Position numbers and translations under genes: made by a program. A stretch of DNA of 64,000 bases from Verrucomicrobiota bacterium (GTDB lineage: Bacteria; Verrucomicrobiota; Verrucomicrobiia; Palsa-1439). Below are positions 1-64,000 of the stretch, piece by piece (the first letter of the stretch is position 1; every line of letters starts with the position of its first letter). The DNA lies in contig VHCW01000001.1 of the NCBI GenBank assembly GCA_016871575.1, positions 35,731-99,730 on the forward strand, given 5' to 3'. Under the pieces are notes generated by a model that did no database searches, was not told the DNA's origin, and was given only the letters and a program-made list of their open reading frames with translations.

Positions 1-281
1 AACACGTGCTGGTACAAGAACAGCAAGGCGCTGAACGCTTGGTTCTGAGTTGAGGCGCTGACCCTGCCTTTTACAGCCAGGTGCGTCAGGAACTCGCGCA
101 CGTGTATTGCAGTCAACTCTTGCGGATGGCGTTTCCCGTGGAAGTAAATGTAACGTTTGATCCACTGGACATAAGTCTGTTCGGTGCGCAGGCTGTAATG
201 TTTGAAACGGCAGACCTGCCGAACCTGATCAAGCAATTTTGGCTTGTGAGCTGCCGTTGCGCTCGGTAAACTGCTGTCCAT
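1..281 (-). CDS. intI: Integron-integrase-like tyrosine recombinase, N-terminal part. The gene runs off the window start and its ATG is at 279-281 on the minus strand.
   Basis: Reverse-complement translation of 1..281 reads [93 protein letters not shown]. From memory of IntI1, this matches its N-terminus (..[33 protein letters not shown]....[22 protein letters not shown]). The ORF tool missed it because it is partial; the + strand ORF at 81..269 is its antisense shadow. Confidence 0.72.
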   Translation of the reverse strand, partial: [93 protein letters not shown]

Positions 282-391
282 GAAGCTGGTTCATAACAAA
301 CAAGGCGACCAATGGCCAGCCGAATTAGGCGACCGTCAGTCGCCTTTTTCTACGACCTTAGGTCGTCTAATTATAAGTTCGGTGAAGTAGA

Positions 392-1375
392 ATGAATAGC
401 CCATTGCACATTCTCACATCTGTCATTGTAACGGCACTATTCTGCGGGTGTAATTCGGTTGCTGAATACGGAGGGAAACTTTCGTCTCCGAAAGAAGCTC
501 ATGTGGATTTGTCGGATCAAACTCTGACGAAGTTCGTTGATGGTTCCAGCCAGCTACTGTTTCGATATCTGGCCGGAAATCCCCGCTGGGAGATACGCGA
601 GGAGCGTGGTCTGCGTTACGCAGTTCGCCTTGAGCGTGTTGATGGAGAGTTCGAGACCACGCTCAATGGATTCTACTCGACCTCCAACGGCGGCGCGGTG
701 CGACAGACACGCGTCCTCATCTCGTTTGGCAAGGCGTACGGTTTTGGTCGCGAGCGGGGAAACATTACCCGAACGGAACCAGGTCAGAAGGACGTTTCAC
801 TGATCGTTGAGGGAGACCACGCAGGAACCCCCGGGAACTCGTCTTACACAATCATTGCGGGGGGAAATGTATTTCTTGAAATCTACGATCAAGAACCGGC
901 ACTTACTCGCACGTTTACCCAGACGGCCTTCAATGAAGTGTCCGCAGAATTGCGCGATGTAATTGCGCACCGTGAGTCGATTGAGAAGACCGGTATCCTT
1001 CCCGTACCAGAGCATTACCCAAAGCCCCTCCCACGAAAGAAGTATTTCGAGGTGAAGGATGGCATGCAGCCGGGGATATACTTGATCGCTGCGGCGGTTA
1101 ATCCCACTGAACCCGGATATGCATACATCAAGGCCTTCAATACCAAGACCGGGGAGAGATTGTCTGAGGAGCGGATGACTCCCCGCTCAATTCGTTATTT
1201 GGGTTGGTCGGACGATGGGAAGACATTCTTTCCATACGGATCGGAGGTCACGGTCTATGAAGGCGACTGGAGTTCGACTTACGAAGCTCGTTTTGAGCTT
1301 TGGCATCGATCGGACAAGGGTGCTGAGAAGAAACTCGACGAGACAACCAGATTGATCAACGGATGGCAGCGATGA
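392..1375 (+). CDS. Hypothetical secreted or lipoprotein-like protein. It is the first gene downstream of and divergent from intI, and its GC content is clearly lower than the rest of the window.
   Basis: 327-aa ORF with an N-terminal hydrophobic signal (LTSVIVTALFCGC). No recognisable catalytic motifs. AT-richer codon usage than neighbouring genes. Confidence 0.55.
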   Translation: MNSPLHILTSVIVTALFCGCNSVAEYGGKLSSPKEAHVDLSDQTLTKFVDGSSQLLFRYLAGNPRWEIREERGLRYAVRLERVDGEFETTLNGFYSTSNGGAVRQTRVLISFGKAYGFGRERGNITRTEPGQKDVSLIVEGDHAGTPGNSSYTIIAGGNVFLEIYDQEPALTRTFTQTAFNEVSAELRDVIAHRESIEKTGILPVPEHYPKPLPRKKYFEVKDGMQPGIYLIAAAVNPTEPGYAYIKAFNTKTGERLSEERMTPRSIRYLGWSDDGKTFFPYGSEVTVYEGDWSSTYEARFELWHRSDKGAEKKLDETTRLINGWQR

Positions 1376-1447
1376 ACTCAGAATCACCGAACAAGGCGGT
1401 GCAGGCAACGTCGCTCTGCGCCGTGCCTGACCTTTGAAGTTCGGCGT

Positions 1448-2212
1448 TCACTTCCCAGCCTTGTTGAGATGCTTGTCGAAGAAGCCGAGCACCAACGGAC
1501 GGAGGTCGCGTTGTTTCGGCTGTAAATGAAACGTGTGCGGCGCGCCCTCGATGATGACGAGTTCGTGCGCGACACCGGCTTTCGTGAGCGCGGCGGCGAG
1601 TTCGCGGGAACGCGCGACATCAACAGTTTTGTCGGCAGTGCCGTGCAGGATGAGGAACGGCGGATCATTCTTGTCGAGGTAGCGCAACACCGCTGTCACG
1701 GGAAGTTCGCCTGCGGGCAGTTCGCCGACTTTCATGTAGAGCGGGCCGTACATGTCCACGACGCAACTCACGCTTGACGGGACATCGCCGTAGGGGTCTT
1801 TCGGTTCGAGGCCGTCGCGGGGCTGGGTGACGCCGACCATCGCGGAGAGATGTCCGCCAAGATAGGGATTGTCGAAGTCGCCCTCGCGCGCTTTGAACTC
1901 GTCGAGGCTGACGCACACACCGGCATCGCGGAGTTTTTCCAGTGTCTTCTCGATGCCGCACGCCTTGACGCTGTCGGCGAGGTCGTTGTGCTCGCAACCA
2001 GCCCGAAGCAACAGCTTGCGGTACGGGCTGACCGGGAGATCATAGATCAACTTCTTCGCAAGTGCGATAAAAATTCCGTTCCGGTTCTCCATCCGCCGTC
2101 GGATGTCGGCGACCGCTTGGTCGTGAGTCACTGGCGTCCGAAGGAACCGGCGAAGCCCGCCGGCCAGCCGCGCCAGTTGCCTGATTCGCGCCAATCTCAT
2201 TATGCGGCGCAT
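1448..2212 (-). pseudogene. Chimeric ORF, probably a gene remnant. An N-terminal ~110-aa segment paralogous to the N-terminus of the adjacent adenylating enzyme is fused to the C-terminal Asp/His half of an alpha/beta hydrolase, and the nucleophile region is missing.
   Basis: ORF 1448..2278 (alternative start M23 at 2212). Residues ..SPYRKLLLRAGCEHNDLADSVKACGIEKTLEKLRDAGVCVSLDEFKAREGDFDN align with ..SPYLPLLRRAGCAYEDIADGVRREGLEKFLARLKSAGVWVSFDEFKSAQQDFNN of ORF 2264..3790. The C-terminal part carries the HGTADKTVD and APHTF motifs of the dienelactone-hydrolase/prolyl-oligopeptidase family, but no GxSxG nucleophile elbow was found. Confidence 0.4.
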
Positions 2213-2263
2213 GATTGTTTCCTTGCGTGGCGGGCGCAATGAAATATTCTGCAAACAACACAC

Positions 2264-3790
2264 ATGACGTGGCGACAAGGCACATCCTATTTGCGGTTTC
2301 TGGCAGGGCTGCGGCAGTTCCTGAATTCACCGGTTTCATTTGAACAAGCGCGCGCCGCCCTGGCGCACGCGCTCCAACACCGGGAGGAAAACTTCCTCCA
2401 GATGCTCCAGCAATGTGTTTATGCAAATCCCGCCAGCCCGTACCTGCCGCTTCTGCGTCGGGCAGGCTGCGCCTACGAGGACATCGCCGATGGCGTGCGC
2501 CGCGAGGGGCTGGAGAAGTTTTTGGCGCGCCTGAAAAGCGCGGGCGTCTGGGTGTCGTTCGACGAGTTCAAGTCCGCCCAACAGGATTTCAACAACTACG
2601 CTCTCTCGGCCACCTGTGAGGTTTCGTCCGGCGGCAGTTCGGGTCAAACAGCCCGAAGCCACTTGGACTTGGATTACCTGGAGTTTCGCAGTTACTACGA
2701 TCATTTGTTCTTCCAGATGCTGGATTTGTATCGAGTGCCGATGGGGCTTTGGTATCCCAAACTCCCGGCAGTCACCGGCGTTGGGAACTGTCTTCGTTAC
2801 GCCAAGCTGGGCAAACCAGTGGACCGCTGGTTTTCCCTGCTCGCAACGGATCAGGTCAAATCCGGCCGCGCATTGTCCTTTGCCACCGACCTGATGGTTT
2901 GGGCCAGCCGGTTGTCCCGCCGCCCGTTGCCGATGCCGGAACTGCTCGAAATGGACAAGGTGGACACGGCGCTGGATTGGATACTTCAACAGCGGCAGAA
3001 CACCGGCCGCTGCGCTTTTCAGAGTTATCTCAGCCAGGTAATCCGCATCGCCCAAGCCGCCAAAACTCGCGAAACGGACTTGTCGAGTGTGGTGTTTATC
3101 GTCGGGGCGGAGCCGTTGACAGCAACCAGACATCGCGAGATCGAAGCCGTGGGCGCCCGTGTTTATTCCCGCTATTTTGCCAGCGAAATCGGCAGCATCG
3201 CGCTGGAGTGCGGTTGTCCCTGTGAGATTGGCGACTATCACCTGGTCACTCCCAGTGTCGCCGTTGTCACCGACGGCCCATCGCTTCTGTTCACCTCGCT
3301 CCTGCGTTCCGCGCCCAAAGTCTTGATCAATGTCCAACTGGGCGACAGCGGCATCTTGGAAGACCACGATTGCGGTTGCCTGATCGGCGAACTGGGGCTG
3401 CGCACGCACGTGCGCCAAGTGAGCAGTTTCCGGCGCGCCAAAAGCGAGGGCATGACCGTCCCCCACCGGGACCTCTCGCGCCTGATTGAAGAAGCGCTCG
3501 TTCCCAAGTATGGCGGCTCCTCGCTTGACTATCAGTGGATCGAACGCGAAGATGCGCGCGGTTTGACGCGGCTTTGTCTGCGTGTCCATCCGGACCGCGG
3601 CGCCATCAGCGAAACGGAAATGGTGGAAACCATTCTGGCGTGGTTGCGCCGTGGCGACGCCGGGTTGCCGCTGGCGGCGGAACTGTGGCGGAAAGCGGAC
3701 ACCATCCAGATTGTGAGGGAAAGACCCCAACAGACCGCGTTGGGCAAGACCGTGACCGTTGTTCGAGATGAAACGAAAACAAAACATTGA
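2264..3790 (+). CDS. Adenylate-forming enzyme of the PaaK/F390-synthetase family (phenylacetate-CoA ligase family, CapK-like).
   Basis: 508 aa. It has an SSGGSSGQTA motif resembling the ANL/PaaK phosphate-binding loop and a C-terminal HDCGCLIGELG motif resembling the CxCGR motif of F390-synthetase/PaaK-type enzymes. Its stop overlaps the start of the next gene. Confidence 0.55.
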   Translation: MTWRQGTSYLRFLAGLRQFLNSPVSFEQARAALAHALQHREENFLQMLQQCVYANPASPYLPLLRRAGCAYEDIADGVRREGLEKFLARLKSAGVWVSFDEFKSAQQDFNNYALSATCEVSSGGSSGQTARSHLDLDYLEFRSYYDHLFFQMLDLYRVPMGLWYPKLPAVTGVGNCLRYAKLGKPVDRWFSLLATDQVKSGRALSFATDLMVWASRLSRRPLPMPELLEMDKVDTALDWILQQRQNTGRCAFQSYLSQVIRIAQAAKTRETDLSSVVFIVGAEPLTATRHREIEAVGARVYSRYFASEIGSIALECGCPCEIGDYHLVTPSVAVVTDGPSLLFTSLLRSAPKVLINVQLGDSGILEDHDCGCLIGELGLRTHVRQVSSFRRAKSEGMTVPHRDLSRLIEEALVPKYGGSSLDYQWIEREDARGLTRLCLRVHPDRGAISETEMVETILAWLRRGDAGLPLAAELWRKADTIQIVRERPQQTALGKTVTVVRDETKTKH

Positions 3791-4511
3791 CCCCGATCCG
3801 AGAGTGACCATCCGCGTCATTCACGACTGCAACTTCCATTGCCCGCGCTGCTCCACCTTCAGCGTCCCCGGTCACCCCGCCCGGATGCGGCTTCCCCAAT
3901 TTCGACGCGCCATCAACATCCTTGTCCGGGAAAAGTTCCATGGCGCCCTCACCATCTCCGGCGGCGAACCCACGCTCCATCCGCGCCTGCCCGACATGAT
4001 TCGCTACGCCTCGACGCAACTGCCACAATCCACCCTCATCGTCTTCACCAACGGAAGCTGGGTCGGCGCGAAAAACTGGAAGCGCGCCCTGCGCGGATTG
4101 CTGGGCGGACCGAACGTGGTCATCCACTATTCATTCGACCGCCAGCACGTTGAAGGCGCGTCTCGCGCCGCCGGCGCGGACATGAAAACCGCGCTTTTTG
4201 ACCGGGCGCGGCAATTCGTTCGCGCCACGCCTCCCTCGCGATTTCGGATGGCGTTCAAGGGCGCGTTGCCCGAGGCAAAACAATTTCTCCACCCGCTTGG
4301 CCATGTCCCGATCTACCTCATTCATTTCGAGAAACAACCCGCACGACGACGGAAGAAACCCGGCGTTCTCGCCGTCGAGGTGAGCCGGGACAACCGGATG
4401 GAAGTGTTCCCGACGCTCGGTCACATCCCGCGCGGCGAATCGCTCGGCGGACTGGAAACGCTGGCCGAAGCGCTGCAATGGAACCGGAAGGCTCTTCGCG
4501 ATGCCCGCTGA
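3759..4511 (+). CDS. Radical SAM enzyme, short form without an auxiliary cluster domain.
   Basis: CNFHCPRC (Cx3Cx2C) near the N-terminus, ISGGEPTL, FTNGS. It overlaps the upstream gene by 23-32 nt and the downstream gene by 11 nt, consistent with translational coupling. Confidence 0.75.
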   Translation: MFEMKRKQNIDPDPRVTIRVIHDCNFHCPRCSTFSVPGHPARMRLPQFRRAINILVREKFHGALTISGGEPTLHPRLPDMIRYASTQLPQSTLIVFTNGSWVGAKNWKRALRGLLGGPNVVIHYSFDRQHVEGASRAAGADMKTALFDRARQFVRATPPSRFRMAFKGALPEAKQFLHPLGHVPIYLIHFEKQPARRRKKPGVLAVEVSRDNRMEVFPTLGHIPRGESLGGLETLAEALQWNRKALRDAR

Positions 4512-5418
4512 AAACCTCTCCATTGAACTGAAGATCACCGACCGCTGCAACCAGCAGTGTTTCCACTGCATGAACGATGACCAGCCGTCGGCGGGACGCG
4601 ATCTCGACTGCGAATTGTTCCTCCGCCGGCTGGACGAATGGGCAAGCGGCCGCGCACAGTCCGCCGTCAACTTCACCGAAGTCCGCATGACCGGCGGCGA
4701 ACCGCTGTTGAACTTGCCGGCCGTGACCATCATCGGAGAGCGTTGTCGCCGATTGCAGGTTCCTTGCGGCATCAACACCAACGCGACGTTGCTCGATGAA
4801 CCGGCTCTCGCCCTTCTCCACGCCACCGGACTCTCGACCATCAAAGCCTCCTTCGACAGCCTCGACGAAGATGTCTGGCGCGCGATGCGCGGCTCCGGCC
4901 TTTCGCCGGCAAGGACTGCCGGAGGAATTCGCCGGGCTGTGGCTGCCGGTTTTCATGTCATTGTGCGGTTCACCTTGTGCGCGCACAATCGCAGCCAGTT
5001 GCTCCCCTGTTACCGGGCCGCCCGCGACTGGGGCGTCCACAAGTTCCAAGTCAAACCAATGATCCCCGCCGGTCGCGCCGCCGGCGCCGATTCATTTCTC
5101 GACATCCCCGAACTGCGCCGCGCCATTCAAGAACTCTCCGAAATCGTTTCCGGCCCGGCTGCCGCTCCCGAAATCCTTTGCTGGCCGCCGGACTACGCCG
5201 CCGGACTCGCGGCGCGGCCTTGCGGCAACATGACGAAGATGTACATCGGCACGGATGGAAGCGTGTTCGATTGCAACTACCTCAGCGACCCTCCGTTTGC
5301 CTCGCTGCGCGAGCAGAGCCTCGAAGAAGCCTGCCGCCACCGGCATCGTCGCACCGAAACAACAACCGGCGGGCACTGCGTGCTCGCCGGTTGTCCCGCA
5401 TGGTCGAGTTGTTGGTAA
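4501..5418 (+). CDS. Radical SAM enzyme with a Cys-rich SPASM/twitch-like C-terminal auxiliary domain.
   Basis: CNQQCFHC (Cx3Cx2C), MTGGEPLL, INTNATL. C-terminal Cys-rich stretch: YIGTDGSVFDCNYL....CRH...GGHCVLAGCPAWSSC. Confidence 0.75.
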   Translation: MPAENLSIELKITDRCNQQCFHCMNDDQPSAGRDLDCELFLRRLDEWASGRAQSAVNFTEVRMTGGEPLLNLPAVTIIGERCRRLQVPCGINTNATLLDEPALALLHATGLSTIKASFDSLDEDVWRAMRGSGLSPARTAGGIRRAVAAGFHVIVRFTLCAHNRSQLLPCYRAARDWGVHKFQVKPMIPAGRAAGADSFLDIPELRRAIQELSEIVSGPAAAPEILCWPPDYAAGLAARPCGNMTKMYIGTDGSVFDCNYLSDPPFASLREQSLEEACRHRHRRTETTTGGHCVLAGCPAWSSCW

Positions 5419-5587
5419 GCACTCCGTCAAACTTGAATGGAAGGGGGCGTTTGTAGTACCGCACGCAGTCCCATGTCGTTTCGGGACGGAGTGCGGGCCG
5501 TTTGGATGCGACGGCCTCCCGCAACGCCACTTCGCTTCGCTGCGTGGCTCACTACGAACCGCCCATTGAATATAGTTTGAGGACGGG

Positions 5588-6901
5588 TTACACCAATTTG
5601 TCGCAGCCGGTGCTGATCGGCTCGAAGTGGCCGGGGCCGGGCTTGAGTTTTTCCTGCGGCGGCACAAGGTCCTGCTTGGAGCCGTTCATCAGCCAGTCCC
5701 ACGAAATCGTGCGGCCGGTGTAGGCGGCCGTGCGCAGGCCGACGGCCGTCAACGTGGTCTCGGCAATGCGCTTGCCGTGGTTGATGACCTTGCCGGCGCG
5801 GATGCTCTTGAGCATGTCAATGTGTTCCTGCTCCTGGCCGTTCACGCTTTGGCCCTCGTACTTCCACGGGTTCTCGCCGGTGATGGTGCCGTTGAGGTCG
5901 CTCGCCCCCTTGGTGCCGACGATTTTTTCGCCCATGCGATTGGTTCCGGGGCCGTGCCCGGTGAACGCGGTGCAACGGGCGCCGTTGGCGTATTCCATTT
6001 CGCCAAAGACGTGGTCCCAGATGTTGCCGTTGTATTTCTGCCAGTCGGCGTCGCTGCCGTCGTTGTATTTCTTGCAGACTTCCTTGGCGCTCTCGCTGTA
6101 GTCGCGGCACTGGCGTCCGCCGACGGCCATGAATTTCTTCGGCGGCCCGTCGAAACACCAGTTGAGCATGTCAATGTCGTGGATGGCCTGTTCGACGATC
6201 TGGTCGCCGCTGAGCCAGGTGAAATGATACCAGTTGTGGCATTGCCATTCGAGTTCGCTCATCCCTTCGCTGTCCTTGCGGTACCAGATGCCGCTGCCGA
6301 ACCAGTAACACTGTCCGCCGACGAGTTCGCCCATCTGCCCGGCGTGGATCCGCTTGAGCAACTCCACGCGGCTGAATTCGTGCCGGCGCTGCGTGCCGGC
6401 CACGATGGCCAGTCCTTTCTCCTCGGCGATCTTGGCCGCTTCGATGACCTGACGACAACCAACCACGTCAGTCGCCACCGGTTTCTCGGTGAAGATGTGC
6501 TTGGGCTTCGGCGCTTTGAGCGCGGCGAGCATCTGGCGCCCGCGAAACGCCGGCGCGGTGGCCATGACGAGCAGGTCGCACTCGGTCTGCGCCAGTTTCT
6601 CGTGGCAATCGAAGCCGTGGAAGATGTGGTCGTCCTTGATCTTGACGCGGTCCGCGTACTTCGGGTCCGCCTTCAATTTCTCGCGGCCGGTCATCGCTTT
6701 CTGCTCGAAGAGGTCGGCGCAGGCGATGACTTCGGTGCCGGGATCAGCGATGAGGCATTGGCGGATGGCGCCGTTGCCGCGCCCGCCGCAGCCAAGCCAG
6801 CCGACCTTGATGATGCCGGAGCCGGCGGCGTGAACGCGGTTCATGGCGCCGGTGACCAGGGCGGCGGCGCCGAGTGTTTGGGTGGTGGGTGTCGTTGACA
6901 T
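5588..6901 (-). CDS. Gfo/Idh/MocA family NAD(P)-dependent oxidoreductase with a twin-arginine (TAT) signal peptide.
   Basis: N-terminal signal followed by the Rossmann motif IIKVGWLGCGGRGNGA. An AAGGAG ribosome-binding site lies 7 nt upstream of the ATG at 6901. The + strand ORF 5627..6898 is a GC shadow. Confidence 0.85.
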   Translation of the reverse strand: MSTTPTTQTLGAAALVTGAMNRVHAAGSGIIKVGWLGCGGRGNGAIRQCLIADPGTEVIACADLFEQKAMTGREKLKADPKYADRVKIKDDHIFHGFDCHEKLAQTECDLLVMATAPAFRGRQMLAALKAPKPKHIFTEKPVATDVVGCRQVIEAAKIAEEKGLAIVAGTQRRHEFSRVELLKRIHAGQMGELVGGQCYWFGSGIWYRKDSEGMSELEWQCHNWYHFTWLSGDQIVEQAIHDIDMLNWCFDGPPKKFMAVGGRQCRDYSESAKEVCKKYNDGSDADWQKYNGNIWDHVFGEMEYANGARCTAFTGHGPGTNRMGEKIVGTKGASDLNGTITGENPWKYEGQSVNGQEQEHIDMLKSIRAGKVINHGKRIAETTLTAVGLRTAAYTGRTISWDWLMNGSKQDLVPPQEKLKPGPGHFEPISTGCDKLV

Positions 6902-6913
6902 GGGAAAATCTCC

Positions 6914-8248
6914 TTATTGCTTCTTGCCTTTGCCCTTGCCCTTGCCGCCTTCCTGTTTCTTCTTCGGCGCCTCGGTGATCCAACCGGCCAACTGATATTT
7001 GCCGGGAACGGCAACCGGAGCGACCGGATAGGAATCCTTGAGCTTGAGGCCCGGCGGCGGCAGGAGGTTGAGGTCGCACTTCACGGTGAACCAATTGCGG
7101 GTGAACTGCCGCATCGAGTAGGCGGACTCGCGCGCCATGATCGCGCTGAGCGTGCTCTCGGCCACGGTTTTGCCTTCGTTGAGCGGATTGCCGCTGCGAA
7201 TGCTGGCGATGAGGTCCGTGTGCTCCTGCACGTAGGGATCGGTCGCTTGCCCCTCGAACTTCCACGGTTTCTCGCCGGTGATGGAGGCGTTGCTGTTGTC
7301 CAGATTCGCCACGCCCTTGGTCCCGACGATGCGTTCGCTGACGCGGAAGTCCGCGCCTTGGATTTGACGGCAGGTGCTGAGTGTCCGGACATCGCCCGGA
7401 TAAAAGAACTCCGCGCCAAAGTGATCGTAAATGTTGCCGTACTCCTCGCCCGTGCGGAACTGGCGCCCGCCAACAGCGTGAACGGAGTCAGGCAACGCGT
7501 TGAACGCCCAGTTGACGACATCAATGTTGTGCATGTGCTGCTCGACGATGTGGTCGCCGCTGAGCCACGTGAAATAGAGCCAGTTGCGAAGCTGCCACTC
7601 GACGTCGCTCTGGCCGGGTTCGCGTTTCTTGACCCAGAGGCCGCCTTGGTTCCAGTAGCATTGCGCCGAAACGAGAGTTCCAATGTCGCCGCCGTGGATG
7701 CGTTTCATCGCCTCGATGTAGTGCGCCTGATGGCGGCGCTGCGTGCCGGCCACGACGCCGAGTTTCTTCTCGGCAGCCTGTTGCGAGGTCTCAAGGACCA
7801 TCTTGATGCCGGTCGGGCAGACGGCGACGGGTTTTTCCATGAACACGTGTTTGCCCGCTGCGATGGCAGCCGCGAAATGAAACGGACGAAACCCCGGCGG
7901 CGTGGCGAGGATGACAAGGTTCACGTCAGCCAACGCCAGCACTGCCTTGTAGGCGTCCAGCCCGGTGAAACACCGGTCGTCGGGGACTTCAAATTGTTTC
8001 TTCAACGCGGCCAGCCGGTCGCCGAAGGCGTCGGCCAGCGCGACGATCTTCACGCCATCCGACGACGCCACGCAATTCTTCGCGGCGCCGGTGCCGCGCC
8101 CGCCGCAGCCGATGACGCCCACGCGGATGGTGTCGGTGGATGCCGCCCAGAGGTTGCGTGTGAACGCGCTGTTGAGGGCGAGGCCGCCGGTGAGGACCGC
8201 CGTGTTCCGGAGGAACTGGCGGCGAGTAAGACTGTTTCTATTTGCCAT
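6914..8248 (-). CDS. Gfo/Idh/MocA family oxidoreductase with a TAT signal peptide.
   Basis: MANRNSLTRRQFLRNTAVLTGGLALNSA, then IRVGVIGCGGRGTGAA. Start chosen at the internal ATG (codon at 8246-8248), because the upstream part of the ORF is low-complexity. Confidence 0.85.
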   Translation of the reverse strand: MANRNSLTRRQFLRNTAVLTGGLALNSAFTRNLWAASTDTIRVGVIGCGGRGTGAAKNCVASSDGVKIVALADAFGDRLAALKKQFEVPDDRCFTGLDAYKAVLALADVNLVILATPPGFRPFHFAAAIAAGKHVFMEKPVAVCPTGIKMVLETSQQAAEKKLGVVAGTQRRHQAHYIEAMKRIHGGDIGTLVSAQCYWNQGGLWVKKREPGQSDVEWQLRNWLYFTWLSGDHIVEQHMHNIDVVNWAFNALPDSVHAVGGRQFRTGEEYGNIYDHFGAEFFYPGDVRTLSTCRQIQGADFRVSERIVGTKGVANLDNSNASITGEKPWKFEGQATDPYVQEHTDLIASIRSGNPLNEGKTVAESTLSAIMARESAYSMRQFTRNWFTVKCDLNLLPPPGLKLKDSYPVAPVAVPGKYQLAGWITEAPKKKQEGGKGKGKGKKQ

Positions 8249-8343
8249 GATGTTGTTGCTCCTGCTGGGATGGTGATGCGAAACTTGCGCGGAAGATACC
8301 AAGTCCACCCCGAAACGCAAGCAGATGCTTCTTCTTTGTTGGC

Positions 8344-10143
8344 TCAACCGATGGCCCGCAACACCTCGATCACACCGGCGCCGCCGCCGGGGGACATCAG
8401 GTAGAGGCCGTCCCAACCTTCGCGCTTGACCCGGCGAATTTGCCCGCTGGCAATCTCGCGCCCGGCCTTCGCTTGATCGTCCAACGTCTCGAATGCGGCG
8501 AGCCGGTTCAGGATTTCGTCGGGCAACACGACGCCGGGCACTTCGGCGACGCGACGGGCCTGGTCGAGACTGGCGAGCACCATCACGCCGACCAGAAACG
8601 CGCAGTTGCCGCCGCGGAATGTCTCCAGCGCGGCCAGCGGTTCGTGTCGGAACGCGGGCTGGGTCATCACGTAGTCGGCGCCGTTGTCGAGCTTTTGCCG
8701 GAGCTTGTCCAGTTCGCGCCCGCGGTTGACCGCTTCCGTCTCGAACCCGGTGCCGATGGTGAAATGGGTGCGCGGGTCGGCTTGTTTGCCGAGCGGCGCG
8801 CCGCCAAAATCCACGCCGGCGTTGAGACAGGCATGTGTGAGGCGCACCATCGCCGGCGAATCGAGGTCGAAGACGGCCGTCGAACGCGGATACGTCGGCG
8901 ACATCTTCGGCGGATCGCCGGTGATGAAGAGGACGTTGTGAATGCGGTTGGCGTGATAACCGATGAGCCGGCTTTGGATGCCCATCAGATTCAGGTCGCG
9001 CGCGGCAAAGTGCGGGATGAACTCCAGCGCGCCGCCGAGCTGGCCGCGAACGATGTGGATGAAATCGCCGGGCGGCATCAACGGGATGCCGCGCGATCCA
9101 TCGGTGATGTCCACGGCGTCAGCCAGCCCGCTGGCGCTCAGTTGGCGGATGAAATCCACTTTGTGCTGGAGGGCCTTCGCGTCCGTGCCCCGCGGCGGAA
9201 GGAGTTCGACGCTGACGGCAAACTCGCCATCCACAATTTTGCGCGAGAACGGCCCGTTGGCGCGTTTCTCGGCGTCACCCGCCGCCGGTGTGGCAGCGGT
9301 GTTGACGACGGCAACGCTGCGGGTTTGGCGGGAGCGGAGGTAATTGTGCATCTCGCGAATGTGCGGCGGATGCACCTCGCAACAGCCGCCGATGAGCCGC
9401 ACGCCGCGGTCAAGAAAACTGCGGGCGAGTTTGCCGACGTACTCCGGGTTGACGTTGGTCATGAACCGGTGGCCGATGCGCTGGAAACCGCCGCCGTTGG
9501 GCATCACGGAGAGCAGCACGCCGGGAAAATCCTTCACGGCCTCGACAAAAGCGTCGGCGTCCCACGGCGCGCAGCAGTTGACGCCGGCGACGGGCACGCA
9601 CCGGGCGCGCATCCGCGCGACGAAGCCAAGCGGGTCGGCTGGGTCGGTCAGTTCGGCGATGAGCGGCGGAAGATTGGGATGCGATTGGACGACGTCGAGC
9701 GCGCTCTCCAAGTCGGCAAGCGAGCGGAACGTCTCCAACAACAACGCGTCGGGCTTGGCGGCGGTGAGCGCCTCGATCTGTTCGCGGTCAGCGCCGGGAC
9801 CGACAGACGCGAGGATGAACACCGGCTCCGCGGGCTGGAATCGGGCGATGGCGTCGCGGGCGATCTGGACGCCGGCGCGGTTGATGGCGGCAGCCTGCTT
9901 GTCGAGGCCGAACAATTGGAGCGCGGAGCGGTTGCCGCCGAAGGTGTTGGTCTTCAGGCAGCGCGCCCCGGCGGCGAGGTAGGCGAGGTGGATCTCCTGG
10001 ATCAGTTCAGGGCGGTCGAGATTGAAGGATTCATAAACATGGTTGGCCTCCGAGAGCCGGCCCGTGCGCTCGAAGAGCAGCGAACCCATCGCGCCGTCCG
10101 CCAGCAACGGCCCGTCGCGCAATGTTGTCAGGAAATCTGTCAT
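8344..10143 (-). CDS. Bifunctional homocysteine S-methyltransferase / 5,10-methylenetetrahydrofolate reductase (MTHFR).
   Basis: The N-terminal half has the S-methylmethionine/homocysteine methyltransferase (Pfam S-methyl_trans) fold (..LLADGAMGSLLFERTG..CLKTNTFGGN..). The C-terminal half is MTHFR-like (..VSVELLPPRGTD....FITGDPPK..). Start taken at MTDFL. Confidence 0.7.
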   Translation of the reverse strand: MTDFLTTLRDGPLLADGAMGSLLFERTGRLSEANHVYESFNLDRPELIQEIHLAYLAAGARCLKTNTFGGNRSALQLFGLDKQAAAINRAGVQIARDAIARFQPAEPVFILASVGPGADREQIEALTAAKPDALLLETFRSLADLESALDVVQSHPNLPPLIAELTDPADPLGFVARMRARCVPVAGVNCCAPWDADAFVEAVKDFPGVLLSVMPNGGGFQRIGHRFMTNVNPEYVGKLARSFLDRGVRLIGGCCEVHPPHIREMHNYLRSRQTRSVAVVNTAATPAAGDAEKRANGPFSRKIVDGEFAVSVELLPPRGTDAKALQHKVDFIRQLSASGLADAVDITDGSRGIPLMPPGDFIHIVRGQLGGALEFIPHFAARDLNLMGIQSRLIGYHANRIHNVLFITGDPPKMSPTYPRSTAVFDLDSPAMVRLTHACLNAGVDFGGAPLGKQADPRTHFTIGTGFETEAVNRGRELDKLRQKLDNGADYVMTQPAFRHEPLAALETFRGGNCAFLVGVMVLASLDQARRVAEVPGVVLPDEILNRLAAFETLDDQAKAGREIASGQIRRVKREGWDGLYLMSPGGGAGVIEVLRAIG

Positions 10144-10299
10144 CGCCGGCACAGTATAGTGAAACCGCGCCGCTGACAATCCTGCATCCGCCCCACCCGT
10201 ATGAATTTCATGCTACAGATGTAGCACGGAATTCATCTTGCGGGAGGGTTGCGCGCGGGATGTTTGACAGGGGCGGCGGGCGCGGCGTATAAGGGGTGC

Positions 10300-10773
10300 A
10301 TGGAACATCTTTGGGCGCCCTGGCGCATCCGTTATATTTTGGAACCAAAGGAAACCGGCTGTTTTTTCTGCCGCAAATCGCAGGAAGCCGACGACGCGAA
10401 GAACCATATTTTGATCCGCGACCGGACCTGCTTCGCCCTGCTCAACACGTACCCGTACAACCCCGGCCACCTGATGGTCGCGCCCTACAAGCACACCGGA
10501 AACCTCGATGACCTCGCCGAACAGGAACTCGGCGACCTGATGCTGTTGACGCGACGCTGCAAAAATCTTCTCGCCAAGGCGCTGAAGCCGGACGGCTTCA
10601 ACATCGGAATCAATTTCGGACGCGTCGCCGGCGCGGGCGTCGAGGACCACGTGCACGTGCACATCGTGCCGCGCTGGAACGGCGACACCAATTTCATGCC
10701 CGTGCTCGGCGACGTGCGGGTCATCCCGCAGGCGCTCGACGAACTCTACGCGGAACTTCGCAAGCAGGCATAG
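10300..10773 (+). CDS. HIT (histidine triad) family hydrolase.
   Basis: HVHVHIVPR histidine-triad motif. Start placed at MEHLWAPW. Confidence 0.8.
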   Translation: MEHLWAPWRIRYILEPKETGCFFCRKSQEADDAKNHILIRDRTCFALLNTYPYNPGHLMVAPYKHTGNLDDLAEQELGDLMLLTRRCKNLLAKALKPDGFNIGINFGRVAGAGVEDHVHVHIVPRWNGDTNFMPVLGDVRVIPQALDELYAELRKQA

Positions 10774-10788
10774 CCAGGAGCCTTCACT

Positions 10789-11496
10789 GTGGAGAACGCT
10801 GAACCGAAAGCGACACTGGCGCCTGTCACGGCTTGCATCGCGCCTTCGCTTCGCGATCGCGTGCGGCTGGCGCAGGGATTTTATTTTCTGTTTTTCGGCG
10901 GCATGGCCTCGGTGGTGTTTGTGGCAGAGATGACGCTGGCCACGGCGCCCCGTTCATTTTCCACGCCGTTGTGCGCCGGCAGCCTGTTGGCGATGCTGGT
11001 CGGTGCGTGGCGATTGCACTGTGTCAAAACACTCGGCATGGAATGGGCGCAATCGGTCCGGTGCCTGCTCATTGCGACGGCGTTGCTGGCGTATCTGTTT
11101 CCGTTTCTCTGGGCTTGGCGGCAGTTTCCCAGGAATTTTTATTTCTGCTGTCATGGCCTCGCGTTTCTCGGAATGCTGATCCTGACCGTGATGGCGATGT
11201 CGGTCGCCAGCGCCGCGCTGGCGCGGGCGGCGGGACGGACAGGGCTGACCTGGCAGATGGTGTTGAGCTTGGTCACGGCGCTCGTGATCCAACTCGCGCC
11301 GTTTACCTATCTGGCGCGCCTGCTGGCCGGCGGCGTCATGCAGGGCGAAGACGTCATGATGAAACTGCAAGCCTTCGTCGCGCATGTTCATCTATTCTGG
11401 GTGATCCTGTGGCTGCTGCCGTTCACGTTGTCGCTCTCCTTGGTCTGGACCGCCAAGGACATCGCGCTGGAACAATTGCTGGACGCAAAACAATAA
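10789..11496 (+). CDS. Hypothetical integral membrane protein.
   Basis: Multiple hydrophobic segments and no conserved motifs. The antisense ORF 10833..12209 is rejected as a shadow. Confidence 0.4.
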   Translation: MENAEPKATLAPVTACIAPSLRDRVRLAQGFYFLFFGGMASVVFVAEMTLATAPRSFSTPLCAGSLLAMLVGAWRLHCVKTLGMEWAQSVRCLLIATALLAYLFPFLWAWRQFPRNFYFCCHGLAFLGMLILTVMAMSVASAALARAAGRTGLTWQMVLSLVTALVIQLAPFTYLARLLAGGVMQGEDVMMKLQAFVAHVHLFWVILWLLPFTLSLSLVWTAKDIALEQLLDAKQ

Positions 11497-11498
11497 GC

Positions 11499-12194
11499 TT
11501 ACGAAAAACTGCGGGTGATCCGGCCTGGCTGGCGGCGCAGCAGCGGATCAGTCACGATCATCCGCACTGCGTTCCAAATCGTTTCCGGTGGACTGTGCCG
11601 CTCGATGCGCCCCGCGCGGATGGCCGCGAACAACGACAGCACCGTCGGCTCGGCGTCCACCAGCGAGTAATGCTGGCCGAACATCCAGAGGTTGTGCGCA
11701 TCGGATGTCGCCACGACGGTCTTGCCGTGCGCGGCGGCGACGCGAAGGGCCTTGCGGTTGGAATTCAGCCACGTGAAATGCAGGTGGCAATACTCGATCG
11801 CGTCGAACACGTCCATGTAGCGTTCCAACCAGCGATGCAGGCTGTGTTTGAAGAAATACGGATGCGGCGCCATCATCAACACATCGTCGCCGCGCTCGCG
11901 CCGCAACGCGCGCAGATCATCGAGTGTCCGGAGCTGTTCGCACTCGCGCTGGCTGATGTTGTAGAGCAACACATCGCCGTGCGGCGATTCCCATTCGACG
12001 CCGCGCACCAGCAACACGCCTTTGCTCCGCGCGTAGTCGAACACCCGCTCATCGTCGAGCACCACGCCGTGCAACGTCACCGCCAGCGCGCCGAAGCCGA
12101 GCGCCGCCGCCTTGTCAATCACCGCTGTCGCCGGGTGCGGCAGGCCATCCTCGGGGTCTTCGCCGGCGTGCGTGTGGAGGTCCACCTTGATCAT
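11499..12194 (-). CDS. PHP (polymerase and histidinol phosphatase) domain metal-dependent phosphoesterase.
   Basis: MIKVDLHTHAGED..., typical of the N-terminus of PHP-domain proteins. Its start overlaps the AddA-like stop (ATGA). Confidence 0.7.
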   Translation of the reverse strand: MIKVDLHTHAGEDPEDGLPHPATAVIDKAAALGFGALAVTLHGVVLDDERVFDYARSKGVLLVRGVEWESPHGDVLLYNISQRECEQLRTLDDLRALRRERGDDVLMMAPHPYFFKHSLHRWLERYMDVFDAIEYCHLHFTWLNSNRKALRVAAAHGKTVVATSDAHNLWMFGQHYSLVDAEPTVLSLFAAIRAGRIERHSPPETIWNAVRMIVTDPLLRRQPGRITRSFS

Positions 12195-15100
12195 TTCAGC
12201 ACCAGATAGCGGTCGGCGGTCACTGCGTAGAGTCCGAGTTCCTTGACGGCCTGGCCGGTGGCAGCCTGCCAGCAAGTCCGGTATGACTCCAACTGCACCC
12301 GATATTGCTCCAGCAACGTTTCCGGTCTTTCCATGCGGTCGGTTTTGTAATCCACCAACACCCAGCCGTCCGCCTCCTCAAAGGCCAAATCAATCACTCC
12401 GCGCACCAGTCCATCCGCCAACGCCACCACCACCGGCGCTTCCGCCAACCGCCGCTGGGCCTTCTGCGCCCGCTGCCACAATTCCGACTTCACCACCTTC
12501 CCCGCCACCGCCACCGCCTCACCGGCCAGCGCAACATCCAATTCCGCCGCCCGCAACGCCGACACTGCCGCCGCGTGCAAATCGCCGGCCGGCTCACGCA
12601 TCGCCGTTTGCAACAACAAATGAATCACGCTCCCCCAACGCATCCCGTCACCGTCCGTTCGCGCCATCACCGCCGCCGTTGCCGGCTTCGCGGCGCGCGT
12701 CGCGTAGGTTGGCGTTTTGATTGTCTCCCAACGCGCGGCAATCGCCGCGCGCGCCGCCGCCACGTCCGCGCCCGTCAACGTGACCGGTTTCGTCACCGGC
12801 GCCGATTGCGGTCCCGGATCCGGCAATGCCGCCGCATCTTTCAGCGCCGGTTCCAATGGATTCCACGGATTCGATGCCGCGCGTTTGTCGCGCAACGACA
12901 CGATCAACTGGTCCCGCGCCCGCGTTGCGGCGACGTAGAGCAGCCGGTTTTCCTCCGCCTGCCGGAACTGCGCTTCGCGTGCGGCGAGTTTTTCCCAATC
13001 CAGCGGATGCGCGAGCAACGATCCCCTGCCAAACGCGTTCGTCGCGCCGTACAACGCCAAGTGCCCGGTCACCCGCGCGCCGCGCCGGTCCACGTGCAAT
13101 TCCACCTCGTGCTCGCTCGCGCCGGCCGGGTCGGCCAGGAAGACCACCGGCGCTTGCAGTCCCTTGACCTTGTGCAAATTCATCACGCGCACCGCGGCGC
13201 CGGTCGGCGCGGTCGCCGATGCGCCGTCGTGCGGTTCATCCGCCGTTGCCCACCGTCCCAACTGTTCCACCATCGCCGCCGCCGTCGGCCAGTCCGCCTG
13301 CCCGGCGCGCAACAACTCCAGCGCCTTGCCGAGGCTGCCGGCTTCCACGTCGCCGCCCGGCGCGCCGGCCGCCAGCGGCAACAAACCGAGGTCGTTCGCG
13401 ACCCGTTCCACCGCAATCACCGGCGCCAGCGACCCCAACCACTCCGCAAACCGGCGCAACACCGCAAACGCTTCGCCCATCGGCCCGGTCGCGTCGCTCC
13501 GCCAATCAAACCGCCCGCCGGCGCGCCGGTGGGCGTACAGTTCCTCGTCGCTGAACCCGAACAACTCGCTGCGCAACGCCGCCACGACCGCGACCGGGTT
13601 GTCGGGTTCGAGCGCGGCGCGCAACGCGGCGTGCCAGAGACCGAGTTCGCGCACTTCGTTGAGCGAACTGCCGCCGGTCACCTCGTGCGGCAGGCCGAGT
13701 TGTTGCAGCGCGTCGGCGTACACGCTCAGCCGGTCCTTCCGTCGGGTGACGATGAGAAAATCTCCCGGCGTCCGGCCCGATGCGCGGATGTGCCGCGCGA
13801 TGAAATCCGCCTCGGCAACCGCGATGTCGCTCTGATTGTCGCCGGTGACCTTGACCTGAAAAACGGCGGCATCAGCGGGTTGCTCCTCGCGCCCCACCAA
13901 AAACGGCACATACCCCGGCGCGACTTCGTTCGCCGCGGCGGGGAAGAACTTGCCGCCGCCAAACACCGCGTTCACCCAATCCACCACCGGCCTGGCCGAG
14001 CGGAAGTTCGCCGACAGCGTGACGACCGCGCCGCCGGTGTCCTGGATGATTTGTTTCACCGTGTTGTACGTCACGATGTCGGCGCGGCGGAACCGGTAGA
14101 TGGACTGCTTCGGGTCGCCGACCACAAACAACGACCCCGGCGCGGGCCGGCACTTGCGCCAGTCGCGTTCGCGCAGGTTCTCGGCGGTCAACAGCAACAT
14201 CACTTCGGCCTGCACCGGGTCGGTGTCCTGAAACTCGTCCACGAGCACGTGCGTAAACCGGCGGCGGAAGTATTGCCGGACTTCGGGGCGCTCGCGCAGC
14301 AGCTTGGCGGCGAGCAACAACAAATCCTGGAAATTCAATCCGTGCGCCGCCTCGCGTTGCCGGTCATAGACGGCCCGCACGCCCTGCAACACGCGCAGCA
14401 CCGACGGATACCGGTGCGCCCGCCACGCCGTCACGAACGGCCCGGCCACGTCGTCGCAAAACTTGTCCCACTGTTCGTGTTCGCGCAACGCCTGTTCCTT
14501 GCCGTTGGGCCAATACTTGTGCGTGCACTTGCGGCCCGGTTTGAACTGCTCCAGAATCTCCGCCACTTCCGAGCGGCGCGCCAGGTCGTGCGAGCGCAAC
14601 ATCCGCAGCACGCGACGGAACAATCCTGCCAACTCGTCCGTGCCATTCGGATCCGGCAGGTTTTTCTCCATGTGCGCCGCGTATTCGCGCAGCGCCGCCA
14701 CCGCCGGCATCAACGCCGGCGCCGGCACTTCGGGCGCGGGCCAGTCGTGCACATCCGGGTAGTTGGCGAACCGTTGGAACGCCGGCCACAAATCCGCCAG
14801 CGGGATGCCGAGTTCATCCAACTCGTTGAGCAGCGAATCGTCCTTTGCGAACAACTCGTTTGTGAAGTTTTCCCACGCCTGATGGCGGAGCCGTCCGTCG
14901 CGTTCGTCGTCGAGTTCCTCGAAATCCGGGTCCACGCCCGCCTCGACCGGCCGCTCGCGCAGCAGTCGCCCGCAAAACGAATGCACCGTGCTGATCTGGC
15001 ATTGCGCCGCCTGGGGAAGTTTCTCACGCAACCGCTCGCGCAGTTCCGCCGCCGCCTTGCGGGTGAACGTCACCGCCGCCAGCGTGTCGGCGCTGCATTT

Positions 15101-15235
15101 GCCGGCATTGACGAGCGCGACGATGCGGTTCACCATCGCCGTGGTCTTGCCGGTGCCGGCGGCGGCCTCGACGATCATTGTCGTGTCGAGTTGCGCGGTG
15201 ATTTTGCGGCGCTCGTTGTGGTCGGGAGGGTTCAT
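12191..15235 (-). CDS. addA: AddA-like ATP-dependent helicase/nuclease (UvrD-family helicase with a C-terminal PD-(D/E)XK nuclease).
   Basis: Walker A motif AAAGTGKTT. C-terminal nuclease motif ..VDYKTDR. The start at MNPPDH overlaps the upstream gene by 4 nt. Confidence 0.78.
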   Translation of the reverse strand: MNPPDHNERRKITAQLDTTMIVEAAAGTGKTTAMVNRIVALVNAGKCSADTLAAVTFTRKAAAELRERLREKLPQAAQCQISTVHSFCGRLLRERPVEAGVDPDFEELDDERDGRLRHQAWENFTNELFAKDDSLLNELDELGIPLADLWPAFQRFANYPDVHDWPAPEVPAPALMPAVAALREYAAHMEKNLPDPNGTDELAGLFRRVLRMLRSHDLARRSEVAEILEQFKPGRKCTHKYWPNGKEQALREHEQWDKFCDDVAGPFVTAWRAHRYPSVLRVLQGVRAVYDRQREAAHGLNFQDLLLLAAKLLRERPEVRQYFRRRFTHVLVDEFQDTDPVQAEVMLLLTAENLRERDWRKCRPAPGSLFVVGDPKQSIYRFRRADIVTYNTVKQIIQDTGGAVVTLSANFRSARPVVDWVNAVFGGGKFFPAAANEVAPGYVPFLVGREEQPADAAVFQVKVTGDNQSDIAVAEADFIARHIRASGRTPGDFLIVTRRKDRLSVYADALQQLGLPHEVTGGSSLNEVRELGLWHAALRAALEPDNPVAVVAALRSELFGFSDEELYAHRRAGGRFDWRSDATGPMGEAFAVLRRFAEWLGSLAPVIAVERVANDLGLLPLAAGAPGGDVEAGSLGKALELLRAGQADWPTAAAMVEQLGRWATADEPHDGASATAPTGAAVRVMNLHKVKGLQAPVVFLADPAGASEHEVELHVDRRGARVTGHLALYGATNAFGRGSLLAHPLDWEKLAAREAQFRQAEENRLLYVAATRARDQLIVSLRDKRAASNPWNPLEPALKDAAALPDPGPQSAPVTKPVTLTGADVAAARAAIAARWETIKTPTYATRAAKPATAAVMARTDGDGMRWGSVIHLLLQTAMREPAGDLHAAAVSALRAAELDVALAGEAVAVAGKVVKSELWQRAQKAQRRLAEAPVVVALADGLVRGVIDLAFEEADGWVLVDYKTDRMERPETLLEQYRVQLESYRTCWQAATGQAVKELGLYAVTADRYLVLK

Positions 15236-17805
15236 CGCCGGCAGATGCTCCGGTAATCGCAGAACGCGCAGTCGTCCGCATCGGTCGTTGCCGCAAACGT
15301 GCCGGCGGCGATCAGGCCGCGCAACCGCACCAGCAGTTCCGGCGCGCCCGCCAGTTGCAGGGGCGTGAACGTGATCCGCTCGCCGCGTCCTTTCTCCGTG
15401 GGGAAGAAATAGCCGAACGACACCACCGGCTTGCCGTAGTGCGCCCGCGCCAGTTCGATGTACACCGCGTGCTGCAAAATCCGGCCGCCATTGAACGGGT
15501 CGTCGCGTTTGGTGCGGTAGGGCGACGGGCTGCCGGTCTTGTAGTCCCACAACGCCAGTCCCGCGTCCGTCTCGTCCACGCGGTCAATCCGTCCGCGCAG
15601 ATGAATCGTCGTCCCGTCCGGCAACGCCACCGGCACGCCTTTGATGTCGCGCTCGAAATCAATCGGTTTCCCGTCGAATGTCTCGGCGGCGAAAATCCGC
15701 GCGGCCCGTTCCAGCCGCCGGCAATCGCGACGGAACACGCCTTCGTTGGGCGGCGGGAATTTCTCGCGGTAACGACTGATCCGTTGTTCCAACACAGCAG
15801 ACAACGCCGCGCCGTCGCGCAGGTGCCGGTGAAAGACCTCGTGCAAGAGCTGGCCGAACTCCGAGGGCGGCAGCCAGCGTTCCGTGTCCAATTCCAACTC
15901 TTCCGGCTCCTGCAAGCCGAGCGCGTAGTGGAAGAAATACCGCAGCGGACACGTCCCGACTGCTTCCAGCCGGTGCGGCGAGAACAACCGGTCCGCCGCG
16001 ACCGCCGGGTCGAGGTCCGGCCCCGCGGCCGGCACGTGGCCGTCGAACGGGGTGAACTCGTCGCTGCCGCGTTGCGCCGCCGCGCGTTGGCCGCGGCCGA
16101 GCCACGGGAAACGTTCGCCGATTTGTTGTGCCGCGTCGCGCACCGGTCCCGCGGCGCACAAACGCCAGAGCCACCACTCGGTTTCCGAGAGCGCTTCCGC
16201 TTCGGTTGCCGGTGCGGTGGCGGCTGTTTTCGCCGCCGGCAGGACAACACCGGGGAAAAGCTCGCTGTCATCGGCCACGTTGCGGCTCGCGTAACTTGCC
16301 GTGACCGTGCCGCGCAACCGGGCGCGGAGGTGTTCAAACGCTTGCGCCGCTTCCGCGCGGCGGTCTTGCGATTGCGCCAGGCCGAGCGGCTCGCGTTCGC
16401 TGTCGAGCAACACCGGGTCCTGCCGGCCGGCGGGCGGAAATCGGTCGGCATCCAAGCCGACGATGAACGTGTGCGGACGCCCGGAATGTCCGCCGTTCTC
16501 CCAACCGGCCACGTAGAGGTGGCCGGGACGCGGGCCTTGGCCGAGCACGCTCGTCTCGCGCAGCAACGCCAGCAGCCATTCGCGGACATTGATCGTGTCG
16601 TCGCCCGCCGGCAACCACGACGCCAACTCGGCGATGCGTTCCTGCAGGATCTCGCGGGTGTAGTTGTCGAGTTCGTTCAAGCATCGGGCGTGTTTTGCAA
16701 GAAACTCGGCAGCGGCTTCGAGCGGCGGACGGACGGCCAGAGCGAGCAATCGCGCCACCGGCGAATGCAACGCGCGCAACGCGTCGCGCCGGCGCTGCAA
16801 GGCCGGCTTGTGCTCGTCGTCCGCTTCCTCTGCCTGCTGTTGGAGGCCGGTGATCTGCGCGTCGAGTTGGGAGAGATACCGGTCGCGCCCGAAACCGATG
16901 GGCACAACGCGCAACGCGGCGGCGAGGTTACCGGGAATGCCTTCCAGCAGGCCGTCGCGGATCATTGCGACGAGCGCGGTTTGCGGAAAACCGTCGCTGC
17001 TCCATGCCAGCCACGCGGCAAGCGCGCGGCTCGGCCGGGAGTAGCGCGCCGGTATGCCCTCGGCAAAGGTGACCGGCGCGTCGAGGTTCTCGGCCAGTTC
17101 GTAGCAGCGCGGCACGTAGGTGCCGGCGTCGGTGTGGAGGATTTCGACTTCGTCGAGCGGCCAGCCGTTGGCGAGGCAGCGGCGGAGGACTTCGCGGAGT
17201 TCGTTCGTTTCGCCGACGGCCGTGAAGGCGTCGGTGAACGCCGGCGCGGGCGGTTCATCCACCGGCAAGATGGTGTGGGGAATTTCCTGGAGCGGGCCGA
17301 TATCGAGGTCGGCGGGGACAAGGACGGTCGCGACCGGGAGGTCGCTCCCACGAGCCAACTGGAACAGTTCGGCGTCGTCCACGAGATGATGTTTGTCCAA
17401 CTCCTGCTGGTAACCGCGCAGGAGGGCGAACAGGTCGCGGCCTTTGGCGGCGGCTTCGAACCGGCCGCGTTCGATGTCGTCAGGTTCGACGCCGGCCAGG
17501 CGGAGATCGTGGAGCGTGGCGGCGAGGCGCTCGGCGAGGGCGAGGCTGGGGCGAAGTCCGCCGAGGTAGCCGGCGCCGAGTTGTTTCAGGAGCCGGGCGG
17601 CGAGGACGACGCGGCCGAGCGGAGTGATGAGTTGGCGTCCGTTGAGTTTTGGCCCGGCGAGTTCGAGGGCGAGTGAAAGCGGGGTGTGGAGGCGGACATT
17701 GACGACGGGCTGCCCGGCGCGGGCGCAGGCGTCGAGCCACTGGAGGCCGACGCGGCGGTTGGGGCAGAGCAGCCATTTTTCCCGGAGCAAATCCGTGCGC
17801 GCCAT
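15232..17805 (-). CDS. addB: AddB-like PD-(D/E)XK nuclease subunit with a C-terminal Fe-S cluster motif.
   Basis: C-terminal ..WDYKTG.. and CAFCDYRSIC (Cx2Cx5C), with a distal Cys in GTCPLRY. Start chosen at MARTDLL (17805). The long 5' extension of the ORF is GC-shadow-like. Confidence 0.7.
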   Translation of the reverse strand: MARTDLLREKWLLCPNRRVGLQWLDACARAGQPVVNVRLHTPLSLALELAGPKLNGRQLITPLGRVVLAARLLKQLGAGYLGGLRPSLALAERLAATLHDLRLAGVEPDDIERGRFEAAAKGRDLFALLRGYQQELDKHHLVDDAELFQLARGSDLPVATVLVPADLDIGPLQEIPHTILPVDEPPAPAFTDAFTAVGETNELREVLRRCLANGWPLDEVEILHTDAGTYVPRCYELAENLDAPVTFAEGIPARYSRPSRALAAWLAWSSDGFPQTALVAMIRDGLLEGIPGNLAAALRVVPIGFGRDRYLSQLDAQITGLQQQAEEADDEHKPALQRRRDALRALHSPVARLLALAVRPPLEAAAEFLAKHARCLNELDNYTREILQERIAELASWLPAGDDTINVREWLLALLRETSVLGQGPRPGHLYVAGWENGGHSGRPHTFIVGLDADRFPPAGRQDPVLLDSEREPLGLAQSQDRRAEAAQAFEHLRARLRGTVTASYASRNVADDSELFPGVVLPAAKTAATAPATEAEALSETEWWLWRLCAAGPVRDAAQQIGERFPWLGRGQRAAAQRGSDEFTPFDGHVPAAGPDLDPAVAADRLFSPHRLEAVGTCPLRYFFHYALGLQEPEELELDTERWLPPSEFGQLLHEVFHRHLRDGAALSAVLEQRISRYREKFPPPNEGVFRRDCRRLERAARIFAAETFDGKPIDFERDIKGVPVALPDGTTIHLRGRIDRVDETDAGLALWDYKTGSPSPYRTKRDDPFNGGRILQHAVYIELARAHYGKPVVSFGYFFPTEKGRGERITFTPLQLAGAPELLVRLRGLIAAGTFAATTDADDCAFCDYRSICRR

Positions 17806-17886
17806 CTCTGCCAGCGCGGACAAAAAAACCGCGGCGCTTTTGCGTGGTGTTTTGGCCGGAAAATTGTTAGTTGTTTCCACGAGACG

Positions 17887-18999
17887 ATGAAGATTTTGGC
17901 GAAGTATATCATACGGCAGGTGGTCATCACGCTGTTTTTCAGCCTCGGCGTGTTCACCTTCGTCCTGTTGTTGGGGCGGATGCTGAAGAAACTCAGCGAG
18001 ATGCTGGTGAACCGTCACGTGAGCCTGGAGTCCATCGGGATGTTCATCGTGCTGCTGATGCCGTACGTGTTGAGCTTCACGCTGCCGATGGCGTTGCTGG
18101 CGGCGACGCTGCTGACGTTCGGGCGGATGAGCGCGGACAATGAGATCACCGCCATGCGGGCGAGCGGCATCGGGCTGGGCCGCGTGGCCGCGCCGGTGAT
18201 TTTGCTGGCGGCGGCGATGATGTGCGTTTCCCTGTACGTCAACACGACGCTCGCGCCACGATGCCGGCTGGCGTTTCGGACCCTGTTTCTGCACGTGAGC
18301 ACCCACCAGCCGGAGGCGTTGATTGAGGAGAAGACGTACGTGAAGGATTTTCCGGGTTACGTCATCTACGTCGGCAAGAAAAACAAGAATGTGATCGAAG
18401 ACATCACGTTGTACACGCTCGGCGCGGGCGGCAACGTGGCGTCGAGCTTGCGGGCGCAGCGCGGCATCATCACGGGAAAACCGGCGGAGCGAAAAGTCCT
18501 GCTGGAACTGTACCACGTGCGCGGCGAGATTCGCGACCCGAAAGACCCGACCGATCCGCGCAAGATTCGGCCGGGGATCACTGCGGAACATTACCCGGTC
18601 GAGCTTGACCTGGGGGCCGTCTATCAACAAACGATGACATCGCGCGGCGTGCAGGAATTGCAGATGCCGGAGCTGTTGGCCGAGATCCGCCATTTGCAGG
18701 CAAAAGGGCTTTATCCGTCGGTGGCCTTGATGGAGGCGCACCAACGCGTGGCGGGGGCGGTGGCGTGTGTCGCCTTTGTGCTGATTGGCATTCCGCTCGG
18801 CATCAAGACCAGCCGGCGGGAAACCTCCATCGGGATTGCGATCAGCCTCGCATTGTCAGTGGCTTATTATTTTACGATGGTGCTTGCCAACGCGCTCCGC
18901 AACAAACCACACCTCTTTCCAGAAGCGATTTTGTGGATGCCCAATCTCGTCTTCGAGTTGCTCGGCTTGTGGTTGCTCTGGCGCCTGTCGCGCGTTTAG
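17887..18999 (+). CDS. LptF/LptG family lipopolysaccharide export permease (YjgP/YjgQ).
   Basis: MKILAKYIIRQVVITLFFSLGVFTFVLLLG..., the typical LptF/G N-terminus. Confidence 0.78.
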   Translation: MKILAKYIIRQVVITLFFSLGVFTFVLLLGRMLKKLSEMLVNRHVSLESIGMFIVLLMPYVLSFTLPMALLAATLLTFGRMSADNEITAMRASGIGLGRVAAPVILLAAAMMCVSLYVNTTLAPRCRLAFRTLFLHVSTHQPEALIEEKTYVKDFPGYVIYVGKKNKNVIEDITLYTLGAGGNVASSLRAQRGIITGKPAERKVLLELYHVRGEIRDPKDPTDPRKIRPGITAEHYPVELDLGAVYQQTMTSRGVQELQMPELLAEIRHLQAKGLYPSVALMEAHQRVAGAVACVAFVLIGIPLGIKTSRRETSIGIAISLALSVAYYFTMVLANALRNKPHLFPEAILWMPNLVFELLGLWLLWRLSRV

Positions 19000-20621
19000 C
19001 GCCACGTGACGCTGAATCCGCGCTCGACGGCCTGCGCCCAGATGACCGCAACTTCGATTTCGCCTTTCGCAGGCCGGTACTCGTGTTGGCCGCTGTCCAG
19101 AAACCGGGGTTCGCGGAACGGCTCACCATTGAGATGCCCCTGCGCCACACCGGACCGGGTGACGAGGGTGTAACGCGCCGGGATGGAAATGTGAAATGGT
19201 ATCGGTCGCATCGAGGCCGGTTCCGGCGCCGTCAACCGGTGCCCCGCCACGCGCAACCGGCCGACAACGAGAAATTGACTTTGAAAAAACTCCTGGGCTG
19301 CCTTGGGAAACCCGCGCAGATTTTCGACGGCAACACACGCGCGCGTGGCGATGACGCGATCCACAATGTCATCAAGAGGTTCGCCCCGGTCAATCCGATG
19401 CATGGTGATGGCCACCAACGCATAGAAATAGGGCCGGCGTCGAAAGATCGTTTCCCCTTTCCGGTCCATGATGTAGTCGCCGGGATCCGTGAGCTGAAGC
19501 ACTTGCTGCAGCAGTTGCTCCTGTGCGCGGGGATTCCACTCATACCGAAACCGGTGATGGGCAAACAGGAGCACTCCGATCTCAAGGAGCACGACCCACA
19601 CCGGCCCCAAGGCCAACAGCAACGGCGCGAGCAACGCCATCACAAGCGGAACGGTCGGCAGCAACACGCCTTGATGAAGCGTGGGCGAGAACTGCCAAAA
19701 CACGACGGTAAATGAGCCGGTGAACAGAAGCACCGCCGCGCGTTTCACCCCCAGTTCCAGGCTTGGCGCGCGCCGGATCATTTCGCGCGCGCCCCAGCAC
19801 ACCAGCGCCGACGCCACAAGGAAGACCGGCCACCACCAGAGACTTGCGCGGAGAGAATCAACGCTGGCGATCGCATTGAAACCGAACGCCCAGCGGATCA
19901 GGTCCCCCAACAGTCCCTTCCAAACAAGGAACCCGATCAACCCAAGCGGAACAATGGCCGCCCCAAGACTCGCAATCGCGATGAACTTGATCGCCTGTTG
20001 TAGCGACAGGCGCGACCTCAGTTCAGGCACCAGTGCGACCAGCGCCACCAGCGTGATGCCAACGCACAACAACAACCAGACTGTTCTCTGCGAAACAGCA
20101 ACCGACGCACCGGCAAAAAAACCAGCCACGAGTGCGCGCCTCCACGTAAGCGGCCCACTGAGAAGCGCGGTCATTCCCAGCATCCAGACGGCGCCCCACA
20201 AGACATCCGTGCGGAATTGAAGCGCCACAAACATGAACGGCCCCAGCCACATCAGGAAAATGACCGCCCACAGCCCAACCCGTCTGGAATATAAGGCGCG
20301 ACTGATTGCATACGTGCAAACAATCATCACCACCGACAGCGGAATCATCTCCAGACGCATGACCGACACGATGTCGGCGCGTTCGCCGGCAGCGGCAAAC
20401 AGCGGCGCGCACAGCAAATGAAACAAGGGCATGTTGTTGGCAAAGATGTCGCGGTACTGCGCCAATCCCTGCGTCCAGCCCCAGACGATGTGCATGTGTT
20501 GCGTCTCATCCGGGTCAATGATCCAGTGAAACACGTGCCACAACCAGAGACTGACCCCCAGCGTCAGCAGTACGCCTGCCAACACCTTTTCGCGACGCGA
20601 CATGGATTCAACCGAGGACAT
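18996..20621 (-). CDS. Polytopic membrane protein, probably an ArnT/PMT-like (GT39/GT83-type) glycosyltransferase.
   Basis: More than 10 predicted transmembrane segments with an N-terminal DPDETQH loop. The family assignment is weak. Confidence 0.45.
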   Translation of the reverse strand: MSSVESMSRREKVLAGVLLTLGVSLWLWHVFHWIIDPDETQHMHIVWGWTQGLAQYRDIFANNMPLFHLLCAPLFAAAGERADIVSVMRLEMIPLSVVMIVCTYAISRALYSRRVGLWAVIFLMWLGPFMFVALQFRTDVLWGAVWMLGMTALLSGPLTWRRALVAGFFAGASVAVSQRTVWLLLCVGITLVALVALVPELRSRLSLQQAIKFIAIASLGAAIVPLGLIGFLVWKGLLGDLIRWAFGFNAIASVDSLRASLWWWPVFLVASALVCWGAREMIRRAPSLELGVKRAAVLLFTGSFTVVFWQFSPTLHQGVLLPTVPLVMALLAPLLLALGPVWVVLLEIGVLLFAHHRFRYEWNPRAQEQLLQQVLQLTDPGDYIMDRKGETIFRRRPYFYALVAITMHRIDRGEPLDDIVDRVIATRACVAVENLRGFPKAAQEFFQSQFLVVGRLRVAGHRLTAPEPASMRPIPFHISIPARYTLVTRSGVAQGHLNGEPFREPRFLDSGQHEYRPAKGEIEVAVIWAQAVERGFSVTWR

Positions 20622-20755
20622 GTGTGATTGTGCGGCACCTTGGCCGTCTCATTCGACAAAAACTGATAACCCATCCGGACTTGTGGTGGGAAGCACAAAA
20701 ACACCGGCGCTCAAGAAACGCCGCTGCCGTCTGTCAACTCGGTGAGGATGATAAC

Positions 20756-20956
20756 TTAGAGTTTAACGACGTTCTGGGCCTTCGCGCCTTTGGCATCCTC
20801 GATCAGGTCGAACTCGACGACCTGCCCCTCAGCCAGCGTCTTGAATCCCTCTCCCCGGATGGCCGAGAAATGCACAAACACATCAGGACCGCCGTCCCGC
20901 TGAATGAACCCATAACCCTTCTTGTCGTTGAACCACTTGACTGTGCCGCGAGCCAT
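20756..20956 (-). CDS. cspA: Cold-shock protein of the CspA family.
   Basis: [33 protein letters not shown]..., 66 aa, with a long 5' UTR. Confidence 0.92.
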
Positions 20957-21075
20957 ACTATACCTCCGATACTAAACAAAAATCGCGATCGTTCAACGTG
21001 TTCGACCGCGATTCTACGTCAATTATTCATATTGCTTGTATCCGCGCGCCTTATACCAAGCGAAGGGGGCGTTTG

Positions 21076-23449
21076 TCAAAAAGTTTCCTTCCCCTCCGAA
21101 ACATCAAGAAATTCGCGGACTTTGCGGGCCAGGTTGGTGGGGGTATAGGGTTTTTGGAGAAAGGCAGTGTGGCTTTCTTCAATGCCTTCCTGCGTCAGGA
21201 CATCGCGGGTGTAGCCGGACGTGTACAACACTTTCAATGTCGGCCTTGTCTGCCGCAGTTTCACCACGAGGTCGCGGCCGCCCATTTGCGGCATCACCAC
21301 GTCGGTGAGCACAAGATCCGGCTGGATGCCGGGGGTGTCTGCCAGCAACGCGAGTGCCTCAACGCCGTTGGACGCGGGCCAGACGGTGTAGCCTTGTTCG
21401 CGCAACACGGTCGTGGCCAGCAAACGCAGCGCCGGCTCATCCTCGACGACGAGGATGATTTCGTTGCCCCGCGGCAACGCGGTGGAAGCGGGTGGAGGTT
21501 TGTACGAGGCCGTTTCGCCGGGCAGGCGGGGCAAATAGACTTTGACACACGTGCCCCGACCCGGCTCGCTGTACACCACGATGTGACCGCCGCTTTGCTT
21601 GACGATGCCATAGCTCGTGGCCAAACCGAGGCCGGTGGCGTGTCCGTCCTTCTTGGTGGTGAAGAATGGCTCGAACAAATGCGCCTGCACCTCGGGCGAC
21701 ATTCCGACGCCGGTATCGGTGACGGACAACAGCACGCAATCGCCGGTTTGGATGTCGTGGTGTTTGCCGGCATAGCTTTCGTCGAGCGTGGCGTGGGAGG
21801 TGGCAATGGTCAGTGTGCCGCCCTGCGGCATGGCGTCGCGGGCGTTGACAGCGAGGTTGAGAATGACCTGCTCGATCTGGCTGGGGTCGGTCCGGATGAG
21901 GCCGATCGGATCGGCAAGAGCGGTCCGCAAGAGGATGTCATCGCCGAGCACGCGGTGCAGCATGTGGCTCATTTCGGTGACGATCTGGTTCAGGTTGAGG
22001 ACGACGGGTTGCAGGACTTGCTTGCGGCTGAAGGCGAGCAACTGGCGTGTCAGATGCGCGGCGCGATAGGAGGCTTTTTCGACTTCGACAGCCTCGCGGC
22101 GCAACGGGTCATATTGCGGAAGGCGTCGCAGGATGACCTCATTGTAGCCCATGATGGCGGTGAGGATGTTGTTGAAATCATGGGCGACACCACCGGCGAG
22201 GCGGCCAATGGCTTCCAACTTGTTCGTGCGGCGGAGTTGTTCCTCCATGCGGCGGCGTTCCGTGATGTCCTGTTTGACGGCGATGAAATGCGTGATTTGC
22301 CCTTGGGCGCCATAGACGGGAGTGATCGTCTGCTCCTCGGTGTAGAGAGTTCCGTCCTTGCGTCTGTTGATCATTTCGCCCTGCCAGATGCGACCATTCA
22401 GGATGGTGTCCCAAAGTTCCTGGTAGAAACGGCGCGTATGCTGGCTGGACTTGAGGAAACGCGGGTTGCGGCCGATGGCTTCGGCGGGTTCGTAGCCGGT
22501 CAGGCGGCTGAAAGCGGGGTTGGCCCAGATGATGCGGCCGGCGCGGTCGGTGATGAGGATGCCGTTGGCTGCGGCTTCCACCGCGCTGGATTTCAACAGC
22601 AGTTCCTCTTCGGATCGCCGGCGCTGGGTGATGTCGTGGTTGATTTCCAGTGTGCAGAGTTTGCCGCCGATGCGCAGGGGGACGGTAATCCACTCGAAAT
22701 AGTTCTCCTTGCCGTCGGGCCGTATCCATGAGGAGACGCCTCGATAAGGCATTCCAGCGTCACGGGGCTGTCGCAGTTGGGCTTGCTCGGAAGGGCTGAG
22801 CGCGGAACGGGTCAACTGGGTGAGGTCTGGGCAATTCAACAATTCATCGCGGCCGCGGCCGGACATTTCGACGAAACAGTCGTTGCAGAACACGAGTTTG
22901 CGGTAGAACCGTTGCGTTCCGTCGGCGGCGCTGTATTCGGCGCATTCGACCATGGCGATGCCGTCTCGGGCATACTCCAGCAGCAGTCGGAATCGTTGTT
23001 CGCTGGCGCGCCAGATTTCCTCCATGCGGCGGCGCTCGTTGATGTTGCGCACGTTTGCCAAAATGCAGCTCCGGCCGGCAATCTGGCAGGGCCGCAACGC
23101 CACCTCCACCCAGAATCGCTCGTCATTGTGCCGTCGGGCAAGCCACTCAAACGTTTGGGGGCCTTCCTGAAAGGCGCGACGAATCCATTCCTGCGCGTCC
23201 TGCGCCGAATGCGGAGGCTGAATGCGGAGGCTTGCCATCGCTCCACAACTCAATATGATGTCCGACAATTTGCTCGCGGGTGCATCCGTACATTTCCAAG
23301 GCGGCGCGATTGACATCAAGCACCATCCCGCTGACAGGATCGTGCAGGAAGATGGCATCGCTGGTGTTGTTGTACACTTCGCGATACACCGCATCGTTAT
23401 CCGGCAATCGTTGGTTCGTTGTCTCTGGCACGCTTGCGTTTTCTCCCAC
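21076..23449 (-). pseudogene. Hybrid sensor histidine kinase/response regulator with N-terminal PAS domains, frameshifted near the 5' end by a 13-bp tandem duplication.
   Basis: Three PAS-like segments; HisKA (HDFNNILTAI); HATPase_c (GTGLGLATSYGIV); receiver (ILVVEDE...DLVLTDVVMPQMGG). The first PAS domain is split between ORF 23147..23449 and ORF 21076..23457. Removing one copy of gaatgcggaggct (23207..23232) joins them in frame. Confidence 0.7.
23207..23232. repeat. Perfect 13-bp tandem duplication (gaatgcggaggct x2) inside the sensor kinase gene.
   Basis: Read directly in the sequence: ...cgccgaatgcggaggctgaatgcggaggcttgccat... Confidence 0.85.
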
Positions 23450-23505
23450 GATTCCAACCTTACCGCTCCGGGGCGGTCAAGTCCAGTGGCTTGTGAAATT
23501 ACCGC

Positions 23506-25080
23506 TCACTTCGCAGCAGGGGCGGCTGGGACCACTGGGACCGCAGGCTCCGCGGGGGTCGCCGCGGGCGGATTGCGGTCGGCGGCGCAACGGAAACCGA
23601 CACGATCCGAACGCCACTCGCGCAAGTTGGTGGTCATGCGCACCGTGACCGCAAGGTTGGTGCTGGCCCAGTTGCCGCCGCGGATGACGGCGTTGTTGCG
23701 GTTGGATGTGTCGGTCCATTCGCTGACGCCACCGGCCATGCCAATGACGCCGTAAGGGCTTTTGTCCTTGGCAAACCGATAGACGGAGTACCAACGAAAT
23801 AATTTGTCAGTTCCATCCCAAGCACAAATGTTCTTGAACTCGTTGCCCCACGGAAATGCGCGCCCATCGGTGCCGCGCGCGGCTTTTTCCCATTCCTCCT
23901 CGGTGGGCAGGCGTTTGCCGCGCCAGTTGGCGTAGGCCCAGGCGTCAAACCAATCCACGCCGAACACGGGCGAATCCCACGTGATCCACGCGCCGTTGAG
24001 CAATTGACGGCTCTTGATCGCCTCGACAATCAGTTCCCAGTTCGCCGGCACGTGAAGTTTTTTCCGCGGGGCAAACGGATGCTCGCGCACCTCGTCCTTC
24101 AAGGATGCCTCCACGAATTCCTTGTACTCGCCGAAGGTCACTTCATAACGGTCAATCAAGAACGCCCCCAGTTTCTTGCGCTCATTGTTTTGATAAATGA
24201 ACTCACCGGCCGGCACCTCGACCATCGTGCCGATGTCGGTGGGGCGCTCGGTGGTCGTTGGACGCTTCGCGCGCATCAGCGACCAAGCCAACCAACCGAC
24301 GCCGCCAATCAACGCCAGCAACACCGCGACGCCGGTGATGACAAGCACCGGGGAGGCGCGCCGTTTGGCCACCACCGGCGCGACAGGCGGTTTGCGGGTG
24401 GCGGCCGGAAACAACTCGCGCTCCAACGCGGTGGCCGCCGCTGCCACTTCGGCCAGCGAGGAGAATTTTTTGCGGCTCTTCGTGTCCATCAACCGTTCGA
24501 CAAAGAAGCCGACGCGGCGACTGACGGTGCCGGCGGCGTTGGCCAGCGTCGCCACCAGCACGCCGAGCGTTTCCACGTCCTGCTCGGGCGAGCGGCTGCC
24601 GGGGCGCTCGGCGGGCTGGATGTTGATCATCTTCACGTGCCCGGCCTTGTTGGGAAGCAGGTTCGCCTCCAGCGGCGGCTGGTGCGGCACCTTGTTTTTC
24701 CAGAGCGCATCGAGCGTCGTCGCGATTTCGGCGACCATCCGCAACAAGCGGCGCTCGTCGGCGCGGCCGGACACGTTTGCCTTGCGCAGAAACTCGCGCA
24801 ACGGCGGCCCGTCCATCAATTCCATCGCGCAGTAGTGAACACCGCCGGCCGTGCCGACTTCATAGACGGCCACGACGCCGTCGAGGGAAACTTGGGCCGC
24901 CTGGCGGGCCGAGGCGAGGAATCGCTCGACTTTGTTCGGGTCGGCGGTCAGTTCCGGCAACAACACCTTCAGAGCCACCGGGCGGTTCACCGCCGTCTGC
25001 ATGGCGCGATACACCGGCCCCCATCGGGTCTGCCCGATTTGCTCCTCGATGAAATACGGACCTAGCATCGTGCCTTCCAT
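23506..25080 (-). CDS. Ser/Thr protein kinase with a transmembrane segment, fused to a C-terminal formylglycine-generating-enzyme (FGE/SUMF1) sulfatase domain.
   Basis: Kinase N-lobe (VALKVL...). C-terminal ..WGNEF...GGNWAS...RVGFRCA, the FGE-sulfatase family signature. A GAGGAA ribosome-binding site lies upstream of the ATG at 25080. Confidence 0.78.
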
Positions 25081-25087
25081 GCGTTCC

Positions 25088-25657
25088 TCACGGGGTTGAG
25101 ATTTCGAGTGTCATCGTATCTTGTGGTTGCTGCCGATAAAACGTCCGCACCGTGCAACGGGACACCGGCACGACGCCATCATAGCGCGCCGCCAGCGTCT
25201 TGACAGCAAAATTTTCCCACGCCACCGGCACGGCAAGCCATTCCACGCGCTGCGAGCCGTCCGTCAACTGCCATTCCACGCTCACGTGCGCCGCCGCGGC
25301 GTGAAACTCCCGCTCGCCCGTCTGCGCCCGCAACTGCAACTGCAACAGCACGCCGTCGCGGTGCGCCCGTTGAATCTTCAACGACGGATTCAACAACGGC
25401 TCCGACACGGTCGCCGTGGAGGCGGTCACAAGGCCGGTGACCAGCGGCGAGATGGTGTTGCTGGCGGCCGTGTTGCTCGATAACAGCGTGTACAATTCCA
25501 CGATTTCCGTTGATTGGACGGGCATCCGCGGCGAACGGTGCGACTGGAACAACCACACCAACAACGCGACTTCGCCAAGAATCAACAACGCCACGCAGAC
25601 AGCCGCCGCAATTTGCAGGCTGTCGAGCGGGCGCCGGTTTTGTTCGTGCTGTTCCAC
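25088..25657 (-). CDS. Hypothetical membrane-anchored protein, directly upstream of and co-oriented with the kinase-FGE gene.
   Basis: One N-terminal transmembrane helix ([22 protein letters not shown]). Confidence 0.4.
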
Positions 25658-25737
25658 CGTCGGTTTTATCTTAACATAATGTCGCCTGATTTCGCAGTGG
25701 AAACTTCGCGCCCGCCACGCTAGACTGAAAACAAGTC

Positions 25738-26646
25738 ATGCATATTCGCTGTCAGAATTGCGGGGAACGCCTGGTCGCGCCGCCGTTGCAGCCAACGGAG
25801 ACAACGGCGGAACTGATTTGTCACGCCTGCGGCGTCACCATGCGCGTGCGCCGGCCGGCGGCACCGGCCAAAGACCCGCATGCGGGCCGCGCCCTCAACC
25901 CCGCCGAGGGGGAACCGCGCCCCTCCGAACACACGTGGAGGCGCGTCTTTGAACCGGTGCCACGCCTGCTCATCTATCTGGCCGGCTTCGGCGTGGCCGT
26001 GGTGTTGCTCTCGCCGTTCTGGGTGGTCTGGTTGCAGGAACGCTACGCGCGGAACCCGATCATTCTCAGCGACGACACCGCCGACATCGCGATGTCCCCG
26101 GCCACCAATCCGGCCATGCCGATCATGACGGTGCCGGATCTTCCGTCAACCACGCTTGACCAGTATCACAACGTGCGCCTCGAAGCGGGCCGCGAGGACG
26201 TGCAGCACCGTTTCAACCTGACCCTCCAGAACACCCGCGGCATGGAACCGGAAATCTACGAGGCCACCAAGGGCATCGAGTTCGAGCGGTTCACCGCGCA
26301 TTTCTACAACAGCACGATGAAGGAAGTCTGGCTGGTCCGCCGCGAACAACGCACCTTCGCCGACGCCATTCAAAAGGACTTGGTCGAGCAGTTCAGCGCG
26401 CCTGTCGAGCAATCGGAAATCGCCGGGCCGCTTCCGTCCAGTTCCCCGTTCAGCTTGGGCGGCAACGAACTGGCACGCAAACTGGAGGGCTTTGCCTTTC
26501 ACCGCAGCCTGATATGGACCGACGCCCAATATCGCGTCGAAGCCGTCATCCACTACAGTTCCGCCGATCCCGCGGAATGCCGCTCGATGCTGGCGCTGCA
26601 CATGAGCGCCTACGCGTGGTTGAAAAAACGCCAGCCATTGCGCTGA
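25738..26646 (+). CDS. Hypothetical zinc-ribbon membrane protein.
   Basis: N-terminal CxxC...CxxC (MHIRCQNCGERL...ICHACG) and one transmembrane segment. Confidence 0.4.
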   Translation: MHIRCQNCGERLVAPPLQPTETTAELICHACGVTMRVRRPAAPAKDPHAGRALNPAEGEPRPSEHTWRRVFEPVPRLLIYLAGFGVAVVLLSPFWVVWLQERYARNPIILSDDTADIAMSPATNPAMPIMTVPDLPSTTLDQYHNVRLEAGREDVQHRFNLTLQNTRGMEPEIYEATKGIEFERFTAHFYNSTMKEVWLVRREQRTFADAIQKDLVEQFSAPVEQSEIAGPLPSSSPFSLGGNELARKLEGFAFHRSLIWTDAQYRVEAVIHYSSADPAECRSMLALHMSAYAWLKKRQPLR

Positions 26647-26781
26647 CAGATCCGAACCCCATGCCGCAGGGGTGATCAGGGTTTCTGCCCCGGCACAGGT
26701 CGCGACCGACGGTTTCCCGCTTGTTGCGGCACGGGGACAAACAAACAACGCGGTCAGGAGTCCTGCGCCGAATGGGTGTGC

Positions 26782-29226
26782 TCAGCCCCAGAAGCGGCAA
26801 AGTTCTGTCTCCAACCCTTCGTGGCCGCGCGCTTCCACCAGCGCCTCCGACCAGTCCGGCGGAAACAGTGTCGTGTACTGCGTCTGCTTGAACCGCTGGC
26901 AGACCAGCACCGCCACGCCGCGATCCGTCTCATTGCGGATGAGCCGGCCGACGGATTGAATCACCCGGTTCATGCCGGGATAGAGGTACGCAAACGCGAA
27001 ACCTTTCCCGTGCTTCTGGTCGTAGTAGCGGCGCATCAGCTCGCGCTCGAAACTGACCTGCGGCAACGCCGGGCTGACGACGATGACGCCGATCAATTGC
27101 TCGCCGGCGAAGTCCACGCCCTCGGCAAACAAGCCGCCCTGCACTGCCAACACCAATTTCGGCGGTTCTGTTGTTTGCAGCGAGGACAGCAACTCCGCCC
27201 GCTGGGCTTCGTTCATCTTCGGCGTTTGCACGAGCAATTCTATTCCACCATCGTCAAGCCGGTCCGCCACTGATTTCAGGAAGTCGTAGCTTGGAAACAA
27301 TGCCATGTAGTTGCCGCGCCGGGCCTGCGCGGTCGCCGCGATGATGTCGGCGATTTTGCCGTAGTTGGCCCCGCGCGCCCGGTACGTTGTCAGCACGTTC
27401 GGCACGACAATGATCCGACGGTTCTCCTTGGGAAACGGCGACGGCAGACTCAACGTGTCTGTCCGTTCCGCGCCGAAGCCGAGCATCTGACGGTAAAAAT
27501 TCATCGGCGCCAAGGTCGCCGACATCGCGATGACGCTGTGAAATCCATCGAGGCGCTCCGCCAACAGTCGCGACGGGTCTTTGCACACGATTTGAAGCGC
27601 CTGGCCCGGCGACGAATCGAACACGTGCGAAAATTCCTCGCCGTCCATTGCCAGCACCGCGCAGTACCGGCTGAACTCGGAGAAGAACTCCTCGACCGGA
27701 TCATCGGGAATCGCGCGCCCGCCGGTCGCCTTGTCGAGTTGGTAGCGGATGGCGAGTTTGTTGAATGCCGCCTTCAAATCCTCGAAGTGCGCCCGCGGCG
27801 CATCAACGACAATTTTCTCCGCCGCCGCACGCGGTTCCTCATCCTCCAACTGGCTGCACTCGTCGCCTTGCCGCCGGGCGAGCGACTCGAACACATCGTC
27901 AATCACGCTGAGCCATTTGCGGATGTCCCTGGCCAGCGATGGTTCGAGGTGACGGAGGTTTTTGCCGACTTCGTGAAGTTGCCGGCGCCGCAACACCGGC
28001 GAATAGTAGTCCATCGCGCGCTGGAGAAGATTGTGCGCCTCGTCAATCACCAGCACCGCGTCGGAGTAATCTTCGTCGAGGAAGAACCGGCGGAAATAAA
28101 CCTGCGGATCGAACACGTAGTTGTAGTCGCACACGATCGCGTCGGTCATCTCCGCCAGCATCAACGCGAGCTCGAACGGACAGACGCTTACGCCGCGCCC
28201 GGCGTCCATTGCCATCTGCGGCGTGACGAGCCGTTTGTCGAGCAACCGCTCCAGCGCGCCGGTCTGCTGGACTTTCAGCGTCATGTTCTGGAGGAACGGG
28301 CAGAACTCCTCGCGGCAGGCATAGACGGAGTTGATGCACATCTTTTCCCGCGCATGGATCTGGACGGCGCTGTTGCCCATCGGCCGCACCGTCGCCATCG
28401 CAATCGCCTGTTGCGTGTTCTTCGCCGTCACAAAAAACACGCGGCGGTCGTTCGCCAGCGCGTCCTTCACGACCGGGAAAAGCGCACCCGCCGTCTTGCC
28501 GATGCCGGAAGGCGCGTTGACGAGCAGGTGCCGGCCTGATGCCAGCGCGCGCTCGACGCCGGCGATCATCTCGTCCTGATGCCGGCGCGGCTTGGGATGC
28601 GGGAAGGCCAGCCCGCCTGCAAGCAAACGGCGCGCCGCGTGTTGGCGTTCCTCCTCGACGGCCCGCGCGATGAGGAGGCGGACCCGCTCGGCAATCAGCT
28701 GCCCGCAATCGTCAAACGGCCCGGCGAACTCAAACTCCTTGCGCGCGCCGTCCGCGACGTTGATGAACACCAACCGTCCGAGCGTCACCTTCTGTTCCTG
28801 CACCGTGATGAAGAAACAATAGAGACGGAGTTGTTCCACATAGTGCGGGTGCGTGTCAGCCGCCAATGCTCCGAATGAGGGCGGCGCGAGCACGACGGAC
28901 TTGATTTCCTCGATGATCGTCGGTTCGCCTCGAAACACGCCGTCAATCCGTCCTTGGATGGTCACGGCGAATCCGTCCACGTCGGTCTTGTGGCGCACAG
29001 TGATTTCGCTCGCATAAGCAGCGTGCCGATTGGCCTGCGCACATTGATAGTCCGCGTGCGCCTCGCGTCCCAAGTTCATCCGCACGAACGCGCTGACGCC
29101 GCCAATGCGCCCGGCCGTGGCCAACGACTCGGCCAGTAGATCGCCGACGCCCAGCGAGACCTTCTTGTTCTTGAGATCAATTCGGACTGCCATCGGCCGG
29201 AGAACATACAACGCCGTCTTGCGCAT
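26782..29226 (-). CDS. DinG/XPD (Rad3) family Fe-S helicase with a ~200-aa N-terminal extension resembling a PD-(D/E)XK nuclease.
   Basis: NAPSGIGKT Walker A; VIDEAHNL DEAH box; Cys-rich Fe-S insert (MCINSVYACREEFCPFL). The N-terminal segment has ..IDGVFRGEPTIIEEIKS.., compatible with a D...E.K nuclease motif. Confidence 0.72.
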   Translation of the reverse strand: MRKTALYVLRPMAVRIDLKNKKVSLGVGDLLAESLATAGRIGGVSAFVRMNLGREAHADYQCAQANRHAAYASEITVRHKTDVDGFAVTIQGRIDGVFRGEPTIIEEIKSVVLAPPSFGALAADTHPHYVEQLRLYCFFITVQEQKVTLGRLVFINVADGARKEFEFAGPFDDCGQLIAERVRLLIARAVEEERQHAARRLLAGGLAFPHPKPRRHQDEMIAGVERALASGRHLLVNAPSGIGKTAGALFPVVKDALANDRRVFFVTAKNTQQAIAMATVRPMGNSAVQIHAREKMCINSVYACREEFCPFLQNMTLKVQQTGALERLLDKRLVTPQMAMDAGRGVSVCPFELALMLAEMTDAIVCDYNYVFDPQVYFRRFFLDEDYSDAVLVIDEAHNLLQRAMDYYSPVLRRRQLHEVGKNLRHLEPSLARDIRKWLSVIDDVFESLARRQGDECSQLEDEEPRAAAEKIVVDAPRAHFEDLKAAFNKLAIRYQLDKATGGRAIPDDPVEEFFSEFSRYCAVLAMDGEEFSHVFDSSPGQALQIVCKDPSRLLAERLDGFHSVIAMSATLAPMNFYRQMLGFGAERTDTLSLPSPFPKENRRIIVVPNVLTTYRARGANYGKIADIIAATAQARRGNYMALFPSYDFLKSVADRLDDGGIELLVQTPKMNEAQRAELLSSLQTTEPPKLVLAVQGGLFAEGVDFAGEQLIGVIVVSPALPQVSFERELMRRYYDQKHGKGFAFAYLYPGMNRVIQSVGRLIRNETDRGVAVLVCQRFKQTQYTTLFPPDWSEALVEARGHEGLETELCRFWG

Positions 29227-29257
29227 GTCCCGCCTTTTGCGTTAGAATTCCCTCACC

Positions 29258-30328
29258 ATGACTGAACTCACCTCCGCTGAACGTGTCCGTCGAGTCCTGC
29301 AGCGACAGGAACCCGACCGCATCCCTCACTTCGAGTGGATCATTGATCGCAAGGTCCGCAACGCCATCCTCCCCGGCGCCAACATGGAGGAGTTCACCGT
29401 CCGCATGGGACTCGACGCCATCCTCGTCGGCCCCGACTACAAGAAGGAGCAGATCGCGCCGAACCAGATCCGTAACGAATGGGGCGCCATCCTCGAATAC
29501 GGCGAGGAAGAATACGGCATGCCCGTCGGCGGCCCGATCAAGACCATCGAAGACCTCAATATCTACACCCCTCCCGACCCGCTGGCGACGGGCCGGTTCG
29601 CCAGCCTCGAACGCGTCGTCAAAACATACAAAGGCAAACTCGCCATCGGCATCCATCTCAACGACGTCCTCTCGATTCCGCGAAACTTGATGGGCTTCGA
29701 GTATCTTCTCGAAGCGTTCGCTGCCGAGCCGGAACTCATCAGCGGCCTCGTCGAGATGTCCGTCGCCACCAACATCAAACTTGCGCAGGAAGCCGCCCGG
29801 CGCGGCGCCGAGTTTGTCGTCACCGGCGACGATTACGCCTCGACCGAATCGCCGTTCATGTCGCCGACGATGTTCCGCGAACTGCTCTGGCCCGGTCTCA
29901 AACGCGTCATCGCCGGGTTTCACGATGCCGGGCTGATTCACATCAAGCACACCGACGGCAATATCCGTCCGTTGCTCGATATGATCCTCGACAGCGGCAT
30001 TGATTGTCTCGACCCGATTGACCCTCTGGCTGGGATGGACATTGGCGAGTTGAAACAGAAGTACGGCCACAAGATTGCGCTGAAAGGCAACGTGGACTGC
30101 GCCCACACGTTGACCAACGGCACCGAGCGCCAGGTCGTTGACGAGACCCGCGAAGTCATCCGCAAAGCCGCCACCGGCGGCGGCCTCATCGTTTCGTCGA
30201 GCAACAGCATCCACTCCGGCGTCAAACCCGGCAACTACCTCGCCATGTGGAACGCCATCCGCGCCTACGGCCAGTACCCGATCCAATTGGATGGTTGGCA
30301 AGGCACCGGCGCGCATGTCTCGTTCTAA
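29258..30328 (+). CDS. Uroporphyrinogen decarboxylase (URO-D) family protein; the non-heme URO-D-like type common in sugar-utilisation loci.
   Basis: 356 aa with the typical URO-D-family architecture. The family call is weak. Confidence 0.6.
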   Translation: MTELTSAERVRRVLQRQEPDRIPHFEWIIDRKVRNAILPGANMEEFTVRMGLDAILVGPDYKKEQIAPNQIRNEWGAILEYGEEEYGMPVGGPIKTIEDLNIYTPPDPLATGRFASLERVVKTYKGKLAIGIHLNDVLSIPRNLMGFEYLLEAFAAEPELISGLVEMSVATNIKLAQEAARRGAEFVVTGDDYASTESPFMSPTMFRELLWPGLKRVIAGFHDAGLIHIKHTDGNIRPLLDMILDSGIDCLDPIDPLAGMDIGELKQKYGHKIALKGNVDCAHTLTNGTERQVVDETREVIRKAATGGGLIVSSSNSIHSGVKPGNYLAMWNAIRAYGQYPIQLDGWQGTGAHVSF

Positions 30329-30331
30329 GCC

Positions 30332-31861
30332 ATGAACTACCTTGTTGGCATTGATCTTGGTTCGACCAGCCTGAAAGTGGTCATCTTCGACACCGATGGT
30401 CGCGTCGTGTCCGCCGCGAACCGCCCGACGGAGTTGTTTCATCCGTACCCGGACAATCCGCAGTGGGCAACATGGGACCCGCAACAAATCTGGAACGGCG
30501 TGTGCGAAGCTTGTTGTGAAGCGGTCGCGCACCTCGACGACATGAAGAGTATCCGCGCCGTTGCGGTCACCGGCATGGGCATGGACGGTGTGCCGATAGA
30601 CAAAGACGGCAAGTGGCTCTATCCGTTCATCAGTTGGCATTGTCCGCGCACCGCGCCGCAGCATCAGTGGTGGCTCGAACACATCGGTGCCGCGAAACAG
30701 TTCTCCATCACCGGCAATCCCGTCTGGGCGATCAACACCGCGTTGCGCCTGCGCTGGATGCGCGAACACGAACCCGCCATCCTCGACAAAGCCGACAAGT
30801 GGCTTCTCATCGAGGACTTCCTTAACTTCCAACTCTGCGGCGAACGCGCCACCGACTACTCGATGGCGTCGAACACGCTGCTCTTTGACCAGCGCACGCG
30901 CGCTTACTCCGACGAGTTGCTGAAACTTTCCGGCATCGAGCGCCGGTTGCTCTGCGAGCCGAGACCGAGCGGGACGTTGCTCGGCAAAGTTCATCAGGCT
31001 GCCGCCGACGTCACTGGCTTGCCGGTGGGCACGCCGGTCGTGCTCGGCGGACACGATTTCCTGTGCGGCTGCCTGCCGGTCGGCGCGTTCAAACCCGGCG
31101 TCGTCCTCGACGTGACGGGGACGTGGGAAATCATCGTGACCGCCGCGTCGAAACCGATTCTCACCGATGCGGCGCGTGAAATGGGGTTGTGGATTGACTC
31201 CCATGTGGCGCGCGACATGTATGCGGCGATGGGATCCGCCGTGTCCGCTGACATGCTTGAATGGTTCCGTCGAAACTTTGGTTTTGAGGAAGCGCAGAAA
31301 GCGCCGACCGAAGGAGGCGCAGACTGGGATTACCTCATGGCCGCCGCTGCCGCCGCGCCAGCGGGTTGCGATGGCGTGATGTTCCTGCCGCACATGTCCG
31401 GCAGCACGATGCCCGTGATTGACCCGCAATCGCGCGGCGCGTTCATCGGCTTGCGCAACACGGCAACCAAAGGCCACATGCTCCGCGCGGTGATCGAGGG
31501 ACTCAACTACCAGTTCCTCCAGATCCTCGCCGGGCTGGACAAAGGTCTCGGTTTGCGTTGCGACAAGCTCATCGCCGTCGGCGGCGGGACGCGCAATCAA
31601 TTCTGGATGCAGAACCGGGCCGACATGCTCGGCCAGCCGTTTGAGGTCCCCGAAGTCGAGGAAGCCACGCCGCTCGGCGCCGCCATTCTCGCCGGCATCG
31701 GTGTGGGCATTTACCGCGATGAACAAGAGGCGTTCGAGCGTGTCTATCGTCCCGGCAAAGTGTACGAGCCAACGCGCGCATTGGCGGCTGATTACGCTGA
31801 CCGGTTCAAAATCTTCGAGAAACTCTACCCGGCGTTGCAACACATTCACCGCGCACTGTAG
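30332..31861 (+). CDS. FGGY family carbohydrate kinase (xylulokinase/rhamnulokinase-like).
   Basis: N-terminal LVGIDLGSTSLKVVIFD. Length 509 aa. Confidence 0.85.
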   Translation: MNYLVGIDLGSTSLKVVIFDTDGRVVSAANRPTELFHPYPDNPQWATWDPQQIWNGVCEACCEAVAHLDDMKSIRAVAVTGMGMDGVPIDKDGKWLYPFISWHCPRTAPQHQWWLEHIGAAKQFSITGNPVWAINTALRLRWMREHEPAILDKADKWLLIEDFLNFQLCGERATDYSMASNTLLFDQRTRAYSDELLKLSGIERRLLCEPRPSGTLLGKVHQAAADVTGLPVGTPVVLGGHDFLCGCLPVGAFKPGVVLDVTGTWEIIVTAASKPILTDAAREMGLWIDSHVARDMYAAMGSAVSADMLEWFRRNFGFEEAQKAPTEGGADWDYLMAAAAAAPAGCDGVMFLPHMSGSTMPVIDPQSRGAFIGLRNTATKGHMLRAVIEGLNYQFLQILAGLDKGLGLRCDKLIAVGGGTRNQFWMQNRADMLGQPFEVPEVEEATPLGAAILAGIGVGIYRDEQEAFERVYRPGKVYEPTRALAADYADRFKIFEKLYPALQHIHRAL

Positions 31862-31938
31862 CGCTTTATTGGGCAACCGGGACGATGCTTGACAGAGCAG
31901 GCAGGCATCCTTATCGTGCCGCAGAGAAGGATTCATCC

Positions 31939-34731
31939 ATGTGCCGCGCACATTTCTTTTGTATGCTGGCAGCCGCGTTGTCCTGTGTGGCCGCGGCCGA
32001 AACATTGACGCGCGAGCGGATTGAGGCTGACTGGCAGCGTCAGGACGAAGTTCGCGGGATTCCGGTCACTGGCGGCCCGGTCACGCCGGAGGAGGACGCA
32101 GCGGGAGGGTGCGACGGCGTGCGTGAGGGCGCGTTTGGATTCCACACCGCGCGGGAAGACCGTCCTTGGTGGCAGGTGGACCTCAAGCGGTCATGGTCGC
32201 TCGATCAGGTGTTGATCTACAACCGTTGCGATGAGCACCCCGAACGCGCTGCCCGACTGATCGTGCTGGTTTCCGCTGACGCGAAGAACTGGCGGGAGGT
32301 TTACCGGCACGACGGCACGGTGTTCTACGGGTACCGCGATGCGCGCCCGTTGTCGGTGAACCTGACGGAGATAACTGCCCGCTACGTCCGCATTCAATTG
32401 CCCGAACAAGACACGTGCCTGCACCTCGACGAGGTGGAAGTTTATGCGGCCAGTCATCGCAATCTTGCGCTTGCCATGCCGGCCATGCAAAGCAGCGTCA
32501 GCCCGTTGTCGCGACGTCATCGTCCCAAACTGATAAAGCCGGAACCGTACTCGGTCGCGCATGTGGTCGAGCGCGGCCTGCAATTGGCCGAAAGCTTGCG
32601 ACGAATGGGCGTCGCGGTTGATGCGGAAGAAACTGCGCTTCAGCAGATGTCCAAAGAACCCAATCGGAAAAACTATTTCCGTGCCCGTTGGATGGTGCGA
32701 GGGCTTGCCTTGCGAAATCCGTTGCTGGATTTTGATCGCGTATTGTTCGTCCAACGCGAGCCAGCGCGGTTCAAGACCAGCGCCAAGTCAGGTTGGTACA
32801 CCCACATGTCCGACCAGTATTACGGCTGGTTCACGCGACCGGGCGGCAGCCTGTATATCTTGGAAAGATTCAAGACCGACAACCCGACTGTTCGCTGCCT
32901 GACGCCATCGTTTGCTCCCGGCACGATTGTCCGACCGGAACTTTCCTATGACGCGAAGAAGGTCTTGTTCGCCTACAGCAAACATTATCCCGGCCTGATT
33001 GACCTGCCGGACAAGCTCGACAAATCGAAGATTCCCGAAGACGCGTTCTTCCAGCTTTACGAAATGCGTCTCGACGGTTCCGGCCTGCGCCGGCTCACGC
33101 ACGGCAAGTATGACAACTTCGACGGCCACTATTTGCCGAACGGCGAGATCGTGTTCCTTTCGACGCGTCGCGGCGAAGACCCGCAATACACGAAGGTCAC
33201 GGCGCGCCAACCGCGCGCGAACCGTTGCGACAGTTACGTCCGTTGCGGCGGCGACGAGTTCCGTCCTGTCGCCGTCTATACGCTGCACGTAATGGACGCC
33301 AACGGCGGGCGCATCCGGCCGATTTCGCCGTTCGAGATGTTCGAGTGGGAACCGAGCGTGGACCACGAAGGCCGGATCATTTACTCGCGCTGGGATTACG
33401 TGGACCGCGAGGCGATGCCGTACATGAGCCTCTGGGCGACATTCCCCGACGGCACCGGCACGCAGGCCATCTTCGGCAACTACACGCTCAATCCACATTG
33501 CATGTTCGAGCCGCGCGCGGTGCCCGGCTCCCGCAAGTTTGTTTTTACCGCCTCGGCGCACCACGCCAACACTGCCGGCAGCCTCGTGTTGCTCGACCCG
33601 CGCAAAGGCACCGACGGCAACGCGGCGATGAGCCGGCTCACGCCCGAAGTGCCGTTCCCCGAAATCGAAGCGTGGCCCGACACCTACTACGCGAATCCGT
33701 ATCCGCTCTCCGAGGAACACTACCTGACCGCGTGGAGCGATCAACCGTTGCGCCAGACCGGCCACGAGCTTGGTGCGGCAGCGATGGGCATTTATCTCTT
33801 CGATGTCTTCGGCAACCTCAACCTGCTCTGGCGTGACGCGACGCTCTCCTGCATGTATCCGATCCCGGTTCGTCCACGGACAGTTCCGCCGCAACTCGCT
33901 GCCACAACAGAGTGGGACGGCCTGCAAACTGGCCGAATGGTGGTGATAGATGTTTACCAAGGCTTGGAAGCTGTTCCGCAGGGAACCGTTCGCGGCCTGC
34001 GGCTCGTCGGTGTCCCGCCCAAGAACCATCCGCGCATGAATTATCCGGTGATGGGACTCACCAGACATGATCCCGGCAAGTTTGTGCTCGGCACCGTGCC
34101 GGTCGAGGCGGACGGCTCTGCTTATTTCGAGGCGCCATCGGGTGTGCCGTTCTTCCTGCAAGCGCTCGACGCCGACGGCATGGCCGTCCAAACCATGCGC
34201 AGCGCGACGTACCTTCAGCCGGGTCAACAAGCCAGTTGCGTCGGCTGCCACGAACACCGCCACACCGCTCCGCCCAGCCGCGCGCCGTTGGCGGTGCGAC
34301 GCGCCCCCTCGCGTATCCAACCCGGCCCTGACGGTTCCTGGCCGTTGAACTATCGAACATTGGTTCAGCCCCTGCTTGAAAAGCATTGTGTCAAATGCCA
34401 TCAACCCGGCGCGGTGGCCGCAAAGTTTGACCTCACGCCGGCAAAGTCGTATCAGTCGCTCGCCAATTATGGCGCTCCGAGCTTGAAAACCCATGTCGTG
34501 ACCTATCATCGCCAAGGCCGCTCATCGCCGGGCACCGGTCCTTCCCGCGAGAGCGCGCTGCTGCGTCACCTTCGCCAAGGACACAATAAGGTGTCGCTAA
34601 GCGCCGACGATTGGAACCGGCTCGTCACGTGGATGGACACCTACGGTCAGCAGTTTGGATCGTTCAGCCCCGCCCAAGAACAGCAGTTGATCGAGCTGCG
34701 CCAGAACATGGCCACCGTGTTGGCGAAGTAA
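31939..34731 (+). CDS. Large secreted protein with an N-terminal F5/8 type C (discoidin) domain, a central beta-propeller-like region and two C-terminal CxxCH motifs.
   Basis: Signal peptide MCRAHFFCMLAAALSCVAAA. WWQVDLKRSWSLDQVLIYNR is the discoidin signature. CVGCH and CVKCH lie near the C-terminus. Start chosen at the signal peptide. Confidence 0.6.
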   Translation: MCRAHFFCMLAAALSCVAAAETLTRERIEADWQRQDEVRGIPVTGGPVTPEEDAAGGCDGVREGAFGFHTAREDRPWWQVDLKRSWSLDQVLIYNRCDEHPERAARLIVLVSADAKNWREVYRHDGTVFYGYRDARPLSVNLTEITARYVRIQLPEQDTCLHLDEVEVYAASHRNLALAMPAMQSSVSPLSRRHRPKLIKPEPYSVAHVVERGLQLAESLRRMGVAVDAEETALQQMSKEPNRKNYFRARWMVRGLALRNPLLDFDRVLFVQREPARFKTSAKSGWYTHMSDQYYGWFTRPGGSLYILERFKTDNPTVRCLTPSFAPGTIVRPELSYDAKKVLFAYSKHYPGLIDLPDKLDKSKIPEDAFFQLYEMRLDGSGLRRLTHGKYDNFDGHYLPNGEIVFLSTRRGEDPQYTKVTARQPRANRCDSYVRCGGDEFRPVAVYTLHVMDANGGRIRPISPFEMFEWEPSVDHEGRIIYSRWDYVDREAMPYMSLWATFPDGTGTQAIFGNYTLNPHCMFEPRAVPGSRKFVFTASAHHANTAGSLVLLDPRKGTDGNAAMSRLTPEVPFPEIEAWPDTYYANPYPLSEEHYLTAWSDQPLRQTGHELGAAAMGIYLFDVFGNLNLLWRDATLSCMYPIPVRPRTVPPQLAATTEWDGLQTGRMVVIDVYQGLEAVPQGTVRGLRLVGVPPKNHPRMNYPVMGLTRHDPGKFVLGTVPVEADGSAYFEAPSGVPFFLQALDADGMAVQTMRSATYLQPGQQASCVGCHEHRHTAPPSRAPLAVRRAPSRIQPGPDGSWPLNYRTLVQPLLEKHCVKCHQPGAVAAKFDLTPAKSYQSLANYGAPSLKTHVVTYHRQGRSSPGTGPSRESALLRHLRQGHNKVSLSADDWNRLVTWMDTYGQQFGSFSPAQEQQLIELRQNMATVLAK

Positions 34732-34858
34732 AATACTCCGTTTACGGCTGCTCAGTTCTGAGGGTTGTCAGGACTCGACCCCACCGATTATGAGAACTCG
34801 GCCCCGATTCCCTTTACCTGCGAGCACTGATCAAACTCGAAGGTATAAATCCCTAGCG

Positions 34859-35986
34859 TTACCTGTAGGTTTTCTTTTTACAAAGTATAGGCATTTGTGA
34901 GTTCGACGATGATCCCATATCAAGCAGGTGGTCTTGGATTGTATCAATCGCTTTCCAACCGGGAGGGATGCGGGAGTCGTGTCGTTCAATGAATCGGTGC
35001 GTCCAACTGGTGGAACTCGTATGGAAGCCAATTATCGCCTTGGAGCAATATTCAGTCAGTCCCACTGCGTCAAGGAGCACCCGGATGTCTCCAGGGTAGC
35101 GTACGAGGTCTTGCCAATCAGCGACATCATAATCAACCCCGAATTCCGCTCTAACTGCGCCTAGAATGTCATCAGAAATTCTGTATTTCCTCTTTGTAAT
35201 GCGAAACCGAAGCGCATTTGCCCTCTCGACGGTTGACATTGATGCCTTCAAGTCTAAGTTTGCTGGCCAGCACCCTTGGAATAAGGTCACCCCGTCTGCT
35301 CCAATTATCTTCAAGGCTATACCTGTTATATTGGGAGGGCGGAACTTTATGGTTTCTTGGAAAGAACCAGACCGTCTGGTCGCCGACCCGCACTTCGTCG
35401 TGAAACCGGGACAATCAACGATTACGGCTTTCCCCGCTGCAATTGGCGGCACATGAACCCGGTCTATCTGCATCGCGTGTGCAGATTTGTCAGATTTTAT
35501 AATCACATTCTGTGGCGGAATTGTCAGATGTTCCGAATCGAGAGGCGATGGATACGCTTCGAATCTGTAAGAAGCATCTATTACGAGTCCTTGTAGTGAT
35601 AGGGTGCTTTGGGAGAGCCTGACTCGAAGAAACTGGCGCAGTAGACTGGGTTTTCGCACGAAGGTGTAATGAATAACAACGAGAGGACGATGTTCGGTGT
35701 TTCGATCTTCTTCCAAAGGAATTGAGGAATCGTTCTCGTTGATTTGAGCGATCACCGCTTGAACTGCAAATGGCGGACTCCTGCTTGCCGGAATGTAAAG
35801 ATTGAGTGGGAGACTGGAAGAAAGTCGAGGAGCTTTTGAGACGTCTGAATAGAATTCCGCTTCAGCCGCCGATACCTCCTTCCGAGCAAGATTCTCTATC
35901 GTATCTTTGGCAATCGTTGAACCAGAATACATGACTGTGATTGTGGAACATATGATCAATATCAGTGTTTTCATATGAGAGTCCAT
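34859..35986 (-). CDS. Orphan secreted hypothetical protein encoded on a low-GC islet.
   Basis: Signal peptide MKTLILIICSTITVMYS. The GC content of 34740..36330 is visibly lower than the flanks. No motifs recognised. Confidence 0.5.
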   Translation of the reverse strand: MDSHMKTLILIICSTITVMYSGSTIAKDTIENLARKEVSAAEAEFYSDVSKAPRLSSSLPLNLYIPASRSPPFAVQAVIAQINENDSSIPLEEDRNTEHRPLVVIHYTFVRKPSLLRQFLRVRLSQSTLSLQGLVIDASYRFEAYPSPLDSEHLTIPPQNVIIKSDKSAHAMQIDRVHVPPIAAGKAVIVDCPGFTTKCGSATRRSGSFQETIKFRPPNITGIALKIIGADGVTLFQGCWPANLDLKASMSTVERANALRFRITKRKYRISDDILGAVRAEFGVDYDVADWQDLVRYPGDIRVLLDAVGLTEYCSKAIIGFHTSSTSWTHRFIERHDSRIPPGWKAIDTIQDHLLDMGSSSNSQMPILCKKKTYR

Positions 35987-36181
35987 CAGCCTCCGACGGT
36001 GATGCTCATTTCGTTGCTCCATTGGCCGACTTGTTGGTCGCCGACACGATAAATGGCGCGGTATTTCCATTTGACCAGCGTGGCGGGTGGCGGACAGGTG
36101 TCGGTGTAGCCGGGTGTGGTGTCGAACGCGAACTTCATCCAGCAATGAAGTACGGTAATCGGCGAGAGAAAGAAGTCGGTC

Positions 36182-36220
36182 GCTATTCGCTGTTGCGCTG
36201 TTGCGCTGTTGCGCTGTTGC
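36182..36220. repeat. 8-bp tandem repeat, (gctgttgc)x4 plus one degenerate copy, in the upstream region of the low-GC gene.
   Basis: Read directly: cgctattcgctgttgcgctgttgcgctgttgcgctgttgccagag. A second repeat, atttttgctgct x2, lies at 36295..36318. Confidence 0.8.
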
Positions 36221-36326
36221 CAGAGATGAAGCGTGTCATTTCATTTGTCTCCGGTCGGCATCTATAAGGCTCCGGTTTCCCAAAAGTCAATGTTATTTTT
36301 GCTGCTATTTTTGCTGCTGGCAAATC

Positions 36327-37751
36327 TTACAGCCGGCTCCGTTTGGCGTCGCGCAGTTGCTCGAAGAGCTTGGTCAATGTCGCGACAATCTCCGGATGCT
36401 CACGATAAACGTTCTTCGTTTCGCCGGGGTCGGCGGCGAGGTCGTACAGTTGCATCGGCGGTGCGTCGGGTTTGAGTTTGCCGTCGGGCGTGTAATCACT
36501 GTTGACCATGCCGACTTGCGAGAACTTGAGATAGGGAGCACGTTCAGTTTTCTCCGTCGAGTAACCGGAGCCTTGCCCCATCACCAGTTTCCAGTTTCCC
36601 TCACGCACAGCCCAGATGTCCTCCTGCTTCCTGTGCCGAAACAGGGATGAAGAACGCGCCTGCACGATGAGATTCGTTCGCGAGCCGTTCTTGCCGAGCA
36701 GCAACGGCAGCGCGTCGAAGCTGTCCTCGCCGACATCGGCGGGCAATGTCTGGCCGGTCAGCGCGGCGAACGTGGCCAGCATATCGGTGAGGCAGAGCAA
36801 CTGTTCCGACTTTGTTCCGACTGGAATGTGGCCGGGCCAGCGCGCGAGGAACGGCACGCGATTGCCGCCCTCCCACGCGTCGCCTTTCTGTCCGTTGAAC
36901 GGCGCGCACGGGCGATGACCAGTGGGGAAACCTTCCCGCTCATACACGCCGCCGTTGTCGCTGGTGAAGATGACGAGCGTGTTGTCGGTCAACTTGAGCC
37001 GGTCGAGCGTGGCGAGCAGTTCGCCGACCGACCAGTCCAACTCGTGAACGAAGTCGCCGTACTTGCCGGCCTGACTGGTGCCGGCGAACTTTGCGTTCGG
37101 CGTAAGTGGCGTGTGGATGTTGTTCGGCACGTAGTGGAGATAGAACGGCTTGTCTTTATTGCGTTCGATGAACGCGATAGCTTTCTCGTGCAGCACGCGG
37201 GCATTCTCGTCGTTCTTCATGGTGAGCGTCGGTGTGATGCGATGATCTTCGACGTATGGTCCCCAGCGATTGCTGACATCGCCAAAGAAATAATCGAAGC
37301 CGACCTCCAGCGGTCCCGGCTTGAGTTCGCCTTTCCAGTCCACACGTTGTTTCGGCGTTCCGAAACCGAGATGCCATTTGCCGACGATGCCAGTGGTGTA
37401 GCCGGCCCGCTTCAGCAGCGACGCGGTCGTCATTCGCCCCTCCTCGATCAACAGCGCCGCGCCGGGTGACGCCCAACAGACTTGCGACCGCCGGCACGGG
37501 TAGCGTCCCGTCAATACACCGTACCGCGTCGGACAACACACGCCCGCCGGCGTGTGCGCATCGGTGAGTCGGATGCCTTCCTTAGCGATGCGATCAATGC
37601 CGGGCGTCTTGAGCTTCGTCGCGCCTTGGCACGAGAGATCGTTATAGCCGAGGTCGTCGGCGAGGATGAGGACAATATTTGGTTTTACGAAGGCCCCCGC
37701 GAGAGATTGGCCACAAAACAGAGCCAGCCAGATGGCAAAGATGCGTTTCAT
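36327..37751 (-). CDS. Sulfatase (arylsulfatase family) with a signal peptide.
   Basis: IVLILADDLGYND and CCPTR (the C-x-P-x-R formylglycine motif). Confidence 0.88.
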   Translation of the reverse strand: MKRIFAIWLALFCGQSLAGAFVKPNIVLILADDLGYNDLSCQGATKLKTPGIDRIAKEGIRLTDAHTPAGVCCPTRYGVLTGRYPCRRSQVCWASPGAALLIEEGRMTTASLLKRAGYTTGIVGKWHLGFGTPKQRVDWKGELKPGPLEVGFDYFFGDVSNRWGPYVEDHRITPTLTMKNDENARVLHEKAIAFIERNKDKPFYLHYVPNNIHTPLTPNAKFAGTSQAGKYGDFVHELDWSVGELLATLDRLKLTDNTLVIFTSDNGGVYEREGFPTGHRPCAPFNGQKGDAWEGGNRVPFLARWPGHIPVGTKSEQLLCLTDMLATFAALTGQTLPADVGEDSFDALPLLLGKNGSRTNLIVQARSSSLFRHRKQEDIWAVREGNWKLVMGQGSGYSTEKTERAPYLKFSQVGMVNSDYTPDGKLKPDAPPMQLYDLAADPGETKNVYREHPEIVATLTKLFEQLRDAKRSRL

Positions 37752-37816
37752 GGCAACTGTGATAACTAATCTGTCATTGAGTTTCAATCTTCGAGGATAG
37801 AACTGACAGCATTAAA

Positions 37817-38548
37817 TTACAGCAGCTTGGTTTTGCCGGGAATGGCGACGGGATAGATGCCGTCGGGGCCGGGTTTCACGGGTGGTTCCGTCTTCATCGT
37901 GATCTCGCCTTGCGGCGGGAAGGCGAACTTCGAGTCCATCGTTTCCTTCCACGTGAGTCGCTTGCCGGTGTAAGCGGAGAGCTGGCCGAGCACCGTGACC
38001 ATCGTGGAGTCAGCCAATACCTTTGCACCGCGCATTGGCTTGCCGTCACGGAGGGTCTTTAGGAACTCCTTGTGCTCTTGGATGTAAGGTGTGCTGTCTG
38101 GCTGCAAGGGGTCGGCCTTCCAAGTGATGTTTCCTTTCAAGTCCATGATGTAAGGCTGTCCCATGGCCGGAAAACAGCACCGCCCTTTGCTGCCGTGGTA
38201 CATGTCCTTGGTCATTCCATAGCAGCCGAAGGCGGTTCGACAAGAACCATAGATACACAAGCCGCTGGGATACTCATAAGTGACATGATGATGATCGAAG
38301 GAAGTGCCCATCGAGCCTTGGAAATGCGTGGAGCGGCCGCCCATTGCGTAAGCCGCCTCCGGCATCACGTCGCCGATGGTCCACAACGCCGAGTCGAGAT
38401 TATGAATGAGCGATTGCGGGATGTCGGCACCCTGCATCCGCTTGACCGCCGCGTGCGCGAAGCGACTCACATCGGGTGCGCCCACCAAAGTGCCGACGGC
38501 GGCGATGGCGGAAGTCTTCAGGAACTCATGACGAGTGGGGCGCTTCAT
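37817..38548 (-). CDS. Truncated Gfo/Idh/MocA paralog: a TAT signal peptide joined directly to the C-terminal alpha/beta domain, with no NAD-binding Rossmann domain.
   Basis: MKRPTRHEFLKTSAIAAVGTLVGAP... then ..HHVTYEYPSGLCIYGSCRTAFGCYG.., which aligns to the C-terminal halves of the full-length paralogs at 5588, 6914 and 57427. Confidence 0.55.
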   Translation of the reverse strand: MKRPTRHEFLKTSAIAAVGTLVGAPDVSRFAHAAVKRMQGADIPQSLIHNLDSALWTIGDVMPEAAYAMGGRSTHFQGSMGTSFDHHHVTYEYPSGLCIYGSCRTAFGCYGMTKDMYHGSKGRCCFPAMGQPYIMDLKGNITWKADPLQPDSTPYIQEHKEFLKTLRDGKPMRGAKVLADSTMVTVLGQLSAYTGKRLTWKETMDSKFAFPPQGEITMKTEPPVKPGPDGIYPVAIPGKTKLL

Positions 38549-38630
38549 GGTGTGTCCTTTGGTTGGCAATGAAAACACCATGTCCGTCAATCCACTTTGA
38601 CAAAACAGTCCGCCACCCTATTCCCCCAGA

Positions 38631-38672
38631 AGTCGCGGGATTTTGTTATAATTATAACAGAATTCCGCGACT
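38631..38672. promoter_or_regulatory. Near-perfect 21-bp-arm palindrome (19/21 matches), AT-rich at its centre, between the PQQ-propeller gene and the truncated Gfo/Idh/MocA gene. It is a candidate operator or RNA stem-loop.
   Basis: agtcgcgggattttgttataa|ttataacagaattccgcgact. Both flanking shadow ORFs translate it as ..FCYNYN(K/R)IPRL.., confirming the dyad. Confidence 0.45.
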
Positions 38673-38705
38673 CGTGTGCCGGAAGTTTTTGTCATGACGA
38701 AACCG

Positions 38706-40184
38706 TCAGCGCGCCGGGTGGTTGCGGAGCGCGTACAACCAGCCGTTGAACGTGGAAAAAAACAGCGTCTCATCCGCGGCCACCGCCGAGGAGAACACCG
38801 GCATCCCCAGCCGAACCGTATCAAGCACCTTCTTTTCCTTGCCGGCGGCCAGTATCCAGAAAGTTTTCATTGTCGGCAGGTAAATCTTGCCGTCAGCCAC
38901 CAACGTCGAGGACCAGAGCACTTCGCCGGTTTCGTGAATCCAATGGACGTGGCCGTTGTCTGCATCAAGACAATGGATTCGGCCGGCGATGTCGGCGACG
39001 TACAGCAGGCCGTCGGCGATGGAGACGGTGGACAACGTGCGGTCGAGTCCCTGATAACGCCAAATCTCTGTGCCTTGCGCGGCGTCCAGACACCAGAGCG
39101 CGCCGCGACCGCGGCCATGTTCGGGGTCGCGCCCGATGGGCACGTAGATGCGGTCGTTGTGCAGGACGGGACAGGCGACAATCGCGCTGGTCCCGGTGTA
39201 ACTGCTCTCGTTCTTCTTGTTGAGCGATTTCCGGAGCCGTTTATCGCCGAGCGAATACAGCGCTGCCCAGTTCAGGTTGCCGACCGGCCGCCGGTACTCG
39301 GTCGGAACACAGTCGAAACGCCACACGGTTTTCAACGTGGCGGCATCGAACGCGTAGCACCAGCCGTCGCCCGCGCCGAAAAAGAGCAACTTGCGTCCGC
39401 GCACCGTGCCGAGCGACGGCGTGGACCATTGGCCGTGAAAAATGTTCGGCCCGATCTCGCGGGCGTCATCGGCAGCCACGAGTTGTCCCGTGCGTTTGTC
39501 CAGCGCGATAACACTTGGCGCATCCGGCGCGGGCGTCGGACGGTCGTCGTAGTGGGGAGCCAGCGCATCGCGGTCGGTGCCGTTGGACGTGCAGACGTAC
39601 ACCAGGTCGCCATCCACGAGCGGCGAGCCGTTGCAGGCATCGGAGGGACGGATGCCGTACTTCCACAAGTCAAAACTCCAGATTCGCTGCCCCGTGTTGG
39701 CGTCGAGGCAGAGCACCTCGCAACGGTGATTGACGAAATAGACGCAATCAGCCTCGATGGTGGCGGTGGAAACGATGCCGAGATTGCTGGTGATCCAGCC
39801 CAGCATGAATTTCCGGCCCGGCTGGATTTCCCTGGGAAACACGCGATACGGCTCCTCGTATTGCCAGAGCACTTTCCCGGTGCGCGCATCGAGACACTTG
39901 AACGTTCCTTTCCTCGGCTCGCCCCCGCCCACGTACACCTTCCCGGCGGCGACGGACGGGGATGGATACATGACCATGTTGATCTTCACGCCCCAAGCGA
40001 CGTTGGTGGCGGTGCCGACGAGGACATGGCCCTTGGCATTGTTTTTCTCGCCAAAGGAAAACATCGCCGGAAGGTTTCGCTCCGCCGAGACCATGTTCTT
40101 GGAGTGCGACCCGCAAAACTCCGGCGAGTCGCCCGCCATCGCGGGCAAGGCCAATAACAGAAAAAGCAATTTCATTGGTGCCAT
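38706..40184 (-). CDS. PQQ-like beta-propeller repeat protein with a signal peptide.
   Basis: MAPMKLLFLLLALPAMA signal. Repeated ..G.VYVG/..DG.LY.. blades typical of PQQ/BamB-like propellers. Confidence 0.7.
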   Translation of the reverse strand: MAPMKLLFLLLALPAMAGDSPEFCGSHSKNMVSAERNLPAMFSFGEKNNAKGHVLVGTATNVAWGVKINMVMYPSPSVAAGKVYVGGGEPRKGTFKCLDARTGKVLWQYEEPYRVFPREIQPGRKFMLGWITSNLGIVSTATIEADCVYFVNHRCEVLCLDANTGQRIWSFDLWKYGIRPSDACNGSPLVDGDLVYVCTSNGTDRDALAPHYDDRPTPAPDAPSVIALDKRTGQLVAADDAREIGPNIFHGQWSTPSLGTVRGRKLLFFGAGDGWCYAFDAATLKTVWRFDCVPTEYRRPVGNLNWAALYSLGDKRLRKSLNKKNESSYTGTSAIVACPVLHNDRIYVPIGRDPEHGRGRGALWCLDAAQGTEIWRYQGLDRTLSTVSIADGLLYVADIAGRIHCLDADNGHVHWIHETGEVLWSSTLVADGKIYLPTMKTFWILAAGKEKKVLDTVRLGMPVFSSAVAADETLFFSTFNGWLYALRNHPAR

Positions 40185-40233
40185 CTTTATAAAACAGGCG
40201 GGCTTGCACAAGGCAGAATTGCCGGGTAATGCT

Positions 40234-41427
40234 GTGATTGTGGTGAAGCTGCTATTGCTGCTGGTTGCGTGCGTGTCCGTCCAAGCCATGGACGGCAAGG
40301 TCTTCTGTGGCTATCAAGGCTGGTTCAACGCCGAGGGCGATGGCGCCGAACGCGGCTGGACGCACTGGACGAAAGGCAAAGGCACACCGACCGCCGCCAA
40401 CATCAAGGTGGACCTCTGGCCCGATGTCTCCGAACTCGGCCCAGACGAACGCTTCGCCACCGGGCTGCGGTTCCCCGACGGACGCGTTGCCGAGGTGTTC
40501 AGCTCGTTCAAGCGCGAGACCGTGCTGCGCCATTTCCGCTGGATGCGCGACTACGGCATTGATGGCGCGTTCGTCCAGCGGTTTGCCGTCGGACTTCAAG
40601 ATCCGCGCGTCCGCCGGCATACGGACACAGTGTTGGCGCATTGCCGCGAAGGCGCAAAGCAATATCAACGCGACTACGTCGTGATGTACGACCTTACGGG
40701 CCTGCGTGCGGACCGTGTCAGCACAGTGCTCGATGACTGGCGGCAGCTCACCGTCACCAACGACACCGCCTACCTTCGACACCGCGGCAAACCGCTCGTC
40801 ACCGTCTGGGGCGTCGGCTTCAACGACGACCGCGCCTACACGCTCGCCGAGTGCCGCCAACTCGTCGAGGCGCTCAAACGCGGCGGCTGCTCCGTCATGC
40901 TCGGCGTGCCGACTTACTGGCGCGAATTGAAACGCGACGCCGTTGCCGATCCCGCGCTCCACGACATCATCCGGCTCGCCGACATCGTCAGCCCGTGGAC
41001 CGTCGGACGATACGCAGATGTCCAGAACCACGCCAAAAACACGCTCCCCGCTGACATCGCTTGGTGTCGCAAGAACAAGCTCGATTATCTGCCGGTTGTC
41101 TTTCCGGGATTCAGTTGGCACAACATGAAAGGCGACCAACTCGACAAGATTCCGCGCCGGCGTGGCGCATTCCTTTGGTCGCAGTTTGCCGCCGTCAAAC
41201 GCGCCGGGCTGAACGCCGCTTACGTGGCGATGTTCGACGAAGTGGACGAAGGCACCGCCATCTTCAAGTGCGAACCCCAACCGCCCGCTGGCTTTCTCGG
41301 ACTCGAAGGATTACCGAGCGACTACTACCTGCGCCTGACCGGCCTGGGCGGCAAACTGCTCCGCGGCAAGATTCCCACCACCGACCGGCCGCCCGGCTTG
41401 ACAAACGCACCAGCGCTGGTACGCTAG
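40234..41427 (+). CDS. Secreted putative glycoside hydrolase (GH99-like/WbsX-like family).
   Basis: Signal (V)IVVKLLLLLVACVSVQA with a probable GTG start, then ..KVFCGYQGWF..W..W. The family assignment is tentative. Confidence 0.5.
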   Translation: MIVVKLLLLLVACVSVQAMDGKVFCGYQGWFNAEGDGAERGWTHWTKGKGTPTAANIKVDLWPDVSELGPDERFATGLRFPDGRVAEVFSSFKRETVLRHFRWMRDYGIDGAFVQRFAVGLQDPRVRRHTDTVLAHCREGAKQYQRDYVVMYDLTGLRADRVSTVLDDWRQLTVTNDTAYLRHRGKPLVTVWGVGFNDDRAYTLAECRQLVEALKRGGCSVMLGVPTYWRELKRDAVADPALHDIIRLADIVSPWTVGRYADVQNHAKNTLPADIAWCRKNKLDYLPVVFPGFSWHNMKGDQLDKIPRRRGAFLWSQFAAVKRAGLNAAYVAMFDEVDEGTAIFKCEPQPPAGFLGLEGLPSDYYLRLTGLGGKLLRGKIPTTDRPPGLTNAPALVR

Positions 41428-41434
41428 CCCCGCA

Positions 41435-41503
41435 ATGAACCAAAACCTTAACCTGCTCGGTCTGCTGGCTCTGCCCCGAAAGCTTTCGGGGACGGTGGGT
41501 TAA
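41435..41503 (+). CDS. leuL: Leucine leader peptide (22 aa, 7 Leu) for attenuation control of leuA.
   Basis: atg aac caa aac ctt aac ctg ctc ggt ctg ctg gct ctg ccc cga aag ctt tcg ggg acg gtg ggt taa, translating to MNQNLNLLGLLALPRKLSGTVG. Confidence 0.7.
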   Translation: MNQNLNLLGLLALPRKLSGTVG

Positions 41504-41523
41504 GGTCTGCACTAGAAAAATCA

Positions 41524-41560
41524 ACCCACTGTCGCCGCGAGCGATGGTGGGTTTTTGTTT
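41524..41560 (+). terminator. Intrinsic terminator/attenuator hairpin (acccac...gtgggt followed by ttttgtttt) in the leuA leader.
   Basis: aacccactgtcgccgcgagcgatggtgggtttttgtttt. An upstream segment, ggtgggttaagg, can alternatively pair with aacccac (anti-terminator) or with aaccttaacc inside the leader ORF. Confidence 0.65.
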
Positions 41561-41596
41561 TCCATCACACTCGCGACGCTGTAGAAAGAGACCAAC

Positions 41597-43135
41597 ATGA
41601 GCGAACAAGTCTATATCTTCGACACGACGTTGCGCGACGGCGAGCAATGCCCCGGCGCGTCCATGAACACCCGCGAGAAACTCGAGGTCGCGCGCCAGCT
41701 CGCCCGCCTCAAGGTGGACATCATCGAGGCCGGCTTTCCCATCGCCAGCGACGGCGACTTCGAGGCGGTCAAGGCCATCGCGACGGAGATTCAGGGGCCG
41801 TGCATCGCTGCCCTGGCGCGGACGCACGAAAAAGACATCGTCCGCGCCGGAGAAGCGATCAAGCCGGCGGCAAAACGACGGATCCACACATTCAGCTCCG
41901 GCAGCGACATCCATTTGGAGACGATGCTCAAGATATCGCGCGCGGAGAACATCAAGCGTTCTGTCGCGGCGATAAAACTCGCCCGCCAGTTCACCGACAA
42001 CGTCGAGTATTCCGCGCAGGACACGACGCGTTCGGACCGCGAGTATCTCGTCGAGCTGTACACCGCCTGCGCCGAGGCCGGCGCGACCACGTTGAACATC
42101 CCCGACACCGTCGGCTACGCGATTCCGCACGAATACGGGGCGTTGATCGCGTTTCTCATCGAGCGGATCAAGGTGCCCGGCTTGATCTACTCCGTGCACT
42201 GCCACAACGACCTCGGCTTGGCCGCGGCCAACTCGCTCGCCGCCGTCAAGGCCGGCGCGCGCCAGATCGAGTGCGCCATCAACGGCCTCGGCGAACGCGC
42301 CGGCAACACCTCGCTCGAAGAAGTCGTGATGGCGATCAAGATGCGCCCCGAGGTCTTCGGCGGGGTGACGACCGGCATTGACACGCGCCAGATTTACCCG
42401 GCGAGCCGGCTCGTGTCGCACCTCACCGGCATGGTCGTGCAGCGCAACAAAGCCATCGTCGGCGACAACGCCTTCGCCCACGAATCCGGCATCCACCAGC
42501 ACGGCATCATCGCGAACCGTTGCAACTACGAGATCATGAGCGCCGAGGATGTCGGCCGCTCCAGCGAACTCACATGGGGCAAACACATGGGGCACCATGC
42601 TGTCCGCAAGAAACTCGCCGAGATGGGCTACACGCTCAGCGACGCCGAGATCAAGTCCATCACCGACAGCATCAAGGCGCTCGCCGACAAAAAGAAACAC
42701 GTGTACGACGAAGACGTCCGCGCCCTTGTGGAAGGCCAGTTCACCGAGGTGGTGCAGACTTGGAAACTCGACTACCTCAGCGTCATGACCGGCACCATCC
42801 CGACCGCCAGCGTCCGCCTCCTGAAAGCCGGCAAGAAAGAGCCGGTCGCCGACGCCGGCACCGGCGACGGCCCGATTGACGCCACGCTCAAGACCTTGGA
42901 TCGCATCACCGGCGTCAAGGGCAGCTTGATGGACTTCAACGTCGCCAGCGTCACGCGCGGCGAGGATGCCATCGGTGAAGTCAGTGTCCGCGTGGATTTC
43001 AACGGCCGCATCGTCACCGGCAAAGGCAGCAGCACCGACATCATCGAAGCGAGCGCACTCGCGTACTTGAACGCCCTCAACCGCCACCTCGACGAACAGC
43101 AAAGACGTTGCGCCGCCGATAAACCAACGCAGTAA
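41597..43135 (+). CDS. leuA: 2-isopropylmalate synthase.
   Basis: MSEQVYIFDTTLRDGEQCPGASM..., 512 aa. Confidence 0.92.
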   Translation: MSEQVYIFDTTLRDGEQCPGASMNTREKLEVARQLARLKVDIIEAGFPIASDGDFEAVKAIATEIQGPCIAALARTHEKDIVRAGEAIKPAAKRRIHTFSSGSDIHLETMLKISRAENIKRSVAAIKLARQFTDNVEYSAQDTTRSDREYLVELYTACAEAGATTLNIPDTVGYAIPHEYGALIAFLIERIKVPGLIYSVHCHNDLGLAAANSLAAVKAGARQIECAINGLGERAGNTSLEEVVMAIKMRPEVFGGVTTGIDTRQIYPASRLVSHLTGMVVQRNKAIVGDNAFAHESGIHQHGIIANRCNYEIMSAEDVGRSSELTWGKHMGHHAVRKKLAEMGYTLSDAEIKSITDSIKALADKKKHVYDEDVRALVEGQFTEVVQTWKLDYLSVMTGTIPTASVRLLKAGKKEPVADAGTGDGPIDATLKTLDRITGVKGSLMDFNVASVTRGEDAIGEVSVRVDFNGRIVTGKGSSTDIIEASALAYLNALNRHLDEQQRRCAADKPTQ

Positions 43136-43157
43136 CGGCAACAGTCAGTAGTCGAAA

Positions 43158-44648
43158 TCAGGACGCAGGCGGCGCGACACTGGCGTCTTCTGTTCCCTCG
43201 GAAACGGGTGGTGCAGGAGCCGCTTCCTTCACCGGCGTATCGGGAGCCGGTGCCGGGTCTGGTGGCGCCAGTTCAGTTTCAGGTTTCGATTCTGGTTTGG
43301 CCTCAGCCGGCGGCTTGTTCTCCAACGCCCAGAGCCGGCCGTCGGCGAACTCGACGACGCTGCCTTCCATGATCAGCCAGTGCAGGTCGGCCATGAACCG
43401 GTCTTGATCGGCGATCTGGAGGTTGTCGGCAAGCTGTTTGCGGACGCTGTCGGGATGAGCGCGGAGGAAGGTGATGATCTTCTGGATCTGGTCGCTCAGG
43501 CCGTCGAGGCTCTCGACGCGTTTCGGTTTGATGTGGCTGACGTAGGTGACGCCTTTGCGGTGCTTGAAGAAGTGGAAACCATCGGGCCGGAGCCGGTCGC
43601 TGAGGGTCTGGGCGCTGCGCAACGGAAACCGCCATTCGCTGACGAAGGCGATACGCAACGCTTCACTCAGGGCCACCCATGTTTGTTGACGGCTGGCAAC
43701 GCCGCTGATCTGGAGTTCCGTGTTGCTGGTGACAAGCGCGTCCAGGTGTGTTTCGGCGAGGTGTTTCTCGACTTCCTCGCGCGAGGCGAACGCTTTCGGT
43801 TCGGGACAGAGGAGGCAGTGGAACTCGGTGACGAAGCTCTTGGACTCGACCCATTGTTTGACGACGGCTTCGTCCTTGACGGTCTGGATGCGGGAGCGGA
43901 ATTCGTCGAACGACATGTGCCGGAGGCGGCGTTGGTGGAAGCGGACGATGGTGGCCTGGTAGTCGTGGTAGTTGGACGGACCGAAGATTTCGCCGGTGAT
44001 GCTGCAACGGTTGACGGAAGCGAAGTTGCCTTTCGGCGGGTCGCAGGGTTTCTTTTCGGCGCGACAAAGTTTGTCGGCGTGCCGGCGGAAGACGTGGCGC
44101 AACGCCTCGTCCTTGCTTTGGAAAACGGTTTCGTCGGCGAGCGCGAGGAACAACGGGGCGCGCGTGCCGTCGGCGCCGGGCTTGAGGGCGAGTTTGAGGA
44201 CGTGGCGCTCGGGTTTGTTGAGGATGAGCTTGGCGACGTCGAAGAGGGCGTAGGCGCGCGGCGAATGTTTCATCGTCTCGATCATTGCGGCGAGGCCCTT
44301 TTCTTCGGGGAGGAAACTGATCTCGACGTTGGCCGGAGCGGGTGGCCTTCGCTCGATGGGCGGAGCCGGTCGGCGTTCCATTGGGCGATGTCCTTCGCGT
44401 CCGGGCGGGCGGTCGCGGCGCGGCGGTCCGCCTTCGCGGCGGGGTGGCCGGTCTCCCGGTGGCCGCGGCGGACGATCACCCTGTGGCCGCGGTGGGCGGC
44501 GGTCGCGGTCGCCTCGGTCGCGGCGGGGCCGGTCGGGATCCTCGCCGGCGTGGTTTTCGTAGGATTTGGGTGCGGACTTGAGCCATTCCGGAACGATGTT
44601 AAGTTCGTCCAGAGGCAAAGATTGGTTGTCGGGATTCGGCGTGGTCAT
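43158..44648 (-). CDS. Hypothetical protein with an Arg/Pro/Asp-rich low-complexity N-terminal region.
   Basis: RDRGDRDRRPPRPQGDRPPRPPGDRPPRREGGPPRRDRPPGREG imperfect repeats. The C-terminal ~330 aa are of ordinary composition. Confidence 0.5.
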   Translation of the reverse strand: MTTPNPDNQSLPLDELNIVPEWLKSAPKSYENHAGEDPDRPRRDRGDRDRRPPRPQGDRPPRPPGDRPPRREGGPPRRDRPPGREGHRPMERRPAPPIERRPPAPANVEISFLPEEKGLAAMIETMKHSPRAYALFDVAKLILNKPERHVLKLALKPGADGTRAPLFLALADETVFQSKDEALRHVFRRHADKLCRAEKKPCDPPKGNFASVNRCSITGEIFGPSNYHDYQATIVRFHQRRLRHMSFDEFRSRIQTVKDEAVVKQWVESKSFVTEFHCLLCPEPKAFASREEVEKHLAETHLDALVTSNTELQISGVASRQQTWVALSEALRIAFVSEWRFPLRSAQTLSDRLRPDGFHFFKHRKGVTYVSHIKPKRVESLDGLSDQIQKIITFLRAHPDSVRKQLADNLQIADQDRFMADLHWLIMEGSVVEFADGRLWALENKPPAEAKPESKPETELAPPDPAPAPDTPVKEAAPAPPVSEGTEDASVAPPAS

Positions 44649-44725
44649 GGCTGTAAAAACGGTCTACAAAGTGATGCGTTGACGGGAAAAGGTCAAGACA
44701 GTAAAGTAAGGCAAATTTTGTTGCT

Positions 44726-44801
44726 GGGGGTGTAGCTCATTTGGTAGAGCGCCTCGTTCGCAACGAGGAGGTAAGGGGTTCGAGTCCCCTCACCTCCACC
44801 A
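44726..44801 (+). tRNA. tRNA-Ala (anticodon CGC), with an encoded CCA end.
   Basis: GGGGGUG acceptor stem with a G3:U70 pair, anticodon loop UUCGCAA, T-loop UUCGAGU. The cloverleaf folds cleanly by hand. Confidence 0.85.
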
Positions 44802-44812
44802 GCCTTTCTACA

Positions 44813-45934
44813 ATGCAATTGGTCGTTCCCAATCGTGCACCTCTGAGCAGCGAGGAACTGCAACGTTACTCGCGGCACCTGATTTTGCCGGAGGTCGGTC
44901 GCGAGGGGCAGGAGCGGTTGAAGGCGGCGAAGGTGTTGCTGGTCGGCGCCGGCGGACTGGGCTCGCCGGTGGCGATTTACCTCGCGGCAGCCGGCGTCGG
45001 GACAATCGGCATGGTGGACTTCGACGTGGTTGACGCGAGCAATCTGCAGCGTCAGGTGCTTCACTTCACGAGCGACGTCGGCAAACCAAAATTGCAGAGC
45101 GCCTGCGAGAAACTCACCGCACTCAATCCGAACCTGGCGTTTGTCGGGCATGAGACGCGGCTGACGACATCGAACGCGCTGGAGATTGTGCGCGGCTACG
45201 ACGTGGTGGTGGACGGGACGGACAATTTTCCGACGCGCTATCTGGTGAACGATGCGTGTGTGTTGTCAAAGAAGCCGAATGTCTATGGTTCGATTTACCG
45301 ATTCGATGGGATGGCGAGCGTGTTCGCGCCGCACCTCGGCGGGCCGTGTTACCGGTGCTGGTACCCGGAGCCGCCACCGGCGGGCGCGGTGCCGAGCTGC
45401 GCGGAGGCGGGCGTGATCGGCGTGCTCCCCGGTGTCATCGGCAACATCCAAGCGACGGAAGCCATCAAGCTCATCCTCGGCGCGGGCGAGCCGTTACTGG
45501 GGCGGCTGTTGCGGTTCAACGCGCTGGCAATGAGTTTCCGCGAACACCGGATCCCGCGCGACCCGAACTGCCCCTTGTGCGGGCCAAACCCGACTATTAT
45601 TGAACTGAAGGAGATTCCCATGACCTGTTCCCCCGATGACATCAGCGTCGAGCAACTGAAGGCGATGCGCGAACGGAAGGAGGATTTCGTACTGGTGGAC
45701 GTGCGCGACCCGGACGAGTTTGCCGTGAACGAGATTGCGGGCAGCGTGAAGCTGCCGTTGCCGGAGTTGCCGCAACGGTTCGGCGAGTTGCCGAAGAGCA
45801 AGCTGCTTGTATTGCACTGCAAGGCCGGCGGACGCAGTGCGCGGGCGCTGAAGTTTCTGCGGGAGCAGGGCTACACGCGGCTGAGGAATTTGGCGGGCGG
45901 CATCACGGCGTGGGAACAACGTTGTCGAGATTGA
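44813..45934 (+). CDS. moeB: Molybdopterin-synthase/thiamin-type E1-like adenylyltransferase (MoeB/ThiF) with a C-terminal rhodanese domain (MoeZ-like).
   Basis: LLVGAGGLGSP Rossmann motif, CxxC pairs, and a C-terminal rhodanese segment (..VLHCKAGGRS..). Confidence 0.8.
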   Translation: MQLVVPNRAPLSSEELQRYSRHLILPEVGREGQERLKAAKVLLVGAGGLGSPVAIYLAAAGVGTIGMVDFDVVDASNLQRQVLHFTSDVGKPKLQSACEKLTALNPNLAFVGHETRLTTSNALEIVRGYDVVVDGTDNFPTRYLVNDACVLSKKPNVYGSIYRFDGMASVFAPHLGGPCYRCWYPEPPPAGAVPSCAEAGVIGVLPGVIGNIQATEAIKLILGAGEPLLGRLLRFNALAMSFREHRIPRDPNCPLCGPNPTIIELKEIPMTCSPDDISVEQLKAMRERKEDFVLVDVRDPDEFAVNEIAGSVKLPLPELPQRFGELPKSKLLVLHCKAGGRSARALKFLREQGYTRLRNLAGGITAWEQRCRD

Positions 45935-45956
45935 CTGTGTTGGGTATAAGAAGCGC

Positions 45957-46751
45957 ATGGCAATTCATCCGACAGCGATTGTGAGTCCGCGGGCTGAGCT
46001 TGATCCGACCGTGGAGGTGGGACCCTATGTGATCATCGAGGACAACGTGCGCATCGGCGCGGGCACGCGCGTGATGGCGCGCGCGTTCCTGACCGGCCAC
46101 ACGGAGATCGGGCGTGATAACCAGATCCACATGGGCGCCGTGATCGGGCACGAGCCGCAGGACGTGAAGTTCACGCCGTCCACGCTCAGTTATCTGCGGA
46201 TCGGCGACCGCAACATTTTCCGCGAGTACTGCACGGTGCATCGCGCCACGGATCCGGAGAGCGCGACCATCATCGGCAACGATTGTTTCCTGATGGCCAC
46301 CGCGCACGTCGGGCACAATTGCGTGATCGGCAACCAGGTGATCATCTGCAACGGCGCGCTGGTGGCGGGCTACGTGCACGTCGGCGACCGCGCCTTTTTG
46401 TCAGGCTGCGTGCTGATTCACCAGTTCACGCACATCGGGCGGCTGGCGATGTTTTCCGGCGGCGCGCGCGTCTCGATGGACGTGCCGCCGTTCACGCTGG
46501 CGGCGGAACGCAACGAGGTGCACGCGCTGAACCTGATCGGCCTGAAGCGCGCCGGCCTCAACCCGCCAACCATCACGGAGTTGAAGAAACTGTTCCGTCT
46601 TTTCTACCACTCCGGCTTGAACGGGACACAGGCGTTGGCCGAAGCGGCGAAGGATGGGGTTTTTGTGACGGCCGAGGCGAAAGAGTTTATTGATTTTGTG
46701 AAGCGCTCCCCGAACGGGATTTGCCCGGGGCCGGCGCAGGCTGCTCATTGA
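45957..46751 (+). CDS. lpxA: Acyl-ACP--UDP-N-acetylglucosamine O-acyltransferase.
   Basis: MAIHPTAIVSP...; hexapeptide repeats; 264 aa. Confidence 0.85.
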   Translation: MAIHPTAIVSPRAELDPTVEVGPYVIIEDNVRIGAGTRVMARAFLTGHTEIGRDNQIHMGAVIGHEPQDVKFTPSTLSYLRIGDRNIFREYCTVHRATDPESATIIGNDCFLMATAHVGHNCVIGNQVIICNGALVAGYVHVGDRAFLSGCVLIHQFTHIGRLAMFSGGARVSMDVPPFTLAAERNEVHALNLIGLKRAGLNPPTITELKKLFRLFYHSGLNGTQALAEAAKDGVFVTAEAKEFIDFVKRSPNGICPGPAQAAH

Positions 46752-48672
46752 GCGGCGTCTTGGCGCGCATCTCCGCCAATCGTTGGTCGCGTTCCTGTTT
46801 TTCCCGGAACTTGGCAAGCGCCTCGGCGGCATTGTCGCGCACAAGGCTGTTGTCGTCGTTGAGGGCGCGGCTGAGCAACGGTTGCGCGGCAGGATCGCCA
46901 ATCTGACCCAATGCCCATATGACAGCCGCGCGGACGCGCGCTTCCTTCTCGCGATCGCGCCGCCATGCGGTGACGCCTGTGCCGGAGCCGTCTTGGATGA
47001 CGAGGCCGGCCGTGCCCTGCTGCGTAAGCTGTTCGTAATAGACGCGCACGGCGTCTTGGAGGGGATTGACAGCGCGGGAATCGCCGATGTGGCCAAGCGA
47101 GTAGGCGGCTGTGGCTTGAAGTTCAATGCTGGTGGATTTCAATCCGTGCTTGATGAGCGGCTCGACTGCTTCGGGGGAGCGCAATTCACCGAGGGCGGTG
47201 GCCACAACGCCTTTTTGTTTGATCACGTCGAGTTTGATTTTATCGGCAAGAATGTCGTTCTTCGTTTTCAGGACAAGGCCAGCCTCCCCACCGTCGGGCG
47301 CGTCGAGTTTTGTCAGCAGCGCAATCAATGCAGGCACGGCAGAACGGTCGCCGAGTTTGCCGAGGGCCTCGGCCGCGGCGCTGCGGACGAAACTGTTCTC
47401 GTCGTGCAACAACGGGATCAGCTTGGACGTGGCATCCTTCTCTTGCAGGCGGCCAATCGCTCGCGTGGCCGCGGCGCGGACATGGGGATTGGCGTCGTTG
47501 AGCTTGTCCATCAATGTTTTCGCGCCCGTGCGCTCGCCGATTTTCTGCAGCGCGTCCACAGCCGCCAATCGCACGATGGGGCTGGGGTCGTTGATGGCTT
47601 CGTTGACCGCCGTCAGTTGGTTCGTGCCACCAAGGGCGCCGAACACATCCATGATTTGCCCGCGCACCTCGGCGTGGGAATTGGTAAGGTGTTTCGTCAA
47701 TTCCGGCAACGCCCCAATGCAGCGCCCCGCACACATGGCCCTCGTCGCATGAAAGGAGACGTTGCGATCGTCTGAGACCATCGAGTCCACCAAGGCTTTC
47801 ACGGTTTGGTCGGCATTGGCAAAAGTGAGCGCATCGGCGGCGCGGTCACGGACAAGGGCAAATTCGTCGGAACGCAGGATGTCAATGATGGCCTCCGAAA
47901 TCTTCGCTTGGGAAGAAACCGGTCCATTGCGTGTTCCCAGCGCGGACACAGCCGCCGCGCGCACGTGCCAATCGGTATCCTTCAAGGCTGTCTCCAACGC
48001 CTTGATGGCCTCCGGACTCTTGTATGCCGACAGGGCGCCGGCCGCCGCGGTGCGCACTTCGACACTGGGATCCTGCAGGCGCTTGATAAATGCCTGCTCG
48101 CTGGTTGGGTCGCGTTTGACGGAGGCTGCCCGAACCGCCTCCATTCGCACCATCGCGTTCTCATCGTCCATGGCGCCAATCAAGGTGGGCAGGATATTCT
48201 TGTCACCGGTCCGCCCAAGCGTGGCAACGGCCAACCGCCGAACTTCGGGCCGTTGGTCTTTGAGTGCTGCAATGTCGGCGGGCGCCAGAACAATCTGTCG
48301 CAATCGGACGAGCGCACCTGAGGCCGCCATGCGTACTGATTCACTGTCATCCTGCAACAATGACCAGAGCAGCGTGGCGCCGCCCTGTTCGCCCAGTTCC
48401 GCAAGCAAAAGAATCACGAGCAGCCGAATTTCGCTTCGCGTGTCTTTGGCCAGTTGCGCCAAGACCTCGATGGCACGGGGCGCATTTTCCAGTTTGCCTT
48501 GGATTTCCTTGACGGCCTCGGATGGGTATTGCTCGCTGAAATGACACTGGCGATAGGCGCGCTCCAGCCGCTTGTCCACCGGCGCTGCAGCATGACTGGC
48601 CAATGCCATCCCGGCGATGAGAAATAGCATGACACGCCAAGAACGGGACGGAGATGACAAAAACAGGTTCAT
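46687..48672 (-). CDS. Secreted HEAT-repeat (PBS-lyase HEAT-like) protein.
   Basis: Signal peptide, then many repeats of ..VR..A..ALG.. spacing. Its 3' end overlaps the 3' end of lpxA by 65 nt (convergent). Confidence 0.6.
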   Translation of the reverse strand: MNLFLSSPSRSWRVMLFLIAGMALASHAAAPVDKRLERAYRQCHFSEQYPSEAVKEIQGKLENAPRAIEVLAQLAKDTRSEIRLLVILLLAELGEQGGATLLWSLLQDDSESVRMAASGALVRLRQIVLAPADIAALKDQRPEVRRLAVATLGRTGDKNILPTLIGAMDDENAMVRMEAVRAASVKRDPTSEQAFIKRLQDPSVEVRTAAAGALSAYKSPEAIKALETALKDTDWHVRAAAVSALGTRNGPVSSQAKISEAIIDILRSDEFALVRDRAADALTFANADQTVKALVDSMVSDDRNVSFHATRAMCAGRCIGALPELTKHLTNSHAEVRGQIMDVFGALGGTNQLTAVNEAINDPSPIVRLAAVDALQKIGERTGAKTLMDKLNDANPHVRAAATRAIGRLQEKDATSKLIPLLHDENSFVRSAAAEALGKLGDRSAVPALIALLTKLDAPDGGEAGLVLKTKNDILADKIKLDVIKQKGVVATALGELRSPEAVEPLIKHGLKSTSIELQATAAYSLGHIGDSRAVNPLQDAVRVYYEQLTQQGTAGLVIQDGSGTGVTAWRRDREKEARVRAAVIWALGQIGDPAAQPLLSRALNDDNSLVRDNAAEALAKFREKQERDQRLAEMRAKTPLNEQPAPAPGKSRSGSASQNQ

Positions 48673-49703
48673 TGCGGGTACCCCGGTCCGCGTTTGATCC
48701 GTCCGATGCCCTTGGACACGGCGTGCGTGAGTCGCGGCAGCCCCTTGTCGAGAAATTCCTTCGGCAACATGGTCGTCGCCGTCACAGTGGGACCGTCCAC
48801 TTGGATTTGCGCCCGCTTCAGCGCATCCAATCCCACCATTGATGTTCCGGAGCCGCCGGTGCGGAGCCGTCCCAACCCCAGCCCCATCATGCGCAAGTCG
48901 GAAAGCATCTGGGCCAGGTTGCGCGCTTTTTGCGGGTCGTAACTAAGCGCCACCATCTCAAAGCGGAACGCATCCAGCGAGATTTTGCCCTTGATCAAGA
49001 CAACAGCAATGTACGGGCGGAACTCCTCGGTAAACAGTTTGCCCGGATCCGGCAGAACGGCGATAAACGAAACGGGGTCGTGCAGGTAATTCTCGACGAT
49101 GGGATATTGGCCGGCAATGCCGGCTTCGATGACTTCGCGCTGGCGTTTTTCCACCTCCTTGTTGGCGAGGATCAACACCTCGCGCCCGAGCAAGGACAAT
49201 CCGCGTTGTCCCAAGCTAAAGAACTGCTCGTTGAGAGAACTGCGCCAGTATCCATCGGTGCTGAACCGCGGGAGGTAGGCGGGGACCAGATTGCCAAACA
49301 CATGGATGGCCACGTCGCGCAATTCCCCCTCCGAGCGGAAGGTGATCAGCATCATCGCGATATCGCCGTGGGCCAGCGCCTGTTCGGAGCCGACGGCATG
49401 GCTGAGCGCTTCCTTGATCTGTTCGAGCAACGGCGGGTTGTCCCCGAAAGCCATCTGGAGAAAGGCCGCGGAAAATTCCTTGCGCGCCGGCGTTTTGACA
49501 ATCATTTCATCACGACGGGCGGCTTCCTGGACAGCATCGCGCACTTGCTTGGCTTCCTCGGCCACCCGGCGATAGCGCTGGGAGACATTGAGCGCCAAGC
49601 CGCCGCCGGCAATCAACAGGACAACCAGCAGCGTCCACACCCATGCGCTGATGTTTTTGCCTTTGCGTCCTGCGGGCCTGTTACTACGCGCCGCCATGGT
49701 CAA
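48669..49703 (-). CDS. Hypothetical membrane-anchored protein; a member of the MotA/ExbB-like operon.
   Basis: Single N-terminal transmembrane helix (NISAWVWTLLVVLLIAGGGLAL). Confidence 0.45.
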   Translation of the reverse strand: MTMAARSNRPAGRKGKNISAWVWTLLVVLLIAGGGLALNVSQRYRRVAEEAKQVRDAVQEAARRDEMIVKTPARKEFSAAFLQMAFGDNPPLLEQIKEALSHAVGSEQALAHGDIAMMLITFRSEGELRDVAIHVFGNLVPAYLPRFSTDGYWRSSLNEQFFSLGQRGLSLLGREVLILANKEVEKRQREVIEAGIAGQYPIVENYLHDPVSFIAVLPDPGKLFTEEFRPYIAVVLIKGKISLDAFRFEMVALSYDPQKARNLAQMLSDLRMMGLGLGRLRTGGSGTSMVGLDALKRAQIQVDGPTVTATTMLPKEFLDKGLPRLTHAVSKGIGRIKRGPGYPQ

Positions 49704-49707
49704 CTCG

Positions 49708-50343
49708 TTATTGTACTCCTACAACTTGTCCGCCGGCGCCGAACTTGATCGGCTCATCAATGCCGAGCATTTCCCAACCAGTGTCGAACCCTCGTTCGTC
49801 GGCCAGAAAACGCGCCTTGCGGAACACTTGGAAACTATCATCTCGCACCAGAAATGCAATATACTGTTTCTGCGGGTCCAATTGATTCAGGATGATCTGA
49901 AACTTGCCGGCGGCGCGGTCCACGTCTTCCACGCTCTCGCCGCGCGCCTCCTCGCGGGGTTCCAGCGCCATGATGGCGGTCAACAGATAACTGGGATTGA
50001 CACGGTAATACTCATTGGTCACCTGGCGTCCCAGCAGGGCCTTGAGAAAACCGCTCAAATCGCCGCTGCGAACACCGGGCGTGACGGAGTTCAAAAGCTC
50101 CGCCACCTGGTCGTCCAGCGCGGCTTTGTTGACATTGAACAACTCGTTGTTGCGGCACTCAAAGAAATACGCGGTTTTGCCGGTGACGATGGTCTTGGGC
50201 GTCATGCGCAGTTCGGGCACCTTGGTCGCCTCGAACACCGTGATGATGGTCGCCATGAACAACGCCGAGATCGAAATGGTCAGGATGTCGCAAAACGACG
50301 TCAAGAGCATCTCGGGGTCGCTTTTTTTGATTCTGGCTGCCAT
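49708..50343 (-). CDS. ExbD/TolR-like membrane protein; second copy in the operon.
   Basis: N-terminal ..EMLLTSFCDILTISISALFMATIITV.. resembles the ExbD transmembrane anchor. Confidence 0.4.
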   Translation of the reverse strand: MAARIKKSDPEMLLTSFCDILTISISALFMATIITVFEATKVPELRMTPKTIVTGKTAYFFECRNNELFNVNKAALDDQVAELLNSVTPGVRSGDLSGFLKALLGRQVTNEYYRVNPSYLLTAIMALEPREEARGESVEDVDRAAGKFQIILNQLDPQKQYIAFLVRDDSFQVFRKARFLADERGFDTGWEMLGIDEPIKFGAGGQVVGVQ

Positions 50344-50349
50344 GCCTCG

Positions 50350-50847
50350 CTATTCCTCCACGACACCCAGGGAGCGGAGCGCTTCGCTCCAGTTCACCTT
50401 GAAGTCCGCGTCAATCACATCATAACCGATGTCAATCGGTCGTTTGCCCAACAGACTCCGCACGGTGCGGTACAAATCAATGGACTTCGGGCGCACCATC
50501 ACGATCACATACTCCTCTTCCCGTTTTTCCTGAATCTTATCCAGCATCTTCTCCAACTCGTTGCCGGGGCGTTGGAGGTTCTCCCAGGTCAACTTTTTGC
50601 TGCCGGGGTAGAGCATGATATACTCGGGGCCGCAATCAATGTACGAGGGCACTTTGGGGTTGTGCGGCGATGACCGGCTGCTGCTGAATAATTTGAAGGA
50701 AACCACCTTGACCAGTTTCGGGTTCAGCGCGATGCGCAACGCGATGACGAACAGGATCAGGCAGATCAAGCCTGTCACGATGGACATGACAGACAGGAAT
50801 CCGGTGACATCCAGATCCGTCTTCATCTTGGTGCGTTTTCTGGCCAC
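50350..50847 (-). CDS. ExbD/TolR-like biopolymer transport protein.
   Basis: ..LDVTGFLSVMSIVTGLICLILFVIAL.. and a C-terminal ..EYVIVMVRPKSIDLYRTVRSLLG.. resembling the ExbD periplasmic domain. Confidence 0.5.
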   Translation of the reverse strand: MARKRTKMKTDLDVTGFLSVMSIVTGLICLILFVIALRIALNPKLVKVVSFKLFSSSRSSPHNPKVPSYIDCGPEYIMLYPGSKKLTWENLQRPGNELEKMLDKIQEKREEEYVIVMVRPKSIDLYRTVRSLLGKRPIDIGYDVIDADFKVNWSEALRSLGVVEE

Positions 50848-50868
50848 GAGAAGAACGTCTCCGTCAGG

Positions 50869-52698
50869 TTAGTCTTCGGCCCGGGTTTCCTGGAACACCA
50901 CCTTGCGCGGCCGCGACAACTGCCGCAACAACTCGTCGCTGGCCGAGAGGTGCGTCCGCAGGTTCGCCAGTGTCTGGCGGAACTCGTCAGAACTGCCAAC
51001 CTGCCGCAGCGTGGTTTCCACCGATTGCGTGGTGCGCAGCACCTTGTCAATTTCGATGCCAATCCGTTGGATGGATTGGAGTTGCTCGTTGAGCGAGTCC
51101 ACGGAAGCCTGGATGCGCCCGCTGTAATTCGCGGAAGCGGCATCCATGGTGCTCACCGCCTGCTTGAAGGTGTCTCCCAGTTGCAGTGCCAGTTTGTTGA
51201 AGTCGGCGACCATTTTCTCCCAGCGCGTGATTTCCTTCCGGTCCAACTCCGCAATGGCGCTCAGGTATTTCTCGTGGGCCTCGGCAAACTGGACGGACTG
51301 GCCCCGGCTGACCGTGGCGATTTGCTCGGACAACTGCTGGAACCGATCGGACGACTTCAAATCGGTTTTTGCCTGAAGTTCCAGATAACGCTCCTGCGCC
51401 CTGCGGAATTCATCGGGCATCTGGAGGGACAATCGCTTCATTTCGTCCATCAGTCCGTTCATGCGGGCAACCTGTCGCTCCTCCATTTCGGTCAATGATT
51501 GTCCCATCTTTTGGGACTGTTCGTTGAGTTGCTGGGCCAGGCACTGGGTGCCCAGATGGAACGCATTGGCGACGCCTTCCAGTTTGACGCCAAGCTGCGA
51601 CCCCAATTCGCCGACGCGCCGCTCGTAGTTTTGCGCAAATTCATCGTACTTCTGGTTGATGAGATCGCCGGCCTTGGTGATGGCCCGCGTGAAAACTTCC
51701 TCGTAGCGGTCGGGATTCGGCAACCGGCGAAAACCGGCGTCAATGGCTTGGGCCAATTCCTCGATGGGGAACTTCTGTTGCGCCGTGACGCTTTCGATTC
51801 CCTGGCGAATCGCCTGCGCCATTTCTTCAATGGGGAACGCGTTTTTGGTCAGCTCCGATTCCGTTGGCAGACGCAAGACGAGGCTGTTCTCGGTCAACTC
51901 GTCAATGGACTCCATCATCCCTTCCTCGACCTTTTCCATCACCAAGCTGCTGAACGCCGCGATGGTGGCAAAAATCAGGCCCAACAACGTCGTGTAAAAC
52001 GCCACGCCAAGGCCCGTTGTGATCAAGCCGACTTGCACCTTGATCGCTTCCGGCGTGACCGCGCCCTGCAAGAAGCCAGCAAAATTGCTGACCGCCAAGC
52101 TCACGCCGTACACCGTCCCGATGAACCCCAATACCGGCAGTGCCCAGATGAACAAGCGATTCAGACGGAACGAGGTGTCAGAAGCCGCAGCGTCCAACTC
52201 GGATTCCTCCTTGGCCATGTCCGCGGCGCGGTCCGAGCTTTGCGTGTTCACATACACGGACAAGACGCGCGTGACGCGGGTATAACAGATGCTCTCGGTC
52301 AACTCCGTGTTCGCGGTGAGCCTCTCGAAGGCCATCACCACTTCTTCCATGTTGCGCAAATTCAAATTGGCAGGCACCACTTCCCCTTCTGTCCGGGCCC
52401 GTTCCTTGCGCACGCGGAGCATCTTCAGGATGATGCCTACGACGGAAACCGCCCACATAAAGGTGATCAAGAAAGTGAAGACAGCGTTGTTGGGATCCCA
52501 ATTCGGCTTGCCTTCCTTCAAGGCCGCCTCCGCCGCGTGTCCGATAAACACGTCGCGCACGAACGAATTGGCTGGCAACGGCCACAACGCGCCAAAGATC
52601 ACAAGGGCAAGGGCAAGCCCTCCTCCCAGCATGATTGCAAGAGACACGCTTGTTGTGGGGCGTTTATGTGTTGGAAACTCAGCTTTATATGTAGCCAT
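50869..52698 (-). CDS. MotA/TolQ/ExbB proton-channel family protein with a ~350-aa C-terminal coiled-coil extension.
   Basis: ..LPVLGFIGTVYGVSLAVSNFA.. MotA/ExbB signature helix. The C-terminal half is heptad-rich (EE/QQ/LL). Confidence 0.68.
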   Translation of the reverse strand: MATYKAEFPTHKRPTTSVSLAIMLGGGLALALVIFGALWPLPANSFVRDVFIGHAAEAALKEGKPNWDPNNAVFTFLITFMWAVSVVGIILKMLRVRKERARTEGEVVPANLNLRNMEEVVMAFERLTANTELTESICYTRVTRVLSVYVNTQSSDRAADMAKEESELDAAASDTSFRLNRLFIWALPVLGFIGTVYGVSLAVSNFAGFLQGAVTPEAIKVQVGLITTGLGVAFYTTLLGLIFATIAAFSSLVMEKVEEGMMESIDELTENSLVLRLPTESELTKNAFPIEEMAQAIRQGIESVTAQQKFPIEELAQAIDAGFRRLPNPDRYEEVFTRAITKAGDLINQKYDEFAQNYERRVGELGSQLGVKLEGVANAFHLGTQCLAQQLNEQSQKMGQSLTEMEERQVARMNGLMDEMKRLSLQMPDEFRRAQERYLELQAKTDLKSSDRFQQLSEQIATVSRGQSVQFAEAHEKYLSAIAELDRKEITRWEKMVADFNKLALQLGDTFKQAVSTMDAASANYSGRIQASVDSLNEQLQSIQRIGIEIDKVLRTTQSVETTLRQVGSSDEFRQTLANLRTHLSASDELLRQLSRPRKVVFQETRAED

Positions 52699-52807
52699 GG
52701 TGGTCTGACTCCTGTTGCTTGATTCAACGTCTCAATTCTGCCAGATGAACACTCGCTCGTAACCTCTTGTTACATTCCTTTAACAAACCGATTACGGCAT
52801 GTCAACG

Positions 52808-52834
52808 CCCAACTTTCCCAACTTTCCCAACTTT
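52808..52834. repeat. 9-bp direct repeat (cccaacttt x3) roughly 110-135 bp upstream of the MotA/ExbB-like gene.
   Basis: Read directly: gcccaactttcccaactttcccaactttgggc. Confidence 0.8.
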
Positions 52835-53212
52835 GGGCGCGGTGGCGGTCGTAGGCTTTCTGAAAGTCGGCGGGATCGAGGAAGGCGAACACGTGCAACT
52901 TGCGCCCTTCCATGCGGTCTTTGCGGTTGACGAAAAATTCCCGAATCTCCGCGTAAAACTTCTCACAGCGCCGGGCGATCATGTCGCCGTGCGCGCAGCA
53001 ATGGATGACGAAGTGCTCGGTCTCGCCGTTTTTCCCCAGTCGGTGATCTGCTTGTCGGAAAGCTGCTCGAACGGTTTCTCGTCGCGATAGGCATTGCGGG
53101 CTGGCGGCATGGCCGGTGCGGCAGCGGCAGTGGAGGCGGAAGGCTTGAGCCGCTTCTCGCCTTCCGACACAACCTTCAAATCGCCGGCCGTGCGGCCCCT
53201 GGCGACGATGTG

Positions 53213-53476
53213 CTACTTGACGGCCACGTCCGAAAGAGGCGACGGCGCCATGCTGAGCAGTTTGATCGTCAATGCAACCTTCTGCGTGCGCTCGGCCACC
53301 TCCGGGGTGTACTGCTTTCCGCCCGGCACTGGTGTGACTGTGCCGCGCTTCTTGACCACACGGGAACTCTCTTCCTTCTTCTCCGCGTTCACCTGGACCG
53401 GCAACAATCCCTGCGCCGCCGAGCCTGATACCAAAAGCCAAGCGGCCAGCAATACGAACAAGATGTGTCGTGTCAT
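53213..53476 (-). CDS. Small secreted hypothetical protein.
   Basis: Signal peptide MTRHILFVLLAAWLLVSGSAAQG; Lys/Glu-rich mature part. Confidence 0.4.
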   Translation of the reverse strand: MTRHILFVLLAAWLLVSGSAAQGLLPVQVNAEKKEESSRVVKKRGTVTPVPGGKQYTPEVAERTQKVALTIKLLSMAPSPLSDVAVK

Positions 53477-53499
53477 GTCCCGTCCTCTTGTTGAATGCG

Positions 53500-54567
53500 T
53501 CAATTGACGGTTGAGGCCAAACGTTTGTTGTAATCATCCGTCATCAATGCCTCGATCAACTCCTCCAAATCCCCCTGCAAAATCGCCGGGAGATTCTGGA
53601 TGGTCAAGTTGATGCGGTGATCGGTCACGCGGTTCTGGGGAAAGTTGTAGGTGCGAATCTTCTCGCTGCGGTCGCCGGTGCCGACCTGGTCGCGCCGCGT
53701 CGCCGACATCCTCGCGGCCTCCTCTTCCTGTTTGTGGGCGAGGAGGCGCGAACGGAGAACGCGCAGCGCCTTGTTCTTGTTCTTGAGCTGGCTGCGCTCG
53801 TCGGCGCAACGAACGGTGACGCCGGTGGGTTTGTGGACGATGCGCACGGCGCTGTCGGTGGTGTTCACGCCCTGGCCGCCGGGGCCGCCGGCGCGGCAGA
53901 CGCTGATGTCGAGGTCTTCGGGCTTCAACTGGATGTCCACGTCCTCCGCTTCGGGCAACACGGCGACCGTGGCCGCCGAGGTGTGGATGCGGCCTTGCGC
54001 CTCGGTCTCGGGGACGCGCTGGACGCGGTGAACGCCGCTTTCGTAACGCATCTTCTTGAAGACGTCCTGACCGTTGACGGAGAAGATGATTTCCTTGAAG
54101 CCGCCGCGTTCGCTGGGGCTGGTGTCCATGATCTCGACCTTCCAGCCTTGGGTGTCGGCGAACTTGTTGTACATCCGGAAGAGGTCGCCGGCAAACAAGG
54201 CCGCTTCCTCGCCCCCGGTGCCGGCGCGGATCTCGACGATGGTGTTCCGTGAATCGTTGGGATCCGGCGGAACAAGGCCACGTTGAACGTCGCGGTCGGC
54301 GCGTTCGAGGTCTCGTCGGAGCGGTTCCAGTTCGGACTTCGCCAGTTCGCCCAGTTCCGGGTCGGCGACGAGTTTCTCGTTTTCGGCGATTTGTTTCTGG
54401 AGCGCCTGCCAACGGTCGGCATCGGCAAGGAGCTTGCGGACGCGCTGGAGTTCGCGCGCGAGGTCGCCGGCGCGGCGCTGGTCGGCGAAGACGGCGGGAT
54501 TGGACAACTCGGCTTCGAGGTCGCCGGCGCGTTTGCGGAACCGGTCCAGGTTGGGCAGGGCGTTCAT
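53500..54567 (-). CDS. prfA: Peptide chain release factor 1.
   Basis: GGQGVN (the GGQ motif) and a P-E-T tripeptide (RF1-type PxT). Confidence 0.9.
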   Translation of the reverse strand: MNALPNLDRFRKRAGDLEAELSNPAVFADQRRAGDLARELQRVRKLLADADRWQALQKQIAENEKLVADPELGELAKSELEPLRRDLERADRDVQRGLVPPDPNDSRNTIVEIRAGTGGEEAALFAGDLFRMYNKFADTQGWKVEIMDTSPSERGGFKEIIFSVNGQDVFKKMRYESGVHRVQRVPETEAQGRIHTSAATVAVLPEAEDVDIQLKPEDLDISVCRAGGPGGQGVNTTDSAVRIVHKPTGVTVRCADERSQLKNKNKALRVLRSRLLAHKQEEEAARMSATRRDQVGTGDRSEKIRTYNFPQNRVTDHRINLTIQNLPAILQGDLEELIEALMTDDYNKRLASTVN

Positions 54568-54627
54568 GGGGAAAAAAGAAAGATTCGCCCCGAAAGGTTC
54601 CGGGGCGAATCTTTGTTGCGAAAACAG

Positions 54628-54831
54628 CTACTTGGCCTTGGCGTAGCGCTTCTGGAAGCGTTCCACGCGGCCGGCGGTGTCCACGTACTTCTGGGTGCCG
54701 GTGAAAAAGGGATGGCATTTCGAACAGATGCCGATGCGCATATCCTTGTGGGTGGAGCGGGTCTTGAAGACCGCGCCGCACGCGCAGTGGATGACGGCAT
54801 CATCGTATTTGGGATGGATTTTTTCCTTCAT
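54628..54831 (-). CDS. rpmE: 50S ribosomal protein L31.
   Basis: MKEKIHPKY...CACG...[10 protein letters not shown]. Confidence 0.9.
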
Positions 54832-54882
54832 GGCTAAGGGTCGTGGAACGTAGCGAAAGGCTCCTGGTGTTGCAAGCGGAAT

Positions 54883-56124
54883 TTACAGGAACTTTTTGAC
54901 GATGATGGCGGCGTTATGGCCGCCGAACCCGAGCGAGTTGTTGAGGCAGACGTTCACTTTCGTCTGGCGCGCCTTGTTCGGGACGTAATCAAGGTCGCAC
55001 TCGGGGTCGGGTTCTTCGTAGTTGATGGTCGGCGGAACAATCTGGTCCCGAATGGCAAGCGCACAGGCGGCCGTCTCAACGGCGCCGGCGGCGCCGAGCA
55101 GGTGCCCGGTCATGGATTTGGTGGAACTCATGGCGAGCTTGCGGGCGTGGTCGCCAAACACAACCTTGACGGCAGCCGTCTCGCATTTGTCGCCGACGGT
55201 CGTGGAGGTGCCGTGGGCGTTGATGTAGTCAATCTCGTCGGGACGGAGTCGGGCATCCTGCAAGGCGGCCGCCATGGCGCGGGCGGCGCCTTCGCCTTCG
55301 GGGGCGGGGGCGCTCATGTGATAGGCGTCGCCGGTGATGCCGTATCCAGCAATCTCACAGTAGATGCGCGCGCCGCGGGCTTGGGCGTGTTCGAGCGATT
55401 CCAGAATGCAAACGCCGGCGCCTTCGCCCATGATGAAACCGTCGCGCCCCTTGTCAAAGGGACGGCTGGCGCGCTCAGGCTCCTGGTTGCGGGTGCTCAT
55501 GGCGCGCATGGAGCAGAACCCGGCGTACCCGACCCGGGTAATGGCGGCTTCGCTGCCGCCGGCGATCATGACTTCGGCGTCGCCGTGCTCGATGATGCGG
55601 GCGGCTTCGCCGATGGCGTGCGTGCCGGTGGCGCAGGCGGAGACGACGGACAGGTTCGGGCCTTTCACGCCGAGCAACATCGAGACATAGCCGCTGGCCA
55701 TGTTGACGATGAGCATCGGGATCATGAACGGGGAGACGCGCTGCGGGCCTTTCTCAAACAGGACGCGGGCCTGGTCCTCGATGGTTTCCATGCCGCCAAT
55801 GCCGGAGCCGACGAGGACGCCGATGCGGTTGACGTCTTCCTTCGCAAGGTCGAGACCGGAATCGGCAAACGCCTTCCGGGAGGCGCCGACGGCGTATTGG
55901 ACGAAGCGGTCGGTGCGGCGGATTTCCTTGACGGGCATGTGCAATTCCGGTTTGAAGTCCTTGACTTCGCCGCCGATCTTGGTGTCGAAATTGGCGGAGT
56001 CGAACCGGGTGACCGGGGCGATGCCGCTGCGGCCCTGCAACAGGTTTTGCCAGAATGTCTCCAACTCACACCCGACGGGTGTGATGACTCCCATGCCTGT
56101 GATGACGACTCGACGATGATTCAT
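54883..56124 (-). CDS. fabF: 3-oxoacyl-ACP synthase II.
   Basis: MNHRRVVITGMGVITPVG...; 413 aa; active-site Cys and His-His present. Confidence 0.9.
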   Translation of the reverse strand: MNHRRVVITGMGVITPVGCELETFWQNLLQGRSGIAPVTRFDSANFDTKIGGEVKDFKPELHMPVKEIRRTDRFVQYAVGASRKAFADSGLDLAKEDVNRIGVLVGSGIGGMETIEDQARVLFEKGPQRVSPFMIPMLIVNMASGYVSMLLGVKGPNLSVVSACATGTHAIGEAARIIEHGDAEVMIAGGSEAAITRVGYAGFCSMRAMSTRNQEPERASRPFDKGRDGFIMGEGAGVCILESLEHAQARGARIYCEIAGYGITGDAYHMSAPAPEGEGAARAMAAALQDARLRPDEIDYINAHGTSTTVGDKCETAAVKVVFGDHARKLAMSSTKSMTGHLLGAAGAVETAACALAIRDQIVPPTINYEEPDPECDLDYVPNKARQTKVNVCLNNSLGFGGHNAAIIVKKFL

Positions 56125-56211
56125 TGGCCCTCTTGCCGTTAGACAAGCGGGGCATAAAGCGCTGTGAGACCGGCTGCTTTATGCCCCGAACAGCTTCATT
56201 GCGGACCGGGA

Positions 56212-56457
56212 CTACTTCTCGCCTCGTTCCTCAATGTACTTGATGACATCGCCGACGGTCTGCAACTTCTCGGCGTCCTCATCGGGAATCTCTGCGCCAA
56301 ATTCCTCCTCAAACGCCATGACCAGCTCGACGGTGTCCAACGAGTCGGCGCCGAGGTCCTCGATGAACTTCGCTTCGGGGGTGACTTGGTCCGGGTTGAC
56401 GCCGAGCTGCTCGACAATGATTTCTTTTACGCGATCCTGCACTGGTTTTTCTGCCAT
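56212..56457 (-). CDS. acpP: Acyl carrier protein.
   Basis: ..[15 protein letters not shown]..; an AAGGAG ribosome-binding site lies upstream. Confidence 0.92.
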
Positions 56458-56530
56458 GTGGATTTCTCCTTGTTGTGTAAACGGTTTTGTTCTTTATGCG
56501 GAACTGGTGTTCTTGTCAAAGGTTTCTTGC

Positions 56531-57277
56531 CTAAATCCTCAGGCCGCCGTCCACGCCGATCACTTGGCCGGTGACGTAGCTGGACAGGTCGCTGGCCAGA
56601 AACAGCACCGCGTTGGCGACATCGTCGGGCTGTCCCATCCGGGCAAGGCCGATGACGTCGGTCTGCATCTTCTTCTGTTCTTCGGTCAACTGGTCGGTCA
56701 TCGCCGTCTGGATGAAACCGGGCGCGATGGCGTTGGCGCGGACGCCGCGCTTGGCGTATTCCTTGGCGACCGTCTTGGTCAAGCCAATCATGCCGGCCTT
56801 GGAGGCGGAATAGTTGGCCTGCCCGGCGTTGCCGAGGACGCCGACGATCGAGGCGATGTTCACAATGGCAGCGCCTTGCTGTTTCATCATGGACGGAAGC
56901 AGTCCCTTCGTGAACAGGAACGCGCCTTTCAGATTCACATCCAGCACCAGGTCCCAATCCGCCTCGCTCATCCGCAACAGCAGCCCATCGCGCGTGATGC
57001 CGGCGTTGTTGACGAGGATGTCAACGCGGCCGAATTCCGCCACGATCTTCTTGCACGTGTCGGCAACCTGGGCGCCGTCGGTGACATTGACGGCATACGC
57101 GTGCGCCTTGACGCCGAGCGCAACCAGACCGTCGGCCACCCTCTGGGCGTTCTCCAGCATCACGTCGCAAACCGCAATGGACGCGCCTTCGCCGGCGAGC
57201 CGCCGTGCGATGGCTTCGCCGATGCCGCGTCCGCCGCCGGTGACGACGGCGACCTTGTTCTCCAAGAGTTTCTGCAT
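56531..57277 (-). CDS. fabG: 3-oxoacyl-ACP reductase.
   Basis: VAVVTGGGRGIGEAIA...NAG...YSASKAG. Start placed at MQKLLENK. Confidence 0.9.
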   Translation of the reverse strand: MQKLLENKVAVVTGGGRGIGEAIARRLAGEGASIAVCDVMLENAQRVADGLVALGVKAHAYAVNVTDGAQVADTCKKIVAEFGRVDILVNNAGITRDGLLLRMSEADWDLVLDVNLKGAFLFTKGLLPSMMKQQGAAIVNIASIVGVLGNAGQANYSASKAGMIGLTKTVAKEYAKRGVRANAIAPGFIQTAMTDQLTEEQKKMQTDVIGLARMGQPDDVANAVLFLASDLSSYVTGQVIGVDGGLRI

Positions 57278-57426
57278 GGCGGTTTCTGTAGCGAGGCGGC
57301 TATTGGCTGTCAACACCAATATGCAAAATGAACAACTTCTGTGTTTCCATTGAATTGGACTTGCGGCGGCGCGGCGGCTGTCGTACAACACGCCGCATCA
57401 CGCAACTACGAAAGGAACCTCATATT

Positions 57427-58779
57427 ATGATCACAGTCGGCATGGATCGTCGTCAATTCTTGAAGAGCGCCGGGCTGGCCGCCGCCGGCGTGGCGCTGGC
57501 CCAGGCTCCCGCATTCGGCGAGCGCATTCAATCCCGGCGGAAACGGTTTTGTCCGCCCGACCGCAAATTGCGGATCGCGGCCATCGGCTGCGGCGGCAAG
57601 GGCACCAGCGACATTGACAATTCCACCAGCGAAGAAATCGTCGCGCTGTGCGACGTGGATTGGGACCGCGCCAAGAAAACCTTCGAGAAACACCCCGATG
57701 TGCCGAAGTTCAAGGATTACCGCAAGATGTTGCGCGAGATGGGCGACAAGATTGATGCGGTGACGATTTCGACGCCCGACCACATGCATTACCCGCAGGC
57801 GATGCTGGCGATGGAAATGGGCAAACACGTTTATGTGCAGAAGCCGATGGCGCACACCGTGTGGGAATGCCGGAGGATGGCCGAAGCCGCCCGCCAATAC
57901 GGCGTCGTTACCCAGATGGGCAATCAGGGTCACGCCGGCGAAGGCATCCGCCTGGTGAAGGAATGGATTCAAGCCGGCGCGATCGGCAAGGTGCGCGAAG
58001 TCCACATCTGGACGAACCGCCCCATCTGGCCGCAAAACATTCAACGCCCCGCCACCGATGAACCGGTTCCGGAAACGTTGGACTGGAACCTCTGGCTCGG
58101 CGTCGCTCCCCAGCGTCCCTACAATGGTTGCTACGTGCCGTTCAAATGGCGCGGCTGGTGGGATTTCGGCTGCGGCGCGATTGGTGACATGGCCTGCCAC
58201 ACGATGGACGCGTCGTTCTGGGGATTGGATTTGACGGCGCCCCTCAGCGTCGAGGCCGAGGTGGACGGCGGCAACGAAGAGACTGCCCCTGCCGGCTCGA
58301 TCATCACCTTCCAGTTTGGCGCGCGCGGCAACATGCCGCCGGTGACAATGAAATGGTACGACGGAACCAAATCGCCGGCGCCGCGCCCGAAAGAGTTGGA
58401 AGCGGACCGCAAGATGTCCAAGTCAGGCCAGCTCATCATCGGTGAGAAAGGGACGATCATGGACACGACCGATTACTGCAACAGTCCGCGCCTGATTCCC
58501 GAGTCGCGGATGAAAGATTTCCAACGTCCCCCCAAGACAATTCCCCGCGTCCCCGGCGCCTGCCCGCACAAGGAATGGATCGCGGCCTGCAAAGGCGGCC
58601 CGATGTGCGGCTCGAACTTCAATTACGCCGCGCTGCTGACGGAGACGTCGTTGCTCGGCAACGTCGCGGTCCGTTGCGGCAAGAAGTTTTTCTGGGACGG
58701 CATGAACCGCTGGAACATCAGCATCGCCGGGCAGCCGGAGATCACGAAGTATCTGCGGAAGACATACCGGAAATTCTGA
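57427..58779 (+). CDS. Gfo/Idh/MocA family oxidoreductase with a TAT signal peptide.
   Basis: MDRRQFLKSAGLAAAGVALA... then LRIAAIGCGGKGTSD. An AAGGAA ribosome-binding site lies upstream of the ATG at 57427. Confidence 0.85.
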   Translation: MITVGMDRRQFLKSAGLAAAGVALAQAPAFGERIQSRRKRFCPPDRKLRIAAIGCGGKGTSDIDNSTSEEIVALCDVDWDRAKKTFEKHPDVPKFKDYRKMLREMGDKIDAVTISTPDHMHYPQAMLAMEMGKHVYVQKPMAHTVWECRRMAEAARQYGVVTQMGNQGHAGEGIRLVKEWIQAGAIGKVREVHIWTNRPIWPQNIQRPATDEPVPETLDWNLWLGVAPQRPYNGCYVPFKWRGWWDFGCGAIGDMACHTMDASFWGLDLTAPLSVEAEVDGGNEETAPAGSIITFQFGARGNMPPVTMKWYDGTKSPAPRPKELEADRKMSKSGQLIIGEKGTIMDTTDYCNSPRLIPESRMKDFQRPPKTIPRVPGACPHKEWIAACKGGPMCGSNFNYAALLTETSLLGNVAVRCGKKFFWDGMNRWNISIAGQPEITKYLRKTYRKF

Positions 58780-58929
58780 CACCCCCCGCAAAGAAATAGC
58801 TGTATGCCGGGCGGCTGATGCGGCTACACGGCAGCGCGTGCGCACCAGCAAGTCTCTCAGACTTGAAGTGATGGATTGACATCCGTCGTCAAAGTCTGCA
58901 TGTTGCGCCTGCTTTAGAAACTGAAGCTC

Positions 58930-60210
58930 ATGATGGCATCAGAAGTCAAACCCTCAGGAAGGGTGGCAGAACAGAAGGCCGCCACAGTGCACCTGACACG
59001 TCGCGTGTTGGTGTTGCTGTGGTTTTTGGCTGTTGTGCCGTGGGTGCTGGTCGGGATGTTGTGGGTTCAATCGCGCCCGGCAACTCCGAAGAAGAACGGG
59101 ACCAACGGCTATTATGGGAGCAACATCAAGCTGACAGGCCGCTGCCAGCCGGGTCCGTGGGGCGATTTGGACTACACCCGCATCATCCTGGAACCACCCG
59201 ATGAGTATATGGACCTGAGCGAAACGGTTGCCGCGGAATCCCGGTGGTTTTTCAAGGGCCAATCACGCCCCAACGTGGAACAATACCTGGAAAGCATCGG
59301 CATGACAGCCCAACAGCGCGCCGATGGACTCTGGGAGCAATCAGTGCAAGGCGTTGTTTTCAAGCCGTCACCGGCGGTTGTCTTCGGGCTGACCCCGGAA
59401 GCGCGCGCCCGGCTCTATGGGTACTTGGCGGAATGTGAAGAGAATTTTGCGCAGGCCAATGCGTACCGGTTCCACAGCGACAAGGTGGACGAATGGTTTG
59501 GAGCGACCGATCTGCGCCCCGAAACGGTGCGGCTGGTGCGCCACTATTTGTACCGCCAAGGCACGTCGCTGGCGTTTGCCGACCGGAACATGGTGTTTCC
59601 GAAGTTGCCGGATGATGAGGAGCGGAGACGTCTATTGAAAGTGTTGTCGCGCCGGGCAGCGTTGCGCGTGCGATTGAGTGTGACACGGGACTCTGATATC
59701 ACTGCATTGACTTCGTACTGGAGCATCGGGGGACGCTCCAAGGATATCGAGCCGATGCTGGAATCGTTGGCGCGCTTGCCCGGAGGCACCAGCATTGACA
59801 TCGCGCACCTGTTGCCGCGGTTTGTGCGGATCCACCTTTACACCTATCCGAACCCCGTGATGGTTCCGGTCGCCGCGCCCTTGAACTGCCACTGGAGTTC
59901 GCTCAATTTTTTCCGATCAACGTTCGACGACAGCTTTGCAACAGTCGAGGGAGCGACCAAGGGGTTTCTGGAAAACTATTACGAAATCGTCGGGACGCCA
60001 CGGCTGGGCGACATCCTGCTGTTCACGCTGCCTTCCGGCGGCTCCATCCATTCGTGTGTTTATGTCGCCGATGACATCGTGTTCACCAAGAACGGCATCT
60101 CCCTCAGCGCGCCGTGGATTCTCATGTCGTTGGAAGACGTGAAAGCCTACTACACCTCCAGCACCGACCTGAAAATTCGCGTCCTGCGCCCCAAGGAGCG
60201 ATTGGGCTGA
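58930..60210 (+). CDS. Hypothetical membrane-anchored protein. A C-terminal Cys/His-containing segment may be a permuted papain-like fold, but this is weak.
   Basis: One N-terminal transmembrane helix. C-terminal ..LFTLPSGGSIHSCVYVADDIVF.. Confidence 0.4.
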   Translation: MMASEVKPSGRVAEQKAATVHLTRRVLVLLWFLAVVPWVLVGMLWVQSRPATPKKNGTNGYYGSNIKLTGRCQPGPWGDLDYTRIILEPPDEYMDLSETVAAESRWFFKGQSRPNVEQYLESIGMTAQQRADGLWEQSVQGVVFKPSPAVVFGLTPEARARLYGYLAECEENFAQANAYRFHSDKVDEWFGATDLRPETVRLVRHYLYRQGTSLAFADRNMVFPKLPDDEERRRLLKVLSRRAALRVRLSVTRDSDITALTSYWSIGGRSKDIEPMLESLARLPGGTSIDIAHLLPRFVRIHLYTYPNPVMVPVAAPLNCHWSSLNFFRSTFDDSFATVEGATKGFLENYYEIVGTPRLGDILLFTLPSGGSIHSCVYVADDIVFTKNGISLSAPWILMSLEDVKAYYTSSTDLKIRVLRPKERLG

Positions 60211-60262
60211 AATTGCCTTTTTGTCATTGCCCGACCGCGCGCCGCCACTCTACAGTGCGGCC

Positions 60263-61591
60263 ATGAAAGTCAACAAGACAGTTTCCTTCCTGGCTGGTGC
60301 ATTTCTTGCGGCATCCGTTCACGCCCAGGGAAACCAGGCAGTCTTGGATTTGCTCCTGCGCAAGGGATTGATCACGTCTCAGGACGTGCAGGAAGTCAAA
60401 GCCAAGCTGGACGAAGACTTGGCGCGCAGCATCGAAGAACATAACAAGATCAAAACCGGTTCCTGGGTTGACCGCATGACCTTCTACGGCGACCTCCGAT
60501 TGCGTGTGGATAACATCTCCTACGAGGAAAGCCTTCAGAAAAGCGACCGCCTCCGGTTCCGCGTCCGCCTGCGGCTGGGCGTGGACTGGAAACTCACCGA
60601 CTGGGCCACCGTCGGCGCCCGTCTCGGTTCCGGCGAAGGCTATCCCGGCGCAAACTTCCAGACGTTCACCGACACCTTCCGCAAGAAACCGATCCACATT
60701 GACGCCGCCTACGTCACCCTCCAACTGCCAGACCACGACTGGATCCGCGTGACGGCCGGCAAAATGAACAATCCGATCTGGCAGCCGCAATTTAATTCGC
60801 CGATGGTCTATGACATTGATGTCACCCCGGAAGGTGTTGGCGAACAGCTTTCCCTGACATTCGGCGACAACAAGCAACATCGTCTCTTTGCCAATTTCGG
60901 ACAGTTTGCCGTCAAGGAGTTTGCCTCCGACTCCGACGACATTTACATCTTCGACCTCGAAGCGGGCGCCGAATTGAAAACGTCCCGCCTCAAACTCACC
61001 GCCGCCGGCGGCTACCTCTTTACCCACAACCTCGCCAATACCAACTACAAGGTCGGCGACTCATTCACCCTTGGCAACGCCACCGTCGTCAGCGCCCCCG
61101 GCGTCACCAACTACTTCGCTGACTTCCACGTCGCTTACGCCCGCGCCGAAGCCGCGTGGACGCTTGCGGACAAGCCGTTTCTCGGCACCCCGGTCATGCT
61201 GACCCTTGGCGGCGAATATCTCAAGAACCTCGCAAGCGCCTACAAGAACGTTCCCGATTCACCGGATCAAACCGACGGTTGGAGCGTTCAACTCGCCTTC
61301 GGACAGGCCAAGAAAAAAGGCCAATGGCAGGTTGCTTACCAGTACAAACACCTCGAAGCCGATGCCACGTGGGATGCGATTGCGGATTCCGAGTGCGGCT
61401 GCGGCGGCACCGACCGCAAAGGCCATGTTATTCGCGCCACCTACAATCTGCAGGACTGGTGGCAGGTCGTATTTACCTCGTTCATCGTCGAGAAAATCAG
61501 CAACCGCCCCAACGCCAACTCCCACAACCAACAGGGCATTCCCGGCGAAAATATGCTGCGCCTCGCGCTCGACACACAGTTCAAATTCTGA
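60263..61591 (+). CDS. Putative outer-membrane beta-barrel porin-like protein with a signal peptide.
   Basis: MKVNKTVSFLAGAFLAASVHAQG signal. Alternating amphipathic beta strands and a C-terminal aromatic residue (..QFKF). Confidence 0.5.
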   Translation: MKVNKTVSFLAGAFLAASVHAQGNQAVLDLLLRKGLITSQDVQEVKAKLDEDLARSIEEHNKIKTGSWVDRMTFYGDLRLRVDNISYEESLQKSDRLRFRVRLRLGVDWKLTDWATVGARLGSGEGYPGANFQTFTDTFRKKPIHIDAAYVTLQLPDHDWIRVTAGKMNNPIWQPQFNSPMVYDIDVTPEGVGEQLSLTFGDNKQHRLFANFGQFAVKEFASDSDDIYIFDLEAGAELKTSRLKLTAAGGYLFTHNLANTNYKVGDSFTLGNATVVSAPGVTNYFADFHVAYARAEAAWTLADKPFLGTPVMLTLGGEYLKNLASAYKNVPDSPDQTDGWSVQLAFGQAKKKGQWQVAYQYKHLEADATWDAIADSECGCGGTDRKGHVIRATYNLQDWWQVVFTSFIVEKISNRPNANSHNQQGIPGENMLRLALDTQFKF

Positions 61592-62429
61592 GCGCCACAT
61601 CCACGACCACCGCCGCCAAAAAAACGACGCTGATGATCGCATTCATCCGGAAAAACGCCGCATTCAAACTTACCGCGTCCTGTTTCCGCGCCAACACGTG
61701 TTGTGCCGCCAAACACACTGCGATAATTGCCAACCCGGCGTAATACACCCATCCCAATCCTGCCACCCAACCAAACCCCGCCAGCGTCAATGCCATCACG
61801 GCATGCGCCCATCGTGCAAACCGCAGGCTCTCCGCGATTCCCAACCGCACCGGCAATGAGCGCAGTCCCAGCGCCTTGTCCGCTTCATAATCCTGCGTCG
61901 CGTATATGATGTCGAACCCGACCAGCCAGAACACCACTGCCAAGCCCAACACCACCGGCGGCCAATCGAAGTGACCGGTGACCGCCAGCCAAGCTCCCAC
62001 CGGCGCGACTGCCAGCGCCAATCCTAAAAAGAAATGCGAGAAATCCGTGAACCGTTTCGTCAGCGAGTAAAAGAAAACAATCACCAACGCCACTGGCGAC
62101 AACACAAAACAAATCCGATTGATGAAGTAGCAAACAGCTACAAACAACGCTCCACTACTCCACACCAAAACCCACCCCTCCAATTTGCTGATTTTCCCCG
62201 CCGGCAAATGTCGTCCCGCCGTCCGCGGATTCAGCGCGTCGAACTTCCGGTCCACGATCCGGTTGAATCCCATCGCCGCCGTCCGCGCGCAAACCATCGC
62301 CGCCAAAATCAACAGAAACAATCGCCACCCCGGCCACCCCCGCGCCGCCACGACCATGCTCGCCAAAGCAAACGGCAGCGCGAACACCGTGTGAGAGAAC
62401 CGGACGAACTCCAAATACTTTCGAATCAC
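61581..62429 (-). CDS. UbiA family prenyltransferase (4-hydroxybenzoate polyprenyltransferase/MqnP-like).
   Basis: NRIVDRKFD Asp-rich motif and multiple transmembrane helices. Confidence 0.8.
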   Translation of the reverse strand: MIRKYLEFVRFSHTVFALPFALASMVVAARGWPGWRLFLLILAAMVCARTAAMGFNRIVDRKFDALNPRTAGRHLPAGKISKLEGWVLVWSSGALFVAVCYFINRICFVLSPVALVIVFFYSLTKRFTDFSHFFLGLALAVAPVGAWLAVTGHFDWPPVVLGLAVVFWLVGFDIIYATQDYEADKALGLRSLPVRLGIAESLRFARWAHAVMALTLAGFGWVAGLGWVYYAGLAIIAVCLAAQHVLARKQDAVSLNAAFFRMNAIISVVFLAAVVVDVALRI

Positions 62430-63115
62430 AACAACCCAATCTCCCGAAGGCTCACATAATCGCAGTCCCGCCCTTCGGTGCGACGGCCCAAAATAATGTG
62501 GTCGTGGACGTTGATGCCGAGTAACTCGCCGGCTTTGACGAGGCGTTTGGTGATGGCGATGTCTTCGCTGCTCGGCGTCGGGTCGCCGCTGGGATGGTTG
62601 TGCGCAAGGATCACGCCGGCGGCGGAAGCAGTGATGGCGTCCTTGAAGACCTCGCGCGGCTCGACAATGCTCGCGTTGAGCGAGCCGAGCGACACGGCGC
62701 AGGTCTTGATAAAAGCATTCTTGGTGTTGAGGAGAATGACGCGGAACGATTCGCGGTCGAGCAGCCGCATTTCCTCGCGCACCAGTTCCGCTGCGTCGGC
62801 GGGCGTCGTGATGATCGGCTGGCGTTCGTGGGCGCGCGCGCGGAGATGACGCGCCAGCATGAATGCGGCCTTCAGTTGAATGGCTTTGGTCTTGCCGACG
62901 CCTTTGATCTTCGCGATTTCTTCCAGCGGCGCGCGCGCCAGCCCGTCCAGTGTGCGGAACGTCTTGATGAGTTCCTGCGCGACCTGTACCGCCGACATTC
63001 CCTTCGTGCCGGTGCGCAGCAGAATCGCAAGCAACTCCGCGTCACCCAGCATCTCGGCACCGAGTCGTGCGAGTCGTTCGCGCGGACGGTCGTCTGCCGG
63101 CATGTCGCGGATCAT
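62426..63115 (-). CDS. radC: DNA repair protein RadC (JAMM/MPN+ family).
   Basis: ..HNHPSGDPTPSSEDIAITKRL..; HhH-like N-terminal part. Start at MIRDMPADD. Confidence 0.85.
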   Translation of the reverse strand: MIRDMPADDRPRERLARLGAEMLGDAELLAILLRTGTKGMSAVQVAQELIKTFRTLDGLARAPLEEIAKIKGVGKTKAIQLKAAFMLARHLRARAHERQPIITTPADAAELVREEMRLLDRESFRVILLNTKNAFIKTCAVSLGSLNASIVEPREVFKDAITASAAGVILAHNHPSGDPTPSSEDIAITKRLVKAGELLGINVHDHIILGRRTEGRDCDYVSLREIGLL

Positions 63116-63374
63116 GTAACGAAATTCCGGCCGAGCCTCGCCGATTTGTGAGCGTGGACTGTCGCTATTCATTTTTATTGTGTCGCCTTCGTTCCGTATC
63201 CTTAACTACGCTAGGCGCACGCCGTGAGCCTGCCCGCGTTCGCAGGCCGCACCTTCGAAGAAAATTCAGTAGGCTCATCACTCAATAACGATGACCGACC
63301 AGTTCCGGAGTGTCGAGCAAATATTTTTCCGTGATTGCATACGGACTCGTTGATTTGATAATCTTTCGGATGAA

Positions 63375-63680
63375 ATGAATCCTTTACATCCACAGTCAGA
63401 GCGAAAGCCGTTCTTCGATTTCAAAGTCGAGGATATTTTCTGGATCAGCGGACATGGCGCTGTTGTCACCGGGACGGTCATCAAGGGAGCAGTCAGGGCG
63501 GGGGCGGCAGCTTTCCTCAAGAAAGCGAATGGCGAAACGAAACCCATAAGAATTACTGGAATTGAGGGATTCCGGAAAATCCTCAAGGAGGCGCTAATGG
63601 GAGAGAATGTTGGGCTGACGATTGCTGATTTGGATAAGGACGATTTCGATATCGGAGATGTTATCACATTTGAATCGTGA
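63375..63680 (+). CDS. Small protein resembling EF-Tu domain 2 (translation-factor beta-barrel), in a lower-GC region.
   Basis: ..FKVEDIFWISGHGAVVTGTVIKGAVRAG....ITGIE.FRKILKEALMGENVGLTI.. has the same pattern as EF-Tu domain II (..[22 protein letters not shown]....GVEMFRK.LDEG.AGDNVG..). Confidence 0.45.
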   Translation: MNPLHPQSERKPFFDFKVEDIFWISGHGAVVTGTVIKGAVRAGAAAFLKKANGETKPIRITGIEGFRKILKEALMGENVGLTIADLDKDDFDIGDVITFES

Positions 63681-64000
63681 GTAGAACCGGCGAACTTTGC
63701 GATTATCTTCCCCCGGAGTGTGTTCCGCTGATTGACAAGTGGATTGGGGATTATGGCGTGGAATGTTTGATCGTCTCGACGCGAAAAACTAAACGGGGTG
63801 ATTGCAGACACAACCGTCGTACCGGCCAAGTGATTATCACGCTGAATGCCGACAACAACAAGTACCGTTTTCTTCTTACGCTGATCCACGAACTAGCACA
63901 CGCAAGAGTATTTCGTGAATCCGGTTTTGCAGGCAAGCCGCACGGCACTCCGTGGAAAAACGTTTTGCGACAGATGGTTTTTGAGGTGAAAGCACTCGGT
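63676..64000 (+). CDS. SprT-like zinc metallopeptidase domain protein. Partial: it runs off the window end. Its GTG start overlaps the stop of the upstream mini-ORF (GTGA).
   Basis: ..GQVIITLNADNNKYRFLLTLIHELAHARVF.. (HExxH). Confidence 0.45.

What the first reader, a model, noticed from the sequence alone, without database searches (positions are those of the whole stretch)
41428..41596. Textbook leucine leader-peptide attenuator upstream of leuA
A 22-codon ORF, MNQNLNLLGLLALPRKLSGTVG, contains seven Leu codons, six of them within nine codons. Downstream lie mutually exclusive pairings and then an intrinsic terminator. Segment aaccttaacc (inside the Leu codons) can pair with ggttaaggt. Segment ggtgggtt can pair with aacccac to form an anti-terminator. 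The terminator is the acccac..gtgggt hairpin followed by ttttgtttt. This is the classic ribosome-mediated attenuation layout. It is worth recording because leu attenuation is rarely documented outside Proteobacteria, and it supports the chosen leuA start.
Basis: seen in the sequence. Interest (0 to 1): 0.65.

Follow-up and report, generated by a model that had tools for sequence, protein, structure and literature searches.

The report
Leucine leader-peptide attenuator before leuA
A short leucine-rich mini-gene, followed by RNA hairpins that exclude one another and a transcription stop signal, sits in front of the leucine-biosynthesis gene leuA of a Verrucomicrobiota bacterium; it is the classical "ribosome senses the amino acid" switch, conserved in dozens of relatives but in a phylum where it had not been catalogued.

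Summary

**What is there**
- Window 41435-41503 (+) encodes MNQNLNLLGLLALPRKLSGTVG*. It is the only one of 469 short ORFs in the 64-kb window with at least 6 Leu in 9 codons.
- An intrinsic terminator follows (stem 41523-41535/41541-41553, then UUUUUGUUUU).
- leuA starts at 41597.

**Conservation**
- The genome is Verrucomicrobiota.
- All 22 closest leuA loci from Verrucomicrobiia MAGs carry a homologous leader. So do about 30 metagenome contigs.
- Indels inside the ORF keep the reading frame.

**Support for each helix**
- Compensatory base changes support the terminator.
- They also support an 11-12 bp helix 1:2, which joins the first Leu codons to the stop-codon region.
- The antiterminator (2:3) rests on invariant complementarity and folding. 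Its covariation is weak.

- A conserved TTGAC-17-TGnTA promoter ends 7-11 nt before the leader ATG. No Shine-Dalgarno (SD) motif is present, so the leader is probably translated almost leaderless.
- A fifth segment (41561-41575) pairs with terminator arm 4. Its role is unknown.

**Novelty**
- No Rfam family matches, and no paper in the library describes this in the PVC bacterial group (Planctomycetes, Verrucomicrobia and relatives).
- Verdict: a new member of a known kind, of moderate interest. Leucine response has not been tested experimentally.

The parts
41398..41403 (+). Candidate promoter -35 box, TTGACA
   Evidence: TTGAC[A/G/T] is present in all 41 rows of the 43-sequence alignment that reach this position. 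Flanks further upstream are not conserved. The consensus scan did not call it because the -10 box is weak. Its function is inferred.
41417..41425 (+). Candidate extended -10 box, TGgTACGCT
   Evidence: TGn precedes an invariant TA in 39/43 relatives. The spacer to the -35 box is 17 nt in 40/43 and 16 nt here. The -10 hexamer ends 7-11 nt (9 nt here) before the leader ATG. This implies a 5' UTR of about 0-4 nt. No transcription start site (TSS) was measured.
41435..41503 (+). Leader ORF, 22 codons plus TAA: MNQNLNLLGLLALPRKLSGTVG*
   Evidence: Homologous ORFs occur in 22/22 genomic relatives and about 30 metagenome contigs. Indels inside the ORF are 3, 6 or 9 nt in 21/22 relatives. An SD-like motif lies upstream in only 1/43.
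41447..41473 (+). Control codons: Leu at codons 5, 7, 8, 10, 11 and 13 (CUU, CUG, CUC, CUG, CUG, CUG)
   Evidence: One search gives the codon list. Leu is kept at these aligned positions in relatives using CUU/CUC/CUG/CUA/UUG.
41445..41456 (+). Region 1, the 5' arm of helix 1:2, covering codons 4-8 of the leader
   Evidence: It pairs with 41495-41506 in the MFE of the terminated-length RNA. Across 36 sequences, 11 aligned pairs are 95.3% paired and 5 pairs show changes on both sides; 0/500 shuffles reach this.
41474..41491 (+). Hairpin P1a inside the leader ORF (codons 14-19): CCCCGAA/UUCGGGG around AGCU
   Evidence: On alignment A1 it is 96.6% paired, 6 of 7 pairs have compensatory changes, and 0/500 shuffles reach this. 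The peptide varies here, so the constraint is on the RNA.
41491..41506 (+). Region 2. It pairs with region 1 (via 41495-41506) or with region 3 (via 41491-41501), and contains the leader stop codon TAA at 41501-41503
   Evidence: GGG at 41497-41499 is invariant in 43 sequences. The middle base of the stop codon covaries with the third base of the Leu5 codon: CG 16, UG 12, UA 11.
41523..41535 (+). Region 3, the 5' arm of the terminator and the 3' arm of the antiterminator
   Evidence: CCCA is invariant. It pairs with region 2 in RNA that ends before region 4 (-27.7 kcal/mol together with P1a), and does so in all 22 relatives.
41541..41553 (+). Region 4, the 3' arm of the terminator
   Evidence: Terminator helix: 98.6% paired with 5 compensatory pairs over 39 cells. 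On 43 sequences: 97.7% paired, 70 cells.
41554..41561 (+). U-tract of the terminator. The full run UUUUUGUUUU starts at 41552
   Evidence: The T-run is invariant in relatives.
41561..41575 (+). Region 5, complementary to the terminator loop plus arm 4 (41536-41551). Its function is unknown
   Evidence: It forms in the MFE of the read-through leader and as an isolated hairpin (-19.8 kcal/mol, z -3.2). RNAduplex gives -16 to -24 kcal/mol in all 22 relatives. Values are z -2 to -5 against shuffles in 18 of them and weaker (z -0.85 to -1.8) in four. The sequences differ between sub-lineages.
41585..41591 (+). Shine-Dalgarno-like AAAGAGA of leuA
   Evidence: It aligns with the GAAAGGA conserved in relatives 5-10 nt before the leuA ATG.
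41597..43135 (+). leuA (2-isopropylmalate synthase), the only gene under this leader. The next gene is convergent
   Evidence: Pfam HMGL-like 6e-91, HCS_D2 and LeuA_dimer. ORF 43158-44648 lies on the minus strand.

Best explanation
This is a leucine-responsive, ribosome-mediated transcription attenuator controlling a monocistronic leuA.

**Start of transcription and translation.** Transcription starts a few nucleotides (0-4) upstream of the leader AUG, from a conserved TTGACA-16-TGgTACGCT promoter. A ribosome therefore has to initiate on an almost leaderless RNA.

**Leucine plentiful.** When Leu-tRNA is abundant, the ribosome runs through the six Leu codons (codons 5-13) to the UAA at 41501-41503. 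That stop lies inside region 2, so the ribosome occludes region 2. If no ribosome loads at all, region 1 (41445-41456) pairs with region 2 (41495-41506) around hairpin P1a. In both cases region 3 (41523-41535) stays free until region 4 (41541-41553) emerges. The 13-bp terminator then forms and RNA polymerase stops in the U-tract at about 41555-41561.

**Leucine scarce.** When charged tRNA-Leu is limiting, the ribosome stalls on Leu codons 7-11 and covers region 1. Region 2 (41491-41501) then pairs with region 3 as soon as region 3 is made. This pre-empts the terminator, and polymerase reads into leuA.

**Shown.** Every sequence element is present. The ORF, the promoter boxes and the helices are conserved. 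Helices 1:2, P1a and 3:4 covary. The alternative folds are thermodynamically plausible.

**Inferred.** The transcription start, translation of the ORF, stalling, the kinetic competition, and the response to leucine.
For: **Anatomy**
- The elements are present at the stated coordinates.
- This is the only Leu-run short ORF among 469 in the window.
- leuA identity is confirmed by Pfam.

**Conservation**
- All 22 closest Verrucomicrobiia leuA loci have the leader plus terminator. Covariance model (CM) R1 scores them at 69-138 bits.
- 29-30 further copies in metagenome contigs carry the leader, and nearly all with enough downstream sequence are followed by leuA.
- R1 finds a single significant copy in the window (104.6 bits).

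**Evidence for translation**
- The ATG is conserved, and indels are multiples of 3 in 21/22 relatives.
- Leu is kept through synonymous codons.
- The stop codon is fixed inside region 2.

**Helices**
- 3:4 is 98.6% and 97.7% paired with 5 compensatory pairs.
- 1:2 is 94-95% paired with 4-5 compensatory pairs.
- P1a is 96.6% paired with 6/7 pairs compensatory.
- The core of 2:3 is 87.5-88.6% paired, against 37-49% for slid controls.
- 2:3 is the predicted fold of the pre-terminator RNA in all 22 relatives.

**Ribosome-mask folding**
- Masking a ribosome footprint at Leu7, 8, 10 or 11 flips the window's MFE from terminator to antiterminator.
- Masking at the stop codon gives the terminator.

**Promoter**
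- The boxes are conserved and there is no SD motif.

**Analogous elements**
- Analogous Leu or Ile/Leu/Val (ILV) leaders with terminators occur in other PVC lineages.
Against: - There is no experimental or transcriptomic evidence. The TSS, the terminated leader RNA and the leucine response are all inferred.
- The antiterminator shows almost no compensatory change. This is expected, since region 3 has two partners, but it is weak as proof. In 28/43 relatives it carries a C.A mismatch at the position that is U-A in the window.
- Equilibrium folding with a masked ribosome keeps the terminator in most relatives and at Leu5, 13 and 17 in the window. The model therefore depends on co-transcriptional kinetics that cannot be computed here.
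- Efficient and timely initiation on a 0-4 nt 5' UTR is unproven for Verrucomicrobiota.
- Region 5 has no role in the classical model.
- In Streptomyces, mutating Leu codons of a leuA leader did not behave as classical attenuation predicts (PMC1262725, reporting earlier work). Layout alone is therefore not proof.
Confidence: 0.85

Rival explanations
1. The same RNA acts as a terminator/antiterminator switch, but it is set by something other than a translating ribosome, such as a leucine-responsive RNA-binding protein, a small ligand or uncharged tRNA. Under this reading the Leu-rich ORF is a by-product of the RNA sequence.
For: For the actinobacterial leuA LEU element, a protein-binding mechanism was proposed because Leu-codon mutations did not give classical behaviour (PMC1262725). 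Part of the Leu-codon region is itself constrained by helix 1:2.
Against: - The reading frame, the ATG and the stop position are conserved through 3/6/9-nt indels.
- Leu codons 8-13 lie outside any conserved helix, yet stay Leu through synonymous changes.
- There is no T-box or riboswitch match in Rfam even at E<=10.
- The alignments reveal no obvious conserved unpaired block of the kind a ligand pocket would need.
Confidence: 0.06
2. Two-layer control. The five-segment leader regulates termination as in the main model. In addition, it regulates what happens to read-through transcripts (leuA translation, Rho loading or mRNA stability) through the alternative 3:4 versus 4:5 pairings.
For: - Helix 4:5 is predicted in all 22 relatives with lineage-specific sequences. 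It is stronger than shuffles (z -2 to -5) in 18 of them and weaker in four.
- It is part of the MFE of the full read-through leader together with 2:3.
- It is stable as an isolated hairpin (-19.8 kcal/mol).
- In some relatives (L001, L014, L015, L021, L017) the leuA SD is predicted to be less accessible when 3:4 is formed than when 4:5 is formed.
Against: - The SD-accessibility difference is inconsistent across relatives, and it is reversed in the window itself (0.74 OFF against 0.54 ON).
- Region 5 is transcribed after the termination decision, so it cannot affect that decision.
- There is no evidence for Rho utilisation here.
Confidence: 0.25
3. The hairpin and T-run are simply the terminator of the upstream gene (ORF 39757-41427), and the Leu-rich ORF in the spacer is coincidental.
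For: The upstream ORF ends at 41427, only 7 nt before the leader ATG, on the same strand.
Against: - Relatives have different upstream neighbours, some on the opposite strand, yet keep the TTGAC-17-TGnTA boxes, the ORF and the terminator.
- The element always travels with leuA.
- Helix 1:2 and P1a covary.
Confidence: 0.01

Closest known systems
Enterobacterial leu operon attenuator (leuL leader peptide; Rfam RF00512 Leu_leader)
   Same: Same logic and same effector. A short leader ORF with a run of Leu codons is followed by alternative 1:2 / 2:3 / 3:4 pairings and an intrinsic terminator ahead of leuA. (The mechanism is from established textbook knowledge, recalled and not tested here.)
   Different: - No sequence or structure similarity: RF00512 is not among the matches even at E<=10.
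- Here the Leu codons are interspersed (L-N-L-L-G-L-L-A-L). The enterobacterial leader has four consecutive Leu codons (recalled from memory).
- The leader seems to lack a 5' UTR and SD.
- It controls leuA alone, not leuABCD.
- It has an extra hairpin inside the ORF and a fifth segment.
E. coli trp operon attenuator (trpL), the archetype of the mechanism
   Same: Four-segment layout. Region 1 overlaps the control codons, a ribosome at the stop codon blocks region 2, and 2:3 excludes 3:4. The distance from the last control codon to the end of region 3 (about 62 nt here) is of the same order (recalled).
   Different: - A different amino acid.
- The stop codon lies inside region 2 rather than between regions 1 and 2.
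- The 1:2 helix is long-range (about 38 nt apart) and encloses another hairpin.
- The trp leader has a normal SD (recalled).
Actinobacterial leuA leaders (LEU element; leuL1 of Streptomyces lividans, Corynebacterium)
   Same: A Leu-rich leader peptide sits directly upstream of a monocistronic leuA and is transcribed leaderless (PMC8079986; PMC1262725).
   Different: The actinobacterial leuA leaders are reported to lack a typical Rho-independent terminator. They are proposed to form a pseudoknot whose base stem pairs the Leu codons with the leuA SD (PMC1262725). Here a strong, covarying intrinsic terminator is present, and no such Leu-codon/SD stem appears in the predicted folds.
   Same: A Leu-run mini-ORF between a promoter-like region and leuA. 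It is followed by a terminator in the PVC and Schlesneria cases.
   Different: The sequences differ and the peptides are shorter. The window-family model R1 scores them only 18-27 bits, against 69-138 bits for true members. They are analogous families, or very distant ones, and not the same family.
ILV-rich leader attenuators upstream of ilvB-ilvN-leuA in Kiritimatiellia/Victivallales loci (L032, L023-L026)
   Same: Same superphylum. The terminator arm motif is similar (AACCCAY...RTGGGTTTTTT), with a leader ORF rich in branched-chain residues.
   Different: It controls a multigene ilvBN-leuA operon. The leader mixes Val, Leu and Ile, and it scores only weakly with R1 (14-33 bits).

Membership tests
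Classical ribosome-mediated transcription attenuator of an amino-acid biosynthetic operon | A short leader ORF enriched in codons for the amino acid made by the downstream gene | tested here: met
   7 of 22 codons are Leu, six of them within codons 5-13. It is unique among 469 short ORFs in the window. It is conserved in 22/22 relatives.
Classical ribosome-mediated transcription attenuator of an amino-acid biosynthetic operon | An intrinsic terminator between the leader ORF and the first structural gene | tested here: met
   A 13-bp stem plus U-run, -20.8 kcal/mol, z -4.67. It is 97.7-98.6% paired with 5 compensatory pairs.
Classical ribosome-mediated transcription attenuator of an amino-acid biosynthetic operon | An antiterminator (2:3) that is mutually exclusive with the terminator | tested here: met
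   41491-41501/41523-41533 shares region 3 with the terminator. It is the predicted fold of the pre-terminator RNA in the window and in all 22 relatives. The core is 87.5-88.6% paired, but covariation is weak.
Classical ribosome-mediated transcription attenuator of an amino-acid biosynthetic operon | Region 1 overlaps the control codons and pairs with region 2 (anti-antiterminator) | tested here: met
   41445-41456/41495-41506. It covers codons 4-8, is 95.3% paired and has 5 compensatory pairs.
Classical ribosome-mediated transcription attenuator of an amino-acid biosynthetic operon | The leader stop codon is placed so that a terminating ribosome blocks region 2 | tested here: met
   UAA at 41501-41503 lies inside region 2. 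The position is conserved, as UGA or UAA, in 21/22 relatives. Masking a ribosome at the stop codon gives the terminator fold.
Classical ribosome-mediated transcription attenuator of an amino-acid biosynthetic operon | The leader ORF is translated, and read-through rises on starvation for the amino acid | not testable with these tools
   Only indirect evidence is available: frame-preserving indels and synonymous Leu codons. Testing needs reporters, Term-seq or ribosome profiling.
Rfam RF00512 Leu_leader (and RF01743 leu/phe leader) | A match to the family covariance model at or near its gathering score | tested here: not met
   cmscan of 41000-42000 at E<=10 returned only four sub-threshold chance matches (three miRNA families and RT-15). 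No leader family appeared.
T-box leader | A match to the T-box covariance model (specifier loop, T-box sequence) | tested here: not met
   No RF00230 hit at E<=10.
Actinobacterial LEU element | The Leu-codon run pairs with the leuA Shine-Dalgarno box at the base of a pseudoknot, and there is no terminator | tested here: not met
   A strong terminator is present. Predicted folds of the read-through leader do not pair the Leu codons with the SD at 41585-41591. The definition is taken from PMC1262725.
Leaderless leader-peptide genes (as mapped in Actinobacteria) | The transcription start coincides with, or lies within a few nt of, the leader start codon, and there is no SD | tested here: inconclusive
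   The conserved -35 and extended -10 boxes end 7-11 nt before the ATG. An SD-like motif occurs in 1/43. The TSS itself was not measured.

The most novel reading that the evidence does not exclude
This would be a previously uncatalogued, PVC-wide style of attenuator. The leader peptide is translated from an essentially leaderless transcript. A conserved fifth segment (41561-41575) re-pairs terminator arm 4 in read-through RNAs. That locks them in the ON fold and adds a second regulatory layer (translation, Rho access or stability) beyond the classical four-segment switch.
Probability: 0.2. Interest if true: 0.5.

Novelty: new member of a known kind. Interest (0 to 1): 0.35.

Why it matters
**Regulation in a poorly studied phylum.** The finding gives a concrete, testable regulatory element in Verrucomicrobiota, a phylum with almost no characterised gene regulation.

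**Wider distribution of the mechanism.** Leader-peptide attenuation of branched-chain amino-acid genes is common across the PVC group: Verrucomicrobiia, Kiritimatiellia/Victivallales and Planctomycetes. This runs against the Rfam-based view that amino-acid leaders are essentially gamma-proteobacterial (PMC3766115).

**Practical uses.**
- The 43-sequence alignment and model R1 could seed a new RNA family.
- They can fix leuA start annotations in MAGs.
- They flag a small translated ORF that gene callers miss.

**Mechanistic questions raised.**
- The apparent leaderless initiation raises the question of how ribosome loading is synchronised with polymerase.
- The conserved 4:5 helix has no assigned function.

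The mechanism itself is textbook, so the advance is incremental.

Tried and rejected
1. **Rfam.** A scan at E<=10 over 41000-42000 gave only chance miRNA-type hits, so the element belongs to no known family.
2. **Consensus promoter scan.** It found nothing. The promoter was recognised only from conservation.
3. **Equilibrium folding with a masked ribosome footprint.**
   - It flips to the antiterminator in the window for stalls at Leu7, 8, 10 and 11.
   - It does so in only some relatives.
   - I therefore treat it as illustration and not proof.
4. **Leu SD sequestration in the OFF fold.** I tested whether region 5 or the U-tract sequesters the leuA SD. Predicted accessibilities are inconsistent across relatives and reversed in the window. 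The idea is not adopted.
5. **Other PVC and Planctomycete Leu leaders.** I asked whether L030, L035-37 and L039-46 belong to the same family. R1 scores of 18-27 bits say no.
6. **Cys-rich Poribacteria mini-ORFs.** I considered that those with the same scaffold are cysteine attenuators. The downstream gene is DAHP synthase and the peptide ends in W/WW, so an aromatic (Trp) leader is more likely. L089 and L171 remain unexplained.
7. **P1a on alignment A2.** This could not be counted, because MAFFT shifted the window row there. The A1 result is used instead.
8. **** failed on a string-length error and was repeated.
Full report
**1. Observation**

- The ORF 41435-41503 (+) is listed by the mechanical ORF finder and translates to MNQNLNLLGLLALPRKLSGTVG*. 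It has seven Leu, six of them in codons 5-13.
- The pattern scan finds a terminator-like site, AACCCACTGTCGC-CGCGA-GCGATGGTGGGTT followed by TTTGTTTTCC (13 pairs).
- The downstream ORF 41597-43135 is LeuA: HMGL-like 6e-91, HCS_D2 and LeuA_dimer.
- The next gene is convergent, so the leader serves leuA alone.
- Among 469 ATG/GTG/TTG ORFs of 12-40 codons on both strands of the 64-kb window, this is the only one with at least 6 Leu in 9 codons.

**2. Folding of the window sequence**

- The RNA as it would exist at the termination point (41433-41561) has an MFE of -51.8 kcal/mol (z -3.95). It consists of three parts:
  - a 12-bp helix 1:2 (41445-41456 with 41495-41506);
  - hairpin P1a (41474-41480/41485-41491), enclosed by helix 1:2;
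  - the terminator (41523-41535/41541-41553).
- RNA that ends before region 4 (41470-41535) folds into P1a plus an 11-bp antiterminator, 41491-41501/41523-41533, at -27.7 kcal/mol.
- The terminator alone is -20.8 kcal/mol.
- When a ribosome footprint is masked at Leu codons 7, 8, 10 or 11, the MFE switches from terminator to antiterminator. Masked at the stop codon, it gives the terminator.
- The stop codon UAA (41501-41503) lies inside region 2.
- The geometry is therefore that of a classical attenuator.

**3. Organism and relatives**

- The best LeuA matches in one-genome-per-species contigs are Verrucomicrobiota/Verrucomicrobiia MAGs, at 68-86% identity.
- All 22 of these (L001-L022) carry a homologous mini-ORF about 95-100 nt upstream of leuA (161 nt in L012, which has an insertion). 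The consensus is MNRNLNLLLALLAL..(T/A)(A/V)G*, and a terminator follows. L007 is partly masked by Ns but is still found by the covariance model.
- A pattern scan of metagenome contigs returned 119 stretches. Of these, 29-30 have the same Leu leader, and nearly all with enough downstream sequence are followed by leuA.
- L110 is the closest to the window: MNQNLNLLGLLVLLLRRRTVG*.
- A covariance model built from 36 leaders (R1) gives these scores:
  - 104.6 bits (E 5.5e-27) for the window, with no other significant copy in the window;
  - 69-138 bits for L001-L022.

**4. Evidence that the ORF is read as codons**

- In the 22-sequence alignment, all indels inside the ORF are 3, 6 or 9 nt in 21 sequences.
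- The exception, L004, has a 19-nt insertion that brings its own in-frame stop followed by a second copy of region 2.
- Leu positions are kept with CUU, CUC, CUG, CUA and UUG. This includes codons 8-13, which lie outside any conserved helix.
- The peptide is variable where hairpin P1a lies (PRKLSGT, LTGRT, RLASET, LLTRQT), while the hairpin itself is kept. There the constraint is on RNA.

**5. Helices tested on alignments not fitted to a structure (MAFFT)**

| Helix | Alignment (sequences) | Cells paired | Pairs changed on both sides | Shuffles reaching this |
|---|---|---|---|---|
| Terminator 3:4 | A1 (22) | 98.6% | 5 pairs, 39 cells | 0/500 |
| Terminator 3:4 | A2 (43) | 97.7% | 5 pairs, 70 cells | 0/500 |
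| P1a | A1 (22) | 96.6% | 6 of 7 pairs | 0/500 |
| Helix 1:2 (8 pairs) | A1 (22) | 94.3% | 4 pairs | 0/500 |
| Helix 1:2 (8 pairs) | A2 (43) | 95.1% | 4 pairs | 0/500 |
| Helix 1:2 (11 pairs) | A3 (36) | 95.3% | 5 pairs, 21 cells | 0/500 |

The shuffle column refers to percentage paired and covariation score.

Two pairs in helix 1:2 are worth noting.
- The third base of the Leu5 codon covaries with the middle base of the stop codon: C-G 16, U-G 12, U-A 11.
- The third base of the Leu7 codon covaries with a region-2 base: G-C 18, A-U 7, G-U 5.

The antiterminator is the weakest point.
- Its 8-bp core is 87.5-88.6% paired, against 37-49% in slid controls. Almost nothing varies, because region 3 (AACCCA) is invariant.
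- In 28/43 sequences one position is a C.A mismatch. The window has U-A there.
- That same region-2 base is the one that is Watson-Crick paired in helix 1:2. The family thus seems to trade 1:2 strength against 2:3 strength.
- Per-sequence folding of the pre-terminator RNA nevertheless gives the 2:3 helix in all 22 relatives.

**6. Promoter and leaderless start (inferred)**

- Upstream of the leader the alignments are unconserved except for two boxes:
  - TTGAC[A/G/T], present in every row that reaches it;
  - TGnTA, 17 nt later (16 nt in the window), present in 39/43 rows.
- The -10 hexamer ends 7-11 nt (9 nt here) before the leader ATG.
- An SD-like motif precedes the leader ATG in only 1 of 43 sequences. 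In contrast, leuA has a conserved GAAAGGA-type SD.
- Neighbouring upstream genes differ between relatives, so this is a dedicated promoter.
- In the window it overlaps the last codons of ORF 39757-41427.
- A start 6-9 nt after the -10 box would leave a 0-4 nt 5' UTR. Leaderless Leu leader peptides upstream of leuA have been mapped by RNA-seq in Streptomyces lividans (PMC8079986).

**7. An extra segment**

- In the fold of the read-through leader (41428-41600), the MFE is P1a + 2:3 plus a hairpin in which 41536-41551 (terminator loop and arm 4) pairs with 41561-41575. The U-tract lies in the loop of that hairpin.
- An equivalent complement lies directly after the U-tract in all 22 relatives.
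  - Its sequence follows the lineage-specific terminator stem.
  - Duplex energies are -16 to -24 kcal/mol.
  - z is -2 to -5 against dinucleotide shuffles of the downstream region in 18 of them. It is weaker (z -0.85 to -1.8) in L015, L020, L021 and L022.
- The new metagenome variants appear to show it too, by inspection only (e.g. CCCGGCAUCGUGGCGGCG in L149).
- Because it is transcribed after the decision point, it cannot influence termination.
- I tested whether it changes leuA SD accessibility. The predictions are inconsistent and reversed in the window. Its role is unexplained.

**8. Comparison with what is known**

- Rfam release 15 has no match at E<=10: no Leu_leader, no leu/phe leader, no T-box.
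- Full-text searches found no paper linking Verrucomicrobia or Planctomycetes with leader-peptide attenuators.
- Actinobacterial leuA leaders share the leaderless Leu peptide. However, they lack a terminator and are proposed to work differently (PMC1262725).
- Within the loci fetched here, analogous but non-homologous elements occur:
  - Leu leaders with terminators in other Verrucomicrobiota;
  - Leu leaders with terminators in Schlesneria (Planctomycetes);
  - Val/Leu/Ile-rich leaders upstream of ilvB-ilvN-leuA in Kiritimatiellia/Victivallales loci.
- The mechanism is therefore the classical one. The family is new to the catalogues, and the phylum is new for this mechanism.

**9. Verdict**

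- Observation: confirmed.
- Interpretation: supported.
- Most likely mechanism (confidence about 0.85): leucine-dependent ribosome stalling on codons 5-13 of a nearly leaderless 22-codon ORF decides between the 2:3 antiterminator and the 3:4 terminator ahead of leuA.
- Novelty: a new member of a known kind.
- Interest: moderate to low (0.35). The leaderless start and the conserved 4:5 helix are the only unusual aspects.
- None of the dynamic steps (TSS, translation, stalling, leucine response) has been observed. The experiments that would settle them are listed under next steps.

Noticed in passing
It is 96.6% paired with 6/7 pairs compensatory in relatives. It could be a polymerase pause hairpin, or a spacer that brings regions 1 and 2 together. 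In the 'CCCCGAC' sub-lineage its 3' arm (GUCGG) can also pair with the distal part of region 3.
   Followed up: partly
window 41561-41575 (pairs with 41536-41551): A fifth segment lies directly after the U-tract and is complementary to the terminator loop plus arm 4. It is present in all 22 relatives with lineage-specific sequence. No function is assigned. The SD-masking test was inconsistent.
   Followed up: partly
L004:2875-2900 and L110 (minus strand, about 6830-6870): Two relatives carry a 19-23 nt insertion that duplicates region 2 (GGYGGGTTWA...GGCGGGTTAAGG). In L004 the leader stop codon moves into the insertion.
   Followed up: no
L032:346-507, and L023-L026 about 2.3 kb upstream of leuA: In Kiritimatiellia/Victivallales loci, leuA follows ilvB-ilvN. 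In L032 Pfam shows TPP enzyme and ALS small-subunit domains. The operon is preceded by a Val/Leu/Ile-rich leader ORF (L032: MNTSLSIVTAAVVVSVVLRVLVVRLVRPARVAMGIGS*) and a terminator, AACCCATCGCG...CGATGGGTTTTTT.
   Followed up: partly
L049-L052 around 1630-1770: Poribacteria loci have a mini-ORF, MHCCCICAPMVGWWRL* / MHSCCICVPMMGWR*, plus a terminator upstream of a DAHP synthase gene that precedes leuA. It is probably an aromatic/Trp leader-peptide attenuator.
   Followed up: partly
L089 (minus strand, oriented 5040-5240) and L171 (minus strand, oriented 130-340): Metagenome contigs matching the same region-2/terminator pattern carry Cys-rich mini-ORFs instead: MSTLFTFGPCICRVCRGMVRARCSG* and MTRSFIPAICISCRCQRGTVRACTLG*. 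L089 has a TTGACA promoter-like box. The downstream genes were not identified. These may be cysteine-responsive attenuators on the same scaffold.
   Followed up: no
L001:2770-2800; L083 and L140 downstream of the attenuator: A palindromic element, GTAGGAGCGAATTGCA(A)TTCGC, occurs upstream of the promoter in L001 and between the attenuator and leuA in L083 and L140. It looks like a small dispersed repeat.
   Followed up: no
L012:2900-2990: One relative has an insertion of about 70 nt between region 5 and the leuA SD. It forms a long GC-rich hairpin, GUAGGCUGCUUCUGUGAAGCGGCGCGCAGACACGCCGACUCGCAGAGUCGGCCUAC.
   Followed up: no
window 41514-41553, minus strand: The terminator is preceded by an A-rich tract (AGAAAAATCA). 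The reverse strand therefore also scores as terminator-like, and model R1 gives a weak reverse-strand hit at 41515-41614. No convergent gene ends here, so this is probably just the symmetric A-tract/U-tract form of the terminator.
   Followed up: partly
window 39757-41427: The upstream 556-aa ORF has no Pfam domain. Its last 10 or so codons overlap the conserved leuA-leader promoter boxes. Whether its annotated end is real was not examined.
   Followed up: no

What the first reader, a model, noticed from the sequence alone, without database searches (positions are those of the whole stretch)
46687..52850. Five-gene MotA/ExbB-like operon with a long coiled-coil tail, two ExbD-like proteins, a membrane protein and a secreted HEAT-repeat protein, preceded by a 9-bp x3 direct repeat
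The 609-aa first protein has a MotA/TolQ/ExbB channel core (LPVLGFIGTVYGV) and an unusually long (~350 aa) helical C-terminal extension. It is followed by two small single-transmembrane ExbD/TolR-like proteins, a bitopic protein and a 661-aa secreted HEAT-repeat protein. All are co-oriented with short gaps. No TonB, TolA/B or flagellar partners are present. The long-tailed MotA architecture recalls ZorA of Zorya anti-phage systems and gliding/Agl-type motors, but no ZorC/ZorD-like nuclease or helicase follows. Upstream lies cccaacttt x3 (52808..52834), a plausible regulator binding array. This is a candidate proton-motive-force-driven envelope machine of unknown function.
Basis: partly seen in the sequence, partly recalled or inferred. 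Interest (0 to 1): 0.55.

Follow-up and report, generated by a model that had tools for sequence, protein, structure and literature searches.

The report
Long-tailed proton motor operon, function unknown
This is a real five-gene operon in an uncultured Verrucomicrobia bacterium; its first three genes (a MotA/ExbB-like channel with a long internal tail and two very divergent ExbD-like partners) form an unnamed module also found in Kiritimatiellia, Lentisphaerota and Cyanobacteria, it behaves like a housekeeping gene set and not like the Zorya phage defence, and its function is unknown.

Summary
**Observation.** It is confirmed. Five tightly packed minus-strand genes (46687..52698) encode:
- a 609-aa, 4-TM MotA/ExbB-fold protein with a ~350-aa helical cytoplasmic tail;
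- two small bitopic paralogs (165 and 211 aa);
- a 344-aa bitopic protein;
- a 661-aa exported HEAT-repeat protein.

The 9-bp x3 repeat is exact.

**What it is.**
- The core is the first three genes. This triad was kept in all 42 related PVC (Planctomycetes-Verrucomicrobia-Chlamydiae superphylum) loci that extend past g1, and recurs in Cyanobacteria.
- Genes 4 and 5 are a Verrucomicrobiia-only add-on.
- The small proteins are remote ExbD/TolR relatives, below Pfam detection. One (g3) always keeps the transmembrane Asp. The other (g2) usually has Ser at that position.
- The tail is as conserved as the channel, including a C-terminal PRxxxFxE motif shared with cyanobacterial homologs.
- No Zorya model, effector or peptidoglycan-binding domain is present.
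- The locus sits next to lpxA-thiF in 18 of 28 relatives, which fits a vertically inherited housekeeping system.

**Most likely mechanism.** A proton-driven A5:B:B' rotary unit, extended in the periplasm by g4/g5, with the conserved tail as its cytoplasmic coupling arm. The function is unknown.

**The repeat.** It is lineage-specific. It lies in a decayed gene remnant directly upstream of a conserved -35 box, and nothing here supports a regulatory role.

**Unverified lead.** Synechocystis sll0477-0479 (iron-induced, "ExbB-like | HP | HP") may belong to the same family.

The parts
50869..52698 (-). g1: A subunit, 609 aa. It has a 4-TM MotA/TolQ/ExbB-fold channel core (about aa 1-270), a linker with two FPxEE(L/M)AQAI repeats, and a cytoplasmic helical tail (aa about 329-594) ending in the conserved LSRPRKVVFQE motif.
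50350..50847 (-). g2: B subunit type 1, 165 aa, bitopic. It is remotely ExbD/TolR-like and has Ser19 where ExbD carries the transmembrane Asp.
   Evidence: No Pfam match. Profile against E. coli ExbD: 83.6%, E 8e-6. Paralog of g3. Ser at this position in 28/28 Verrucomicrobiia sequences; Asp only in 9 sequences of the Kiritimatiellia/Lentisphaerota-type group.
49708..50343 (-). g3: B subunit type 2, 211 aa, bitopic. It is ExbD-like with an insertion of about 50 aa and an invariant transmembrane Asp19 (FCD).
   Evidence: 4 of 20 family members match Pfam ExbD, best E 0.0017. g3 homologs were the only phmmer hits of E. coli ExbD among 2624 ORFs. Asp is invariant in 45/45 sequences.
48669..49703 (-). 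g4: 344-aa bitopic membrane protein with a periplasmic alpha/beta domain of no recognisable fold. It is a Verrucomicrobiia-specific accessory.
46687..48672 (-). g5: 661-aa exported HEAT-repeat protein. It is a Verrucomicrobiia-specific accessory. Its 3' end overlaps the convergent lpxA gene by 65 nt.
   Evidence: HEAT_2 E 1.6e-86 with 8 stretches. The signal peptide and the conserved mature N-terminus ADPKLxxAYxRLHF are present in the full-length homologs.
52777..52805 (-). Putative sigma-70-type promoter of the operon: TTGACA (52805..52800), a 17-nt spacer, and TAAAGG (52782..52777).
   Evidence: A TTGAC(A/T/C)-N16-17-TAnnAT element lies 100-200 nt upstream of g1 in most related loci. In the window the -10 is weak and fails the consensus scan. 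The promoter is inferred, not shown.
52808..52834 (-). 9-bp x3 perfect direct repeat (AAAGTTGGG on the gene strand), ending 2 nt before the -35 box. It is lineage-specific.
   Evidence: Identical in three other metagenome contigs. Absent from all other related loci. It lies inside the remnant ORF 52770..52982.

Best explanation
**What it is.** The operon encodes an inner-membrane, proton-motive-force-driven motor of the MotA/ExbB/TolQ '5:2' kind. It belongs to a distinct and so far unnamed family.

**Core module.**
- The core is three genes: g1, g2 and g3.
- g1 would form the pentameric channel ring. Its conserved ~350-residue helical tail extends into the cytoplasm.
- g2 and g3 are two divergent ExbD-like paralogs. 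They would insert their single TM helices into the ring as a heterodimeric axle.
- Only g3 carries the proton-accepting Asp (D19). It would face the conserved Thr residues of g1 (T195 and T227 or T237).
- Proton flow would turn the ring relative to the axle.

**Verrucomicrobiia add-on.** In this class the periplasmic side is extended by g4, a bitopic protein of novel fold, and g5, an exported HEAT-repeat scaffold. They probably tether or couple the ExbD-like domains to an envelope structure.

**The tail.** It occurs wherever the triad was found. I take it to be the cytoplasmic coupling arm, either an output or an input, as in ZorA but without defence effectors.

**Biological role.** The system is a vertically inherited housekeeping envelope machine, not a mobile defence system.

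**What is shown and what is inferred.**
- Shown: gene order, homologies, conservation pattern, topology logic and synteny.
- Inferred: stoichiometry, rotation, which end is the output, and the cellular process served.
For: **g1 belongs to the MotA/ExbB fold.**
- It passes Pfam MotA_ExbB.

**The triad is conserved.**
- g1-g2-g3 is kept in all 42 related PVC loci that extend past g1, across Verrucomicrobiia, Kiritimatiellia and Lentisphaerota.
- It recurs in Cyanobacteria: Gloeothece PCC 7822 and 7424, and Chroococcidiopsis.
- The cyanobacterial small proteins match strongly (g2 HMM E 3e-34, g3 HMM E 2.7e-38).
- It also recurs in other metagenomic lineages.

**g2 and g3 are ExbD-like.**
- They are paralogs of each other.
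- ExbD likeness is weak but consistent.
- The Asp is invariant in g3. The equivalent position in g2 is mostly Ser.

**The tail is under constraint.**
- It is as conserved as the channel.
- The C-terminal PRxxxFxE motif is shared between PVC and Cyanobacteria.

**g4 and g5.**
- They co-occur with the triad in all 27 Verrucomicrobiia loci that reach far enough downstream.
- Both face the periplasm.

**The context is housekeeping.**
- The operon lies between prfA and lpxA/thiF.
- lpxA lies convergent just downstream in 18 of 28 Verrucomicrobiia loci, over g1 identities of 48-73%.
- GC content matches the surroundings.
Against: - There is no experimental datum for any member.
- g2 and g3 do not reach the Pfam ExbD threshold. 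hhalign probability is only 84%, 66% and 12-29%. It covers the TM helix and the first strands only, and the periplasmic fold was not modelled.
- The g1 profile finds no solved ExbB, TolQ, MotA or ZorA chain by sequence.
- Pentamer and heterodimer assembly was not modelled.
- The tail's confidence is moderate (pLDDT 50-76), and its oligomeric state is unknown.
- No cytoplasmic partner is encoded nearby, so the 'coupling arm' role is conjecture.
- g4 has no fold match, so its role is a guess.
Confidence: 0.55

Rival explanations
1. It is a divergent Ton-type energiser: an ExbB-ExbD1-ExbD2 paralog that powers outer-membrane nutrient uptake, for example of iron. g4 or an unlinked TonB would act as the force transducer.
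For: - The core fold is closest to ExbB and TolQ.
- Two ExbD-like genes after an ExbB-like gene is a common Ton layout (general knowledge).
- Cyanobacteria carry the same triad.
- Synechocystis has a three-gene unit sll0477-0479 annotated 'ExbB-like | HP | HP'. It is induced 6.7-fold by iron limitation (PMC4195498) and has been called exbB/exbD3/exbD4 (PMC8634477). It may be a member of this family.
Against: - Membership of sll0477-0479 could not be verified, because the sequence was not obtainable here.
- No TonB, TonB_C domain, Pro-rich linker or TM histidine is present in g4.
- g4 is absent outside Verrucomicrobiia.
- No TonB-dependent transporter lies within 10 kb in the window or in the loci inspected.
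- Canonical ExbB has no 350-aa conserved tail.
Confidence: 0.2
2. It is a Tol-Pal-like envelope-integrity or cell-division motor that substitutes for, or supplements, TolQRA in these phyla. g4/g5 would replace TolA/TolB.
For: - The best Foldseek TM-scores are to TolQ (0.69-0.71).
- The system shows a housekeeping, single-locus, vertically inherited pattern.
- Neighbours are often envelope genes: lpxA, SurA-like, FtsW/RodA, and PAP2 with an ArnT-like PMT_2.
Against: - No TolA, TolB, Pal or CpoB homologs are adjacent.
- The neighbours differ between clades, so the linkage may be incidental.
- g4 shows no TolA-like fold.
- TolQ has no long tail.
- The presence or absence of canonical Tol genes in these genomes was not tested.
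Confidence: 0.13
3. It is a Zorya-like anti-phage system. A ZorA-type tail would signal envelope perturbation to effectors encoded elsewhere.
For: - The long cytoplasmic tail on the A subunit is the hallmark of ZorA.
- There are weak PADLOC and NCBIfam ZorA matches.
Against: - The ZorA scores are 16-23 bits, against a cut-off of 500 for NCBIfam ZorA_4.
- There is no ZorB peptidoglycan-binding domain.
- There is no ZorC, D, E, F or G, and no other PADLOC match beyond generic HEAT.
- The locus keeps a fixed chromosomal position next to lpxA-thiF across relatives of 48-73% identity.
- The three-gene form stands alone among housekeeping genes in other phyla.
Confidence: 0.04
4. It is a surface-motility or adhesin-propelling motor of the AglRQS or GldLM type.
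For: - One A subunit with two different B subunits parallels AglR/AglQ/AglS.
- One relative has SprB-repeat proteins 2-7 kb upstream.
Against: - No Glt, Gld or type IX secretion genes are adjacent in any locus.
- The SprB neighbours occur in one clade only.
- The triad is present in unicellular cyanobacteria such as Gloeothece.
Confidence: 0.05

Closest known systems
ZorA/ZorB of Zorya anti-phage systems (e.g. PDB 8QYD, 8VVN)
   Same: - The A subunit has a MotA/ExbB fold and carries a long helical cytoplasmic tail.
   Different: - Zorya HMMs are not met.
- The B subunits are two small ExbD-like paralogs with no peptidoglycan-binding domain.
- There are no ZorC, D, E, F or G effectors.
- The genomic context is housekeeping and syntenic.
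- The tail sequence is strongly conserved, including a terminal PRxxxFxE motif.
ExbB-ExbD (Ton) and TolQ-TolR (Tol-Pal) motors
   Same: - TM3 (LGFxGTVxG) and TM4 (TxGLxxAFxTT) motifs are conserved.
- The B subunits have a TM Asp and an ExbD-like start to the periplasmic domain.
   Different: - g1 has 4 TM helices and a 350-aa tail.
- There is no TonB, TolA, TolB or Pal.
- The B subunits fall below the Pfam ExbD threshold.
- They form a presumably obligate pair in which one member usually lacks the Asp.
AglR-AglQ-AglS gliding motor of Myxococcus
   Same: One TolQ-like A subunit is paired with two different TolR-like B subunits encoded next to it.
   Different: There are no Glt partners. AglR has no long tail. 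No link to motility was seen here.
[quoted passage not shown]
   Same: It occurs in the same phyla. It shares the idea of a TolQ-like ring with a heterologous TolR-like pair and unorthodox periplasmic partners.
   Different: No vWA or TPR genes occur here. The accessory genes are g4, of unknown fold, and a HEAT protein. The long tail is not described for that system.
Synechocystis sll0477-sll0478-sll0479 ('ExbB-like | HP | HP')
   Same: It has a three-gene layout with two unannotated small proteins. Cyanobacteria do carry clear orthologs of g1, g2 and g3.
   Different: If it is a member, its iron-limitation induction (PMC4195498) would be the only physiological clue for the family.

Membership tests
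MotA/TolQ/ExbB proton-channel superfamily (A subunit) | Match to Pfam PF01618 above the gathering score | tested here: met
   31.9 bits against a cut-off of 22.9, over aa 140-250.
MotA/TolQ/ExbB proton-channel superfamily (A subunit) | Fold of the TM core similar to solved ExbB, TolQ, MotA or ZorA | tested here: met
   [not shown]
MotA/TolQ/ExbB proton-channel superfamily (A subunit) | Conserved pore-lining Thr residues in the last two TM helices | tested here: inconclusive
   T195, T227 and T237 are invariant from PVC to Cyanobacteria. Their equivalence to ExbB T148/T181 is inferred from motif similarity, not from a residue-level structural alignment.
MotA/TolQ/ExbB proton-channel superfamily (A subunit) | Pentameric ring enclosing two B-subunit helices | not testable with these tools
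   No multimer prediction was available.
ExbD/TolR (B subunit) | Match to Pfam PF02472 | tested here: not met
   No match for g2 or g3 of the window. 1 of 20 g2-family members matches at E 4.9, and 4 of 20 g3-family members match with best E 0.0017.
ExbD/TolR (B subunit) | Single N-terminal TM helix carrying the essential Asp | tested here: met
   Met for g3: D19 is invariant in 45/45 sequences. Not met for g2 in Verrucomicrobiia: Ser19 in 28/28 sequences, with Asp only in 9 sequences of the Kiritimatiellia/Lentisphaerota-type group.
ExbD/TolR (B subunit) | Profile-level homology to bona fide ExbD | tested here: inconclusive
   hhalign of g2 against E. coli ExbD: 83.6%, E 8e-6, and 66% with a wider profile. 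g3: 12-29%, E 6e-4 to 2e-3. The ExbD sequence was recalled from memory. g3 homologs were the only phmmer hits of ExbD among 2624 ORFs.
ExbD/TolR (B subunit) | ExbD-type alpha/beta periplasmic domain | not tested
Read by eye, the sequence pattern of g2 residues 68-145 fits the ExbD strand-helix order.
Zorya (ZorAB plus effectors) | ZorA family model reached | tested here: not met
   NCBIfam ZorA_4 23 bits against a cut-off of 500. PADLOC ZorA 16-19 bits.
Zorya (ZorAB plus effectors) | ZorB with a peptidoglycan-binding (OmpA-like) domain | tested here: not met
   No Pfam or PADLOC ZorB or OmpA match in g2, g3 or g4.
Zorya (ZorAB plus effectors) | Adjacent ZorC/ZorD, ZorE or ZorF/ZorG | tested here: not met
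   None in the operon or within 10 kb. None in the related loci.
Zorya (ZorAB plus effectors) | Long cytoplasmic tail on the A subunit | tested here: met
   Helices 329-424, 430-567 and 571-594 follow TM4. Cytoplasmic location is inferred from the family topology.
Ton system | Associated TonB: TM helix with His, Pro-rich linker and a TonB_C domain | tested here: not met
   [not shown]
Tol-Pal system | TolA, TolB, Pal (or CpoB) encoded with TolQR | tested here: not met
   Absent from the operon and from the 10-kb flanks.
PVC vWA-transducer motors (PMC12204202) | IM-tethered vWA protein(s) and a TPR gene next to tolQ-like and 2x tolR-like genes | tested here: not met
   No vWA or TPR domains in g4 or g5, or in neighbours in the window and relatives.

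The most novel reading that the evidence does not exclude
The g1-g2-g3 triad defines an ancient, previously unrecognised class of 5:2-type ion-driven motor, shared by Cyanobacteria and the PVC group and probably other phyla. In this class:
- the rotating pentamer carries a sequence-conserved cytoplasmic tail in a housekeeping setting, not a defence one;
- the axle is an obligate heterodimer with a single proton-carrying Asp.

It would be the non-defence counterpart, and possibly a relative, of ZorAB. It would mechanically or conformationally couple the envelope to a cytoplasmic target not yet identified. Verrucomicrobiia would have added a periplasmic module of novel fold (g4) and HEAT repeats (g5).
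Probability: 0.35. Interest if true: 0.75.

Novelty: new variant of a known kind. Interest (0 to 1): 0.55.

Why it matters
Five families of 5:2 ion-driven motors are understood: MotAB, ExbBD, TolQR, GldLM/AglRQS and ZorAB. Each powers a different envelope process.

This locus exposes another conserved family with several unusual features:
- a ZorA-style cytoplasmic tail without any defence effector;
- a two-paralog axle in which only one subunit usually keeps the proton-binding Asp;
- in Verrucomicrobiia, two dedicated periplasmic partners, one of unknown fold.

The core also occurs in Cyanobacteria, some of which can be manipulated genetically. The questions "what does a tailed stator do outside phage defence?" and "can a single-Asp heterodimer drive rotation?" could therefore be tested directly. 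None of g2, g3 or g4 has a Pfam or NCBIfam family, so hundreds of genomes currently list them as hypothetical proteins.

Tried and rejected
- **g2 and g3 profiles against PDB sequences.** Only noise, with ExbD at E 0.69 for g2.
- **g1 profile against PDB sequences.** No motor protein was found.
- **Rfam on 44-56 kb.** Only a tRNA and a sub-threshold twister-sister match inside fabF, which I treat as chance.
- **Promoter and terminator scan.** No consensus promoter was found in the window.
- **The Synechocystis lead.** The Jiang et al. 2015 paper (DOI and PMC4303624) is not held. The transcriptome paper has no supplements held. Membership of sll0477-0479 therefore stays unverified.
- **Neighbours in Kiritimatiellia and Lentisphaerota loci.** XdhC, BrkB-cNMP, 2-hydroxyacid dehydrogenase and SurA-like genes were checked and judged lineage synteny, not part of the system.
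- **Two Methyloceanibacter loci (L047, L048).** They have 27% identity over residues 151-423. Their ORFs looked fragmented, and I did not pursue them.
- **The repeat as a conserved operator.** Rejected, because it is absent in all relatives.

Full report
**1. The observation**

The window carries five co-oriented minus-strand ORFs at exactly the stated coordinates.

| Gene | Coordinates | Length |
|---|---|---|
| g1 | 50869..52698 | 609 aa |
| g2 | 50350..50847 | 165 aa |
| g3 | 49708..50343 | 211 aa |
| g4 | 48669..49703 | 344 aa |
| g5 | 46687..48672 | 661 aa |

- The intergenic gaps are 21, 6 and 4 nt, and g4 and g5 overlap by 4 nt. Terminator-like sites in the region are no more frequent than in shuffled sequence. 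Co-transcription is therefore plausible but not shown.
- The identical g1 protein is annotated as a hypothetical protein of a Verrucomicrobia MAG (P0001).
- The neighbours are housekeeping genes. Upstream lie fabG, acpP, fabF, rpmE and prfA. Downstream, convergent, lie lpxA and a ThiF/rhodanese gene.
- GC content (0.57-0.62) does not differ from the surroundings.

**2. The five proteins**

*g1*
- It passes the Pfam MotA_ExbB gathering score (31.9 against 22.9 bits, residues 140-250).
- It has four hydrophobic segments with a basic N-terminus.
- An AF2 model built on 97 homologs is confident for residues 1-280 (pLDDT about 90). It continues as long helices 329-424, 430-567 and 571-594 at pLDDT 50-76.
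- By sequence it is remote from every solved motor.
- In this superfamily the C-terminus after the last TM helix is cytoplasmic (established from the ExbB, MotA and ZorA structures). The tail is therefore inferred to be cytoplasmic.

*g2 and g3*
- Neither has a Pfam, NCBIfam or PADLOC family.
- They are paralogs of each other (hhalign 98.4%, E 4e-15). g3 carries an insertion of about 50 residues.
- ExbD likeness is weak but consistent:
  - 4 of 20 g3-family members touch Pfam ExbD (best E 0.0017).
  - The g2 profile aligns to ExbD over the TM helix and the first strands (83.6%, E 8e-6; 66% with a wider profile).
- In these alignments ExbD Asp25 falls on g3 Asp19 and on g2 Ser19.
- The Asp is invariant in all 45 g3-type sequences.
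- g2-type sequences have Ser in all 28 Verrucomicrobiia, in 4 sequences of the Kiritimatiellia/Lentisphaerota-type group and in 4 of the 5 cyanobacterial and other triads. They have Asp only in 9 sequences of the Kiritimatiellia/Lentisphaerota-type group.

*g4*
- It is a bitopic protein whose family (133 hits) is uniformly about 340 aa. All named members are Verrucomicrobia or unclassified 'bacterium' MAGs, none has a functional annotation, and the family is highly conserved.
- It has no TonB or TolA feature.

*g5*
- It has a signal peptide, a conserved mature N-terminus and at least 8 HEAT units.

**3. What is conserved**

- A genome scan with the g1 alignment returned 44 loci. Forty-two of them are true g1 relatives: Verrucomicrobiia MAGs (g1 identity 44-73%) and Kiritimatiellia and Lentisphaerota MAGs (33-37%). 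The other two, L047 and L048 from Methyloceanibacter, are weak partial matches without the triad.
- g2 and g3 follow g1 in every related locus that extends past it.
- g4 and g5 follow only in the Verrucomicrobiia loci. Many of those add a g4 paralog, and some add a second HEAT gene.
- In the distant loci nothing else is shared beyond lineage synteny.

A profile search of 1.84 billion representatives found 250 proteins at E <= 1e-30 and 1535 at E <= 1e-10. Most of the best 150 are 350-1000 aa long and match mainly the core. Ten that I sampled are not Zorya (17-58 bits on PADLOC ZorA models).

Context look-ups showed the same triad in Cyanobacteria:
- Gloeothece/Cyanothece PCC 7822 and PCC 7424;
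- Chroococcidiopsis TS-821;
- and, with variations, other metagenomic lineages.

In PCC 7822 the small proteins match the g2 and g3 HMMs at E 3e-34 and 2.7e-38; wider profiles score the small proteins of two metagenomic loci, L057 and L059. The g3-type family has 393 relatives. The named ones among the best 120 are almost all cyanobacterial, and all are 'hypothetical'. No NCBIfam model covers any of them.

**4. The tail**

- Per-block conservation shows that residues 301-360 and 541-600 are as conserved as TM3/TM4.
- AIDAGFRRLPNPDRYEEVF is nearly invariant in PVC.
- The extreme C-terminus, L-S/N-K/R-P-R-x-h-x-h-x-E, is shared with cyanobacterial homologs whose tail is otherwise unrelated and repeat-rich.
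- A 40-residue segment (about 391-430) is an insertion found only in the closest relatives.
- Hydrophobic periodicity is 3.6-3.67 residues, not 3.5.
- This pattern suggests a tail with specific contacts, not a passive spacer. No cytoplasmic partner is encoded nearby.

**5. Defence or housekeeping?**

- PADLOC and NCBIfam Zorya models fail.
- No peptidoglycan-binding ZorB domain and no effector is present.
- lpxA lies convergent just beyond the cluster in 18 of 28 Verrucomicrobiia loci, usually followed by thiF. This holds over g1 identities of 48-73%. Most of the remaining loci end too early to tell.
- This is the signature of long vertical inheritance at a fixed chromosomal site, not of a defence island.

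**6. Mechanism proposed**

By analogy with the solved 5:2 motors, I propose the following. All of it is inferred.
- g1 forms a pentamer around a g2-g3 heterodimer.
- Protons pass via g3 Asp19 and the invariant Thr residues of g1, and drive relative rotation.
- The ExbD-like periplasmic domains, extended in Verrucomicrobiia by g4 and the HEAT protein g5, hold or act on an envelope structure.
- The tail couples the ring to the cytoplasm.

Which side is the output is open. The tail accompanies the triad wherever it was found, so I lean towards the tail being integral to the conserved function.

**7. Rivals**

- **Ton-like energiser.** This is the strongest rival, because of a literature lead. Synechocystis sll0477-0479 is one transcription unit annotated 'ExbB-like | HP | HP'. 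It is induced 6.7-fold under iron limitation (PMC4195498) and is referred to as exbB/exbD3/exbD4 (PMC8634477). I could not obtain the sequences or the primary paper, so membership is unverified.
- **Tol-like, Zorya-like and gliding-motor readings.** These are weaker, for the reasons listed under rival explanations.
- **The vWA/TPR-linked tolQ-like system.** A recently described PVC system combines a tolQ-like gene, a pair of tolR-like genes, vWA transducers and a TPR gene (PMC12204202, section 8). It is conceptually close but has different accessory genes.

**8. The 9-bp repeat**

- It is exact and rare, and it is identical in three other metagenome contigs.
- No related locus has it.
- What is conserved is a TTGAC(A/T/C)-N16-17-TAnnAT element upstream of g1. 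In the window this element is TTGACA (52805..52800) followed by a weak TAAAGG.
- The repeat ends 2 nt before that -35 box. It lies inside the 3' end of a 70-aa ORF that belongs to a disrupted gene remnant, which carries an in-frame stop and a frameshift.
- A regulatory role is possible from its position but is unsupported. A recent slippage product is at least as likely.

**9. Verdict**

The repeat is peripheral.

The system is a new variant of a known kind of machine:
- a conserved, unnamed family of MotA/ExbB-type motors with a ZorA-style tail;
- a two-paralog axle that usually carries a single Asp;
- in Verrucomicrobiia, a module of a novel-fold protein and a HEAT-repeat protein.

Its function is unknown.

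Noticed in passing
window 52770..53503 (-): A disrupted gene remnant lies between prfA and g1. It consists of a signal-peptide ORF (53213..53503), an in-frame TAG, then a frameshift into ...GKNGETEHFVIHCCAHGDMIARRCEKFYAEIREFF..., ending at 52770. It is identical in three other metagenome contigs and has no homolog in related loci. The g1 promoter elements and the 9-bp repeat lie in its 3' end.
   Followed up: partly
L001:9932-9951 and the equivalent positions in 11 other related loci, 63-134 nt (most 63-86) upstream of g1: A conserved 5'-UTR hairpin, CGYTTG-N8-CARRCG. It is 100% paired in 12 loci, with compensatory changes at two pairs, one of them outside the search pattern used to find it. 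It is degenerate in the window and in its closest relatives L005 and L007. It may be a post-transcriptional control element of the operon.
   Followed up: partly
L014:9544-10779, L021:14041-15234, L001:15971-17982 and others: Many Verrucomicrobiia relatives carry a g4 paralog (340-410 aa; hmmsearch E 1e-24 to 1e-6), and some carry a second, shorter HEAT protein after g5. The window lacks both.
   Followed up: partly
window 46687..46751: The 3' end of g5 overlaps the 3' end of the convergent lpxA gene (45957..46751) by 65 nt.
   Followed up: no
L059:6001-9652: A variant triad from an unidentified lineage. The A subunit has an N-terminal zinc ribbon. Both B subunits carry a coiled-coil stalk of about 100 residues after the TM helix. 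The Ser/Asp asymmetry is the same (FLS against LLD). The triad lies next to FtsW/RodA.
   Followed up: partly
L052:4471-11781 and L055:3169-10529 (Gloeothece PCC 7822 and 7424): The cyanobacterial triad is flanked on the same strand by a HAMP-HisKA sensor kinase upstream and by PAP2 and PMT_2 (ArnT-like glycosyltransferase) genes downstream. This is a possible link to the envelope. The arrangement is not conserved in Chroococcidiopsis.
   Followed up: no
window 44726..44798 (+): A tRNA gene (Rfam 69.7 bits) lies immediately upstream of the ThiF/rhodanese gene. The long GTG/TTG-started ORFs listed there overlap it and are probably spurious at their 5' ends.
   Followed up: no
window 36188..36220 and 36294..36318: Two more perfect short tandem repeats, CGCTGTTG x4.1 and a 12-mer x2.1, lie in the lowest-GC stretch of the window (34-36 kb, GC 0.53).
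   Followed up: no
window 43158..44648 (-): A 496-aa protein with a Pro/Arg/Asp-rich repetitive N-terminal third and no Pfam family. Gene callers also call it next to thiF in a sister contig (L050).
   Followed up: no
L047 and L048 (Methyloceanibacter MAGs): A distant MotA-like protein with 27% identity to g1 residues 151-423, reaching into the tail. There are no g2 or g3 homologs nearby, and the ORFs look fragmented.
   Followed up: no
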